A stretch of DNA of 64,000 bases, from assembly GCA_965644295.1 (NCBI GenBank), contig CBFFRP010000072.1:1-64000 (forward strand), read 5' to 3'. The translations under genes and the position numbers were made by a program. Below, piece by piece: positions 1 through 64,000 of this stretch. Numbering within the stretch: position 1 is the first letter of the stretch; each line of letters starts with the position of its first letter. Under the pieces are notes generated by a model that worked only from the letters and a program-made list of their open reading frames with translations, ran no database searches and was not told where the DNA came from. This DNA comes from Paraphysomonas bandaiensis (lineage: Eukaryota; Protista; Chrysophyceae).

Positions 1-2229
1 TTTCCAGAGAGATCTGGTGAGGATGTAAGCCTCTCGCTGAACTACCGGTGGCCAGGATTTGACCATGTTGGAGGAGACCATTGAGGGTCAGGCGCGCGGT
101 TGAAGGAGAGAGAGTGAAGTGTGCAGTAGAATTCATCCTGGGTGATGTCTTTTGCAAGAGTAGATTTGAGTGTGGCTGCCATGGCCGGAGTGGTCTTGGT
201 ACAAAGGGCCCGTCCGTAACCCCAGTTGCAGGGGAAGAGGGATTTTCGAGCGGGGGTGGAGTGGTTCCTGGCATGTCGCTGAGCCCGGATCAAGAAGGGA
301 TTTCCACCATGTAGGGTCATCCTGGAGCTGTTGTGCTACAGGGTCAAGTCAGGAGGTTTGGCATGATGTTCACGGAAGTGCGCATTAATGCCTTCATGAA
401 TGTCTTGCGGTGTTGTGAGGATGTGTCCGTCAGTTGTTTTTCACCGTGGTAAGTCGGAGTGGTGTTTTTACCTTGAGACCAATTTTCTGAAGAATTGCTT
501 GAAGTCTTTTCTGCTGTAGCAGTGCCTCCATCTGATTGGTGCGAGCCGTGAGTCTAGTCCGCATTTTCTGTCCTGGCTCTTCCATGAAGAAAGTCCTCTC
601 CAGTCGCAAAGGCAATTCGGAGAAGGTTTTTCTTGAGTGGCTTGCTTTTCGTTCCAACCCGGGATTACTCGTGGGTCCGCGTTGCGATGGCTGCACCAGA
701 AGTTGATGTCTGATATGCCCTTTGATGTGACCCTGAGAACTCCTGAGATAGGAGTCCCATCGGATGAACCACGTACGCAGTGATGATTTCGTGGGTGGGG
801 GTGGTTGCCGGGGGGCCGCGCCATCCATGCCGTTTGTATCCGGCAGAATTGAACATCTTTTGGATAATCCGCAAAACCATGATCATTCCTTCCTGTGTTG
901 CTCTCCATTTCCGGGGAAAAGCCATTCTTGAACTTTGAGCGTTTGCGCTGACAACGTTCGTGTAGTCGTGTGCTATAAGTACATGCAGGATTCTTTCGCT
1001 TCAAGCGAAGCCTGGAGGGAGTTATGTGATGGATGGCCGCTAGTCTGTTGGCTGCCACCTCAGGAGGGAGTATGGCAGACGATCCGTTATCTAAATGTGG
1101 TAGTTGTGCATGAAGTTGGAGGAGGTCTTGCGGTGTATGCCTGTACTTCCTTGGAGTCCTTCGGGTTTACATTGAGACGAGGGGGATTCGGAGGTGCGAC
1201 TCAGGTGGTCGAGGGTCAAGATTGACTGGTACAGTGAAACCGACCCAGACCGGTCGAGTGATCGAAGGCTGCTGCGAGTAGTGAGGGGAGTCAAGGCGGC
1301 CAGTGTCCCGTAACAGACATGTTCGGAGGTAACGGCGTGTGTAGAATATGATCGATCCGCGATATTCCTTTGCTCTAATCTGTGGAAGGTATGATATGTT
1401 TTCCTGGGTAGGAGAAGCTCCATAGGTGGGTACAGCCAGTTGGGTTTTGTCGGCAAAGTGGTCGTATGTCTCTGCCTTTCGGATTTGTCTCCATGGAGCC
1501 ATTGAAGTCGCCGGCGACAATGACAGTATGGTCCTTGGCTCTGGCTTTAGTGACCCATTTCGTAAGGATGTTGCATAGGAGCTTGTAGGGGTCAGCAGTA
1601 CAGATACCACGGGACGCTCTCCCTAGCTTGGTCAATTTGCTCCATAATGTGCAAGAGCCTGGCGTGGATGGCTTCGGGGGTAGATAGACGCTTATTAGTA
1701 CTAGGGTGTGCGCCACCGACGTTTTGAACTCTAGTCGGCTCACTAAACCAAGTCCCGTAAAGTCAGCCTTTGTGAAGGCGAGACGGCGCTTCCAGTATTC
1801 GCTGATTATGACTACTGTACCCCCCATTAGTGGGTCTCTTGAAGTCAGTTTTGGCTGCTTGCTGAGGAAGAGGCATATTCTTGATCCCTGGATTGCATCT
1901 TCTATGATACGTGTGAAGAAGTTGGCCTGAGTTTCTGTTAGACGGACATCCTGTAATAGGAGCACGTCCAATTTTTGCCGCTTAAAGTGTCGGATGATAG
2001 CTTGGACTTTGCCTGTGTGAGATGCCGGATTGCCATTTGTGTTCCATGTGGAGAGTCGGAGTCCCATGGCTGCTCCCGAGGGAGCCTTGGGGATGCTGCT
2101 GGAGGTCTCTGTAGGAGTTCCACTCTTGTCTGCAAGGAGTCTGTCCCATACTGCTTTATTGGCACCGCCTATGTCGCTGTCGTACGCAGCCCTGGCTTGG
2201 ATTAATATCTCAAGTGGCCAGCGTTGATC

Positions 2230-2600
2230 ACACCAGTAATGATGCCCGTAGTTGATGAGAAGTTCTTCATCACTTGGCAATGGGACGTATTGTACGGACA
2301 TAGAGGCGTTTATTTTTCGTGACAAACTTGACATTAGCCATGTTTGTGGCTAGGGGGTCATTAATATACCCAGCTTCGCATGTTACACATTGTCGGACTT
2401 GGTCAAAGCCATCTATTGCGAAGGTACCAGTACTGTCTTGAACTATGTAATCAGAACGCCTTGCAGACTGACTCAGCTTTGTTAGTGGATAGCGTTTGCC
2501 TTTGTACTCAGCAATGATGACGTCTGCTGGGAATGTGTTCTTCGCATAAAGGGATAGTCCTTTGGCAGTGTTATCGGCGTACGCAATGTAGAACTTTCTT
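2230..2600 (-). other. SET (lysine methyltransferase) domain inside the LINE polyprotein, split by 1-nt indels
   Basis: Hand translation of the minus strand: KFYIAYADNTAKGLSLYAKNTFPADVIIAEYKGK...DYIV...AIDG...AGYINDP..TNMANVKF....RLYVRTIRPIA(fs)DEELLINYGHHYW. It contains SET motifs I (GxxLxA), II (ExYG), III (YIN) and IV (EELxxxYG). The last segment is in frame with the endonuclease. Confidence 0.8.
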
Positions 2601-3039
2601 GACTAGATCCTTGTCCCAGCTGGTGGTATCAAGTGCTGGAGTTGGTCTGATCGTTCGTGTGGTCGTGGATTGGTGTGAGTTGTGAAGGTTCGTTGGTTGG
2701 TCACTTTCATCGTAATTTACGACCTTTTTGGCTTTCCGGGTTGGCTGGCATCGACTTGTCAACGCAGTTTGGGCGTGTTTCAACTGCATCTTCTTGTGCG
2801 ATGGTAGTGCTCCAGGGTTGAAGCCTGCAGAATCTGTCGATTTGTTCGTGCTAGCTTGGTGCTGCTGGACGAGGTTGTTCTGGTGCTGGTCGTCTTTGAT
2901 GTCCTATTGTTGTTCGTGATTGAGTCCGCGGGAAGTGTAGGTGGAGCGATGGGGTCAGACGTTGAGAGTATACTGGTGGCCAAGGTGTTTTCAAGAGATA
3001 GTAGGGCGTTGTCTAGGGCAGTAGAAAGACCGGCAGGGT

Positions 3040-3545
3040 CTAAGAGGAAGTAGTGAGCATCTTGTAGTATGACATGGTAGTAGTTATCACGAATAGCGTT
3101 CCTAAGTTCCTCCACCTTCCATGCGATGTTATAAGCTACTTTGTCAGTAGGGATACCTACAATGCTGAGATAATTACCATTTTGCGCCCACGTCGTGCAG
3201 GGGTTGATAGTAGAGGCTAAAAGGTGGACCTCTCGCACTGAGAGCCAGTGAGTTATGTCGTCCTCCGTAGTGTATGTTGTTTTGGCAGGTATTAAAAGTG
3301 CGGCCTGTGCGTGATCCAACTTATGTCGTAGTGGCTGAAGTGTGTGATGGGCCATGCACTCCCGTTGCATTGTGTCGAACGCTTGGGTGCCTAATGTATT
3401 TATAAAAGATGCTAGCGTGTGACGGTCCTTGCGTTGTTTGAGGTCTAATTTCAGACAGGAGCGAGTGTGTCGCCTGCTTGAAGCAAGAATGTGCAGATGA
3501 TAGAGTGTGCTGTATGCGCAGTATCCATCACTTGGGATATGTTGT
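3040..3545 (-). other. OTU-like cysteine protease domain within ORF 2780..5860
   Basis: HIPSDGYCAY (OTU P-x-D-G-x-C catalytic loop), HWLSVREV (W..xE box) and ILQDAHYF (catalytic HY) occur in canonical order. Confidence 0.65.
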
Positions 3546-5130
3546 TGTGTGCGAAGGGCTGAGGGTCTGAGGGTGAGGCGATAGACTCTGCTCATGTCGC
3601 ACATATGGAGCCTGAGTTGTCGACGGTCCGTGGGGTTCATCTGCCGTAGTTGACGTCGAGCTCTCGGTGACAAGGAGACTGCAATTACTTCCCTCTGTTC
3701 CTGTTGCTCTCTTTGCTCATGTAGCATAGATGGTACAGTTGACGGTTCAGAAGTCCAGATGATGTTGGTGCTCTGTCTGGAGGTCTGGTGTTGTAGAAAA
3801 CAGGATAGCCGCTCCTGAGTTCGTGTTAGAGCGTGCATGATGGAGGTGGGGATATTTGTTGCATTTAGTATGTGAAACCCATGCTGGCTGCGTATGATGT
3901 CATGGGTTACCACAGTGTTGGTAGAAGCGTGCACTGTTAGTGCCTGTCTGGAGAATGGTGATAGCTGTGCCCAACCAGGCGCCAGGTGCGGTTGAACAGC
4001 GTCCCATAGTCTGTATGGTATGGAGAGAAGATCGAGTAGCAGTTGGAAATCCTCCGTGTCTAGATGTAGTCCTGTGTGTGGATTCGAGGATTCATATTGC
4101 ATAAGTGTCTTACGGAGAGTGACAGTGGCTGTTGAGGGAATACCCTTTGTCAGGCAAAGGGTCCGCACATGCCTAGATACAACATGAGTGGAGTCTGCCC
4201 AGGGTTTGTTGCCATTCGCGAGATGCTGGGCAACTAGTAGGGCGCTGTGCGTGGTGTCCAATTTGTGCTCTGGTAGCGTGAATGATATCATGAGATCATA
4301 GTTGTCCGTCCTGGAAGCCTTGGCTATGAATCCTTCCCATATGTCTAAACAGGCAGGGGATAGCATGTGTGCGTATATTTCTTTTAAAAGGTTTCCCTGT
4401 GGGGAGGCAGCAATGGTTTGGGTTTCATCATATCTAACCCAGTTGTTCAGCAGATCGGAGTGAAAGGGCGTGTGACCCCGGCCCTCTGTGTAGTGTAGGG
4501 GGTATGTGGCAATATCCTTGGGCAGTACATCCGGCCTGAGGTCAGGAGTGGTAGTGGAGAGTGAGGATGGGCCGTCTGGGGCTAATGCTGGAGTTCCCAT
4601 GGTGTTCAGTTGAGTAAGGTTGGTGGTAGGTGGCTTCCGTTTGACTGGGAAATAGTCAAATAACGTTGCATACGGTGTGGTGGCATCCTTAGTGGGTAAG
4701 GGTAATGTGTGGGTGGATTTGCTGGGTCCGTCACCGCTGTTATCGGAGGAGAATTCCTTCCCCTGAAGGGCGTGGGAGGGATGGTTGATGGACCTGGCAC
4801 GGTGGACTCCTTGCATTCCCTTGGAATGACATTGCAACACATTTTGGAGACGCATGATGACGAGGTCAGGAATTCTCTCGAGTAGCGCGTGTAGTTCCAA
4901 CTCCACCGGGTATTTGGTGTCCAGGAAGAAGTGATCGTTGGAGCAAAACACATCATAAGATGGAAGGAATTGAGTTTGTGGAAGGAAGGAGGAATAGTGG
5001 GTGGACCAGTACGCCCAGTAAGGGAGAGGCGATAGTTTGTCTGGGGGTTTTCTAGGAGGAGGTAGAGTGTACTGTGTGTGTGTATGACACTGCAGTGGTG
5101 TTATGAGTGTGTTGGACAGTGAGAGAGAGC

Positions 5131-5275
5131 TGGTGATGTGTCCAACAGTACAGGTAGACAGGTACATGGACATGGTGATGTGTCCAACAGTACAGGTAGA
5201 CAGGTACATGGACATGGTGATGTGTCCAACAGTACAGGTAGACAGGTACATGGACATGGTGATGTGTCCAACAGC
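5131..5275. repeat. 42-bp tandem repeat (~3.4 copies), in frame in the LINE ORF (VGHITMSMYLSTCT)
   Basis: Unit tggtgatgtgtccaacagtacaggtagacaggtacatggaca starts at 5131, 5173, 5215 and 5257. Confidence 0.95.
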
Positions 5276-6231
5276 AGTAGAGGTATACACGGAATGGTAT
5301 ACATCCTGTAGGACACAGTAGTACAGTAGTCGAGTATACCGTATGCGGAATACAGTGTCTATCCAATGAGATGGATGGGCTGTGGGGGTGATAGGTGAAC
5401 AGGGTGAGGGGGTAGCCTGCTGGGTGGATGGACCACAGACAAACCATGTTGGGTTGGGTTGAGTGGGCGGCAGAAGGCAGCCCTGTTGCACAGTTGAGAG
5501 GGATCGAGAGTATTCAGTGATTGCATAGGGGGTCCATGGGGGTCGTTTTCGTGAGCCTGCTCGCACGAGCCATGTTCTGAGAGGTTGTAGCCGTAGAAAG
5601 CGATGGGTGAGACGAAGTTGTCTGCTGAGGGGATAGCACGTAGGTGCGGTCAGCGCTGCATTGGTGCAGGCACGTGGTTTAACTGAAGTAGTTGAGTAGG
5701 GTGAAGGTTGCAAGGCCAGGCAGGGGGGCTTGGAGCGTGTACAACATGGTGTGACAGGTAATTTGTCGGAAGCGTGGTGGTCAACAAAATGCAGCAGTAA
5801 GGGAGTGTAAAAGGCCCTGGGCACACTGATGTGACTCAGCCACAGTCTCAATAGAGACATTGGGCTTGGAGCTGGTTAATAGAGTGAAACTGTATGTTGG
5901 ACTGTATTTGCCATCGTAGGGCAGAGAAAATATGGACTTCTCGTAATCTATGTCACACAAGTATGGTGTAGATTAATTCTGACGTGCTTGTCGACACACA
6001 ATAAATACACAATAATTCTAATAAAGAAGATGGGTGTATTGTTTATTTTAGTACCACTATCACTACGTTAGATGATGTCTCGGAATAGGGAATATGTATC
6101 AACATATCAACTTCACGTCATAGGTGCCAGTTGCAGGCCGACTTGTTGGAATACTTTCAAATGAAGGAGTAAGACAATATATATGATGCGATGATATATA
6201 TACTGACGCATTTCAGAACAGAGGAGCTAGT

Positions 6232-6521
6232 TGCTCCATTCTGAGCGCGTACTTAGGTAGATTTGGGTGGGGGCCAGGTGTGTACCTAACTAATACTTGA
6301 CTAAGCCTCATATGTTATTTGCTAGCTACCTACTGAACCCAACTAGCTACATCATTATCACACGGTATTCAGCACTAAATACGCAATGAGAGCCCGGGTG
6401 GGGAACCGCTGAACTAAAAGCAATTTGTATATAGTACATAGGTAGAGGTGCGCGGTCGCAGCAATCAGCAGCACCCACTAGAGGGCCACGCAGTGATTAG
6501 TTACTCTGTCAGTATGGGGCA
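6232..6521 (+). mobile_element. MITE family A, complete copy
   Basis: ~270-290-bp dispersed repeat with six copies in the window. Imperfect terminal inverted repeats (family consensus TGCCCCATTCTGAGCGCGTA / TACGCTGTCAGTATGGGGCA). Confidence 0.8.
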
Positions 6522-6694
6522 ATATATATATGTAATTAGTATATTATATATTGTAGTATGAAACTGAAGTATAAGTTGGTGACTATTCAGGATACGACTG
6601 CTGAGTGTGTGGTTCGTACATTATAGAAGTAAATGATTGGTGTTGAGCACACCGGATACGGATATTGTAGTGATGAAACTGACATATATATTGA

Positions 6695-6892
6695 CAGCGG
6701 TTCCCCACCCGGGTTCTCATTGCATATTCAGTGTTGAATACTGTGTGATAATGATATAGCTAGTTGGGTTCAGTAGTATATGGTATATATGATATGTTAT
6801 ATGTGATAACATATGGGGCTCATTCAAGTATTAGTTAGGTACACACCCGGCCCCCACCCGGATCTACCTAAGTACGCGCTCAGAATGAAGCA
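6695..6892 (-). mobile_element. MITE family A, partial inverted copy
   Basis: Reverse complement of the 5' two thirds of 6232-6521. Confidence 0.8.
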
Positions 6893-7388
6893 AAATCTAC
6901 ATTTTTTGAATAACACAGAGTTGAAAAGTTACGTCATTATTGCTGCTAAGGAAAATTTAGGAAGTGTAGCGGAATGGAAGATGCTGATAGGAAGATAGGA
7001 AAGCAAAACATAACACATACAACATAGTATCGATATTGATGTCTTGTGCGCTTGTGTGTGTACTGCAGAGGAATAGGGCTAGAGAAATATCAATGTATTG
7101 CGATGTTCAATATATTGACATTACACAATTTTGTATATAAATTTGCCCAAGAAAGTTCTATGAATAGTATTAACAGAGTTCTAACTAGTAGTGCTATGAT
7201 AATCAAGAGGGTCTGTTGTGTTACAAGTTATGACAGGGACAGAATATAAACTGTGGCTGACAGTATATTTACAATATAAAGAAATGGAATTAAATTAATG
7301 GGTAAATAACTCCTCTGTACATATGCCGAGATGTACAGTATACTTATATACCTTTGGTTTAAACATTATATCTGACATTAATAAGAAT

Positions 7389-7794
7389 TTATGAATCTTC
7401 ATCCGCTGTGCTACTACCATTATTAATCTCTTCCTCTGCTTGAGCAATCGGTGTATCATCAAAATCGCCTAGTGCAAACTCCACTTTAACAACTGGATTT
7501 TCTTCTGAGTTCTCAGTTTCCTCTTCATCAGACTCCTGTATGACATGTCACTCAATGAACGGACAACATGACACTTTCATTACATACTTCATTGTTTACT
7601 TCGGTTGTATTCAGTATACCACTATCAATAACCACACATTCTGGTCCAGCTTTTTTGACGTTTTCTTCAAGCTCACGATTAGCTTGTTCAATCACAGGTA
7701 AGAACTGCTTGACGCGATCCAATACTGCATATACATGTCTTAAATATATACAAGAAGATAATGATATGAACAAACCAGATGATCCAGTATCCAT
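7389..7794 (-). CDS. NOPCHAP1/C12orf45 (DUF4598)-like protein, 3 exons
   Basis: VLDRVKQFLPVIEQANRELE and VKVEFALGDFD motifs. GT-AG introns at ~7725-7775 and 7536-7587 restore the frame. Stop at 7389-7391. Confidence 0.7.
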
Positions 7795-8086
7795 AGGTGT
7801 AATATAGGGTTAATATATAGAGTGAGGTTTGTGTTGATGTTAATGGAATGATGCATTGATTCTATTGGAGGCTGCTGTATGCAGCATACGCCTCATATGA
7901 ACCACTAAACTGAATACCGAATACTGATTTTGAGTACAGTTTTCCCCAAAAAAAAGTCCACCGGCTTTTTTATATATATAAAGACCGTGGGTTTGTGTGT
8001 TTTCAGGTACTTAAAATAGGGATATTACACTCTCTATGGGTCAAAAACTGGTATATATACTATATGTATAGTGTACTGCTGTACTG

Positions 8087-8318
8087 TGTTGTTCTACAGG
8101 TACATGTACAGGTACACTTGACTCTATGCACTCCACACTGGTGTTGTTCTACAGGTACATGTCTAGATGTACAGGTACACTTGTCTCTATGCACTCCACA
8201 CTGGTGTTGTTCTACAGGTACATGTCTAGATGTACAGGTACACTTGTCTCTATGCACTCCACACTGGTGTTTGTTCTACAGGTACATACATGTACAGGTA
8301 CACTTGTCTCTATGCACT
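8087..8318. repeat. ~63-bp tandem minisatellite (~3.7 copies) between divergent genes
   Basis: Repeated gttctacaggtacatgtctagatgtacaggtacacttgtctctatgcactccacactggtgtt. Confidence 0.9.
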
Positions 8319-8436
8319 GCATGTATGCCGCTATATGCTATGAGATGCAGCCATTACTATTTCACTCCAATGCCATACATTAACACACCCTCATATCATA
8401 ATCCCCGCTACCACCCTACCAATCATCCAATATATC

Positions 8437-9969
<1,533 letters not shown>

Positions 9970-10333
9970 GTTGTAATACAAATACATTTTTTGCATTAGT
10001 TAGTTTATATCATCGCTTAGCTATATTAGTAAATATATTAATATAAATTTATAGAATTTACACAACGGAATTCCGCCGTGGATGCTGCTAGATTTTATGC
10101 CGCTGTACAGTGTTCTTGTTGATGTCGTCATTACGTAAATATATCTTTCCATGAATAATTCCCTGACGGCGTCATAACAAACGTTCACCAATCCCTAGTC
10201 GGCAAAAATTGTGGTCAAGACGTTAAGACTACGATAGTATTTAGTTTCCCTTACTTTCGTTTGGTCGTCTCGGCGTTGTGGGTGTGTCTGTCGTAGCCGT
10301 TTCGTCGGGGATGGCAGAATGATAATTAATTTA

Positions 10334-10749
10334 AGTAGTGAATGTCTGATTATTAAGTATTAGCAATATAGGCGTGTAAGAGTCAGAACTAGTGTAGCAA
10401 AACAATTTAACTAACTAGTGCTTAACTCTAATATCCTACTATTTAGCGCTGCGAAAGCTGCTTGTGCGTCACCTCAAGCACCAAAGTGCAACCACTTTTG
10501 CTCTCTGTTCTTAAGGTGTAGCCCTAATGCTTGACTTCAGTAGGCTGTTCAATACCCCGGATACCCATTCCCGGATGCCCATATAGTCGTCAAGACCCAA
10601 AAAGACGTCTATACAAGCACGTGGCTATGAGTGGACAGACAATTATCTGCTGACTATTATATATACGGCTCACGTTAGTTTTCGGAGAAATATCTCCGAT
10701 ACTTATTCCCAGAACACCACGAAAGGCTCGAGTCCGACTTTGTGGAGGG
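10334..10749 (-). mobile_element. Family B short retroposon (tail type 1)
   Basis: Reverse complement of the 29574 and 17266 copies. Starts CCCTCCACAAAGTCGGA and ends cattcactact. Flanks share aattaat (possible decayed TSD). Confidence 0.75.
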
Positions 10750-10995
10750 AATTAATATGAATGAGCATTCACTATTATTGCTCAGTTTATGTCATTGAAA
10801 CAAGCGGAAAGTAGCTTTTAGCTTATAGTAGGAATTGAATTCATGCTGTATAACTAAAGTTTTTGTTTATACGAAATAAGTTCGTAGTTAGGAATAATGA
10901 TAGACAATTACGCCGTTTATTCCATTTATTAGAACAATGAGTGATGGTGATATATGTTCTTGTCGTATTCGATAAAGTATTTTAATTGGTACTAG

Positions 10996-11251
10996 TGCCC
11001 CATACTGACAGCGTAACTAATCACTGCGCGCGGCCCTCCCGCTACCTATGTACTATATACACACATTGCGTAGTTCAGTGGTTCCCGAGTTATCACTGCA
11101 TATTCAGTTCTGAATACTGTGTGTGATAATGATGTAGCTAGTTGGGTTCAGAAGTAGGTAACTAGCAAATAACATATGGGGCTTAATCAATTATTAGGTG
11201 CCCACCCGGCCCCCACCCGGATCTGCCTAAGTACGCGCTCAGAATGGAGCA
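10996..11251 (-). mobile_element. MITE family A copy
   Basis: Both termini present (tgccccatactgacagcgta ... tacgcgctcagaatggagca). Confidence 0.8.
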
Positions 11252-11824
11252 CCCTTCTCCGTATTCCTAAATTCATGTAACTTATTATTTGTTGATGATA
11301 GCGACGAGACTTTCTGGGGTAATAACAGAAATATTACTGGTCCGAATAATGGTATATAGACAAACACACAGAGAGAGAGGAGGGGGGGGTCTTTGACCCA
11401 CCGTGGCCGTAAATACTGTTAATATACACTTTCTATGCCCCTATGGTGTTGTAGTGTATGTACTTACAATAATACATAATTTCTTTGTTCCTGAAAGTGT
11501 ATGACATCGAGCTTCCGGTATATTGATTGACGCGAAGGACAAACATGGTGGTAAGATCAATTTGGGAAAAGCAATATCAAAAAAGGAAAACAAGCAGCGG
11601 CACTTGCCAACAAAGCATCCAAAGCAGTGGTGAACGAGTCACTCACGGATATGGCGGTCAATCGCGGTGTGAATGCAAAGATAGCCAAGCGCATCAGCAA
11701 AGTTTATAAAAAAAGGCCTCTAATTATATCGTACGTATACTCATACCAAGGGTTAATGATGGGAACAGAAGTAGTGGAAAAGGAAAACGTGGTGGTTCGT
11801 TTTACTATTTTAATACATAAACGA

Positions 11825-12268
11825 ATGGAACTAGGAGTTGCAACATTCTCGCAGTTAACTCGATTTTGGAAAAACAAATGGGTTTTCGAATATACGCGGT
11901 TAGTAAACACTATAATTAGACAATCGAACTCCCATTCAAAATGAAATGATTGTCGTCAACATCTTTGACGGCTCCAAAGGCACACATTGGGTTGCCATAT
12001 TTTCACAGGGTAAATGCTATTTATATTTCGACTCATTTGCCCTCGCGCCACCAACAAATATCGCGGCGTATATATTAATCGGTTGAATGGAAACAAAAAA
12101 ATACCCTACAACAATTCCAAACTACAGGATCCTCGTGCAGAATCGTGCGGTTATTGGTGCGTGCTCTGGTTGGACTATATGCAAAAGCGATTCATTCTGA
12201 CAAAATGGTCACTCACTCGAATTCACAACGTATTCAATTCACTATTCAATAAGTTCCTATACAGATAA
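11825..12268 (+). pseudogene. Adenain-type (C5) cysteine protease of Polinton/Maverick/virophage-like origin, frameshifted
   Basis: Joined frames give IVVNIFDGSKGTHWVAIF...YFDSFALAPP...(fs)...YNNSKLQDPRAESCGYWCVLWL, i.e. the H-W, F-D-S, Q and C-G-x-W-C motifs of adenovirus/Polinton maturation proteases. No introns. Confidence 0.85.
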
Positions 12269-12701
12269 TAAGTTACATAAATTTAAAGGATCTACAGTCC
12301 TGTATCTACCATACGAAGAGCATTTCAAATTGTAATCTCGTAGTCTCCATTTGTATATGCAGTTGGACCACTGCCCGCGGAATTAGTTTTCGTCATATGA
12401 GTGTCAAATACATCTTGACAGTCAAAACCCGATCTCAAACCCGTAAAATCATTCGGGAATGTAACATCAGATTGATACATAGTGTTGGTGAGTTTTGGTG
12501 GGGGTGGGTTGAATAACTATTGATGAGTGAGAGTGAGTTCAACAATTTTTTGCTATTACAAATGGGGTCAGAAAGAGCGATTCTGATTAGTGGAAAAAAC
12601 CCACCCAAATTTCAAACTAATTTGAATTTCATGTGTTTTTTCAAGGGTGACCGTTTAGAGCAATCAATTTTGGAGGGTGCGGGCGTCATATCGTTATATA
12701 A

Positions 12702-12832
12702 ATATGCAGTGAGAACCCGGGAACCGCTGAACTAAGCAATGTGTACATAGGTAGAGGTGAGCGATCGCAGCAATCAGCAGCACCCACTAGAGGGCCGCGC
12801 GCAGTGATTAGTTACGATGTCAATATGGGGCA
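12702..12832 (+). mobile_element. MITE family A, 3' half
   Basis: Matches the family A 3' half, ending gtcaatatggggca. Confidence 0.8.
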
Positions 12833-13042
12833 CATTTCTATTAAAATCAATTCGAAAAGCAAGGAAGGGTTTGTATTTAATATTTAAACTAGGTTCGAAT
12901 ACTAAGTACTTCCGGGACCACAAATATTAACCGGATACTTGTAAAATTGTTGTGTACCATGTTAACACTTGATACTTAAATTATTAAAGAAATTGGTGCT
13001 ATGAATATACAGGTAAGATTTGAGAGCAAACGATTCAGGTTC

Positions 13043-13798
13043 TCAAATATCATCACCACCAGCAGATAGCATAACTCTGTTAGTGCCTGGCTCAAACGCA
13101 GGTTGACCGAGAAAAGGACATGAGGCACAACGGAAAGCATCGCCTTTGTAACAACTTCCACAGTTTGACTTAATAGCCGGTGCCTCATCTGCCTTTCCTG
13201 CTGCCTCAAGATCGGCAAGACCGCAAGAACAGTTCTTGCATGCCCTCCTCTTGCCTGGACCCTTTGCATCTGAACCACAACCTGCACCTGGGGTAATAAC
13301 TAATCCATCATCCAAAAGCTCATTTTCGTCAACCAAGTCATCCTCTGCCAAGTCCCCTGTATCCATTTTCCACGTGTTAGATGTGGATGCAGGAATATTA
13401 ATTGTTGCAGATTCTCCGGTCTCCCATGCTGGTTTCTCGCAAACAATAAATCTATCCCCCGTTGTCGGATCCTTCGCTGCCATCGCGTCGACAAAACCAG
13501 AAATCTGAAGATCTAAACATACTGCTTGTCCAGATTCACGATCTGGAATTTGGTGTTCCAAGAGCAGTTTTCCCTTTGGCTTTAACACTGGCAGTAATTT
13601 TTCCAATATTTCAGAGGTAGGAGTTACCCAGAACAAATACGCTTCATCGTAGTAAGATGCGGTAAGATTAGAGAGTTTCTGTAGATAGTCTTGACACTCA
13701 CAATCGATCGAGTCATATGCAATCCCACTAAAACGAGAATCTTCATTAGATTTATCTTGACTACCATTTGTAACAATAAGAACAGTTTTTGTTGACAT
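13043..13798 (-). CDS. CIAPIN1: Anamorsin / Dre2 Fe-S cluster assembly protein
   Basis: Methyltransferase-like N-terminus, then KRRACKNCSCGL and SNCGSCYKGDAFRCASCPFLGQPAF cysteine motifs. Confidence 0.95.
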   Translation of the reverse strand: MSTKTVLIVTNGSQDKSNEDSRFSGIAYDSIDCECQDYLQKLSNLTASYYDEAYLFWVTPTSEILEKLLPVLKPKGKLLLEHQIPDRESGQAVCLDLQISGFVDAMAAKDPTTGDRFIVCEKPAWETGESATINIPASTSNTWKMDTGDLAEDDLVDENELLDDGLVITPGAGCGSDAKGPGKRRACKNCSCGLADLEAAGKADEAPAIKSNCGSCYKGDAFRCASCPFLGQPAFEPGTNRVMLSAGGDDI

Positions 13799-14386
13799 TT
13801 TATTTAAAAAACTTATTCAAAGATTAATAATTTCAATGTTTTAATTTAGTTTTAAGGTTCAGTGGTGTGTTAGTGTGTAATGATTGCCAAGTGCTTATAT
13901 ATAGTACTGCTATAGGCGGCTAGAGGCTATATGTGTGTATAGTCACCTATACGTATATTTACATATACAGAGTATATTACTCATATATTCAACATACAGA
14001 CACACAGACACCAACCACTACCACTTATTTTCCAGAATCCCATGAAATTTCGTAGAAATATTGATGTTGAAGACTGAAAATAGTATCTGAGTTTTAGTGT
14101 TTTCAATGAAAAATAGAGGATTTTTACAAGTCCATATATGAAATATCTATGAATTTTGAGATATTATATAATTTACTGTCTAAAAATCCCATTATACTAG
14201 TAAACTACAGTGATTGGTGGTTTTAGATATGAATCGACCCATACTCCACACATACATATACATACATATATATACATAGCTATTGATACAGTGGTTATAT
14301 ATACATACATATCTCACACCCACTTATTCACCATAGCCACATATACCCACCTTATAATGAACCTCTAACGATACATCTCATTTAAC

Positions 14387-15566
14387 ATGGTTCTCGGGCA
14401 TACTCAAACAGTGCCTGTATCTGGCAATAGTCCACATTCCTCTCATAAAAAGCCTAATCAACCAGTAGTGAAAGAGACCAACTCATCACTACTTCGTCGT
14501 TTATCTGTTGCATTGAATATAAAAAAATCTTATTCATCTACTAGTAATTCATTCATTCATGACTATCGGACCGTGTATAGTGGTATTAAAGTGTTTCCCA
14601 CTTATAGAGTGAGAGCTCAGATCACTATATATGAGCACCCGAAATCACAATGTTTTGAAATATTATCACAAAATGTTGAAAATGAATCTATTCTGAATCG
14701 ATTGTATATAAAGGATTGTGATATATATTCTATATTAAAACAACGCGAGGTGATGTCCAAAGGGCAGTCACATAGTGACCAGCAGATAGCTGACAGTATT
14801 CTTGCTTTAATGGATATGTACACCTCGAAGGATCAACGGCAGTCCGTGGAATGTTATCGCCTTAACAGTAAGTGACAGATATATTCATGCACACTTTGTA
14901 TCTGATATTTTATTTCTGTGCTTCGTGTGTGTGCTGTAATTCATCAGCTCAAACTCTACAGCGGGAAGCATTCAGTATCCCAAAGCCGGCTACACTCAAC
15001 CCTGCTGATGGGCAGCATACGATAAGCACGCTTACTTCCACTTCACCGAAGGAACTTCCGCTGCATGCAGAATCGTTAGTGACAATCTCAATTATGTGAA
15101 ATGATGTGTATTAATTCTTTGTGCAGGGAGAAGCCAGCACCCATGCTACAAAAGATGAAGTCTCAGCCTTCTGTGATGGATATGCTTAAGTCTTTTGCTA
15201 ACATCAATAATTATAATAATAATACAAACTTTAATAGCGAGCACACAATGACAGGGTACGTACACTATTCTGACTTGCTATGCGTGATTGTCTAAAAGTG
15301 AACTGCTTTATAGGGAATCTGGTCAAGATGAATCACAAGGCCCAAAAGTCTTGCGTAGCACAAGCCGAGGGGGCAAGTATGGCCCAAGGAAATTCCGTAA
15401 ACTTGCGAGTGACGATCGATTGCATCTGCCAAATCACTTCACAGTTACAAAAATGCTCACAGCAGCCAGTGATCTGCGCAAAGCTGTCGCTCTGAAAAAA
15501 CAAAAGAGTAAAGTATACGCTGCTACGCCAGAAAAGACTGATACGGTTTCATTTAATGAAAATTAA
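14387..15566 (+). CDS. Hypothetical multi-exon protein
   Basis: Consecutive ORF segments separated by GT-AG introns (gtaagt ~14868, tgcag ~15126, gtacgt ~15256, ttatag ~15313). No recognisable domain. Confidence 0.5.
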
Positions 15567-17265
15567 GCCGTGGATATATATTACTGCCTTGCTGCACACA
15601 GCCTTTACGCTTATATTCGGACCATATCTTATATGCCGTCTCGTTTCTATTGCCAAAATAAATTACACAAGAATGATTTGCAGATTGTATACAGTATCAA
15701 TTTTGGAAGATGTTTATAAATATAGAATCAACGTCTGTTCAGTATTTCAATATAATATTAATATTAAACTTTACTGGTTTCAACATTTCACTCTTCCTAT
15801 TTGCTACTAGTTGTGTGATATTAAGAGAACGTTCGATACTTTGTAATTGTAGAACTGTGTGATGTGCCTTCGCGAATTTCTGTAAACGTACAATTCAGAT
15901 GAAAATCATTTCGAATTCACACTGCTTCCTACATGGAAAGGATAAATCTTTCTCAATAATTGGTTCAAAACAATGGGTGGGAAGCTGAGCCCCGATCGTG
16001 GAATGATCACAGCTGGTGCGCACCGAACACCATCCTATCTCGATGAAAACCTTGGCAGGAAGTAACATAGAAACACAAATGTACCTAACGCTGCATGGAA
16101 AACAGTGCTAGATTCTTCTTACAATATCATTGGCCTGAGCCAATAGAAACAAGACTAAGTATTAGATGTAAGAAAGCACATGGAACGTCTAATCACATTG
16201 CGATTGCCATGCTTTTAGAGAAAAGTTTTATGCATATCGAATGCCTTATTATATTAGCAGTAGACGTGTTAGCAAATATGTTAACTATAACGCTAGAAGT
16301 TATATGCACTACCTCGGCCATTGACCACAAAACTACAAATTATTTTGAACTCATATTTGGTATTGATTGTACAAGCCAGAAAGGATATTTATATATCTGT
16401 CACCTATTGCGCATAGGTAAATGTTTAACTTCAGCAGTTAGTCAGTAAAACGTCTTATTATTAGCAGTAGAGAAAATCATACGAAATAAAGCACGGGGAC
16501 TAATTTATTTCTAACTGGCCAACTACTTCACCCCTACACCAATTACAGTAATGCAAGCACCAACAAGAAGGTGCAATCATTTTTTGCTGTAGACACCAGG
16601 ACTTAACCAGCAGGTGGTAATACTCAAATAGTCTTCCCGGACCCCTATAAGCTGAATCCATACCTGGATTTCTATTCGTTAAGGCTTGTGAAGACCTGTA
16701 CACAAGAAACACTTCCCAATCAACATTGTTGGTATCGCTTTAGCTGATACCTTGAAAATCGGGGAGCCGCCGTTCAACCCTGGTTCTTATACTCAATATT
16801 TGACTACACTATAAAAGCTACGAAAAGGTAAAGGTACTTGGAATTTAGATATTTGTGACGTACTACGTTTCGTCGTGTCTATCGATCTATGTTTCTACTA
16901 CTGCTAAAACAAGAACTAGGACTGAGTATTACTGGAAGTGCTTGTACTCCTAGAAGAGTTAGTGACCCACTGGAAGTGCTTGTACATCTCTGCGAGTAGA
17001 CAAGAAAACGATACTTAGTCTGGTGGTCATTTGAAGGTAGCAAATCTACCGAATCACTGGAGCACAACGTTCATGGTATGTGGGCATCACTCGATGAGTA
17101 AAAGACGTAGGTCGAGTGGTTGGGTGGAGATATGGCAGCTATTGTTTGATCTTAACTAGTTTGGACGTATGTACATAACCAAATTGAAGCGCATTAAATA
17201 CAAATCTCATCAGAAAAATGATTACGTTAAGCCCACTTTCTATATATATGCTAAGTACTTGAAAA

Positions 17266-17866
17266 CCCTCAACATTGTCGGACTCACACCTTTCGTGGTG
17301 TTCTGGGGATAAGTACCGGAAAGATTTCTCCTTATTGTTCTGCCCACTCATAGCAAAATGCTTGTGTGTGGTACAAGGGACACTAATTAGTGGCACTTGT
17401 GTAGACGTCTTTGGGCCTTGACGACTACTCAGGCATCCGGGAATGGGTTCACCTCAATGGTAGCCGGGGTACTGGGCTGCCTGCTGAAGTCAAGCATCCG
17501 GGCTGTTCACCTTAAGACTCAAAAACCCTGAAGGTAGCAGATGTCAGATACATCAACATTGTGCTTGCTCACTGCGTTTGTTTTGAGTGATAGGGAGTGA
17601 AAGTGGTTGCACCTTGGTGCTTGCGTGCTTGCGCTGACGCACAAGCAGCTTTGATAGAGCTAAATAGTTGGATATATATATATTAAGCACTAGTTAGTTA
17701 AATTTCAATGCTACATTAGTTCAGACTCTTCAACGCCTATTCCTATATTGAAAGTCTTGTTATTTAACAATAGGCGTTAAAAATCTGCACCAATGTAGTG
17801 GCTAGTTGAATGCTAGATAGACTATGTAGACCTCTACCTATTCCTAATAGTGATTCATTCACTACT
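17266..17866 (+). mobile_element. Family B short retroposon (tail 1) with a nested 5'-truncated tail-2 copy at 17746-17836 (-)
   Basis: Starts CCCTCAACATTGTCGGA and is flanked by agtacttgaaaa / agtgcttgaaaa. The nested insert is flanked by the 10-bp duplication cctattccta (17736-45, 17837-46). Confidence 0.8.
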
Positions 17867-18207
17867 AGTGCTTGAAAACTACTTCGAGAACTACTCTCAA
17901 GTCAGAAGAAAAGTATTAAAAATATAAATTGTACTGCTTTTAGATACTATTGCCTTTAGGTTTTAGCAGCACATTTGTAAATATTCCCATCACATGTTAC
18001 AAACAGCAGCATCCATTGGTAAATAATTGAAATTATTATGCACACATACATTACGTACAAATGACAGTTATCTATTCGGCCAGAATACAAAACACCACAG
18101 CTATTCGACGTGTCACGAGATACAGTCTATAAAACAGCATTAATATATAACCTCGACGCTGAAAGACCAACGCATTAACAAAACAAAAGGTTGCATATAC
18201 GTGTATT

Positions 18208-21200
18208 CTATCTAACACCTCGTCCCCCGCGAATAGTATTCTTCTTTCTCCTGCGTAGCTTTTTGACAATCACGTAGAATTCCTTCAGTGCGTGATGATG
18301 ACGATACCATTTCTATTATTCCGAGTAATTAAAGCACAATCTAATAAAGAGTACAAATATACCTGAATCTGTCGTGCATACGCATTTCGTTTTTTCCACT
18401 GCTCTAAACTGGCCTCACGCTCTCGCTTTTCCGCATGATCTTTTTCAGCAAGATGTTGCATTCTGGTCAGCGCAACTGTGTCTATTTTGTCCTGATTGTT
18501 TCCAAAGAAATGCTTCATCATGACATTGTAATTATCTCTAAGGCGCTTATTTTGAGGATCACTTTTAAACGCACCCATGAAGGCGTCAAATGTCCCTGGG
18601 AAGTCACTATAAACTAAAAATCTACAGGCAGCATAGTTATGATATCCATCCGCATTGTCCTTCATATTGCACATATATCTAAAAAAACCGACATTAGCTA
18701 GTTCGAACATTTTTCCAGCTGTAACAGGAATGTCTTCGTATGGGACTCCTTCTCCTTTTCCACTGAGTTCCTTAGCTCGATGTCTTTGCTTTCTAATGTA
18801 ATTGTATTGCTTTGCTTCCGCAACGCGAGCTCTTTCGATTAACATCAAGACCTCTTCAAAATCTTGTTCGTGACAAACAAACGAAAATATGGCATAGGCA
18901 TATAAAACATGAGCAATATCCGGACCTTTAAAAGTCATTCTCCTCAACGCCTCCACGTAGAGTGGTCGCGCGCGGTCGTAATCGTTCTGTACCACATGAA
19001 CAAAGAGAGTGTAGTTGAACAAATTCCGATCAGAATCAGGGTGCTCCAGGTAATCCGTTTCGGCATTAACACATATCGTTGTGGCACGCACAATGAACAT
19101 ATACATTGTTCGCACACGGTGGCCTCTCCACAGAGACTGCAACTTCAAAGCAAGCTTAAGCTCTCCCGGCGTGTATCCCAACTCACGATACATACTTCGG
19201 GCCTTGAAATCTGCCATATCCAGCTGAGCCCATTCTTTCGGTTTGTCAAACGATATGGCATTAGTAACAATATTGCGATAAAAATATATATTCCTTGTTC
19301 GCGGATACAAATATTCTTCCATTACTCCGTTGACTCTCACCGGATACCCCGCAGCTTCCAGAACAGGCTCCCACTCGTGAAGTAGCTTTGGGGCATTAGC
19401 CGCTAACTTAAATATCATAGCAACTTGATTACGTTTGTAGCTTTTCCACGCGTTCCACACCATTCTCGCTAATTTCCGTTTGCTGTACTCATACCATAAC
19501 ACTTCATATGAGCCATCCCAATAATAAAAGTGGCATCGCATGGAATAGCCACGCCAAAGTGCCTGAACACGAGTTAATTTTCGGGCACGTAGCAGTAGCT
19601 TCCACTTTATCACTGAATCTCGAGCACGAATAAAAAATCTCGTTAAGGTGTCTATTCTTTCTTTTGCCTTCCTTTTACGTATGGCTAACATACAAGCCAA
19701 CTTCATTCGAATGATCTTATTGATAGCAGTCGCAGCATCGTAGATCCTAGCTTCTTCTTCTATAGCCTTTTGAGTTTCTTCATACTCTTTCAAGTACTCG
19801 TGTCTATTTAATGTGTTCTCCTCCTCTTGCAATTTAACCCGCATTCGCATTGGAATTTGCGCGCATTCAGCGACACGCATCACCTTGGATGATGATAAGA
19901 CCGGTGGATCTAGAGATATCTCCCCAGTAGAGTCATTCACGAAATGACGATGATTAGCCTCATCAACAACAACGCGCCATCCGTCAACTTCCATATCTAG
20001 CTCTTTGTCCCACCAGATGTCCCCAACACTATTGCGAACATCTGGTCCATCCATTTTGCTGAAATGATCTTCCAAGAATTTCTGGGCTTCGTATGCTAAA
20101 TGAAATTTAGCTAGCCCCAGTGGGGTTTGATGACTGTAATTTACTCGGCCGATATGTTCATCGTACTTCACTAGTACTTTCAAGCATGCAACATGGTTAT
20201 ATTGCGCCGCCATATGTGAAGGTTGATTGCCGTACTTATTTTGAAGAGAAGGTTCAGACCCGGCGTATAAAAACTCCTGTAAGCTAATCGCAGACCCATG
20301 CTGCGCAGCATAATGAAGGGGTGAGTTGCCCTCACTATCTACTGCATTGAAGTCAGCGTCTAACTCTCGAAGAGCATTTGCGATCCTACTACTGTTAGAA
20401 TATACACAGTGATGTGCTGCAGTACGTTGTGAATAATCTTGAATGGATATATCAGCTTCATGGAGTAAAATAACGTCAACAATATCTTCAAGGTTATTTC
20501 TACAGGCCATCATCAAAGGGGTCGTCCCTCCTTCACTCTCTTGACTATTCACCTCAGCCCCCTTTGCAAGAAGCATCTTCACGATGTTAAGATTTCCAGA
20601 AACCATCGCGTCGTGAAGAGGATACATACCACCGTAACCCTGCATATTACAATCTGCGTCGTAGTCTAATAAGCTTTTCACCAGTGGTTCGTAACCATTT
20701 GTACACGCGTACTGTAGACTCGTCGCGCCGTGACTATCTACTTGATTGACATTTAACCCTCGTTGCAGACATACATTTGCGATTCGCATACGGCCGTTCT
20801 CAGCAGCTAAGAGAAGTGCATTTTTTCCATCTGGTGTGAGTTGCTCATCATCAAATCCAACCCGCAGCATGTACTCAAATACGTCATCCCTATGGGTAGC
20901 AGAGGATAAAATCAGTAGATGCAGCGGAGAATAGCCTTGAGGATTGACCACAGTCGGATCGTGATGGAATCGAATAAGCAGTTTGATGCACCGTTTAGAT
21001 GCAGATTGTGAAGCATTATGCAAAGCCGTATTTCCATTTTCGTCTAATTGAAACGTCAGGTTGTAGTACTTCTCACAATAATACAACAATCGCTCATACT
21101 TGTTATTGGAAGCAGAGAAATGAATATCATCGATTCTAAGTCGTCTTAGTTTCAGTCGATAAGTGAAGCCCCTAACAACCCTTTGAACTGCTATGGCAGA

Positions 21201-24200
21201 CATGTGCCACTTCCGTACAAAAGACACAACAGTGATCGCAATGCGACGCCGGGCAATACACTGCAACTTGGTCATTCCACGTTTAGCGACGTAAAAATTA
21301 AACTCTTTCTTCTTTCCAATATACATTCGAACAACCGATTGAATTTTAGTAGCCATTTTAATTCTCCTTGCAACGTATAGTTTCGTCGTAGAAGTCCAGT
21401 GTAACCATGAGCGTAATACCTTGGTCTTAAGAGTTGCGGAATACATCAACCGAAATATTACGTTTACAGCACGTAGCAGTCTCCAATGGGCAAGCATTTT
21501 GTGTACAACTTTAGACATGTATATCCTTTCGAATCCGTGTGCTAAATCACCAAGCCTAACCCTCCTCTTCCGCATAATGTACACTTTACGCTTGGCTAAA
21601 TATCTTCGCACCGCAAACGCTATTCGAATTTGACAGCACCTCTCTCTCCAGTTAGTAAAAGTAGGTTCGACTAAGTGAACAAATGCTCTTTTTTTACACT
21701 CTCGACAGAATATTCTGTTTTCCTTCCACTTAGTCCAAGTCCGTAGAGCACGAGCCATTTTGCTATTGGAAATCGACTTATCACATTCAGCCAATATCTC
21801 GTTTTGAATTTCATGGGCCCTCTTCAATTTCGCAACTTTTGCACGTGCAATGGCTTGTCGCATAGCGCATTGTAAAATCAATGCACTATTATATCGCATA
21901 ACATAACAGTCCATAGAAAATTGTTTCAGAGTAGCTAATGCTCTTCGACATTTCGAAGCATGTACCGCCGCCCTAAACTCCTTCAAACGATACTCTTGAT
22001 AAGTCACATATCGCCATTCTCGTAAACAATGTACTAATGACGACCTTATTGCAGCTGCGCACATTTCTTCGACAGCTTCTTGGGTCCTTTCAGAGACATA
22101 TTCATATTCCTTGAAATCTAGAATATCGATTTCATCAGCTTCGACAGCGGAATGTTCACTCAATTTATCTGCAGTATGTACATCATTCAGCTGCATGTAC
22201 TCAATTTCATCACTTGCACTTTCGAGTACAGCATCCTGAACTAACTCTGTCTCCATTTGCCTTGCAGTTGTCGCAGTTGACTTTCCAGGCAATTTGCTTA
22301 CTTCGCATATTGTTGCAATTGCATCAGCAAAAATTGATTTGACTAAGGTTTCGGCTTCATCAGCTGCTATCACGAGCTGCATCTCAGGTTTCGAATCCGG
22401 AAAGCCGCTCTGTTCGCTATCGATGGCATGCTTCGTAATGATATTTTGAATGAAAGCCTCAGCTTCTCTACTTGCCAATTGCTGGCGCATCTCGGTCATA
22501 TCGACATCTCCACTAATTGTAGGAGTGGCACCATCAACATCTTCAACACAAGTGACACGGCCAATGGCCGCTAGTTTTCGAGCCTCACTTTCGAGTCTCT
22601 TTATCTGGGTTGCAATATCGACGTCCCAATCACTGTCATCTACGCCTTCGACTGCATGGTGAGTTGTGGATTCAGCACCATTGAAGCTAACATCTTCACT
22701 ACCAATAGTAGTTTCTTCTGTATTGGACATTAGCTCCTTCCGAGCTCGTTGTAACTCTAATTCTACTTCTTTGTCATCTTCGACAGGGGTGACTCGGATA
22801 TTTACGAAACCTTTCTTTAGAAACTCACAGCAGTTTTCATAATTTCCAGAGACCGCATTTACGATTTTCATAACTACGACATCTCTCCATTTCACATTCG
22901 AGGTCCCCTTCGCATTTAACACCGCTGGTCGCTTTGTGGGGTTAGTTGTAACTTTCACAGACATCCCTTGGACAGTGTTGTTCCATATGGAATCAATTTC
23001 ACTCAACAACTCCTTTCTTTTCTTTTTCAATCTTCTACAAGTGGCTTCAGCTCCAGATCTACAGCATCAGACAAATCACATTTCTACACCGGTTTCGAAA
23101 TGGAACTTACCTTTCACCTTCTGCCTCTAGTATACTAGTTCTCACACCTGCCAGCTCATTAAGATCATACCCTTTCAATTCTTGAGCTTTGATTGCATGC
23201 AATCCAGTCAGGGTAAGATCAGGAGTGAATTCCTTCCATTTTCTTTCTATTCTTTTCTTCTTTTTCTCCAGTTTGAGTATCTTGGCATTTATTTGTGACA
23301 GTTCAAGTTCCGCTGCTGCAACATCGGCATCTGCTTTGTTGACTTTCGCACAGTTGTTTTCATAGAAATTATGCAGAATAGATATCCCTTGCTCTGTGGA
23401 CATGCTCATTTTCTCTTCTTCCGTCAACCCAATACTACTAGTCTTGGCAGCGGGTGGAGCATAATAACTTAGTTCTGTGGTAACGACCCAGATAATAACT
23501 GCAGCAGGGATTACTCGTAGTCCATCCGCCATAATCCCTTCATATTGGCATGCATCAAATGCTTCCACGTCCTGGAGATATTGCAACATACGAAATATAC
23601 TAGCTTTCATATGAATCAGTGTTTCAGTCCAGAATAAACATTTTCGGATTAAATACTGTCTGATTTCGGGAGCGCAATTAGGAGTCAGCGTTTGACATAT
23701 CACATTAACTGTTCGCATATCTATTGCCAGCAACATTGTCTCAGGCATGTGTGCGTCATACACCAATCGGAAATTGAAAGGGAGTTTTACGGGACAATAC
23801 TTGGTAGCGTCAATGATATCAATAACATCAGGATCACTGTATGGATTAACATTTGTGGACTGGGAAGAAGACAGGAACGTGTGTCTACTGCGTAAAGAGG
23901 CAGATGTCTGGTCCACTTGGTACATACTAGGAGATGTTGAGACATCCACATCTTCAACGTGATGGGCCTGCTGCAAATAAGTATCTCTGAATCTGATCCC
24001 ACAAGCTTCTTGAACAACGTCTCTCACATGTAGAAACGTTGCCAAGCGATCCACATCAACCTCTTCCGAAAGAAAGGATGAAAATAACAGCACTCGTCCA
24101 CTACTGCACAACATATTTTCTTCCACATTCCGACAAGCAGATACTCGGTCCATCGCCTCACTTACACGGTCTAGAGCTAACAGTAACTCCATGCAAATCT

Positions 24201-24919
24201 GTGGGCATATATCCAACATACTGTTGCCAAATATTAGAAGAAAGTGACAAAATTATCACCAGTATATACGCACAACAAATGCACATCACAAGCAAGTAGC
24301 AACGATTTTCTTACCTGTACTTCTGCGCAATATAACGGCGTACAGCATGTGGAAAAGAGTCCATAGCACCTAGTTCTAATTCAAATCGTCGCCTCGTGCG
24401 AGCTTGGCACACAGGCTTGCAACAATCGCTGACTGCTGCATCATACGCTTCCTCGATTATACGTGCCAACCAGATGTCACTCCTGTTCTTGTACGCACTT
24501 ATATCTCTTGAGAACACCATGTCTTCACAAAACCTAGGATACTTCTTAATAAGCGAATCAATTTTTGACATCTTCCCAGCATTTAATTGGGGTATATCCT
24601 CGGATGTGCTGGTCTTCTGAGACCACTCACGGGCAACTTTTAAAGAAGTGTCAACCAGCAGAACACTATCAATAAAAGGTAGTGATATCGCTCTCTCCAT
24701 AGTTTCTTCGCGTGAAAAACTACTCGGTGGACGTCTCGCATCATCGGCAGTGGTTTGTTTCTTTCTTTTCTTCTTCCTGGACTTCGATTTAGATGCATGC
24801 GTCTTCAGTGTAGTGTCCACATATGCATACGGCGAGTCTGACTTGTTACGCTTACCATCAGATGACTTTGAAAGCATCTTTCGGATACTATCAAGTACAT
24901 CCGCTGTTTCTTTATCCAT
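18208..24919 (-). CDS. Large (~2,200 aa) ankyrin-repeat / IQ-motif / WW-like / TPR-like protein, about 4 exons
   Basis: ORFs 24311..24919, 23107..24219 and 18285..23030 are joined by short GT-AG introns. About 10 ankyrin repeats (GNTALH, GYSPLH, GNSPLH), IQ motifs (IQSVVRMY, VQALWRGY, LQSLWRGH) and WW-like segments. A last small exon ends at TAG 18208. Confidence 0.8.
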
Positions 24920-25954
24920 TTTCTAGAAATAACAAACTATACAACTATAATAAGTTGCTATTAATAGTTTTACTAGTCGATATATCACTATACATATATA
25001 TATGTAAGTACTGTATAAGATATACTCAATGAATGCGTACTGGTCATCCCGTACAGAGACCTTTTTATTCAAGTCATACTTTTTTGAACATTATTATTGT
25101 TTGTCAACTAGATAGTGAGTTGAATGTAAACTAAGTTCATAGTTGTATGTACTATGAAGGTGTGTGTATATTAAGTCGACTTAGTTATATAGATCACTGT
25201 AGAGTTAAGAGGAAGCGTGATTTTTCATATACAAAAATAAGTTTAGTTGAGGTCATATAGCAATCGTTTCATTTCTATTGATGAGTTAAAAGGGTGTTTT
25301 TTTACACTAAAAAGTGAAGAAATATGCTGGTTTTGTGTATTTAATTTCGTTTTTTTAGGTGATAATTATCCTTGTTTTCTACAGTGTGTATATTGTGTTA
25401 TACTGGGCGTATTTCTTGTATTCCACTGCTATTCTTTCCTATGTCTTACTCATGTCCTTTTTGACCTCGAAAAGCGTTTTTCTGCAAATCTATCCATTTT
25501 TATCATAAAATCAGCAATTTCTAAACCCGAATTTTCTTCTATAATCAAAACCATGAAAAAAGAATATCTATGAATATAATTCGCTGTGCTGATGTTATAT
25601 ACATCCCCTCCACACCACCGTATCATATGACTAGAAAAAAGAAGAAGTCAACAGGAACAATTCCTTATGATGATGTTGATACTTCGAAGTTCCCATCTAA
25701 CGAGTGTTTAAGTAGGAAGATAATACTATAATACTAACATACGTACTGAGATGGGGATACTTATAGGGATAATGTATACTACTACACGGTCTATAGATCA
25801 ACACTCAGTATATTAAGATCTACCATATTACCACATCAGTGTTACCATATAGAGACATCCCTACATTGATATGATATTCATATAATTCCATCTATTCTTA
25901 ATAGATTATAGTTTTCATTCATATCATACACGTGTTTATATAACATTCATATCA

Positions 25955-28489
25955 ATGTTTGATCGGATTCGTTTGTTTCGTGTCCTTCATTCATTATCAA
26001 ATGAAACAAATGATTTTATATTAGCACAAGATGCATATATAGTTTTAAATAGTATTATAGAACAATTAAGGGATTTAGATACAATTATAGATGAGTTTCA
26101 TGAGAAAATTGATAGTGTTACATCTGAAGAAACAGAAAATGAAAAACAAAAAGAGATTGAATTACATGCATATTATAAAACTATCTCATCATTACAAATT
26201 ATGTTAATTGAAAGAGAAACATGGTGTGATTTATTATCTCATTATGTATGTGAGAGTGAAGAGTTTTGGTTCTGTTCACCTGCTGATCATATAACGGGAA
26301 AGTACTCTGCATTAACGGAAAAAGTGTTTCGTAGAGCTGAACGACGATGGTATAAGTATCACAACAACGCAGAGAAAATACCCGACGAAATCATTCTTCA
26401 GTTGGAACGATTCCGTTCCAGGGTAGCAAGTTTAGTCCAAGAACGTTTTCCGGGCCTTTTATCGGAGACTCTTGCTGAAGAAGAGGCCGAGAGGGCTGCA
26501 CGGGCTCTACTCGCCAATGCCTCTTGCCAGTATGCGAATATAATATCTGCTGGTGTTCGCGAAGAGTTTGATGCCAACAATAATTCTGTCACAGTTGCTG
26601 TCAACTTTCCGGTTACCCACTTTCATGTTGCGGATCCCAAATTCGCCAAACTTCTAGGCTATTCTGTTACAAGACTTCTAACCGTTCCGTTCGTGAAATT
26701 TATCATCAATACAGGAACAACTAATGCAATAGTACAGAATATAATGAAAATGCAAACTCCTTCGCACGCGACTATATTTTATCGAACTGCGATGTGTGCA
26801 GTTGTTGTTGTGGCGTGGGAAGTATGTCCGAAGCCCATTGGCATGCACGCCGTGATTGGCAGAGGCGTAGACATCACTCGTGAAATAGAAGCGTCCAAAC
26901 AAATCCAAACCGCGAATATTCAGAAGATGCTTCGTCAATGGCTTCACTCTATTCGCAACGCTAGTTTCCAACAACAAGCACAGGTGATTCGCGACGATAT
27001 TAAAGCACTTGAGAGGAGTATTGGAGACAGCAGATACCGCGAGTCCTTTGATCATGTGTTTGACGGACTGAGAACCCTTATCTATACCGCGAAGGCTTCA
27101 GTTGGACTAATAGGTATATTTAGCACTGTGTTTTATGTGATATTTACTGTGCAATATAGATGGTGTGTATTTCTTACGTTTTGTGTTGCAATAGATCAAG
27201 CTCTAAAGTCCAAAGGACTCTTGCAATATACATCGCTGTACGACTTCGTGAATGCTATTGCTACCTTCTCTTCGGTTTTTTCTAAAAATGAAGGCGTTGA
27301 CGACAGTGCCAATACGTTTGAAGTCCATTATAATGACAGTCTCGCATCGTGTGAGCAGCTACGTGCCATATATGTGCAGGGGGATATGTGCAGTATCCAG
27401 TCTATAATTGACAACATATACTCCAACGCTATACGATTTACTGATCATTCACTTGGCGTACAAACTGTAATGCACATTGACCACAGACGGGATACAGTAC
27501 ATTGCACCCTTCAAATCACAGATAATGCCCCGTTTGGCATGCCTACCAGTGTTGTTCGCTATTTTCAGAAACATATTAGCCCGCGGAAGGTTAACGACCA
27601 GCGTTGGAAGCGCCATAGTAGTTCTGTGACAAGCACCGATTCAGATGACATACTAATGGATATTGATCCCAGAGAGCCGTCCTACGATTCCACCTACTTC
27701 AGCGGAGTTAGCCCGTCACCCCCTGTATCTGTTGGAGTTAGTCGCAGCAACAGTAGAAAGAGCTGTAGGTCACAGGAATCAATATCCCCGAAGTCGCGGT
27801 CCTCAGACGAAAGGTCGAAGGATAGTTTCTCACATACTGGTATACCACATATTGTAGAGTTATTCCACAAACTTACAGAGTCAGCCGAATATGATTTTGA
27901 TATGATTGTGACAATGAGATCGAATGGTACATCGTATACACTTTCATTCTCCTTGGGTGTGTTGTCGGCCGCCCAGCTGGCACTGGATGTCGAAGATGAG
28001 ACTGAAACTGGAAGGGAGATGAATACTTCGGAAGGAGTGTCGCACAGTAGGATGAACAGAAGAGACTCCACGGGTAATGAAAAGTACTCTATATTGAAAC
28101 CCACTGCAGAGCAGTACATTCTGGTCGTGGATGACAGTCACGTCATCAGGCGTATTGTAGGTAGGTACCTCGAGAAATTCGAAGTCCGATTCCATACGTG
28201 CTCCGATGGCACCGAGGCATTGGAGTGGTTCAAAAGAAACAAAAATTTATGTTTTGGGCTTATTACTGACTTAGAGATGCCCCGCATGGGCGGCGATGCG
28301 CTCATTCAGCAAATAAAAATGATGTGCCCGACACTGCCATGCGTTGTTGTATCCGGAAATGAAATACCAGCAAGTGCCAAGCCGATTGGGGCAGCTGCAT
28401 GTTTTGTGAAGCCCCTATCTCTTTCTAACATGAATGATCTCCTCCATGAACTGTACACATGTGCAGCCGTCATGGCCAGTAAAGTATAG
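25955..28489 (+). CDS. Atypical hybrid sensor histidine kinase (PAS-like, HisKA-like, HATPase-like, receiver)
   Basis: WLHSIRN (H-box-like), IIDNIYSNAIRFT (N box), ITDNAPFGM (G1-like). Receiver ILVVDDS...ITDLEMPRMGG...VSG...VKP. In-frame 81-nt intron at 27114-27194. Upstream exons from ~25628 are possible. Confidence 0.8.
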   Translation: MFDRIRLFRVLHSLSNETNDFILAQDAYIVLNSIIEQLRDLDTIIDEFHEKIDSVTSEETENEKQKEIELHAYYKTISSLQIMLIERETWCDLLSHYVCESEEFWFCSPADHITGKYSALTEKVFRRAERRWYKYHNNAEKIPDEIILQLERFRSRVASLVQERFPGLLSETLAEEEAERAARALLANASCQYANIISAGVREEFDANNNSVTVAVNFPVTHFHVADPKFAKLLGYSVTRLLTVPFVKFIINTGTTNAIVQNIMKMQTPSHATIFYRTAMCAVVVVAWEVCPKPIGMHAVIGRGVDITREIEASKQIQTANIQKMLRQWLHSIRNASFQQQAQVIRDDIKALERSIGDSRYRESFDHVFDGLRTLIYTAKASVGLIGIFSTVFYVIFTVQYRWCVFLTFCVAIDQALKSKGLLQYTSLYDFVNAIATFSSVFSKNEGVDDSANTFEVHYNDSLASCEQLRAIYVQGDMCSIQSIIDNIYSNAIRFTDHSLGVQTVMHIDHRRDTVHCTLQITDNAPFGMPTSVVRYFQKHISPRKVNDQRWKRHSSSVTSTDSDDILMDIDPREPSYDSTYFSGVSPSPPVSVGVSRSNSRKSCRSQESISPKSRSSDERSKDSFSHTGIPHIVELFHKLTESAEYDFDMIVTMRSNGTSYTLSFSLGVLSAAQLALDVEDETETGREMNTSEGVSHSRMNRRDSTGNEKYSILKPTAEQYILVVDDSHVIRRIVGRYLEKFEVRFHTCSDGTEALEWFKRNKNLCFGLITDLEMPRMGGDALIQQIKMMCPTLPCVVVSGNEIPASAKPIGAAACFVKPLSLSNMNDLLHELYTCAAVMASKV

Positions 28490-28959
28490 GTGTTTCCAAA
28501 GCTGACAGAATTCTGCTATACTTTTATATTATACATGTTCTGATTCACTATATCAGCAGGACAGAAAGTAGTACATTATAAAAGTATAAATTTGTAAGTG
28601 TGTCGATACCGAACGTTGAAAATCATTGGCACAGTGCCAAGTAAGTAATATATATGTATATGTGAAGGAATTGGTGCATTGCTGTATACTCTCTTAGTGA
28701 TCAAATACCAAGTACAAGTGTTAACACAATAGGATCGCAATCTAGGAACTGTCTAATTCTTTAAAAGTAGTGTTTAAATAATATATCATCACAAAACAAA
28801 ATCAATGATATTTATGATGAATTCCTCATAAATTAATCTAGTTTAGTGCCTACACTTCAAACAACAGCCAAATCCACCAGGACTGCAACTGCCGAGGGGT
28901 CATACTCTTGTATTAACAATCTTAGTTCCACTGAAGAATCTTCAAACCTTATTGGTTAT

Positions 28960-29453
28960 GGCACCTTTCATGGTGTTCTGGGGGAAAGTATCGTGAGCCG
29001 TGAGCCGCATATATAGGCAGCAGATATTTTCTGCCAACTCATAGCAAAATGCTTGTGTGGTACAACGAACACTAATCAGTGCACTTGTGTAGACGTATTT
29101 GGGCCTTGACAGCTATACAGGCATCCGGGAATGGGTTCACCTGAACAGTAACCAGGGTATTGGGCTGCCTGCTGAGTCAAGCGTTTAGGCTGTTCACCTC
29201 AAGAACTCAAAATCCTAAAGTCGGCAGATGTCAGGTATATATCAACATTCTCCTTGCTCATTGCGTTTTTACTTTGTGAGCGATAGAGAAGAAGTAGTTA
29301 CACATTGGTGTGTGCGGTGACGCACAAGCAGCTTTTGTAGCGTTTAATTATTAGTAGGATATCAGAGTTAAGCACTAGTTAGTTAAATTATTTTGGTACA
29401 TTAGTTCTGACTCTTATACTCCTATATTGCTAATATAATAAGACCCTCACTAA
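28960..29453 (+). mobile_element. Family B short retroposon (tail 1), degenerate 5' end
   Basis: Collinear with 17266-17745. Confidence 0.75.
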
Positions 29454-29573
29454 GACATTGTCCTTTGTAAGCGAATGGCCTCGTCTTCCTCATCATCGTC
29501 ATTCTCTTCATCGAGGCCACCTTTGTGTGCAGGTACCCAACAAACACTACTGTTCCTGTCATAGTGGTCGGAT

Positions 29574-29660
29574 CCCTCAACAAAGTCGGATCGCACCTTT
29601 TCGTGGTGTTCTGGGGGATAAGTACCGGAGAGATTCTCTCTGGGAAGCTAACGTGAGCCG
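29574..29660 (+). ncRNA. Putative HDV-like self-cleaving ribozyme at the 5' end of family B
   Basis: P1 CCCTCAAC/GTTCTGGG(GG) (imperfect), P2 CGGATCGC/GTGAGCCG, P3 ACC/GGT, L3 TTTTCGT, AGTA-[P4 CCGGAGAG/CTCTCTGG]-GAA, J4/2 GCTAA with the candidate catalytic C. The same layout is seen at 10666-10749 (-) and 41279-41366. Confidence 0.65.
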
Positions 29661-30080
29661 CAAACATAGTCAGCAGGTATTCTTCTGCCCACGCACAGCC
29701 GAATGCTTGTGTGGTACAAGGGACACCGATAAGTGTCACTTGTGTAGACGTCTTTGGGCCCTGACGAATAAACAGGCATCCGGGAATGGGCCCACCTCAA
29801 GGGCATCCGGGACAGGGCCCACTGAAGGGTAACCGGGGTATTGGGCTGCCTGCTGAAGTCAAGCATCCGGGATGTTCACCTTAAGAACTCAGAGCGGAAG
29901 TGGTTGCACCTTGGTGCTTGCGGCGACGCACAAGCAGCTTCCGTAGCGTTAAATAGTAGGATAAAAAAAGTGTGTACTGATTAGTTACAGGTAGAGGTCT
30001 AACTAGTTTATCTAGCATTCATCTAACTACTAAGTTGGTGCAGGTTTTTAACGCCTATTACTAATAATAAGACTTTCAAT
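29574..30080 (+). mobile_element. Family B short retroposon (tail 2), complete, 13-bp TSD
   Basis: Flanked by ATAGTGGTCGGAT at 29561-73 and 30081-93. Starts CCCTCAACAAAGTCGGA and ends aagactttcaat. Confidence 0.85.
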
Positions 30081-30638
30081 ATAGTGGTCGGATACACAAC
30101 AACGTCATTTACACTATGTACTTGAATATTTCGAAGCCGTTGAATATTTACAATCCGTTTATGCATCGCAACGATCGTTGAAGATATGCTCAATTTGTTC
30201 TTTGATGCGTGTTATTACTCTTGTGTGCTGAGATTAAAGTATATACTGACCATTATACTGTCACATGGTTACGATTAATAAAATGATAAAAAGTGACTGT
30301 GTACATACCTCCAAGCTTCTATGCTAACAGATAATGGGTTTGTACCTATGATCAGTGGCTACACATCTTAAGCCAGCAAATTAATTGCTAGTAATTGGCA
30401 ACATTTACCAACAATAGTAATTGCAATTGTCATTTTTAAAACCAGTAATTGTTACGCTAGCCTGCCATCAATCAAACACTGTGTTGACATCCTTTTATTT
30501 TCTGCACAATACTATCCAATTATAGACAGGTAGGCAGACACATCCTTATAAAGCAGGACCATCAATAAGTTCCCGGTAAATATAATGACCATTAATACCT
30601 AACAAGATAGTATCGCTCATAATGTATATAGTGTAGTC

Positions 30639-31152
30639 AAGGGATAGGAAACAATTTATTGTATTGCAATATATTGTACTATATTGATTGGTGGACTGGT
30701 CAAATATTCCATCAATATTGTTTCTGTTAAAGTAGTTCACAATATCAATATATTGCTATCAATATTATGATAGTCATATACAGAATACAGAAAGCTTCTT
30801 AACTGTAGGGTAAAAAATATAAGTCCACGTATATAAATTTCCGGTAAATAAGAAGAGAGCCTATAAGAGATATATAATGACAAGTACTAAAAATGGAAAC
30901 TACGGATGTGTTTACTTACTGAATAGTCATACTAATATATTGTAATATATTGTACAACTACGGATGTGTTTGCTTACTGATTAGTCATACTAATATATTA
31001 CGATAGTATTGTACAACTACGGATGTGTTTACTTACTGATTAGTCATACTAATATATTTCAATAGTATGTAGGGCCGGCTTAAAAAGTCCATCAATAGTA
31101 TTGATGGAACGCTATCTAATTATAGTATTGCAATATATTTTCCCTATCCCTG
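30639..31152. mobile_element. Non-autonomous hAT DNA transposon
   Basis: 8-bp TSD GTGTAGTC (30631-38, 31153-60). Termini aAGGGATAGG...CCTATCCCTG. Internal ~59-bp tandem repeat x3 (30898-31068). A related fragment lies at ~41735-41840. Confidence 0.85.
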
Positions 31153-31378
31153 GTGTAGTCCCCCCTTAAATACTAATTAAGTTAAAGAACAGACTACTAC
31201 CATATTTTTCGTACATCATACATCATATCATATAAAAACCAAGGATCTCCGTCAGGGAGTTTGGAGGGTGAAAAAGGCTTGCTTAAGTAAAAATGAAAAA
31301 TTATACACAACTGCATGTATTCAAACAGATGCTTTATTGGTTCGTTATGGATAAATTTTACATATATCTAAAAGCAAG

Positions 31379-32389
31379 CTAATCTTCCCATTCATCTTCT
31401 TCCTCGTCTTCGTCTTCATTAGTTGTGGCCTTTTGCTCCGCAATGACATCACGAGCGGAGTCTGCAGCTTCAGTTTCTGTAGACTTCCCTGCAGGAAGTA
31501 CCCGGCTACCTTGAAGAAACGTCGGAAGATTACTTTCCTTTTTCTCATCTTTATCCTCAGGAAAATCCACTTTGACATCGCGCTGTTCCCCATGATCATC
31601 CCCGACAATCTCAACTGTGAATTCATCTTCATGTACACTACTCTTGCCCTTCCGACGGGTGCTTACAGTTCCTCTGTTTTCCTCAATACGCTGCAACACA
31701 TCGTCATCCACTACACGACTAGTCTTCAGTCCACGCTTGATGTTATCCGACGGCAGGTTTCGAGTGATGCTCTCATCCCTTAGCTCCACCAGAAGGTCAT
31801 ATATACCTGTATGCAGCACAGAGCTGGTGAATTGTTCTCTCATTTTGATTTCTAACTTCTGAACTTCCGTCAATTGCCCTCCACTTTCATATTCCACTAG
31901 GCGATAACTCGGCTGACTTATAGTGCTCTTGATATCATCATGGGGACAACAATTACTACATACAAACTTATAATCTTTACTGAGGAGCATCTGAGCTTGC
32001 AACTCAGAATATAAAGTTTTACAAGTTGGACACTGAAAAGATATATGATTAAGTTCATTCTTTTCTTTTGATGCAAGTTGACTTTGCATTAAATGTATAC
32101 GATAACGTACAACATGAACAAAGTGTTGATAATCTACATACCAACACTCTGATGTTCGACCATCTTCCATTGTAAGTGTTTCAGATTTAACTAATAATTC
32201 ATCTTTTAATCCATTAATCACTTTTCTTACATCTTTATTAGAGAGTTTAAGACGTGGGCCTAACTCTTCATCTCGTATGTATTTCTCTCTTACTAGAGCA
32301 TCTAATATGACTACGACATTATCTGTATAAAAAGCACGTGCTACTGTTTTTACTAGTTTTTCAGCAAGAACGGTTGCAGATGCACTCAT
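31379..32389 (-). CDS. GTF2E1: General transcription factor IIE subunit alpha
   Basis: LVKTVARAFY, VILDAL, WYVDYQHFVHVVRYRI; zinc ribbon FQCPTC...FVCSNC; acidic C-terminus. Confidence 0.92.
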   Translation of the reverse strand: MSASATVLAEKLVKTVARAFYTDNVVVILDALVREKYIRDEELGPRLKLSNKDVRKVINGLKDELLVKSETLTMEDGRTSECWYVDYQHFVHVVRYRIHLMQSQLASKEKNELNHISFQCPTCKTLYSELQAQMLLSKDYKFVCSNCCPHDDIKSTISQPSYRLVEYESGGQLTEVQKLEIKMREQFTSSVLHTGIYDLLVELRDESITRNLPSDNIKRGLKTSRVVDDDVLQRIEENRGTVSTRRKGKSSVHEDEFTVEIVGDDHGEQRDVKVDFPEDKDEKKESNLPTFLQGSRVLPAGKSTETEAADSARDVIAEQKATTNEDEDEEEDEWED

Positions 32390-32468
32390 TGTGATATCAC
32401 ACTTGTGATATTCAGAGATGTTAATGAGAGAGCAAATGATGCCAACCTACCCACCTCTAGACCTGCTG

Positions 32469-33044
32469 TACATACATACATACATACATACATACACACA
32501 TACATACATACATACATACATACATACATACATACATACATACATACATACATACATACATACATACATACATACATACATACATACATACATACATACA
32601 TACATACATACATACATACATACATACATACATACATACATACATACATACATACATACATACATACATACATACATACATACATACACACATACATACA
32701 TACATACATACATACATACATACATACATACATACATACATACATACATACATACATACATACATACATACATACATACATACCTACATACATACATACA
32801 TACATACATACATACATACATACATACATACATACATACATACATACATACATACATACATACATACATACATACATACATACATACATACATACACACA
32901 TACATACATACATACATACATACATACATACATACATACACACATACATACATACATACATACATAGTGTACACACATACATACCTACATACATACATAC
33001 ATACATACATACATACATACATACATACCTACATACATACATAC
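32469..33044. repeat. (CATA)n / (TATG)n microsatellite, ~575 bp
   Basis: Near-perfect tetranucleotide array. The HTYI/MYVC ORFs are artefacts of it. Confidence 0.98.
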
Positions 33045-33341
33045 CCTTAACTTACTGTATTCCGCTGTAGTCGCTTGATATCCATCCTTCTAAATAAAAT
33101 ACTCTCTTTTCTGGCCATGAATGTAGTATGAAAAGGTAGGTAAAATCCCACCCCCCTACTCAAATACTTGCTGTTTTTATAGAGAACAAACAAACATCTA
33201 GACAGCCGTCTGCTCTGGTACACATACATACATATATATATATATGTATATATAATCACTTAAACGAATACAGCTGAAACTATTCGTAATATATTGAATT
33301 TGATTTGATTTGTATTGAATTCCTTGATTTCTATTATTTTA

Positions 33342-34361
33342 ATGGGAGGTAAAAAGGCTATTGGGGAACACCCTAGTCGTGGTCGAAGATTCACAGGAAT
33401 CTCTCGTCGTGGTGGTCACAGCACTGTACATCGTGGATATGATACTCCAAATTCAGATGAAGAAGGAAGTATACCTGCAATGCAAGAATTTAGTTTGTTT
33501 TCACAATTTGATATCTCTCCTGATCGTTTTGGTATACTACAGAATGATATTTCATCTGATGAGAAGACAGAGAAACACTCACCAACTCCTACTAAAACAC
33601 CTTCATCTCCTCTACCACCAAAACTATATGGTCAATCTGAGGGAATATCAAATGTTTACATTATGAATGAAATACAAAAATTGCAGCATACTGTGTACAA
33701 TTTAGTGTCTGCGTTTGGTCGACTGGAATATGAATTCTACACATCAATGAATTCTTTATACTATTACGGTGGAGCAAGCCCAAATGCTTGTCCTCACACT
33801 TCTTCCCCGAGCCCTAAAGTTGATGAGCCTGATAAAGGCGACGGCAACTTGTCTTTAAAGAAACTGCACGAACGGTTGAGCACCCTGGAAGGCCGACACC
33901 GCTCCATGCAGAGCAAGATTTCACAATTAGACAATATTTATGGTCGAAGTTCTGAAGCCTGGGCGAAGAATATCAAGCGTTATGCCGAATTTGAAAGTAG
34001 GAACTCTCTGAGCAATGGTAGCACTGTTGCGGGTGATACTAAACATTTGAAGGGTCGACTCGAAAAATTATCGCAGCATATATCCGATGAACGAAGCAAT
34101 GACAAAGGTCATAATGAGAGAAAAGATGCAGCTGACACTTTAAGGAAAGAAGTTTTGGCTGAACAACCGCGAACTGATGCTGTTGTCGATCCAGGCACCA
34201 GAGATTTCCTACACTCCGAAGAAGTGGACCCGAATGACATGGTTCCGTCAGAACGCACCACAGGATCTGATGAGATTCGTTCTCATGAAAATCAATCTAT
34301 CTCACAGGACAAAGTACACAAAAGCACTAGAACAAAGAACGCAACTGCCGATTATACTTAG
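33342..34361 (+). CDS. Hypothetical protein (short coiled coils, low complexity)
   Basis: Uninterrupted ~340-codon ORF from ATG 33342. No recognised domain. Confidence 0.6.
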   Translation: MGGKKAIGEHPSRGRRFTGISRRGGHSTVHRGYDTPNSDEEGSIPAMQEFSLFSQFDISPDRFGILQNDISSDEKTEKHSPTPTKTPSSPLPPKLYGQSEGISNVYIMNEIQKLQHTVYNLVSAFGRLEYEFYTSMNSLYYYGGASPNACPHTSSPSPKVDEPDKGDGNLSLKKLHERLSTLEGRHRSMQSKISQLDNIYGRSSEAWAKNIKRYAEFESRNSLSNGSTVAGDTKHLKGRLEKLSQHISDERSNDKGHNERKDAADTLRKEVLAEQPRTDAVVDPGTRDFLHSEEVDPNDMVPSERTTGSDEIRSHENQSISQDKVHKSTRTKNATADYT

Positions 34362-34981
34362 CGTATTTTATATAGCGCTGTACTCGAGCGATATTATTGT
34401 TATGTATTGGATACACCCCGAACTATCAGATTTCTTATTTGATTCCGTACTAATCTCACTAGGAACGAAGCAAGCTGTAGTAAATCAGTTTTGACATATG
34501 CAGCACATCATAACAAATAGTCGTATGATGCTGGGTGATTTCGAGATGTGCCTTTCGAGCACGTAGAAGGAACGAGACCAATGAATAAAGCTTAAAATAC
34601 TAAAAAAATGTTTAGAGATGAATATTTGATATTTAAGTAATGCATATTTGATATTAAAAGTGAAGAAGGTTTTTGCGTGTATTTAAGATAACAACAGACT
34701 TTGAACTGTCATATATAGCTAAATTGTACACAACATATACTATATATCTTAGTTTCCTTTGATCTGTGATGAACGTAGTAGTTTTTACCTTCATAACAAA
34801 GGTATAGGCTGTTTGACTGTTTGATGTTTCAGCGCATACGATAATATGGAACCAACACTACCGCTCCGAACAAATCAACAGACTAAAATTAGTTAAGTAG
34901 TTCGTACTCTTAAGATTACGATACTGCTTTCCACACTTGCAAAGTACAATTACCCACTCTCTAATGCACTATAAGCTAGGC

Positions 34982-37338
34982 CTACTCTTGCTGTGTCTGC
35001 TCCTGATTACCCTCAAGTGAAATATTAGCTATACGACTCTGCGTATCTTCAACAGTGGTGTCATTAGTGTCAGAACTTACTACAGGACTTTGAGACACGT
35101 TAGTATTATTTTTCTGAGATTCTTCTCCTGATGAATCAAGGGTTGCCATGTGTACTGCCCTGGGTGCATTCTTTTGTGCGATCTCCTTCTTGACCTTCTC
35201 TACCCAGCTGCGGGCCTTCTCATAGTCCTTGTTCATGGACAAACTCTTCTCGAAATGTTCCAGAGAAGTCTCCAACTCACCCCTGCTGTAGTGACACAGT
35301 CCCTGGTTGTGATAAGTTACGTGGTGCTCGCCCACAGTGTTACTGGACTCAATATAGAAGTTGAGAGCATTGGTATAGTCTCTGATACCGTAGAAAAATC
35401 TTCCAATTTCAAAAGCTATATCCTTGTCCATATCAAGCATATAGTAATTTTCCCACACTCGCGGTATACCACGGCAAAGATCATTTCGCAGCTTCTGTCC
35501 GCAGTTCGGAATTTGGTTCAAAATTGAGTCCCTGAATTTAAAGAATACATCTGGGTCCCAGTCACCTAACTTAAGGAGGGAAACAATGCTCTTTAGAGGA
35601 GGGTTAGGGGCATCTTCTTTCAGACTCTTTTGTAACACAAAGAAATCATTTGGGCCAAAGACGTCCACAGCTCCATCGAAGGCCGCCCTCAGATAGGAAA
35701 ATGGAGCGCTGCGCTCGGAGTCCTTATTAGCTAGCTGCGTCACAAGGTCTGCCGAGGTAGTTGATTTGGAACCCCGGTAGCCTTTGCTGGAGGTCTGAAC
35801 TTTTAGCTCCGGCCCAAGACCTTTATTCGGTGCCGGGGGACCAGGAAGGATCTTAGGCGCAGCGACCATACTCGGAGATTCTTCCTCAACCTTAGTACCA
35901 GCTGAAGGCTTTAACCATGCATCATCTGTGCGGGCAGTGTCTTCAGATTCCCCCGTGAGAACAAAACATCCAACTTTGAGTGATGCTTCTTCTTGGGGGT
36001 TATGCAACGCAAACCCTCCACGGCTGGTGAACCACATACCAACTGCATGATAGTTAACCATCAATGAGAAAGATCCGTGCACAGCAATATGAGGGTCCAT
36101 CAGACCAACAAATTGTTCAGGGTTGTTGTTCCCTTTATCTCCGGAAATAACTATGGCACGACCACCGGAAAATGCAGAAAGACGTCGTAACGCTCGGAGG
36201 GCACCGATAGGAAACACCACTGACGCCCCATTTTCATTATCTCCAAAACAGTCCTTATACCACTGCAGAATACGACCAAGATGCAACTCATCTCCGTCCT
36301 CTTGTGTGTAGTACTCTGTTGGGGAAATGGTCTCGTACTTATACAGGTTGCTTAGCCTCTTAATAATAGCAGGTTCAAGAGGATCAGGCTCCTCCTTCCT
36401 TTTAGACCCAACCGATACAAGACCCTCCTTCAGCTCTCCGCCGTCCACTTGGAATATGTCGTGGTACAGAGTATCAAACAGGTAGTTTGCCACCACACAT
36501 ATAGGGTTCTTGCAACTTCCTGGGCCTAGCACTTTCCCAGATCGAAGGGTAATAGCATTATCATTTACTGCATCAAATATACCCGCCTCAAGCATCCCAT
36601 TATCAAAGTATTTCTATACAATAAATCAAAGATCCACAACAATATGTAAAAATAACACACCTTCAACGAAGGATGATCTCTCCAAAAATTAAAGTTGTTT
36701 TCAGTGAAATCCGTCATCACATACACGATCTTATCGACAGGAAATTCACACACTTCACTCATCTCAATCAAAGCCTTGAGCATAAAAAAGCTAAATTTTC
36801 CAGATCCAGTCCCAAGCTCAATAATGTAAAGAGGTTCATTTACGTCAAGAGCCATGCGATCTCCAGCTGGACGTGCCATGCAGTCCTTGATGAAACCGTG
36901 CAAAACCTGACCAAATTAAAAATAAAGCCATGCCAGAAAACAGACAATTAAAAGCACCTTGGCATAGGAACGACCAATGAAAGCATTACATGTAATAAAA
37001 TGAGGTACAATTCCCTGTGACCAAGATTCCGGTCCTTTTCGATCATAGAATGACATCATTAGTTTCCATAGATGACACTGTGAGCATGGTTTAAATCCCT
37101 CTAACTCACATCTCTCACCATTCGAGTCCTCATCCTAATAATAGTCTTATTAATAATATTTATATATGAGTATATATCAATCAACCGATTCAATTTCATC
37201 AAATTCATCATTATTTATAACTGGTGCTTGTTTGGTTGTTAAAGTTGATGTAACAGTTTTATTAACTTCAACTGATATATCATTTAAATTCACACTTGAA
37301 TCAATAATAGATGCAGAAGCAGTTGCAGCAGTTGACAT
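34982..37338 (-). CDS. SAM-dependent methyltransferase (MidA/NDUFAF7-like fold) with C-terminal TPR repeats, multi-exon
   Basis: Spliced exons give LWKLMMSFYDRKGPESWSQGIVPHFITCNAF, YIIELGTGSGKF, YVMTDF, VANYLFDTL, ISGDKG, HGSFSLMVNY, then TPRs (YHNQGLCHYSRG). Confidence 0.75.
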
Positions 37339-38549
37339 GATGTAGATTATGTTATTAATTATAATGAATTGAACTTTACTAAACCACTCTATATATGAAA
37401 TTTTAATTACTATACTATCCTATACAACAATACGCATAGAGACTAACAGCATATACATGTATATACATATACATACATACATACATACAGTGTACGTACA
37501 TCAGAGCAACTGCAGATGTCATCGTATCAGTCTATGTGCGGTTCACAATGAGGCGGTATAATTTGATACAGTATTCATGGTATTTTACTACAACTGACCT
37601 TTTTGTATAGTATTTATATGGTACGACTGCTAGATATCCCGATATCCGGATATCTATAGGGAAAAGCGCAATTTTTGTATTGTATTTCCCAAAAATGTAT
37701 CATATCTACAGATACTAGCTAGACACTGTATGTGGACATGAATGGCATCAGGTCTCTGGTATCAGCCTTCTTTCCCTTCCTAATGCATTACAGCACCTGA
37801 TATCGCTCAATACGTATCATCATGCTCTACTCTACTCTACGCTTCTCTCTCGTATATTGTAAAAACGTTGTCGAATGAGATCAATCGTGCATTTCTTCAC
37901 GTATAAGGACAAGTACACCTATATATATCTTGATATGCATTAATGACTTTGAGCTACAGCAATACGAATAGTTGCTTGGCAAGCCACCGTAAATGCCTGT
38001 GTAATCAATCGTTGGAGACTTAGAACACTGTTGCCTTCGAGGTATTTTTCTCCAGCTGAACAGAAAAGTAAAAACTTGTTCACCCTTACTTTCCTTGTCA
38101 GATTTGAAAAGGAACATAAGAAAATAAAAACACATATTATAGGGTATAGTGATGTATACACACTTTCATTTGAAACCCTTGGTTATGTGTTTTATGCGAG
38201 AATTTTCTGTGGAGTAGAGAAAATGGAGTTGCTATTAAAAATATGTGTATATGAATATGTAATTGCTGTAACAGTTAATAGGCAATACTGATAATAAATC
38301 TTTGCTAGCAAAGGGGCTACTTGGTCTACTAGGTTACCATTGAAACTAAATACCATGATATTATCCCTACTGTATGTTAAACGTAAACAAGCGTATAATA
38401 ATTGGGAGTATATTCCAATGTAAAAGTGATTCATCTTACAAAAACCACATACTTGTGGAAAGTTGTTAATAAGAGAATTAACACCACATAAATAAACAAT
38501 CAGAAGTTCTATTAACAAAGTTACTACTACATTTACACTATATACAGCG

Positions 38550-39521
38550 TTAATAGCGCGTACGGGCTTTCTCAATACTATAGTTGCATGGCTGGCACAG
38601 TTCCCCATCATGTACAGTAGGCGGTAACCACCACTCGTTCATTGAGTTCCAGCATACCGCGTCGCACTCATAGCGGGGGTCACGGGGATATAACCGATAT
38701 TTTTCCCTCACGATCGCCCACATTCGACCATCACGACGAAAACCTCGAGCAATATCAGCTCGCAAGGCAGACGACAAGGAATAAACTGTTCCTTCCACCT
38801 TCGGAGCCGCATTGAGGCTGTAGTTGAAGTCTTTTTTCTTAGGCAAGTCAGGAAATAGCTCTCGTAAGTTACTATAAAACGAGGAGTACTGCTCTTGTAT
38901 TCCAACATGGCAGTGACTAAGTGTATGGTTACTCAGATTGCGGCCCAAGAATATACTCTGCAAATCATTCGATAATGCCCCCCCTTCTCTAGGACCTCGC
39001 TTCAGTATGTTGTTTGCATACACCACAAATGGCGCAGGAGACACTTTAAAAAAATGATAATGGCTCCATAGTCGTGAAATCGGTTCTCTTAGGACAGTGA
39101 TACAATCCACCTTTGGGAGTAGAGATACGAAGTCTATTTCCTTAATCTCATGATGTATCTCTTGTGAAGCCCATCCTCGATGGCAAGCAACTGGACCGTA
39201 ATCCCCTCTGTCAATAGCATATAACTGTGGTAGCAAGTTGACAGTAGCGTGATAGAGAAACGCTACTGCACATGCTGAACGATTCAGATATTTTGGAGAA
39301 ACAATATCGTTATCCACAAACTCACAAGGAGCATTGATACACGGGATGATGGTATCATGCCTTTTCTTAAACACATGTTCTTGAAAGACTTGACGCAATG
39401 ACGACCCTCCTGTTTTAGGGATATGAAAGAAGATAAAAGGACGGTTCAGTGTCGGTTCAAATACAGCTGCAATCCGTATAGTGAATAAAAGAGTCAGCCA
39501 TATGTATTTGAACGAGTTCAT
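38550..39521 (-). CDS. Golgi-type sulfotransferase
   Basis: N-terminal hydrophobic anchor, 5'-PSB FFHIPKTGGSS and 3'-PB TVLREPISRLWSHY. Confidence 0.88.
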   Translation of the reverse strand: MNSFKYIWLTLLFTIRIAAVFEPTLNRPFIFFHIPKTGGSSLRQVFQEHVFKKRHDTIIPCINAPCEFVDNDIVSPKYLNRSACAVAFLYHATVNLLPQLYAIDRGDYGPVACHRGWASQEIHHEIKEIDFVSLLPKVDCITVLREPISRLWSHYHFFKVSPAPFVVYANNILKRGPREGGALSNDLQSIFLGRNLSNHTLSHCHVGIQEQYSSFYSNLRELFPDLPKKKDFNYSLNAAPKVEGTVYSLSSALRADIARGFRRDGRMWAIVREKYRLYPRDPRYECDAVCWNSMNEWWLPPTVHDGELCQPCNYSIEKARTRY

Positions 39522-40102
39522 TATTAAAATAGATGAGAGTATGTGGAATAGCCCCCATATACACTTAATCTCCCTGGTTGAGAATATGTTACAGTCCTAG
39601 CATGCGTACTCCACTGCTGCTCATACATGAAAAAAGTTACACCCATGTGCTCTCTAAAATCCAGCTTTAATATACAAAATATGCATTTTTCAGTAATATT
39701 ACACAGAAACCGGATATATATTACACAGAAACTAAATATTACAAAAATAAATAAATCTACACAAAAACCACCAAATTAATCAACAAAAATATCAAACAAT
39801 CAACAATTACTCTTGTCCAATTAATAACCAATAATATATCTTATATAATAATTACAGAAAAATGATTGGTTTATTTATAACATATGTGAGTGTTAGGTTG
39901 CATATGAAATGAATCTAGAACACATCATGCTTCCAGTGGAGTCGATTATGTTCCACATATTTCTATATCAGTCATGTGATTCATATCAAATGATGAGAAG
40001 GAACCACATCTTCATATGTGAATCACTGTATATAATCCATACATTATTATTAAGCATATACAGCATATACACTATACATACATACATCAGTAACAGTTAG
40101 AA

Positions 40103-41029
40103 ATGACATTACTGCGATACATTAAAAACTCTACCGTATATATAAGGTATATTCTAACCAATGCATACACTGCCGATTTATAGCTATGAATTAGGCGAGA
40201 TTTAGCTGAAAAAGTTGTTCTTGGCGGTGCACAGAGAGATACACCCAAATTAAGCTACAGAGATACACCGCGTCATGTTTGGGACACATCTGTATTGCCG
40301 AAAGGAATTGCTGTTGAATGCTCACATCTCTCTGGGCTCTGGGTGTTAAAGGGAGCAGTCAGTCAGCACGAGTTATCTGATATTACTTCATTAGTGAACG
40401 ATACATGCCATTTCCCCTCCAGCAATAATGACACAATTCGTCAATCTAACTCATGGACATGGTTTGAGTTTGACCCAGCTAGGTATATTGTTGGGTGCCT
40501 ACCACATAGTGCATATAACTCTGTTGATCGAAAATTTCAGAGGAAGCACTTGAAAGATTTTGAAGTGTTCGATAACGTGCCACCTTCAAATTGGCTTGAT
40601 TTGGAGAGCATAAATGGATCACAATCTGTGATTAATGGTATGAATGCTCTCTGTCGATTACAAATTAATCTTCCAAAATCGCTTGCTCCTCTTCCAACAC
40701 CTTTTGGACCTCCAGAAACTGAAAATAGCCATCTGCAATGTTTTTTTCATCAATTTCAGTACATGGAGGCGGGGACCCGTGTGATGCCACATGTTGACTC
40801 GAATGATCCTCCTGTCGACCTCATAACAACATTAACTGTATCAGGTACAGGAAACAATGTAATACGTGTGGGAACAACAGAGTTTTCTCTTGATGTGGGC
40901 GATGTATATATGCTTACAGGATTTGCACGACACAGTGTAAAGCATGAGGTTCTGGCGGACACTTCAGACAGATTGTCAATCACAACTCGATTTAGTGACC
41001 ACAGAAATGCAAGTTTTATGCTTAATTGA
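40103..41029 (+). CDS. 2OG-Fe(II) dioxygenase, AlkB-like
   Basis: QYM..G..VMPHVD (HxD), KHEV and RLSITTR. Probable first exon 40103-40146 and intron 40147-40194 (start tentative). Confidence 0.75.
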
Positions 41030-41278
41030 AATTAATTAATATTTTATCAAATCTTAAGCCGAATGTTGCTGTGTTCATTTGTGATTTCGTAACACTATTC
41101 AACTTTGAACGCAGAGTCAGTAATAATATTGAATAGTTTATATATGTACTTTCCGACTTCTGAACTACAGCTCAATACACATCAAAAGTGTTTCCTTTGA
41201 GTAAGAAGACAGCAGAGCTAGTTAACAGCATAAGTTGATACAATAATTAGAGGCAGTAATCAACAATCTAAATTTATG

Positions 41279-41521
41279 CCCTCAACAAAGTCGGAATAGT
41301 ACCTTGTTGTGGTGTTATGGGGAATAAGTACTGGAGATATATTCTCCGGGAAACTAACGTGATCCGTATATATGATCGTCAGTAGATATTGTTCTGCCCA
41401 CTCATAGCCAAATGTTTCTGCGGCACAAGGGACGCTAATTATATTAATATCGCTTGTGTCGACGTCGTTCGTCATTGGGCCCTGAATACTTAACTGACAG
41501 ATCCGGGAATAGGCCCACCTT
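41279..41521 (+). mobile_element. Family B short retroposon, 5' part only
   Basis: Starts CCCTCAACAAAGTCGGA and retains the P3/P4/CTAA layout. Confidence 0.7.
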
Positions 41522-42002
41522 AAATGTCGACGTTTTGATGTTGTTGTAATACAGCAATCACCAACACCAATTCATCATTATTTCTTCTTCTCTTATTACT
41601 GTGTCTATATTGCATTTGAGTATTTCCGAGAAACAAAACTTCCCAGAAAAAATTATATTGCCTGACATTACAGTATAACCTAGTTCATAGAGCGAATGCA
41701 TTACACTCTTGAACATTGAACAGAGCTCGGTAACAATATATTGATTGGTAGACCGACCAAATATTCTATCAATATTGTTTCTGTTAAAGTATATCACAAT
41801 ATATATAATTATATATTGCATTGCAATCAATATTTTGATTAATAACTACCCAATAGATACTTTAATATTTATTCGTGAATACGTAGATTTAAGTCGAGAT
41901 AATAGTTTATTATTACTTAACGGTTGTACTGTGAGCACTATCGCCATCTAGACTACAGGAAAGTGAGTACAAGCGCATATAGAAGAAAGCACCCGACATT
42001 GT

Positions 42003-44796
42003 TTAATCGAGATTAGCACGTGACAACACAGCCTTAAAGTCGAAAGGCTGGAAGCGGTATCCATCAGCCTTGAAAAATTTGTTCTGGAACTCAACCCAGT
42101 GCAGACGTAAGGCATGCAAGAAACACTCGAGAAGATCCATACACAGCAGCACAGCGAAAGAAACCGCAGCGAATACGGCGTACCCAAAGTAGATCATGAC
42201 AGGGTTGTTAGTATTGATCATACTAAGCATGGCCTTGGACCAAAACACAGTAGCAAGCTCAGAGTGCGCAAGCGAAAGCGCCCAGAGACGTAGATACGAA
42301 GCAGTGTTAGAAACCATACCCAATACAAACTCGATTGTTTCAATGGCTTGGTGAATAAATACCTCACCAAAGTCAAACTCTTCGCCGTGGCCGTGATCAT
42401 TACTCGACTGACCCATACCGCCACTGCTCTCACGGTCTGAGGCCCCGTCCTGTGAGTCAAGAAGAGGGTTGCTGGCGCCAGTGTTAGAAACTTGGACTTC
42501 TTTGTGAGTAAACTTAAGGTAAAATGGCTTAACACACAGTAGCCAAGGCACACAGAAGAAAGCCATGAGAAGGAGGAATGTCTGTACTCCAGCTTGTCCT
42601 TCGTACATTGGTTCATCAACTGCACCAGGAGCAAGGGCAATATTAATAAGGGTTGTGATGAGATTCGGGGGTTGGCACCCATCACCAGACCCTCCGTAGT
42701 CCAGCGGACATAGGTCAACTACCTCTGTCGACGCGTCACAAGGATCTCCATTATAGGAGTAGCACTGGGAGTCGTCATCATCAGTCAGCTGACATCCACC
42801 AGCAACACCATTAATATCGTAGTTACAAGACCCCTTCTGCATTCTTTCGTCCCAGTTAATGCTCCACTTCACGAAGATCAATATCACCATGTAGCCGAAG
42901 AAGCCCACGTCGAAGAGAATCATAGGAATAAATTCACAAATAAGATCCAAGTAGGAGTGGAAATATAGAGCATTAACACCCTTTAGCACAATACCAAGAG
43001 TCATCTGAATAATACCAAGCACGACAGACATCTTCATTTTCATTGAATTGAAAAAGAGAAGTTCATTATCAGAAATATGCCAAGCTGGATCCACACCGAA
43101 AGGATAAACCTTAGATGAGTCGCCATACTCTCCATTCATCTCCGCCTCTTCACCGCTCTCCCTATCCAGATACTTGAAGTTGGAGCCGAATACATTCAAT
43201 GCAAGGGAGAAGAAATCATTATATATGAAACCACAGTATACCGAATAAAGACCCATCATAAAGAGCATATATCGGGCGCTATACATGCCCTTCATCATCT
43301 CATCCATGCCCCTGTTCTCGGCTTTCTTCTCGGTCAGGATAAGATAGATTCCGCCGATCAGAAGACAAGAGCCGTGTCCGATGTCGCCATACATAACACC
43401 GAAGAGGAAGGGGAAGGTGGCAGCTGTGAAAAGAGCAGGATTGATCTCACGATATCTAGGCACACCGTAGGTATTAACGAACTCCTGGTAAGCGTCAGTA
43501 AACTTGTTGGTGCGGAAGTGTGTTGGGGGCGTAGGCCAGATATCCATCACTCTCTCAATCATAGACGTGGAAGGGAGGTTCAAAGTCGCCTGGGCACGGT
43601 CAAGAGCAGATCGGGCTTTCCCGACAGAGTCCTTGAGAATCCAGCCTTGACCACGTAAGAAGTTACCAACATCGCTGCGGAAAAGGTTGAGTGTATGGTA
43701 CGTGGACTTCTCTCTGCGGACAACCCAGAGCCATTCCTCGACATGTTGAGCAAGTTCCACACACAAGCGAATGCGGGTCTCTGTGTTCTTGTCAAGAATT
43801 TTCTTCGCATCTTCCATCTCACGGTAGTTAGCCTCCTGTTGGGCATCGATGTCACGAGGGCGATCCAGGTTGCGGATATCAAAGCGGTGTGCAGAGAAGG
43901 CATCGCAAATGCGTTTGACTTTGCCTTCAATGGCAGTAGACTTGAAGAAAATGATGAAGACCACCTTTGAAATTTCATTTCCAGTAGATGCGTCGCGGAT
44001 AGGATCTTCAATGTCAGCGAAACGCACGTAACAGTTACCACGAGTTGCGCGGAAAAGCATTCTCTCGAAGCGAGCCTTGTCCGCAGTTGGCAACACACCA
44101 GCAACATTGGTAAAAGACATTTCATCAGCCTGATAACCGGCGCGATCAGAGGGCATAAGAGGCTGCAAATACAAGATTACAGAAGAAATCAAATATAACA
44201 TCGACATACCGCCTCGACCATAGCTAGGCCGCCCTTCTTCTCGCCATCACTGTGAGTAGATCCACTGTCGCCTAAATCCAGTGTGTGCACCTCACTCATA
44301 AAGACAGTACGAGACTTGTGCAAGACATGATGCAGCTCAACTTTATTGTTGTACTCCTCCATGAGCTTGGTATTGTACTTGTTCAAGTCCAACAGTTGCT
44401 GCTCATACTGATCAAGTTTGGATTCCAAGCTCTCCAGTAGTGAAGCGGCAGATCCACCATCTCCACTAGCGAAAGCATTGTCAACAAAGTGATCAACAGC
44501 TCCAGCAGATTGCACAGGGACTCCAAGTTTGACAACTTCACCATGAACATATCGAATCTTACGCTCAATCTCATCACAGCGTTTGATGTATGCGACGTAT
44601 CGTCTCTGAAATGGAGTCAAATCCGGATTCAGATCAGTGAACTGAATGCAACCTATACGACTATCAGTACATTTCATTGATTAGAATGTATGTATATACC
44701 CATCTGGCCGAGCTCACGAATGCATGAGTGTGCAGCATCTTCAGACATGATGATGGAGACGTACTCCATCTCCTCTGATCGCCACCATGATCCCAT
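42003..44796 (-). CDS. ATP6V0A: V-type H+-ATPase subunit a, 3 exons
   Basis: MGSWWRSEEM start, FTDLN, FERMLFRATRGN, PPTHFRTNKFT, FPFLFGVMYGDIGHG, SNTASYLRLWALSLAH, LRLHWVEFQNKF. Confidence 0.97.
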
Positions 44797-45458
44797 CTTG
44801 ATTGTATAGGTATAGCTCTAATGCACTCTACGTGGATATGAATATATATGCAAGAAGAGCAGATGCAGTCTAGTTATTATGGAATGCTCTGCAATAGTGT
44901 TGGATGAGATATGGTGTAATGCTTATGCATGTACATGTGTATGTATGTTTGCATATGTGCACTGCAATGCATTGCAATGCATCCTATTTTTTTTACCTCT
45001 TACTCAGACATATCTTCAGCAGACACTTACACTAAAACTGAAAACCGGAAACTGAAAAATGGTATTCCTGTGAATACAACACATATGTTTGTAGCATACA
45101 TTCCAGCATAGCATACGCACACAGACAGAGCGACAGTTGAATTTATATGTAGGAAACTGCACGTATAGGTATGTATATACAGGGAGGGCAATCCTGGATG
45201 GTGATATTCCAGAGCTGCATATGTGATGTGCACTTGTTCCTACTTCTTGTACGATTTAACCATATAGCGACGTTCATATAGGCCGTATTGTAATATACAA
45301 CACGAGTGTATTGCATCAATCTACAGTTGTTTCTCAAAGAAGCGAAACTAATAGACACTGCAGTTAACCGCTTATGCTGTAGAACTTAAGTGTTACTCTA
45401 GTACTAGACTTATATATATAGATTCGATAAGCACTAGCTATTCCTACTGCTCACTAAT

Positions 45459-46412
45459 ATGAAGGTTTCATTTCCTATTAGTTGTATTAAAGTATAATAT
45501 TCTTTTATTAGAATCTATTGACTCCCGAGAGCATCGATTTTATTGCAGGCAGTGTGGCCGGAGCGATATCAATTGTCGTTGGCCAGCCTTTTGATACAAT
45601 AAAGGTTTCTTGAAAAACTTGTGTGACCATTGTTTTAAATTATATTATTTATAAAGGTGCGACTACAAACGACTACATCTTATAAAGGCCCAGTAGATTG
45701 CGTCAAGCGGATTATAAAGGCAGAAGGCTTCAGTAGCTTATTTAGTGGCATGCTTCCTCCTCTAATGACATCTGTATTTGTTAATGCGATAATATTTACG
45801 TCATATGGATACACACTGAGACTTCTGAAGAAGGGTGATGATGACAAACCTGCCACTCCTAGCCAGATGTTTTTAGCAGGCATGACAGCAGGATTCTGTC
45901 AGTCATGGCTGATGAGTCCGAGCGAGTTGATCAAGATTCGATTACAGAGTGCAGAATGTCAGTACCGAGGAACCCTTCACGCCGCCCGTGATATCATCCG
46001 TACTGGAGGGATAACTGGGATATACCGAGGCTATGTGTCCACCCTCTATCGTGAGGTGCCTGCTTTTGGTGCATACTTTATGACATATTACTGCATGATG
46101 GACGCGATAGACGATAAATTAGGAGATGTGCTACCAAGCTTTATTGCTGGTGGGGCCGCAGGGGCCGTCAGCTGGATAATGATATACCCGATCGATATCG
46201 CGAAGACTAAGATACAGATGTCTGATTCATCTCCGCGGTCGACATTGGTAGTGCTTAAGGATATCTGTCGTGTGCATGGACTGCGTTATCTGTACCGTGG
46301 ACTCGGAACTACTATCGTTCGATCCCTTCCCGTCAACGCGGTTGTATTTCCTGTGTACGAGTTTTCTTCTGCCGCCCTCAATGCTTTCGTTGACGAAGAA
46401 GACGAGACGTAA
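45459..46412 (+). CDS. Mitochondrial carrier (SLC25; carnitine/basic amino acid carrier-like), 3 exons
   Basis: Three PxD/ExxK signatures (PFDTIK|VRLQ, PSELIKIRLQ, PIDIAKTKIQ), REVP and RSLPVNA. Introns at 45465-45511 and 45605-45656. Confidence 0.93.
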
Positions 46413-46977
46413 AATAAAGTATATGTACAATATAGCTCTGTTGCTGTATCAGCTACCAGTGCTTGTGCAGTGCAGTGCTGTATTGTTGTGTATAGCAAAT
46501 ACACTGCTCTGATAGCGATCGTTCTTGTAGTAGCACACTTTTTCTTAATTTTATACCTCCTATAATAAAGATGCTTTCTCGTAGCAGTTGAATCTGGCAT
46601 ATAGTAGATTTTCAAAGTAAATACTTTTCTGCCATATACAACGATGACAAGAAATACTTTGATAGCATGATCTTATATTTAAAAAATGCCTAGTACTTTC
46701 TTCTTTCTTGTTCTAATTTATATCACAAACTAAGTGCTCAGCTATGGTTTCGAATTTTAAATTCTCACATTAAGCTTGCATTACATCGTTCGTGAAAGAC
46801 GTAATGTTATATAAAGTACCGAGTCTGAATCAGAAAATGTAAGTACTCGGAGTTTATGCTTATCTTAGCGCAAAGCAAATAAACTTTGCCATAGACATTT
46901 CTTGTAGTGGACTGGATGAATGAATTATTACTTCGTTCTAATCAGGGTTCAAGCTATTTCTTACCATATTTATGACC

Positions 46978-47243
46978 TGCCCCATTCTGAGCGCGTACTC
47001 AGGTAGATCCGGGTGGGGGCCGGGTGGGTACCTAACTAATACTTGATTTGCTAGCTACCTACTGAACCCAACTAGCTACATCATTTTTACACAGTATTCA
47101 GCGCTGAATATGCAGTGAGAACCCGGGTGGGGAACCGCTGAACTAAGCAATGTGTACATAGATAGAAGTGCGCGGTCACAGCACTCGGCAGCACCCACTA
47201 GAAAGCCGCACGCAGTGATTAGTTACGCTGTCAGTATGGGGCA
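46978..47243 (+). mobile_element. MITE family A, complete copy
   Basis: tgccccattctgagcgcgta ... tacgctgtcagtatggggca. Confidence 0.85.
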
Positions 47244-47318
47244 TGATAATCCCCCATCTCGTTGCCATTATAGCAGTGTTTCATTGTTAAGATATACATC
47301 CTGACCAACTCTTGTACG

Positions 47319-47320
<2 letters not shown>

Positions 47321-47350
<30 letters not shown>

Positions 47351-47605
47351 TGTATGTATGTATGTATGTATGTATGTATGTATGTATGTATGTATGTATG
47401 TATGTATGTATGTATGTATGTATGTATGTATGTATGTATGTATGTATGTATGTATGTATGTATGTATGTATGTATGTATGTATGTATGTATGTATGTATG
47501 TATGTATGTATGTATGTATGTATGTATGTATGTATGTATGTATGTATGTATGTATGTATGTAGGTATGTAGGTATGTATGTATGTATGTAGGTATGTATG
47601 TATGT
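47321..47605. repeat. (TATG)n microsatellite, ~285 bp
   Basis: Near-perfect array. Confidence 0.98.
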
Positions 47606-47697
47606 CTATATCTTTATAGGGCCCATCCACAGCATGTATATACATACATATCAGTCATACTCATCTGCTGTAGCACTCTATCAGCCTCATATAAACC

Positions 47698-49209
47698 ATG
47701 AATCAGTGTTCGTATATGTCGCATATATCTGATCTTAATGATGATGTCCTTCGTCTCATCATCTCTATGATCCCACATACAGCTCTCCTTCCAGTGATAT
47801 TAACTTGTAAGAGATTTCACGATATAGTCTACACTGATAAGAGGAGGGTACAGTCACATGCATCTCACTACTGTATGACCAACTCAATGGTCTCATGGGC
47901 TTTGGCTATGGGCTGCCCACGCAGCCAACTAATACCTACATGTGCACTACACGGCAGACTACAGCAGATGAAATACATCATCCATATATATACACAGTGT
48001 CCTGACAGTGGACAATTGGATGTTCTGCAGCCACTTCGTTCACAGGACCCTCCATGTCCCTGGGATGAAGAAATTACTTGTGTTGCTGCTACTGTGGGTG
48101 GACACTTGGATGTACTGCAGTGGCTTCGATCACAGGACCCTCCATGTCCGTGGGATGAACGGACTTGCTGTGCTGCTGCAGAGGGTGGAGACTTGGATGT
48201 TCTACAGTGGCTTCGATCACAGGACCCTCCATGTCCGTGGGATGAACGGACTTGCTATTCTGCTGCACAGGGTGGACACTTGGATGTTCTACAGTGGCTT
48301 CGTTCACAGGACCCTCCATGTCCTTGGGATGAACGGACTTGCTGTTCTGTTGCTAGGGGTGGACACTTGGATGTTCTGCAGTGGCTTCGTTCACAGGACC
48401 CTCCATGTCCGTGGGATGAAGAAAGTACTTGTGTTGCTGCTGCACAGGGTGGACACTTGGATGTTCTACAGTGGCTTCGTTCGCAGGACCCTCCATGTCC
48501 TTGGGATGAATGGACTTGCCGTGCTGCTGCAGAGGAAGGACACTTGGATGTTCTACAGTGGCTTCGTTCACAGGACCCTCCATGTCCGTGGGATGAACAG
48601 ACTTGCTGTGCTGCTGCTAGGGGTGGACACTTGGATGTTCTGCAGTGGCTTCGTTCACAGGACCCTCCATGTCCCTGGGATTTCGAAATTACTTCTGCTG
48701 CTGCACAGGGTGGACACTTGGATGTCCTACGGTGGCTTCGTTCGCAGGACCCTCCATGTTCGTGGGATGAACAGTGCTGCTGTGCTGCTGCACAGGGTGG
48801 ACACTTGGATGTTCTACAGTGGCTTCGTTCACAGGACCCACCATTTCCTTTAGATATAGTTGTTACTTTTGTTGCTGCAGAGGGTGGATATTTGGATGTT
48901 CTTCAGTGGCTTCGTTCACAGGACCCTCCATGTCCCTGGGATGAAGGAACCACTTGTATTGCTGCAGAGGGTGGACACTTGGATGTTCTACAGTGGCTTC
49001 GATCACAGGACCCTCCATGTCCTTGGGGTGAATATACTTGCTCTGCTGCTGCTAGGGGTGGACACTTGGATGTACTACGGTGGCTACGTTCTCAGGACCC
49101 TCCATGTCCGTGGGATGAACAGACTTGCTATTCTGCTGCAGAGGGTGGACACTTGGATGTTCTGCAGTGGCTTCGTTCGCAGGACCCTCCATGTCCTTGG
49201 GATGAATGA
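47698..49209 (+). CDS. F-box-like protein with 14 tandem ankyrin-like repeats (GHLDVLQWLRSQDPPCPWD type)
   Basis: LNDDVLRLIISMI...LTCKRF F-box-like N-terminus, then 29-30-aa repeats. Intronless. A further degenerate repeat with a TGG>TGA change follows the stop. Confidence 0.85.
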   Translation: MNQCSYMSHISDLNDDVLRLIISMIPHTALLPVILTCKRFHDIVYTDKRRVQSHASHYCMTNSMVSWALAMGCPRSQLIPTCALHGRLQQMKYIIHIYTQCPDSGQLDVLQPLRSQDPPCPWDEEITCVAATVGGHLDVLQWLRSQDPPCPWDERTCCAAAEGGDLDVLQWLRSQDPPCPWDERTCYSAAQGGHLDVLQWLRSQDPPCPWDERTCCSVARGGHLDVLQWLRSQDPPCPWDEESTCVAAAQGGHLDVLQWLRSQDPPCPWDEWTCRAAAEEGHLDVLQWLRSQDPPCPWDEQTCCAAARGGHLDVLQWLRSQDPPCPWDFEITSAAAQGGHLDVLRWLRSQDPPCSWDEQCCCAAAQGGHLDVLQWLRSQDPPFPLDIVVTFVAAEGGYLDVLQWLRSQDPPCPWDEGTTCIAAEGGHLDVLQWLRSQDPPCPWGEYTCSAAARGGHLDVLRWLRSQDPPCPWDEQTCYSAAEGGHLDVLQWLRSQDPPCPWDE

Positions 49210-49339
49210 CAACTACTTCTGCTGCTGCACAGGGTGGACACTTGGATGTCCTACAGTGACTTCGTTCTCAGTGCCCTTCGATTAATTGTGATATTTTGTA
49301 AACAATTGAAAGCTGTATCGTAAGTTTTAAATTGTATCC

Positions 49340-49453
49340 GTTATTCCGTGGAATTTTCCATTACTGATGGCCGCTTGGAAGTTAGCTCCGGCACTTGCAG
49401 CCGGCAATTGTGTTATACTTAAGCCTGCAGAACATACACCTACTTCTATCATG
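49340..49453 (+). pseudogene. Isolated aldehyde dehydrogenase exon fragment
   Basis: [38 protein letters not shown] followed by a GTGAGT splice donor. No other ALDH exons found nearby. Confidence 0.88.
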
Positions 49454-49634
49454 GTGAGTGTAATTGGTAACAACAGCTACTTGAATAACTTAGCTAAATA
49501 AGAATCTTTATATATATGAATAAATATCTGTGATACATGACAATACTTCGTACAGATATTTGTGAACCTCATTAAAGATGTTCTCCGGCTGGAGTTCTGA
49601 ATGTAGTTACAGGAACTGGTAGCTATATTAATGG

Positions 49635-50345
49635 TGCCCCATTCTGAGCGCGTATTATTGAAAGTCTTTTTATTTAGCAATAGTGGCGAAAGTTAAAAAC
49701 CTGTGCCAATATAGTGGCTAGTTGAATGCTAGACATACTAGTTAGACCTCTACCCATAACTAATCAGCACAAATTCTATTATCCTACTATTTAGCGCTAC
49801 AGAAGCTGCTTGTGCTCGCCGCAAGCACCAAGGTGCGACCACTTCCGTTCTTGATGTTGATTGCGAGTTTCGCCATTGTCGTGTGTCCTAGGACTCACCG
49901 GCGCTATATGATAGATGTGTATGTAGGGGACACGTTGTGCAACGTACAGCATGACAAGTGAAAGCAGTGATCTAAGTCTACTACTACAACACTGGAACAA
50001 TTAAGACTACACATACATTGTGTGCAATTTGCATGGGGAAGAACGGAAGTGGTCGCACCTTGGTGCTTGCGGCGACGCACAAGCAGATTCTGAGCGCGTA
50101 GTACTTAGGTAGATCCGGGTGTGTACCTAACTAATACTTGATTAAGTCCCATATGTTATTTGCTAGCTACCTACTGAACCCAACTAGCTACATCATCTTC
50201 ACACAGTATTCAGCGCTGAAAATGCAGTAAGAACCCGGGTGGGGAACCGCTGAACTAAGCAATGTGTACATAGATAGAAGTGCGGGGTCGCAGCACCCAC
50301 CAGAGGGCCGCACGCAGTCATTAGTTACGCTGTCAGTATGGGGCA
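49635..50345 (+). mobile_element. MITE family A copy interrupted by a family B insertion (49655-50086, -) with a 14-bp TSD
   Basis: ATTCTGAGCGCGTA is duplicated at 49641-54 and 50087-100. MITE termini at 49635 and 50345. Confidence 0.85.
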
Positions 50346-50554
50346 CGACCAAACTGTTCTATGAACCATTTAATACTACTTTGATGTTTTTCGTTTCATA
50401 TTTGTAGCCAATTCTACTTTTTGGGGCAAATTTGTGCCGCCTAAATACCGATAGCCAGATACTCATGAAGCCTTTACCAGCAACAACTGTTGAATCTCTA
50501 CACGTAATTCATCAATTGCACAAATATGAAAACGTCATATAACCAATTTATATG

Positions 50555-50899
50555 CTAATTACTAAAAAATCCACCATAAACATTTCGACATTGTCCACGA
50601 TTAGTCCTCCCTGATGAGGTCCTCGCCATCGGTACTCCTTGGACATAATAACTCGTCACACGAATGGGTATTCTTTCAGTTCTCCCACTTTTATACTTAT
50701 TTACTTCTTCTTCAGATGGTGTAACTTCAAATTTTTCACGATGACCATATATAATTCGGCCACTTTCAGGAGTGTTATCTTCTGCAATATGGACCTGTTG
50801 TCGTGGTCGAAGATGGTGGATTCTGCTCTTATGCAATCTATCAAAGACAGCAGGACCCTTTTGTTTCTTTTTCGATTGAGCAGACGGCATTATGGTCAA
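50555..50899 (-). CDS. Small basic hypothetical protein
   Basis: 114-aa ORF containing VFDRLH and ending GGFFSN, divergent from the next gene. Confidence 0.5.
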   Translation of the reverse strand: MTIMPSAQSKKKQKGPAVFDRLHKSRIHHLRPRQQVHIAEDNTPESGRIIYGHREKFEVTPSEEEVNKYKSGRTERIPIRVTSYYVQGVPMARTSSGRTNRGQCRNVYGGFFSN

Positions 50900-51331
50900 T
50901 TATTTATGCAAATCTCTGTTGTTTTGTCACAATAATACACAACTATAGCAGTTATATATCACCATCCATACTTCCACGATTATACATGCATCTACAGCAG
51001 TCTACATCCAACTGTAGCTATACAACAGCCAGAACGTGTTGCATCGTTGCATCGAATTATAGAATGTTTTTTAGTATTCGTAAGTAGAAAAACTGAGTTT
51101 TTTTGATATTATATATTAAATATGATAGATTTTTCGAGTTGTATTGTATATTTCATGATTTTTGTGTTTTAGGGAATAAAAATTGTGTATATTTATGGCA
51201 TGCATCTGTAGATGTGTATATGTCCAGGCAGTCCATATGTTTAATGGATATCACTCATAGCATGGAGATATAATCAACTCTCACTAATGGTTATATAGAG
51301 TTAAATACACCCTATCTCATACATTGATCAA

Positions 51332-52183
51332 ATGACATCACTATTCGTTCATCGCCTTCAATCCCATAGCTTACCATGCATTAATATCCTCACTAGAGGT
51401 CTTGTTACCAGTCCCACTATGAACAACAAGCTCATTGGATGCATCCTTGATGAACGAATATTTTACATTCCTTCTATTGACCAGCTTCATGAAGGTGATG
51501 CCACAGGTACTTCTCATGACAGTGCTGTAAAGCGTATTGAGAAAACTTCCCACAACGACTACCAGATGCATCATACAGATCCCACTGCGAAATACAGAGA
51601 TAAGCTTTACAAGAAAAATGTTGTTATGAGCAAGCTGCAAAACTCAGAAACAAAAGGGGACGGTCATCTTCTTCGAATTGCACGAGAAAGAGCATCAAAA
51701 TCAGAATTCGATAACAAGCATACCAACGCGATTAGAGATATATTAAAATACATGCACAATAGGAACTTAGCCGTCTCAATACTTCCCATTGAGAAAGACA
51801 AGCTACAAATTGATGATTTAAGTGATAGTATCCGTGGCTTGAACAATATATCTATTTTGTCCGGAGTAGACATAGCCAGTCATCCGGAAACTGTGTTTTC
51901 AGCCACTGAAACGTGGAAACCTATGACAACGGCATCGCCGCACAATTTTCTTTTTGTTAGTCCAACAAATGAACTTATACGAAATGCACATACATTGGGG
52001 TACATAACTTGTCGGTTCAGGTGCTTCATGTTATATATATGCTTCTATTGAAATAATTTTTACTGCAGGAGTGACAACGATAGCGAAGTTGGGCCACGTG
52101 TTCATTCTGTGTACAAATGTTCTACACTAGACAGCATTCGTGATAGTATTGAGGATATGATAGGGATATCATATAGAAGTTAG
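51332..52183 (+). CDS. Hypothetical protein, degenerate HAD-like C-terminus, probable mitochondrial presequence, 2 exons
   Basis: FLFVSPTNELIRNAHTLGYITCRFR|S...IEDMIGISYRS. Intron at 52021-52068. Confidence 0.55.
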
Positions 52184-52884
52184 ATTAAATATATGAAATA
52201 ATAAAGTTGTAGTTGGAATTGGTTCAGTACATTCCTTGGAATGTTATGACGTGGTTTACAGAGCTACAGTTCTGGCGGTACTGTTATTGGTTCTGTATGT
52301 CATAATCACACAGTGTTAGCAAGATTACAAGTGCTAATTTGTTCTTGCAATGACTTCTACTTGTTTGTTTCCCTCTAGCTGCGATATACTGTGCGGAGCC
52401 ACTCATATTAATTACTCTTCTCAACTGATGAAGCTGCATCTGTTCTCAGAAATCTCTGTTTATCATATCTTCACTAGTCACTCCAATATCTTATATAGTC
52501 GGTACATCTGTAACTGAATTTACTTCCTTTGGAACTATATTTACCCATTACATCTATGAGTTGATTTCACATATTACACACTATAAACTCACATCTATTA
52601 TCAATTGCACAATATATATCGCATCATACTGCAGAACTCATCGTATCGGTGGATTGGCAAAATATTATATGATGAATATCATAGTTACTGTATTGATTGA
52701 CTGTAGTACATATAAGTAGTACCCCACAACTAATTGTAACAAATAAAAGCAATATTATACTTAAAATGTAGGTTGTAATGACAGGAACTCGATATAAATT
52801 ACACCCACAGTGACATGTATTGACTAACATGTCGTTCCAATATCTCCACGTCAGATGTCATACTGTTACTTCTTCGCTGTTCTC

Positions 52885-53730
52885 TTACTCACAGTAACAC
52901 ACTCCTTCTTTGCTTCCGCATGAGCAGGACATGCCCTCACAGCACACGATTTGAGGAGCAAACCCAGGGGAGTCATGGTTTCCAGCGGCGCAAACTTGGC
53001 CTCTAGGCTGACACGAAGGATTTTCAGGAGTACCCAAAGTCTGATTAAACGATTCAGTCTGTGTGTGTGGAGTAAAGATGGACATATCTAGATTCCATTT
53101 ATCTCCACTCCATTGAGCCCAAATGCTGTGATCTACAAAACTAGAGTCAAATCGGGGAGGGACAGACAGCAATAGAGATACCTTCGTACTCGCAGCCCGT
53201 ATTGGGGTGAACCAATAAGCTGAATTCACCACGGTGCTGTACGTACCACGGAACGACTCGATTGTAGTAATGTACGGGCACAAACATACCTGCGGATTGT
53301 CACTTACATCATACGCATACAAATTCAGACTTACTCCACTCGCCAACAGGGAAAGGTCCGAGAGTAACATCCAACTCGTGGTCATATATCATACACAATT
53401 CGCCATTATCTACAAATATATTAACGAAGGCAGAGGTATCTTATAGCCCATACCGTATCTTCCCGAGGGATCATTGGAGGTACCCCTACACACAGGGTCC
53501 TCTCCCAGCAGATCTGCAAACACGACAAGAGCTTCCTCCCTTAATTCTCCTGCTCGTTTAATTTGATCTTTGTTCGTTAGCATATAAGTAATGTGTACGT
53601 GATATGACATTATAGTCGGATACGAGTCACAGTCGACTGTATCTTTAAGGGATGATGTATATCGATCTGGATGACTTACAACGCCATTGATAATAGCAAA
53701 CAGAGTTGTGAGTGTAGTGACGAGAAACAT
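52885..53730 (-). CDS. Secreted DOPA 4,5-dioxygenase-family protein with a Cys-rich C-terminus, 4 exons
   Basis: Signal peptide, then spliced motifs MSYHVHI, GPFPVGEW|SMFVP, PWYVQHRGEFSLLVHPNTGCEYE|DHSIWAQWSG. Confidence 0.8.
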
Positions 53731-53858
53731 ATTGCCGGATAGAGTATAATAACAAGGATATATTGGTCAGGTGTGGGATAGTTAGCTCCCTATGACAATG
53801 TACATACTATACATGTATATATACTCTATTGGTAGTGTTCTGTTCTGTATATCATGTA

Positions 53859-55501
53859 CAGTCAGTTCTCGATATCGTCAATGAGGTATGGTAAAAATGT
53901 CCGTTATGGGAAATAAAATAGGCTTGGTACGGGGTTTTTAAGCTAAAACCCCAGATTTTATATAAAACTACAGTTTTTTAATAAAAATCCCCTATTTTGC
54001 GTGACTTTTGTAAAAGTGATTATAGAAGTTAGCAATATAGTATGCAACAGAGAGTATCATGAACACATTCATAATATATACTCACAATGTTGTACGTAAC
54101 GATGTCAGTTGAATGCAGCATCGGTACCAAGCGCAAGAAATCTTTGAGTACTTTCTCGGATGTGCAGAAATGAAACTTCGTGAAAGAATATAAAGAGGTC
54201 ATTTCAAAACCCTCAACCAATTCGTTGCATACAAGAAGAATATATTTAGCTGTTCAGCATTATGCAAATGGATTAAAGCCAGTGATAATGGGACATTGAA
54301 GATTGAAACTTGCACAGGCCGCAAGAAGCAACGGAAGGGTTTATTTCCTGAGGTGGAGAAGAAAATTGTTGACTACATTAAATTTCGCCAGGAGCACTAC
54401 AACATAGATAAATGTGGCTTAAGCCGGTTGTATCTGCAGCAGATGGCTAAGGACTATGCAAAGGTTTAGAAGATTCAGAAGCTAGTAATATATTCTTAAT
54501 ATTGTGCTTCATAGGTAATCTATGCGGATGATCAGGAATCACTCAGTTTATTTAAAGCTTCTACTGGTTGGTTACGCAATGTATTGAAGAGTCGGAACAA
54601 TTATGTTCATGTCAATCTGCACGGAGAGGCTAATGAAGTCAGCGATGCTAACGCAGCGGTTGCTATGGAAGACTTCAAGCGGAAGTTGGATGAGTTGTGC
54701 GTAAGTCAAGGGGTACCAATAGATAGAATTTTCAATGCAGACCAAACTGGACTGTATTATGGCAAAAACCCCAATGGCATATACTGCGACGCTGAAGTGA
54801 GTAAGACGATACGTGGGGCCAAGCAGATGAAAGACAAGGAGCGTGTGACAATTATGGTTTGTTCTTCGCCCTTCGAAAAGGTTCCATTGGCGGTCATTGG
54901 AAAGTCAGCGAATCCTGCATGCTTTCGCATGTGTTCTAAGGGCAGACCTCCCTTACATTACATTAGTCAAACCCATGGCTGGTTTGACAGAAATATTACT
55001 ATATGGTGGATCAATTCGGTATTTGATCCTTGGTACAGACGACGATTTGGATCACTTAAGTGTATTATATTGCTTGACAACTGCTCGGTGCAGAGATCTA
55101 ATTCTACACTATAGCAGCGTTATGTAGTAACTATGTTATACAGCTGTCCTGTGTCGTTAAGACAACGCATTTTTATCATGTAATAACAAGGCTTACCACA
55201 TAATTAATCTGTTGTGCTGTAATAGAAAGTTTTTCAGCCTTAAACACAGTATCCTGCTAAATTCAATTGTGATATCTAGAATTTTAAACATAGACTTAGG
55301 GTTTTTAGTATAAAACCGTGGTTTTAATATCCAAAAACTGAGTTTTATGAAAAATATCTGAATTTTTAAACAAAAACTGGCTTTTTTATAAATAAACCTG
55401 TTTTTTTTCAAATAAAACCTGGGTTTTTAATGGTAAAAATGTCTGTTATTGGAAATTGTAACCCTATGGTACAATCCATTGACGATATCGAGAACTGACT
55501 G
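53859..55501 (+). mobile_element. pogo/Tigger (Tc1-mariner, DDE_1) transposon, defective
   Basis: Perfect 25-bp TIR CAGTCAGTTCTCGATATCGTCAATG with TA on both flanks. Transposase motifs FKASTGWL, IFNADQTGL, KERVTIMVC and ILLDNCS. Premature stops; third catalytic residue region missing. Confidence 0.95.
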
Positions 55502-56128
55502 TACATATATGGTATATGCCGCATATGGCCTGTACGGTATGAGGGTACCATGGTGTACGTCCACCTCTCCATAGTATATGCTGCTGCTGTATATCTGTAT
55601 GGTAGTATTATACCTACAGTATATACCACAAAAATACTCAACACATCTCCACCAATACTCATCTCGTAACTTTAAATGATTGGGTATCTAGAAATCGTCA
55701 TTGTACATCAAAATCTGCTTAAAAAATACCCCTTTCTGTAAAATAATGCTGAAAATAATCCCAAAAATTTGAGAATAAGCTAAAATTTCACTATAAATGT
55801 TGTACAGTGATGATAGGTGCATAATAGCAGCATGATCATAATTAAGCTGACCAGACAAGACTATAAGGAGCAGATACACACGATAAGTATACTTTGATCC
55901 TGATTAACAGTGAGATGATTCTTCGTAATAGTTTCTATATGTATGTATCCCTCTAGTGACGATATACTGTACAGTGTCCCTCATATACATACACACACAC
56001 CCCACTAACAGGAACTACTCGCTTCTATCAGCTGATTAGCTCAGTATTATATGATGAATAACGCAAGTTCTCTTTAGTAAAGTGGTTTACTGTTATTGTA
56101 TTCATTGACTGTATTACATATAAGTGAT

Positions 56129-58510
56129 ATGGATACAACTTCTCATAGTGCGGATAGTTTTTCATTAGATTCTTCGATACATAATTTGTTAGCTACATCA
56201 AATAATGTTAGAGAACAATGGGCGGTGTCATTCTCTGATTTTATTCGATGGCTAACAATTAAAGTAGACGACGATTCTTTGGATCAAAAAGATGAAAACT
56301 GTGGAGTATTACCTGTCGATGCATGCGAAGAAATTCACGCAATGCCTGAATTAACGAGTTTCTGTTGCTCCGGTGTGGGTGGTTTTCGTGCTGCTTTACT
56401 TAGTGGGCGAGCATCTGATAAGGATCTCGATATTATATTTACACGTTCTCGCTCTTACATATTCGTTGATGTCAAAGGCGTTGTCCTACTGAATCCACGG
56501 TCCACTGTTTTTCTTTGCTGGCAGACTGTGAATCTCTTTTGTACTGTTCTCTGTTCAATGTTTGTTCCTGTAGAGGTGGCTTTTTCTTTCCAAGAACTTG
56601 GAATGTGGACGCAAATACTAGGGGCTTTCTTCGAAGTGTTTTTTATGCTTGATATTGTGTGTAACCTAAATCTTCCTGTATATGACAAGCACAATAGTCG
56701 TATAATTGGTGACAGAGCTATTATTCGAAAAGAGTACATGAAGTTTTGGTTTTGGGTGGATGCGATATCTTGTTTACCACTTGATATTTTGGAGCTGTGC
56801 CTTGGAGAAGGCACTGTTCATGTGATGTTGGATATTTTCCGGATAGTCCGTGTGCTAAAGATATCGAAGCTCATACGGCTCCTCCGCGCTGACCTCTTAG
56901 TGGTAGCCATTCAGGACTACATATCACTGAGTCATGTTGAGATTCAATTGATGAAATTATTATTTCTGGTCGTCATGACGATTCACTTCATGGCGTGTGG
57001 ACTATTTGTCATTGCTGCCCTTGAGGAAACGCAGACAAATTGGATGGAGGAAAATCACATACTCGTGGCAGTAGCAGCCACCAAGTATGCATGTGCAGTG
57101 TACTGGGCGACAATGACCGCAACTACAATAGGTATATTAGATTCGTAGATGAATTCGTGACATATAATGACTATTACAGGATACGGAGACATTGAAATGG
57201 TGACACCTTTCGAGCGGTCGTACTCTACGATATGCATGGTAATTGGCGCCTCCGTTTACGCTTTCATCACCTCCCGACTTGTTGGTATGCTCCTCCGGTC
57301 GTCATCTAAGGGGTCCATCCCTTCAACTACTTCCTCGGATCCCCTTGAGGATTTCGAGAGCATTATTCGAGGATTAAGTGAGTTGCCTGTAGTTCACAGA
57401 GCGGTCTTGACAGACTACTTGGCCAACAGAGAGGTTAATAGGGTTAATGATGGCACCAAGGATCTGTTAAAGGTAAGCGCTGATTTATTTATCTGTTGGC
57501 ATATCAGCACCATCGACTGTAACTTTTATTGGACACAGGTACTATCACCGAAATTACGAGCCCTATTAGGACGTACATTTTACCGCACCATGGTTAATCG
57601 TGTACCGCTTCTGTGTCCTCCTGGGTGCTCGGGTGCTACTTTAGATAGCATTTGTGGTGAAGTGGCATTGTGTTTGCAGTACGATACATACATGCCAGGA
57701 GAAATTATCGTCACTGTCGAACACAGTCTTGGAGAAATATCACGTAGAAAGAGATTGAGCATCGTTGACAGAGGCAGCGTCCTCGTGCATAAGAAAAATA
57801 TGATACGCACGCTGCATAGGTATGTTTGTGAAATTATCTGGATATTTTCCATTTCGTATGTCCGAGTAGCGCTTTGGTTGTTGTATGTATATTATTGTTG
57901 CATAATGGAATTGTCGATTATGAAAAGGTATCAGTATTTCGGAGAAGAGACGATACTATTGCGGAATGAAAGCGTTAAGTATCGGCAAATTTCCAGCAGC
58001 ACATCTAGTTATTGCGGGCTCTATATTCTGACTACACATGCAGTGGATGATTTGCTGACGAAATTCCCAGTACTGAAAAAAAATGTATGTCTATATCTTG
58101 CCGGCTTTTGTGTGTGTAAACAACACTGCAGTTTCAGAGATATCGAGTCAAGCTTGCGTTCAGAATAGGGGTAGTAAAAGCCATTCGCAGAGTATGTATC
58201 TTGCTACTACGTTTACCATGTCACCTAGTCCTGAATGTGTTTCGCTCTGCAGATAAGGCGTTGCATGGCGATAGAAAACGGCCGCTTTTCGGAAGTTTCA
58301 GAGTTAGACAGTACCAATATAGACTTATCTAGAAAGAACACAGTGCCAGAAACAATAAGCAATATGAGCAATGGAGGCTTAAGTAACACAGAAGATGTCA
58401 GGGAATTGATTGACGAGGTAAAGACTTTGCGGCTTAAAGTGTCATCGCTTTTACATACCTTAACGGAGAGAGAGTTATCACTCGCTGGAAATGATTCGGA
58501 TAGTACGTAG
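56129..58510 (+). CDS. Cyclic-nucleotide-binding-domain K+ channel (EAG/KCNH-like), multi-exon
   Basis: S4 RIVRVLKISKLIRLLR, pore YWATMTATTIG|YGDI split by an intron (57132-57179), and CNBD (PGEII, YFGEE). Confidence 0.88.
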
Positions 58511-59499
58511 CTATGGAAGATATAGTATTCATAGCCATTCAATTTTATAAGTAGCGAATGATATTAATATAGAGTATGAAATCCGAATGTCCATCTTGCA
58601 CATAACTGTGTTTATCAACAATTCAAGCTCAGAGAAAATTTTCTAAATGTAGTATTTTCACTATAAACCCACAATGCTATAATTGGACATTTCATCAAAG
58701 TTAAACTTAAACTTGCTTTGTTGCACACACGCAATAACTGAATTCACTTCTTTTGACACTAAATTTACCATCCACTTCTATTGGTTGGTTGTACCTCTTC
58801 ACGTCAGCTGTACCATATATCATATATATCATCTCATTCCTCAACACACAGTATATATTGCAATAGTTTGTATTAACTCCGATACTACTCATCAGAACAG
58901 TACAATATATTGTTAATTGTTTACGAATAAGTAATTTCCCCTTGTAATGTAGAATGAATTATATTTCTTCTCTGTAGCGTTTGATACAAATCACATATCT
59001 CGAAACACCAATTGACGCAACCAAGGGTACTGAGCATTACACTGTTACACTGTGCAACAGAGTCTTGCGTCTTGTGATATACATTGAATGATATCTATTA
59101 AATTCGTTAAGTTGCAAGGTAAATTCGTTTGAAACTTCTAAGCGCGCCTGGCACCTGTCATATATACACACAAATATCCTGATTAATAATAGAGTTGGTC
59201 ATATATTATTGTATAATATAATCAGTAGCAGTAAAACGGTTCCCCTGCTAATAGTGGGTATGACTGCTAATATAATCTGTTGCGGTATGACTGTGTGATA
59301 TACATGCATGAGATTACATGTTTCAGGGGCTGTTGATAGGCTCAACTCCTCAGTTTAGCAGTACTGGATAGTGGGTGGTTTGGCATGACCGGGTTTATGT
59401 ACTGCCTTTATGCTTATTTCGAGTAGAACATATCCATTGACATGTTTAGGGCAGTGGTGTCAATGAGGGCCGGGTGCTGGAGGAGGCAGAGGTCACTGG

Positions 59500-60250
59500 C
59501 AGAGCAGCATCTCCAGCAACATCATCTTTGCTATCACAGGGAACAGAGCAGAAATTGGGCAGGAAGGAGGCCGCAAATTTCCATTCAGTGGTGGCCAAAT
59601 TGCTATATCTATCGATAAGAGTTAGACCAGACATCCTGCTCAGTATATAGCACCTTACCACGAGAGTTAAGGGTCCAACAATCGGAGATCAGCAGAAGCT
59701 GGATCGAGCACTGAAATACCTTGCGCACACAAGGGATCAAGACCTGCAGCTAAAGATTGGAGAACAACTGCGGGTAAGAAGCTTCACGACGCTTCATTCG
59801 CCACCCACGAAGACGGCAGAGGGCACACAGGCGTAGTTGTCCAGCTTGGAGGGGCCACGGTACTATGCCGATCAACTAAGCAAGGAATCGTGACAAAAGA
59901 CTCGACAGAATCCGAGCTGGTCGGCCTGTCTGATATGGTGTCTAATGCGCTGAAATTACATGAGTTTGTGTGTGGGCAGGGCTATGCGCTTGACCCACCT
60001 GTTATTTATCAGGACAACTTGTCGAACCTCAGCCTCGTGACGAAGGGAGGAGGTCGATATAGGTCGAAATATCTGCGCGTGAGACATGCTTTGATTAAAG
60101 AGTTACACGACAATGGGGAAATCGAGCTGGTGTACTTACCCACTGGGGAAATGCTGGCAGATGTACTGACTAAACCCCTGCAGGGTAATTATTTCGCCAT
60201 TCGATATGTCTGATCGTTAGGAACGAGTAGACACATCACAGGGGTGCGTA
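59500..60250 (+). mobile_element. Copia LTR retrotransposon remnant (RT C-terminus / RNase H + PPT)
   Basis: FHSVVAKLLYL..RVRPDI, DASFATHEDGRGHTG, TKDSTESELV, YQDN and MLADVLTKPLQG. One stop and one frameshift. PPT-like acaggggtgcg at ~60238-48. Confidence 0.92.
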
Positions 60251-60337
60251 GAGAAATGAGAGGATGTTCTTTTCAGTATAAGATATGCATAGGGCACATA
60301 GAGGCGTATGGTGTTATATTATCCATTCCGAACGAGT

Positions 60338-60538
60338 AGACATATCAAATGGCGAAATAAATTACCCTGCAGGGGTTTAGTCAAGACATCTGCCAGCATT
60401 TCCCCAGTGGGTAAGTACACCAGCTTGATTTCCCCATTGTCGTGTAACTATTTAATCAAAGCCTGTCTCACGCGCAGATATTTCGACCTATATCAACCTC
60501 CTCCCTTCGTCACAAGGCTGAGATTCGACAAGTTGTCC
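60338..60538 (-). repeat. Inverted duplication of Copia RNase H segment 60012-60211
   Basis: ~200-bp reverse-complement match with about ten differences, separated by a 126-bp spacer. Confidence 0.92.
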
Positions 60539-61070
60539 AATTATGTGTAGCTTATTCCAGCCGTAGTTGTACTGCAGTAATAGAGTGTATATTTGATTCA
60601 ATTTATTTCCGAAAAATAAGATGCTGACTGCTGATATGATGCAGTGTTAGAAGGCAACGGGGGTATTCCGTCCGTTTATTGATCTGTAGCATCCGTAACT
60701 TTACGACCGAGTACCGTATTTTTCTCTGTGCCAATTCTAGAATTGTACACCACTGCTGTACAGAGTATGTAATACGGTATATACAGCTGTGTATGGCGTT
60801 TTTTAGCTGTTATATGTCCACTGGTGCAACGTTTGAATACAAGTACTTGCAGGTGCTTGTATATACAGCAGGAGGTTATATAGGTGTACACTATAGAGGC
60901 CATCGAGTTGAATAATAAAACGAAGTATGAAATCTATTGGATTAGACTGCTAACTTCACACTTCATTCTTATACGTCAAGAGTAATGTGGGGAGATAGTA
61001 TAACATATTGAAATATACGTACCAACATCCACTATAAGTATATATATATATAGATAGATAGATAAGAATT

Positions 61071-64000
61071 ATGTCATCACATGATCTTCTTGCAATGGCA
61101 TTTGATAACAGTCCAAGACGATCCGATGCTGAAAGGAATAACAATATCATGAAACGAGCTATTGAGATCGGAATGGATCCTTTTAAAGACTCACAATTAT
61201 TTTGGATTGCAGAACAAAGTTTAAAAGCTAAAATGCCTGATGAATGGATTGAATGCAAGACAGAAGAAGGACAAACATATTATTTTAATTTAAAAAATGA
61301 AGATAGTACATGGGAGCATCCTGGATTAGATCATTATCGTCAACTCTATGCTAAAGTTAAGAAACAACAAGAAGATGGGAAGTCAGGATCAAGTGAATCC
61401 TTGCCTGAGATTGGTCAGACAAGTGCTAGGAAAGGCCGCGATATTCCCCAGTCTCCCCGTGTAGTTGCGGCCCATGCTCTAAAACAGAAGCGTGATGCTG
61501 AAAAGCTGGGGGGTGACGCTGTGTTTTGGAGGACACGGTATGATTTGATGGAAAAGGAGGTAGGATATTGCATGAGAGCACTAAACAATGTACTCATGGT
61601 GGTGTCACTTTTCCTTCAGAAAGACAAGATTGAACACCAAGCAGCAAAGCTGGAGAAAGATCTTCAAGAGAATCTCTTGCAGGGAGCTAGACTAATCGAG
61701 ACTAATCATAAACTGAAAACTACTCATGAAGATATTGGAGGCAAACTTCGAGTGGCTGCCAGGAAGATAGTAAAACACTTATCGAAGGTACAATATTCGA
61801 CGTAGTCGTTTTCGCGACGATGCTATATGTGTGTTATTTCTCGAGTTATTGTATAACGTGATTTTTATGTAGCGTGGATTTAAAATAGACCCCCGACGCA
61901 GTGCAGGGGATGAAGACTTGGAGTCGTCCACGGACGACATCCTTCGGGTAATTGATGCTCATGTAGCTATCGATGAGGGAGACAGAGACGAAAATGGTTT
62001 CTCACTCAGCTGGGACGGTGCACTCTCTCGCATCAAAAAAGAATTGGACTACTGTTTTACGTACGGTACGTTTTCACTCGTTGTACATCTTACATCGTCT
62101 GATCTTTATATTACTAGATGGAGATGATTACACTGTTGACCAAGTTGAGCTGAAAGTGAAACTAGAGGATATCGTGCAAATGGTAGTATCATTCGGGTCC
62201 TATCTCAACGAAAATAGTAAAGAAGGATACGTTGAGATGTTTCTCGACCACGTTGTTCAGTCAGCTAAAGGTATGATTAGTTCAGTGTTCACTGTGGATT
62301 TTTAATCCATACTATTTTGTGACAGATAGCACAATGGTTCCTTTAGAGAAAATATCTCGTGTAGGAGTAAAGAGTGAAGCTAAGTGCGCTGGCCGACCAG
62401 ATGTTCTGCTGGACTCCCCACTAGTTGTTTCTGCCTTACGGAAAGATCTTGATGAGGAAAGAGAGCTCTCTAGAACTCTTGGGAAAGAGGTTGAAACCAA
62501 AAAACATGAGTATGTACTCTCACAAGTCCTTTTGTGACAACACTGATTTCGCTATTTGTCCGTAGGCTGCAAGTGATGCACACTAAATTGTTGGGACTCC
62601 AAGCTAGGCTAGAAGACAATCGATCCCATGAGGAGCTTTTGGCATCTAAATTCAATGCCCTTACGAAAAGCATTGAAGATATCAAACTGGTGGGAGAGCT
62701 TACGAAAGGTAGAATATTTACATATTTACAATGTTCCGTAAAAGATGACGACAGATGGTGGGAATATCTCTCAGAAGGTTGCGGAAAACAGTTCCCTGCG
62801 AAAAGAAATAGCATCATTGAATAGCCAGGTGAAGTATAGTGTTTCCTATATACCTTCTTTCTTTTACCTCGATTCAGTTAAATATTGCTAACAAACGAGC
62901 AACTGACGCTGAACGCCGGCTGGAGGAAGCTGTACACCGAGAAACAGATATGCGATCGGAATTAACTACTCTGGAACTGAATTTGAAGCTTAAATTAGAT
63001 AAAAAGAAAGCTACTATTCATGAAATGGCTGAACAAAAACAGGATCTGGAACAGGTGTCAAAAGAGCTGTATGACGAGCTTCAGAATGCTCTGTTGGTCA
63101 GCGCTCGTTTGGAAAAGGATAACGAGGGACTCAGAGACCTTCTTGATGAATACCGCGCCGGAGATGCTAGCGTTGCTGTAGTGAGAGAGAAACTTGAAAT
63201 AGAGTACGAGCGTTCCAAGTCTATGGAGGAAAAGATTGAATCGTTGCAGAAAGATTTGACGACTTTAGAAAAAGCGTACCGAGAAATTGTGAAGGTCAAT
63301 GAGAAGCTGGAGATCGAAATGATGGAAAATCGCGAAGAAAAAGCAAGTCTCCAGTACGAAACGGACCGTCAACGTAACAGATCCGATGTCCTCACGGCTG
63401 ACAACCTAGCGTTGGAGGAGACTGTCCGCAATTTGAAAAATCATATTATGAGACTAAATGACAAAATTGTTGAAATCAAAGGCAATATTAGGGTTTTCTG
63501 TCGCGTTCGGCCCTTGTTTGTGGATGAAATTAACGGCCTAAACATTTCCCAAGCAGATCTGGATTCTCTCGTGAAATATCCAGATTACAATGTTCTGGAC
63601 TTTAACTCTTGCCCATTTGAATTTGACCGAGTTTTTGAGCCTCGCTGTACACAAGAAGATATATTCGAGGAAGTTGAACCATTTGCTCGCTCTGTGATGG
63701 CCGGGTGCCGTGTTTGTGTATTTGCGTAAGTTCTTTTCGGTCATGTATGTGAATTTTGTAATAAATTCGGCTATAGGTATGGGCAAACGTCAAGTGGAAA
63801 AACTCATACAATGGAGGGTACTGAGGATGACTCTGGAGTTAACATAAGGTGTATTGAGCTGCTATTGGAGCTGGGAAAATCCAATACTGAGTACAACACT
63901 GACATCAGCTTGTCTGTTATGGAAATCTATAACGAAAACATTCGGTTAGTTCACAATGTGCTTATATTTATGGGGTGGAGAAATATCTCACACATACGTC
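61071..64000 (+). CDS. Kinesin-14-like C-terminal motor protein with an N-terminal CEP164-like WW domain; continues beyond the window
   Basis: WW region IGMDP...FWIA...EWIEC...YYFN...STWEHP, long coiled coil, neck KGNIRVFCRVRP, FEFDRVF and P-loop VFA|YGQTSSGKTHTM. Many short introns. Confidence 0.85.

Follow-up and report, generated by a model that had tools for sequence, protein, structure and literature searches.

The beginning of contig CBFFRP010000072.1 from Paraphysomonas bandaiensis raises the question of whether a LINE can carry, within its own polyprotein, domains of the kinds that act on chromatin and ubiquitin, or whether a LINE and an unrelated host gene have come to be read as one. 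A reading made from the letters of a 64,000-nt stretch of this contig (the window, positions 1 to 64,000) had described a LINE in which, after correction of three single-base frameshifts, an OTU-like deubiquitinase and a SET methyltransferase stand fused ahead of the endonuclease. Intact copies elsewhere in the genome confirm a SET-bearing LINE polyprotein, and we consider it very likely that the minus strand of positions 1-5929 holds one copy of an autonomous APE-type LINE of this marine protist, a young element present in many copies that carries SET and Cys-His domains with putative methyltransferase and protease roles.

Structure, ends and copies of the element

All of the features described here lie on the minus strand. 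Positions 1-5929 represent the 5' two-thirds of a non-LTR retrotransposon of ~9.35 kb whose 3' side is cut off by the start of the contig; the window copy is 5'-complete and frameshifted, and it breaks off at amino acid ~1934 of the polyprotein, just short of the RT core. At least 29 copies in the genome cover the whole region at 95-100% identity, and intact copies are ~9.35 kb long and encode a single polyprotein of 3016 aa. One such copy (G000:C440) has the 3016-aa ORF without breaks, and Pfam matches place SET (aa 1087-1191, E 1.3e-8), the APE endonuclease (Exo_endo_phos, aa 1257-1494, E 2.4e-9) and RT (RVT_1, aa 1951-2244, E 1.1e-14) in one frame, the last being the RT that the sequence-only reading had proposed to seek beyond the window. 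A further copy has a 1761-aa ORF that holds both SET and APE. The joining of N-terminal region, SET and endonuclease into one polyprotein thus stands as a single ORF in intact copies and is no artefact of frameshift correction. The polyprotein begins with a low-complexity N-terminus containing a 14-aa repeat, followed by the remnants of two papain-like Cys-His domains, an intact OTU-like Cys-His domain, the minimal SET domain, APE, RT and a C-terminal CCHC motif; RNase H is a motif impression that finds no match in Pfam or PDB sequence searches. Relatives of the RT number 11 among the sequences found.

In the window, the first open piece of the polyprotein is the 1026-aa ORF at 2780-5860, present as originally described, which corresponds to aa 1-1000 of the intact ORF with a further 14-aa repeat unit added, and contains the low-complexity N-terminus, the OTU-like domain and those Cys-His domains that are degenerate or reduced to a remnant. 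The repeat itself is an in-frame 42-nt tandem array at 5104-5275 with GHITMSMYLSTCTV units, of which the window has four and the intact copy three. In the endonuclease (1291-2049) indels disrupt the 3' end; Exo_endo_phos is matched at E 2.2e-7 in the window ORF at 1375-2334 as compared to 1.6e-9 in an intact copy, and the region between APE and RT (1-1290, aa ~1500-1934) is riddled with indels of 1-4 nt.

The ends of the element are sharp. Thirteen copies share identical first nucleotides beneath unrelated upstream flanks, and the 5' and 3' termini are the same in different copies whose flanks are unrelated; target site duplications (TSDs) of 12-14 bp were seen in three copies. The shared copy starts move the 5' boundary, which had been put at 5860, to ~5929, with a 69-nt 5'UTR at 5861-5929; the first nucleotides read (A)ATTCTCTGCCCTACG in other copies and TTTTCTCTGCCC in the window. 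A search for terminal or inverted repeats (LTR or TIR) found none, the sole repeat being the internal 42-nt tandem, and the 3' end, which reads …CATTCACTACT, has no poly(A) tail. Sharp termini, TSDs of 12-14 bp and the absence of LTR and TIR show that the element moves by target-primed reverse transcription, and its non-LTR-type RT, its APE N-terminal to the RT and its dispersed copies with defined ends and variable TSDs are those of an APE-type LINE. It is also young and expressed: polyA metatranscriptome contigs X15 and X16 reach no further than 5928, at the 5' terminus of the element, where a DNA contig continues into a different flank; the RNA contigs start at the first nucleotides of the element. 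Coverage of the SET region by RNA contigs is scant (depth 0-1.6). In an independent marine metagenome, one contig of 3988 nt extends over APE, SET and the OTU-like domain.

Frameshifts and damage in the window copy

Alignment to an intact copy bears out the three frameshifts, which had been put at ~2790, ~2596 and ~2272, and sites them at 2818 (one C missing), 2607 (one extra T) and 2272 (one extra T, between TIRPIAK and DEELLINYG); about 20 further indels of 1-4 nt, between 1457 and 90, had gone unlisted. The three frameshifts are private to the window copy, which also has the extra 42-nt repeat unit (at ~5233) and 37 substitutions relative to the intact copy. There is something short of an even chance, in our estimate, that the frameshifts are errors of assembly or polishing near the contig end and that the window copy is really intact. 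The first 1.5 kb of the contig holds 20 of the 24 small indels, single-base insertions for the most part, and in DNA run X1 the extra bases are absent from nearly all of the contig depth (4654.8 of 4654.8 at 1258; 7116 of 7205 at 1373). However, with at least 30 near-identical copies in the genome, the reads of one mutated copy would amount to a few per cent at most, and because of this dilution the read data do not separate assembly error from real indels; the 37 substitutions also set the window copy apart.

The Cys-His and SET domains and their conservation

The Cys-His domains upstream of SET are in different states of preservation. The first papain-like domain survives in the window as a C-terminal His-motif remnant (…SNDHFFLD…) at 4910-5017, which matches positions 141-176 of the A5 profile (E 1e-13), and is complete only in subfamily A2. 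The second (3599-4531) is degenerate, with its Cys motif lost and the His motif SQHGFHIL kept; the A5 profile matches it at 3866-4174 (E 1.6e-3), and its homologue in family B retains GRGFC…SHYFLL. An AF2 model of this second domain was unusable. The OTU-like domain at 2999-3571 has both motifs intact, IPSDGYCAY with its Cys codon at ~3518-3520 and DAHYFLLD with its His codon at ~3053-3055, and the two motifs are conserved in families A, B and P0004 as IPSDGYCAY or IPANGYCAY and as DAHYFLL, NAHFYII or DAHYYHL.

The assignment of this last domain to the OTU/otubain clan is moderately supported by its Cys/His motifs, Foldseek, the Atlas shape search and language-model neighbours. In a low-confidence model (pLDDT 51.5) the Cys opens a helix (27-41) and the His belongs to a strand (183-187). 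With this model the top ~27 Foldseek matches in the PDB are all OTU deubiquitinases (best E 5.5e-3, TM <=0.3), the VIA structure search returns vOTU at Z 4.1-4.9 over 120-130 residues, and the best Atlas shape match is the C65 otubain at TM 0.41; a wide structural search independent of Foldseek returned helical bundles only. Among the 100 nearest Atlas feature clusters, 52 carry PF02338. The domain would share with otubains and nairovirus vOTU a DGxC that opens a helix, then a helical lobe and a beta-sheet bearing H[YF], but it differs from the OTU family in lacking any profile-level sequence match, the modelled fold reaching TM <=0.41 and Z of about 4-5. The putative deubiquitinase named by the sequence-only reading draws its moderate support from its motifs and from the fold neighbours of a model with pLDDT 51, and finds none at the profile level: Pfam SET, Exo_endo_phos and RVT_1 were matched as that reading had expected, but Pfam OTU (PF02338, PF10275) matched no version of the domain in families A, A2 and B at E up to 10.

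It is quite possible, although we lean against it, that the Cys-His domains serve only to process the polyprotein, as papain-like leader proteases outside the OTU family and without deubiquitinase activity. Besides the missing Pfam match, PF02338 finds 10 other loci in the whole genome, none of them in LINEs, and the element profile does not cross-match these 10 host loci; two or three such domains stand in tandem with decayed copies, an arrangement that resembles the leader-protease arrays of viruses, and a single ORF of 3016 aa plausibly needs processing. Profile-profile comparison among the Cys-His domain types was not significant. Against this, nearly all of the named neighbours in the structure and feature searches are OTU or otubain, the spacing of ~155 aa between DGxC and H[YF] fits OTU, and OTU-fold viral proteases perform both jobs, so that the processing and deubiquitinase readings do not exclude one another.

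The minimal SET domain, reported at 2600-2230, occupies 2230-2602 and is split by the frameshift at 2272. Its N-terminal part in the window (2273-2602) passes Pfam SET unaided (E 5.7e-5, 23.9 bits, cut-off 22.4), and in intact copies PF00856 is covered over all of its positions 1-105 at E 6e-9 and 1e-8 (36.7 and 35.7 bits, threshold 22.4). The C-terminal motif DEELLINYGHHYW does share its frame with the endonuclease ORF at 1375-2334, as had been noted, and the clusters of pre-SET and post-SET cysteines are absent. The best PDB sequence matches, both marginal, include KMT2D/2C (E 4e-3) and PBCV-1 vSET (PDB 1n3j, E 4.5e-3), which recovers the likeness to the vSET C-terminus noted in the sequence-only reading. 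Both the element domain and vSET are minimal SETs that lack pre- and post-SET Zn clusters, and the C-terminal block KRLYVRTIRPIAKDEELLINYGHHYW aligns with 26 vSET residues; EELLINYG, unchanged from family A to family B, lines up with EEITISYG in vSET and EELTYDY in KMT2D, with the Tyr of the catalytic position present. Unlike vSET, a free viral enzyme of 119 aa, the element domain is part of a 3016-aa retroelement protein and reads NDP for NHS.

This substitution may bear on activity. In both family A and family B, KGLSLYA or KGNALYA stands in place of the canonical cofactor motif GxG, and GYINDPL in place of (R/Y)FINHSC; the element has GLS for GxG and NDPL for NHxC, with the Asn kept and the His replaced by Asp. 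Together with a sub-threshold match to the Pfam PR domain (PRDM2_PR), these changes could indicate a catalytically inactive binding module that, for example, docks on histone tails or host chromatin complexes and targets integration, rather than a writer of marks. We think this unlikely. Families with ~49% overall identity show no change in the YIN core or in the ELLxNYG motif, which includes the Tyr at the catalytic position, and the domain exceeds the SET gathering threshold over the full profile; PRDM9 and other PR/SET enzymes are active although they lack the canonical His, which counts against an inactive SET.

Whether or not it is active, the SET domain belongs to the element. At 44 loci a Pfam SET match precedes a Pfam APE match on the same strand by 162-245 bp, and at 34 of these both stand in one open frame; the loci span several families with protein identity down to 40-50%, with SET identity classes of 100, 67, 50 and 44% among families. 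Family B (P0001, identical to G000:C426) keeps the domain order at 36-49% identity. Every copy found contains the SET/OTU-like region, which answers the earlier concern that copies without it might exist, and the domain order recurs in a second family with ~40% identity. Comparison of subfamilies A and A2 gives an overall dN/dS of 0.23, with 0.15 in the OTU-like domain, and pooled aa 430-1200 show 25 synonymous against 28 nonsynonymous changes (ratio ~0.35), pairwise values that blend changes in the master lineage with changes after insertion. The SET and Cys-His domains are shown to be integral to the element, being in frame, under purifying selection and conserved over several diverged families; because SET-APE adjacency recurs over many copies and families at a dN/dS of 0.23, SET is a part of the element that has been conserved, and no product of accidental fusion to a host gene. 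That a LINE landed by accident in frame with a host SET/OTU gene, or that frameshift correction created the fusion at a single locus, has next to no probability left and was rejected: the domains do lie in three different frames in the window itself, but uninterrupted ORFs exist, all full-length copies include the N-terminal region and begin ahead of it at one and the same nucleotide, at unrelated TSD-flanked sites, and SET-to-APE adjacency is common to the 44 loci and several diverged families.

Related elements and a possible function

Reportedly, NeSL-1 of C. elegans is a LINE with an internal cysteine protease; it is said to be, like our element, a single-ORF non-LTR element with the protease upstream of the RT, thought to process the polyprotein, but to differ in its restriction-like endonuclease, its Ulp1/C48-type protease and its lack of SET. 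Acquired cytosine methyltransferases are described for the retrotransposons SymbioLINE-Dnmt, KnitGypsy-Dnmt3 and SymbioDIRS-Dnmt3 (de Mendoza et al. 2018, PMC5890265). As in our element, the coding region of a retrotransposon took up a host-type epigenetic writer, under purifying selection and in diverged, transcribed subfamilies of a marine protist (PMC5890265). The writer there is a DNA C5-methyltransferase, placed in the LINE case in a separate ORF1 (PMC5890265), whereas here it is a SET domain of the protein-lysine type that immediately precedes APE within one ORF, in frame with it and accompanied by Cys-His protease domains. SET accessory genes occur in Phytophthora HarbingerS and MuDR according to Kojima & Jurka 2014, as cited in PMC12730594; proto-Helentron-Pi has SET and Helentrons have OTU ORFs (PMC4067079), and a red-algal Plavaka, PAG2, carries SET (10.1101/2025.02.11.637652). 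These too are mobile elements bearing SET, several of them from stramenopiles, and Helentrons combine an OTU-like cysteine protease with an APE endonuclease within the same element type (PMC4067079). To judge by their descriptions rather than their sequences, however, they are DNA or rolling-circle elements with SET in a separate accessory ORF, and not as an in-frame domain of a LINE polyprotein. Our literature search found SET in DNA transposons and DNMT in LINEs, and no report of SET in a LINE, nor of a LINE protein that combines SET and a probable OTU-like protease ahead of endonuclease and RT.

In the mechanism that we propose, the OTU-like domain would act in cis as a polyprotein-processing protease and possibly also as a deubiquitinase. 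The OTU-fold leader proteases of viruses, e.g., arterivirus PLP2 and the tymovirus protease, offer a parallel. SET, either released or tethered, would methylate a lysine where the element is transcribed or integrates, the substrate being a histone or some other protein of chromatin or of the element, and the mark may bias local chromatin in favour of the element or guide its integration. We offer tentatively, and hold to be somewhat doubtful, the broader proposal that this is the first known retrotransposon clade to encode its own histone lysine methyltransferase, in which SET, processed by the OTU-like domain or tethered to EN-RT, would mark the element's own transcribed copies or fresh insertions and so override or pre-empt heterochromatin silencing, or would mark preferred targets. 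If this is true, the acquisition of SET by LINE, Gypsy and other elements in one genome would amount to a lineage-specific chromatin arms race.

The LINE and its families

The SET domain that lies ahead of the APE endonuclease in the LINE on the minus strand of window 1-5929 is a conserved module of the element and not an accident, and the polyprotein in which it occurs together with Cys-His domains is under constraint. In the window copy, a 1026-aa minus-strand ORF occupies 5860-2780, and three-frame translation downstream of it yields three minus-strand pieces in different frames: 72 aa in the second frame, 110 aa (2602-2273) in the first frame again, reading SRKFYIAYADNTAKGLSLYA…TIRPIAK, and a third-frame piece that begins DEELLINYGHHYW and continues into a 319-aa ORF. 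Pfam places SET at window 2273-2602 (minus strand; E 5.7e-5, 23.9 bits against a cut-off of 22.4) and Exo_endo_phos at 1378-2334 (minus strand; E 2.2e-7), and the ORF, frame pieces and both domains described in the sequence-only reading were thus all recovered. The three frameshifts that it proposed are present as a 1-nt deletion at 2818 and 1-nt insertions at 2607 and 2272 when the copy is aligned to an intact one on contig C440, and since the latter is uninterrupted they are private to the window copy. Further differences from C440 consist of an additional 42-nt repeat unit at ~5233, ~20 more indels of 1-4 nt between 1457 and 90, and 37 substitutions in 5794 aligned bases. The crowding of the indels toward the contig end, and the lack of them in almost all DNA contigs of run X1, indicate that they may be assembly errors. 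The RT is missing from this copy because the window is the very start of its contig, C72. Broken copies were read piece by piece. The 42-nt (14-aa) unit belongs to an in-frame tandem repeat at window 5104-5275 whose copy number varies, with 4 units in the window and 3 in C440. The G+C content is ~50% across window 1-6000 as compared to 33-42% farther on.

In the 62.5 Mb assembly, at least 29 stretches match these 5.9 kb at 95-100% identity, most of them over the full length. A search of the genome for intact copies with the same domain order, as the earlier reading had proposed, was productive: the C440 copy is a single uninterrupted ORF of 3016 aa (L025, the retrieved stretch, 671-9721, minus strand) in which Pfam finds SET (aa 1087-1191), Exo_endo_phos (aa 1257-1494) and RVT_1 (aa 1951-2244), and the copy on C434 has SET (E 6.3e-9, all 105 profile positions) together with APE in an ORF of 1761 aa. 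Thirteen copies begin at a common 5' start, (A)ATTCTCTGCCCTACGATGGC, 69 nt ahead of the ATG and preceded by unrelated flanks, and copies end in …AATAATCAGACATTCACTACT after a ~235-nt 3'UTR, with no poly(A). Target-site duplications are seen for C440 (AGTAATTCATAA), C434 (ATGTCACTTCAAGA) and a copy on C231 (GTTTAGTAGGGA). Repeats at the ends, whether direct or inverted, are absent from the intact copy, whose one repeat is the 42-nt tandem array inside it. The element is a non-LTR retrotransposon with TPRT-type mobility, and its family is young, given that copies are 98-99.9% identical to C440. Relatives of the RT are few and unnamed, some being TARA Oceans fragments that are 100% identical; related RTs in JGI metagenomes (stretches L027-L032) are 5'-truncated and uninformative on SET. 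A CCHC-like motif (CSDC…H…C) occurs at aa ~2751. The motif IFTDGS…VRSHPER suggested an RNase H, which is not claimed here since neither Pfam nor PDB backs it.

Two observations concern the termini. In a copy on C25 (5' junction in L006), 18 nt of the 5'UTR, CCTACGATGGCAAATACA, occur a second time directly upstream of the element start, in what looks like a template-jump or microhomology junction of 5'-end completion. A hairpin-bearing 3'UTR segment, GGTTGCACCTTGGTGCTTGCGGCGACGCACAAGCAGC (3'UTR in L016 and L021), has diverged counterparts in the flanks of two copies (L010, ~1380-1540, 5' flank; L022, ~3700-3760, 3' flank), which suggests related elements with a common 3' tail or insertion of elements into one another's 3'UTRs. 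The segment matches no known Rfam family, and an Rfam search of the intact copy returned nothing.

The window's family (family A) has relatives in the same genome. P0001, a 1774-aa protein from an ENA assembly, is 100% identical to contig C426 of the genome assembly and is therefore a second family (B) of the same organism; its domain order equals that of family A (N-domain, OTU-like domain, SET, APE, RT), with identities of 26-29% in the N-domain, 41-44% in the OTU-like domain, 49% in SET+APE and 54% in the RT. Genome-wide, Pfam finds 136 SET and 80 APE matches, and in 44 cases the two form a pair on one strand, SET being 162-245 bp upstream of APE; the spacing is exactly 196 bp in 28 of the 44, and 34 pairs lie in one open frame, up to 3731 aa long. 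The family A SET as query finds other LINE families at 63-69%, 49-50% and 44-45% identity, the families on C644, C566, C505, C377 and C143 being known here from coordinates only. In all, the genome has six or more families (C440, C426, C644/C566/C661, C505, C377 and C143/C146). No EN-RT copies without the SET/OTU region were found in the genome, the case in which the sequence-only reading would have seen a LINE inserted by chance in frame with a host gene. Between the subfamilies A (C440) and A2 (C255), which are 98.2% identical, dN/dS is 0.23 over the whole ORF (85 synonymous and 63 nonsynonymous changes), 0.15 in the OTU-like domain (8 and 4) and ~0.35 for aa 430-1200 pooled (25 and 28); the value for SET, 0.43, comes from 2 and 3 changes, too few to read alone.

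The SET and Cys-His domains

The SET domain is without pre-SET or post-SET cysteine clusters. In PDB its closest sequence matches are to KMT2D/2C over the full domain (E ~4e-3) and to chlorovirus vSET (E 4.5e-3), and the latter match, which covers the C-terminal block, bears out the likeness to vSET that the sequence-only reading had noted. A word-indexed search with the SET domain alone found no free-standing small SET relatives, and no relative of SET-APE or the OTU-like domain could be confirmed in JGI metagenome contigs or IMG/VR. Invariant in families A and B are ELLINYG, with Tyr at the catalytic position, and the YIN core; the motifs depart from the canonical ones in that NHxC is NDPL and GxG is GLS. 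From its sequence, methyltransferase activity of the domain is plausible, the alternative being a SET that is non-catalytic.

For the region upstream, the earlier reading had proposed an OTU-like deubiquitinase and a check against the Pfam profiles OTU, SET, Exo_endo_phos and RVT_1. The last three matched but OTU did not: the whole 1026-aa ORF and its sub-pieces gave neither OTU nor any other Pfam family, and PF02338 run against the genome matched 10 other loci, 0 of them in LINEs. With aa 430-960 as query, exhaustive phmmer on 1.8 billion representatives returned 3 matches, all fragments of these elements; a full-length search with the OTU+SET region found P0001 alone, and nothing but a spurious lectin-repeat match came from searching PDB sequences with the OTU-like domain or its profile. 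A probable OTU-clan fold is supported by motifs, structure and language-model neighbours. The motif pair IPSDGYCAY … DAHYFLLD (aa ~750-940) is kept in three families, and in an AF2 model of the domain (pLDDT only 51.5) the Cys is at the N-terminal end of a helix and the His within a strand. In a Foldseek search of PDB with this model the top ~27 matches are all OTU deubiquitinases, though with TM <=0.3, including a rice OTUB-like protein (E 5.5e-3, probability 0.93) and nairovirus vOTUs; VIA alignments to vOTUs extend over 120-130 residues with Z 4.1-4.9. The best TM in an Atlas shape search, 0.41, belongs to an otubain C65 cluster, and PF02338 is present in 52 of 100 language-model neighbour clusters, with no other family represented. 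Against such a fold, a Foldseek-independent structure search found helical bundles only. On balance it is likely that aa ~750-940 belongs to the OTU clan; as to function, the domain might be a protease without DUB activity. An AF2 model of aa 430-739 (pLDDT 36) was discarded as unusable.

The elements contain further domains of this Cys-His type. Subfamily A2 (L019:262-1260 and L020; contigs C132 and C255) is 98% identical to A from ORF nt 800 onward and differs in the 5' region, where it has a complete extra N-terminal Cys-His domain, PMEGFCGLAAIA … SNDHFFLD. This domain is homologous to the family B N-domain (GRGFC … SHYFLL; BLASTP E 8e-9), and family A retains its C-terminal half, the rest being replaced by a low-complexity, repeat-bearing segment. 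A profile built from the A2 extra domain and the family B N-domain was run on the window and matched a His-half remnant at 4910-5017 (E 1e-13) and a degenerate copy without the Cys at 3866-4174 (E 1.6e-3), so that the window's family has a single Cys-His domain that is apparently competent, beside two decayed ones. Comparing the two Cys-His domain types by hhalign yielded no significant match (E 0.09). In family C (C644), a single 3731-aa frame contains two SETs and two such Cys-His domains.

Expression and genomic surroundings

Runs from 14 studies contain sequence of the element; most are marine metagenomes, and polyA metatranscriptomes have it as well. An independent marine metagenome has a 3988-nt contig that extends over window 1001-4995 and so includes APE, SET and the OTU-like domain. 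RNA contigs cover window 1-1575 and 3463-5928, ending at 5928, the element's 5' end, while one DNA contig continues past 5928 into a different flank, which agrees with an internal promoter as the source of the RNA. Hardly any RNA covers the SET region, and the RNA data are contigs with no single full-length transcript among them. The RNA is 10-40 times as deep over window 4150-5930 as over the rest, contigs departing from the window at 4148, 4716 and 5020, and many loci match the element's 5' part only, with open frames of ~406 or ~597 aa (e.g., C35:260930-261037, C263:430121-430228 and C363:13336-13443). This suggests short derivatives with the LINE's 5' end that are abundant and more highly expressed.

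SET-bearing elements of other classes seem to be common in this genome. Identical open frames of 1526 aa with a Pfam SET (35.8 bits) and no adjacent APE form an apparent further multi-copy family (C119:140077, C123:82391, C201:5582, C210:190558, C252:2148, C432:239162 and C191:26067), and SETs 25-32% identical to that of the LINE occur in other long ORFs (C476, 1947 aa; C339, 1714 aa; C654:17896; C661:12575). Within the window, an imperfect coding-like tandem repeat of VQVHLSLCTPHWCCSTGTCLD units at ~8000-8400 (region 7995-9886) lies just upstream of ORFs 8437-8904 and 8987-9886, which by eye resemble an intron-split seryl-tRNA synthetase. Ordinary eukaryotic host genes flank the element at 18288-49206, encoding a 1581-aa ankyrin/IQ protein, a response-regulator-domain protein, V-ATPase subunit a (E 1.5e-244) and an F-box/ankyrin protein.

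Possible roles and relation to other mobile elements

The OTU-like domain would cut the polyprotein in cis and may remove ubiquitin, and SET would methylate a lysine on a histone or other protein; such methylation might favour expression of the element, or choose or mark its integration sites. Two kinds of DNA transposon in Phytophthora, HarbingerS and MuDR, are reported to have SET genes (as cited in PMC12730594), a proto-Helentron of P. infestans has SET and Helentrons also have OTU-like proteases and an APE domain (PMC4067079), and an accessory gene of red-algal Plavaka elements has SET (10.1101/2025.02.11.637652). Among retrotransposons, DNMT-bearing ones include a LINE with DNMT in ORF1 (PMC5890265), and neither SET nor OTU figures in a review on the accessory domains of retrotransposon polyproteins. 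Our literature search found no report of SET or OTU inside a LINE or other non-LTR element; Repbase Reports lay outside its reach, so that this is no proof of absence. With SET known from DNA transposons and DNMT from retrotransposons, and neither report nor review placing SET in a LINE, we regard the element as a novel instance of something already known, the capture of an epigenetic writer by mobile DNA. Given the repertoire of OTU, SET and APE that Helentrons and this LINE have in common, one may ask whether LINEs and rolling-circle transposons have exchanged modules in stramenopiles.

The system is a tractable one, with young copies, one unbroken ORF, families at 40-50% identity, detected RNA and an organism that is common in marine metagenomes, and it opens the questions of which lysine is methylated, whether the polyprotein cleaves itself and whether a mark is placed on the element's own copies. 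Transposons with epigenetic enzymes are rare and provide the clearest evidence of elements manipulating host chromatin and not merely suffering it; a LINE that fuses SET and a probable OTU-type protease to its endonuclease and RT would extend this capture to histone methylation by a retroelement.
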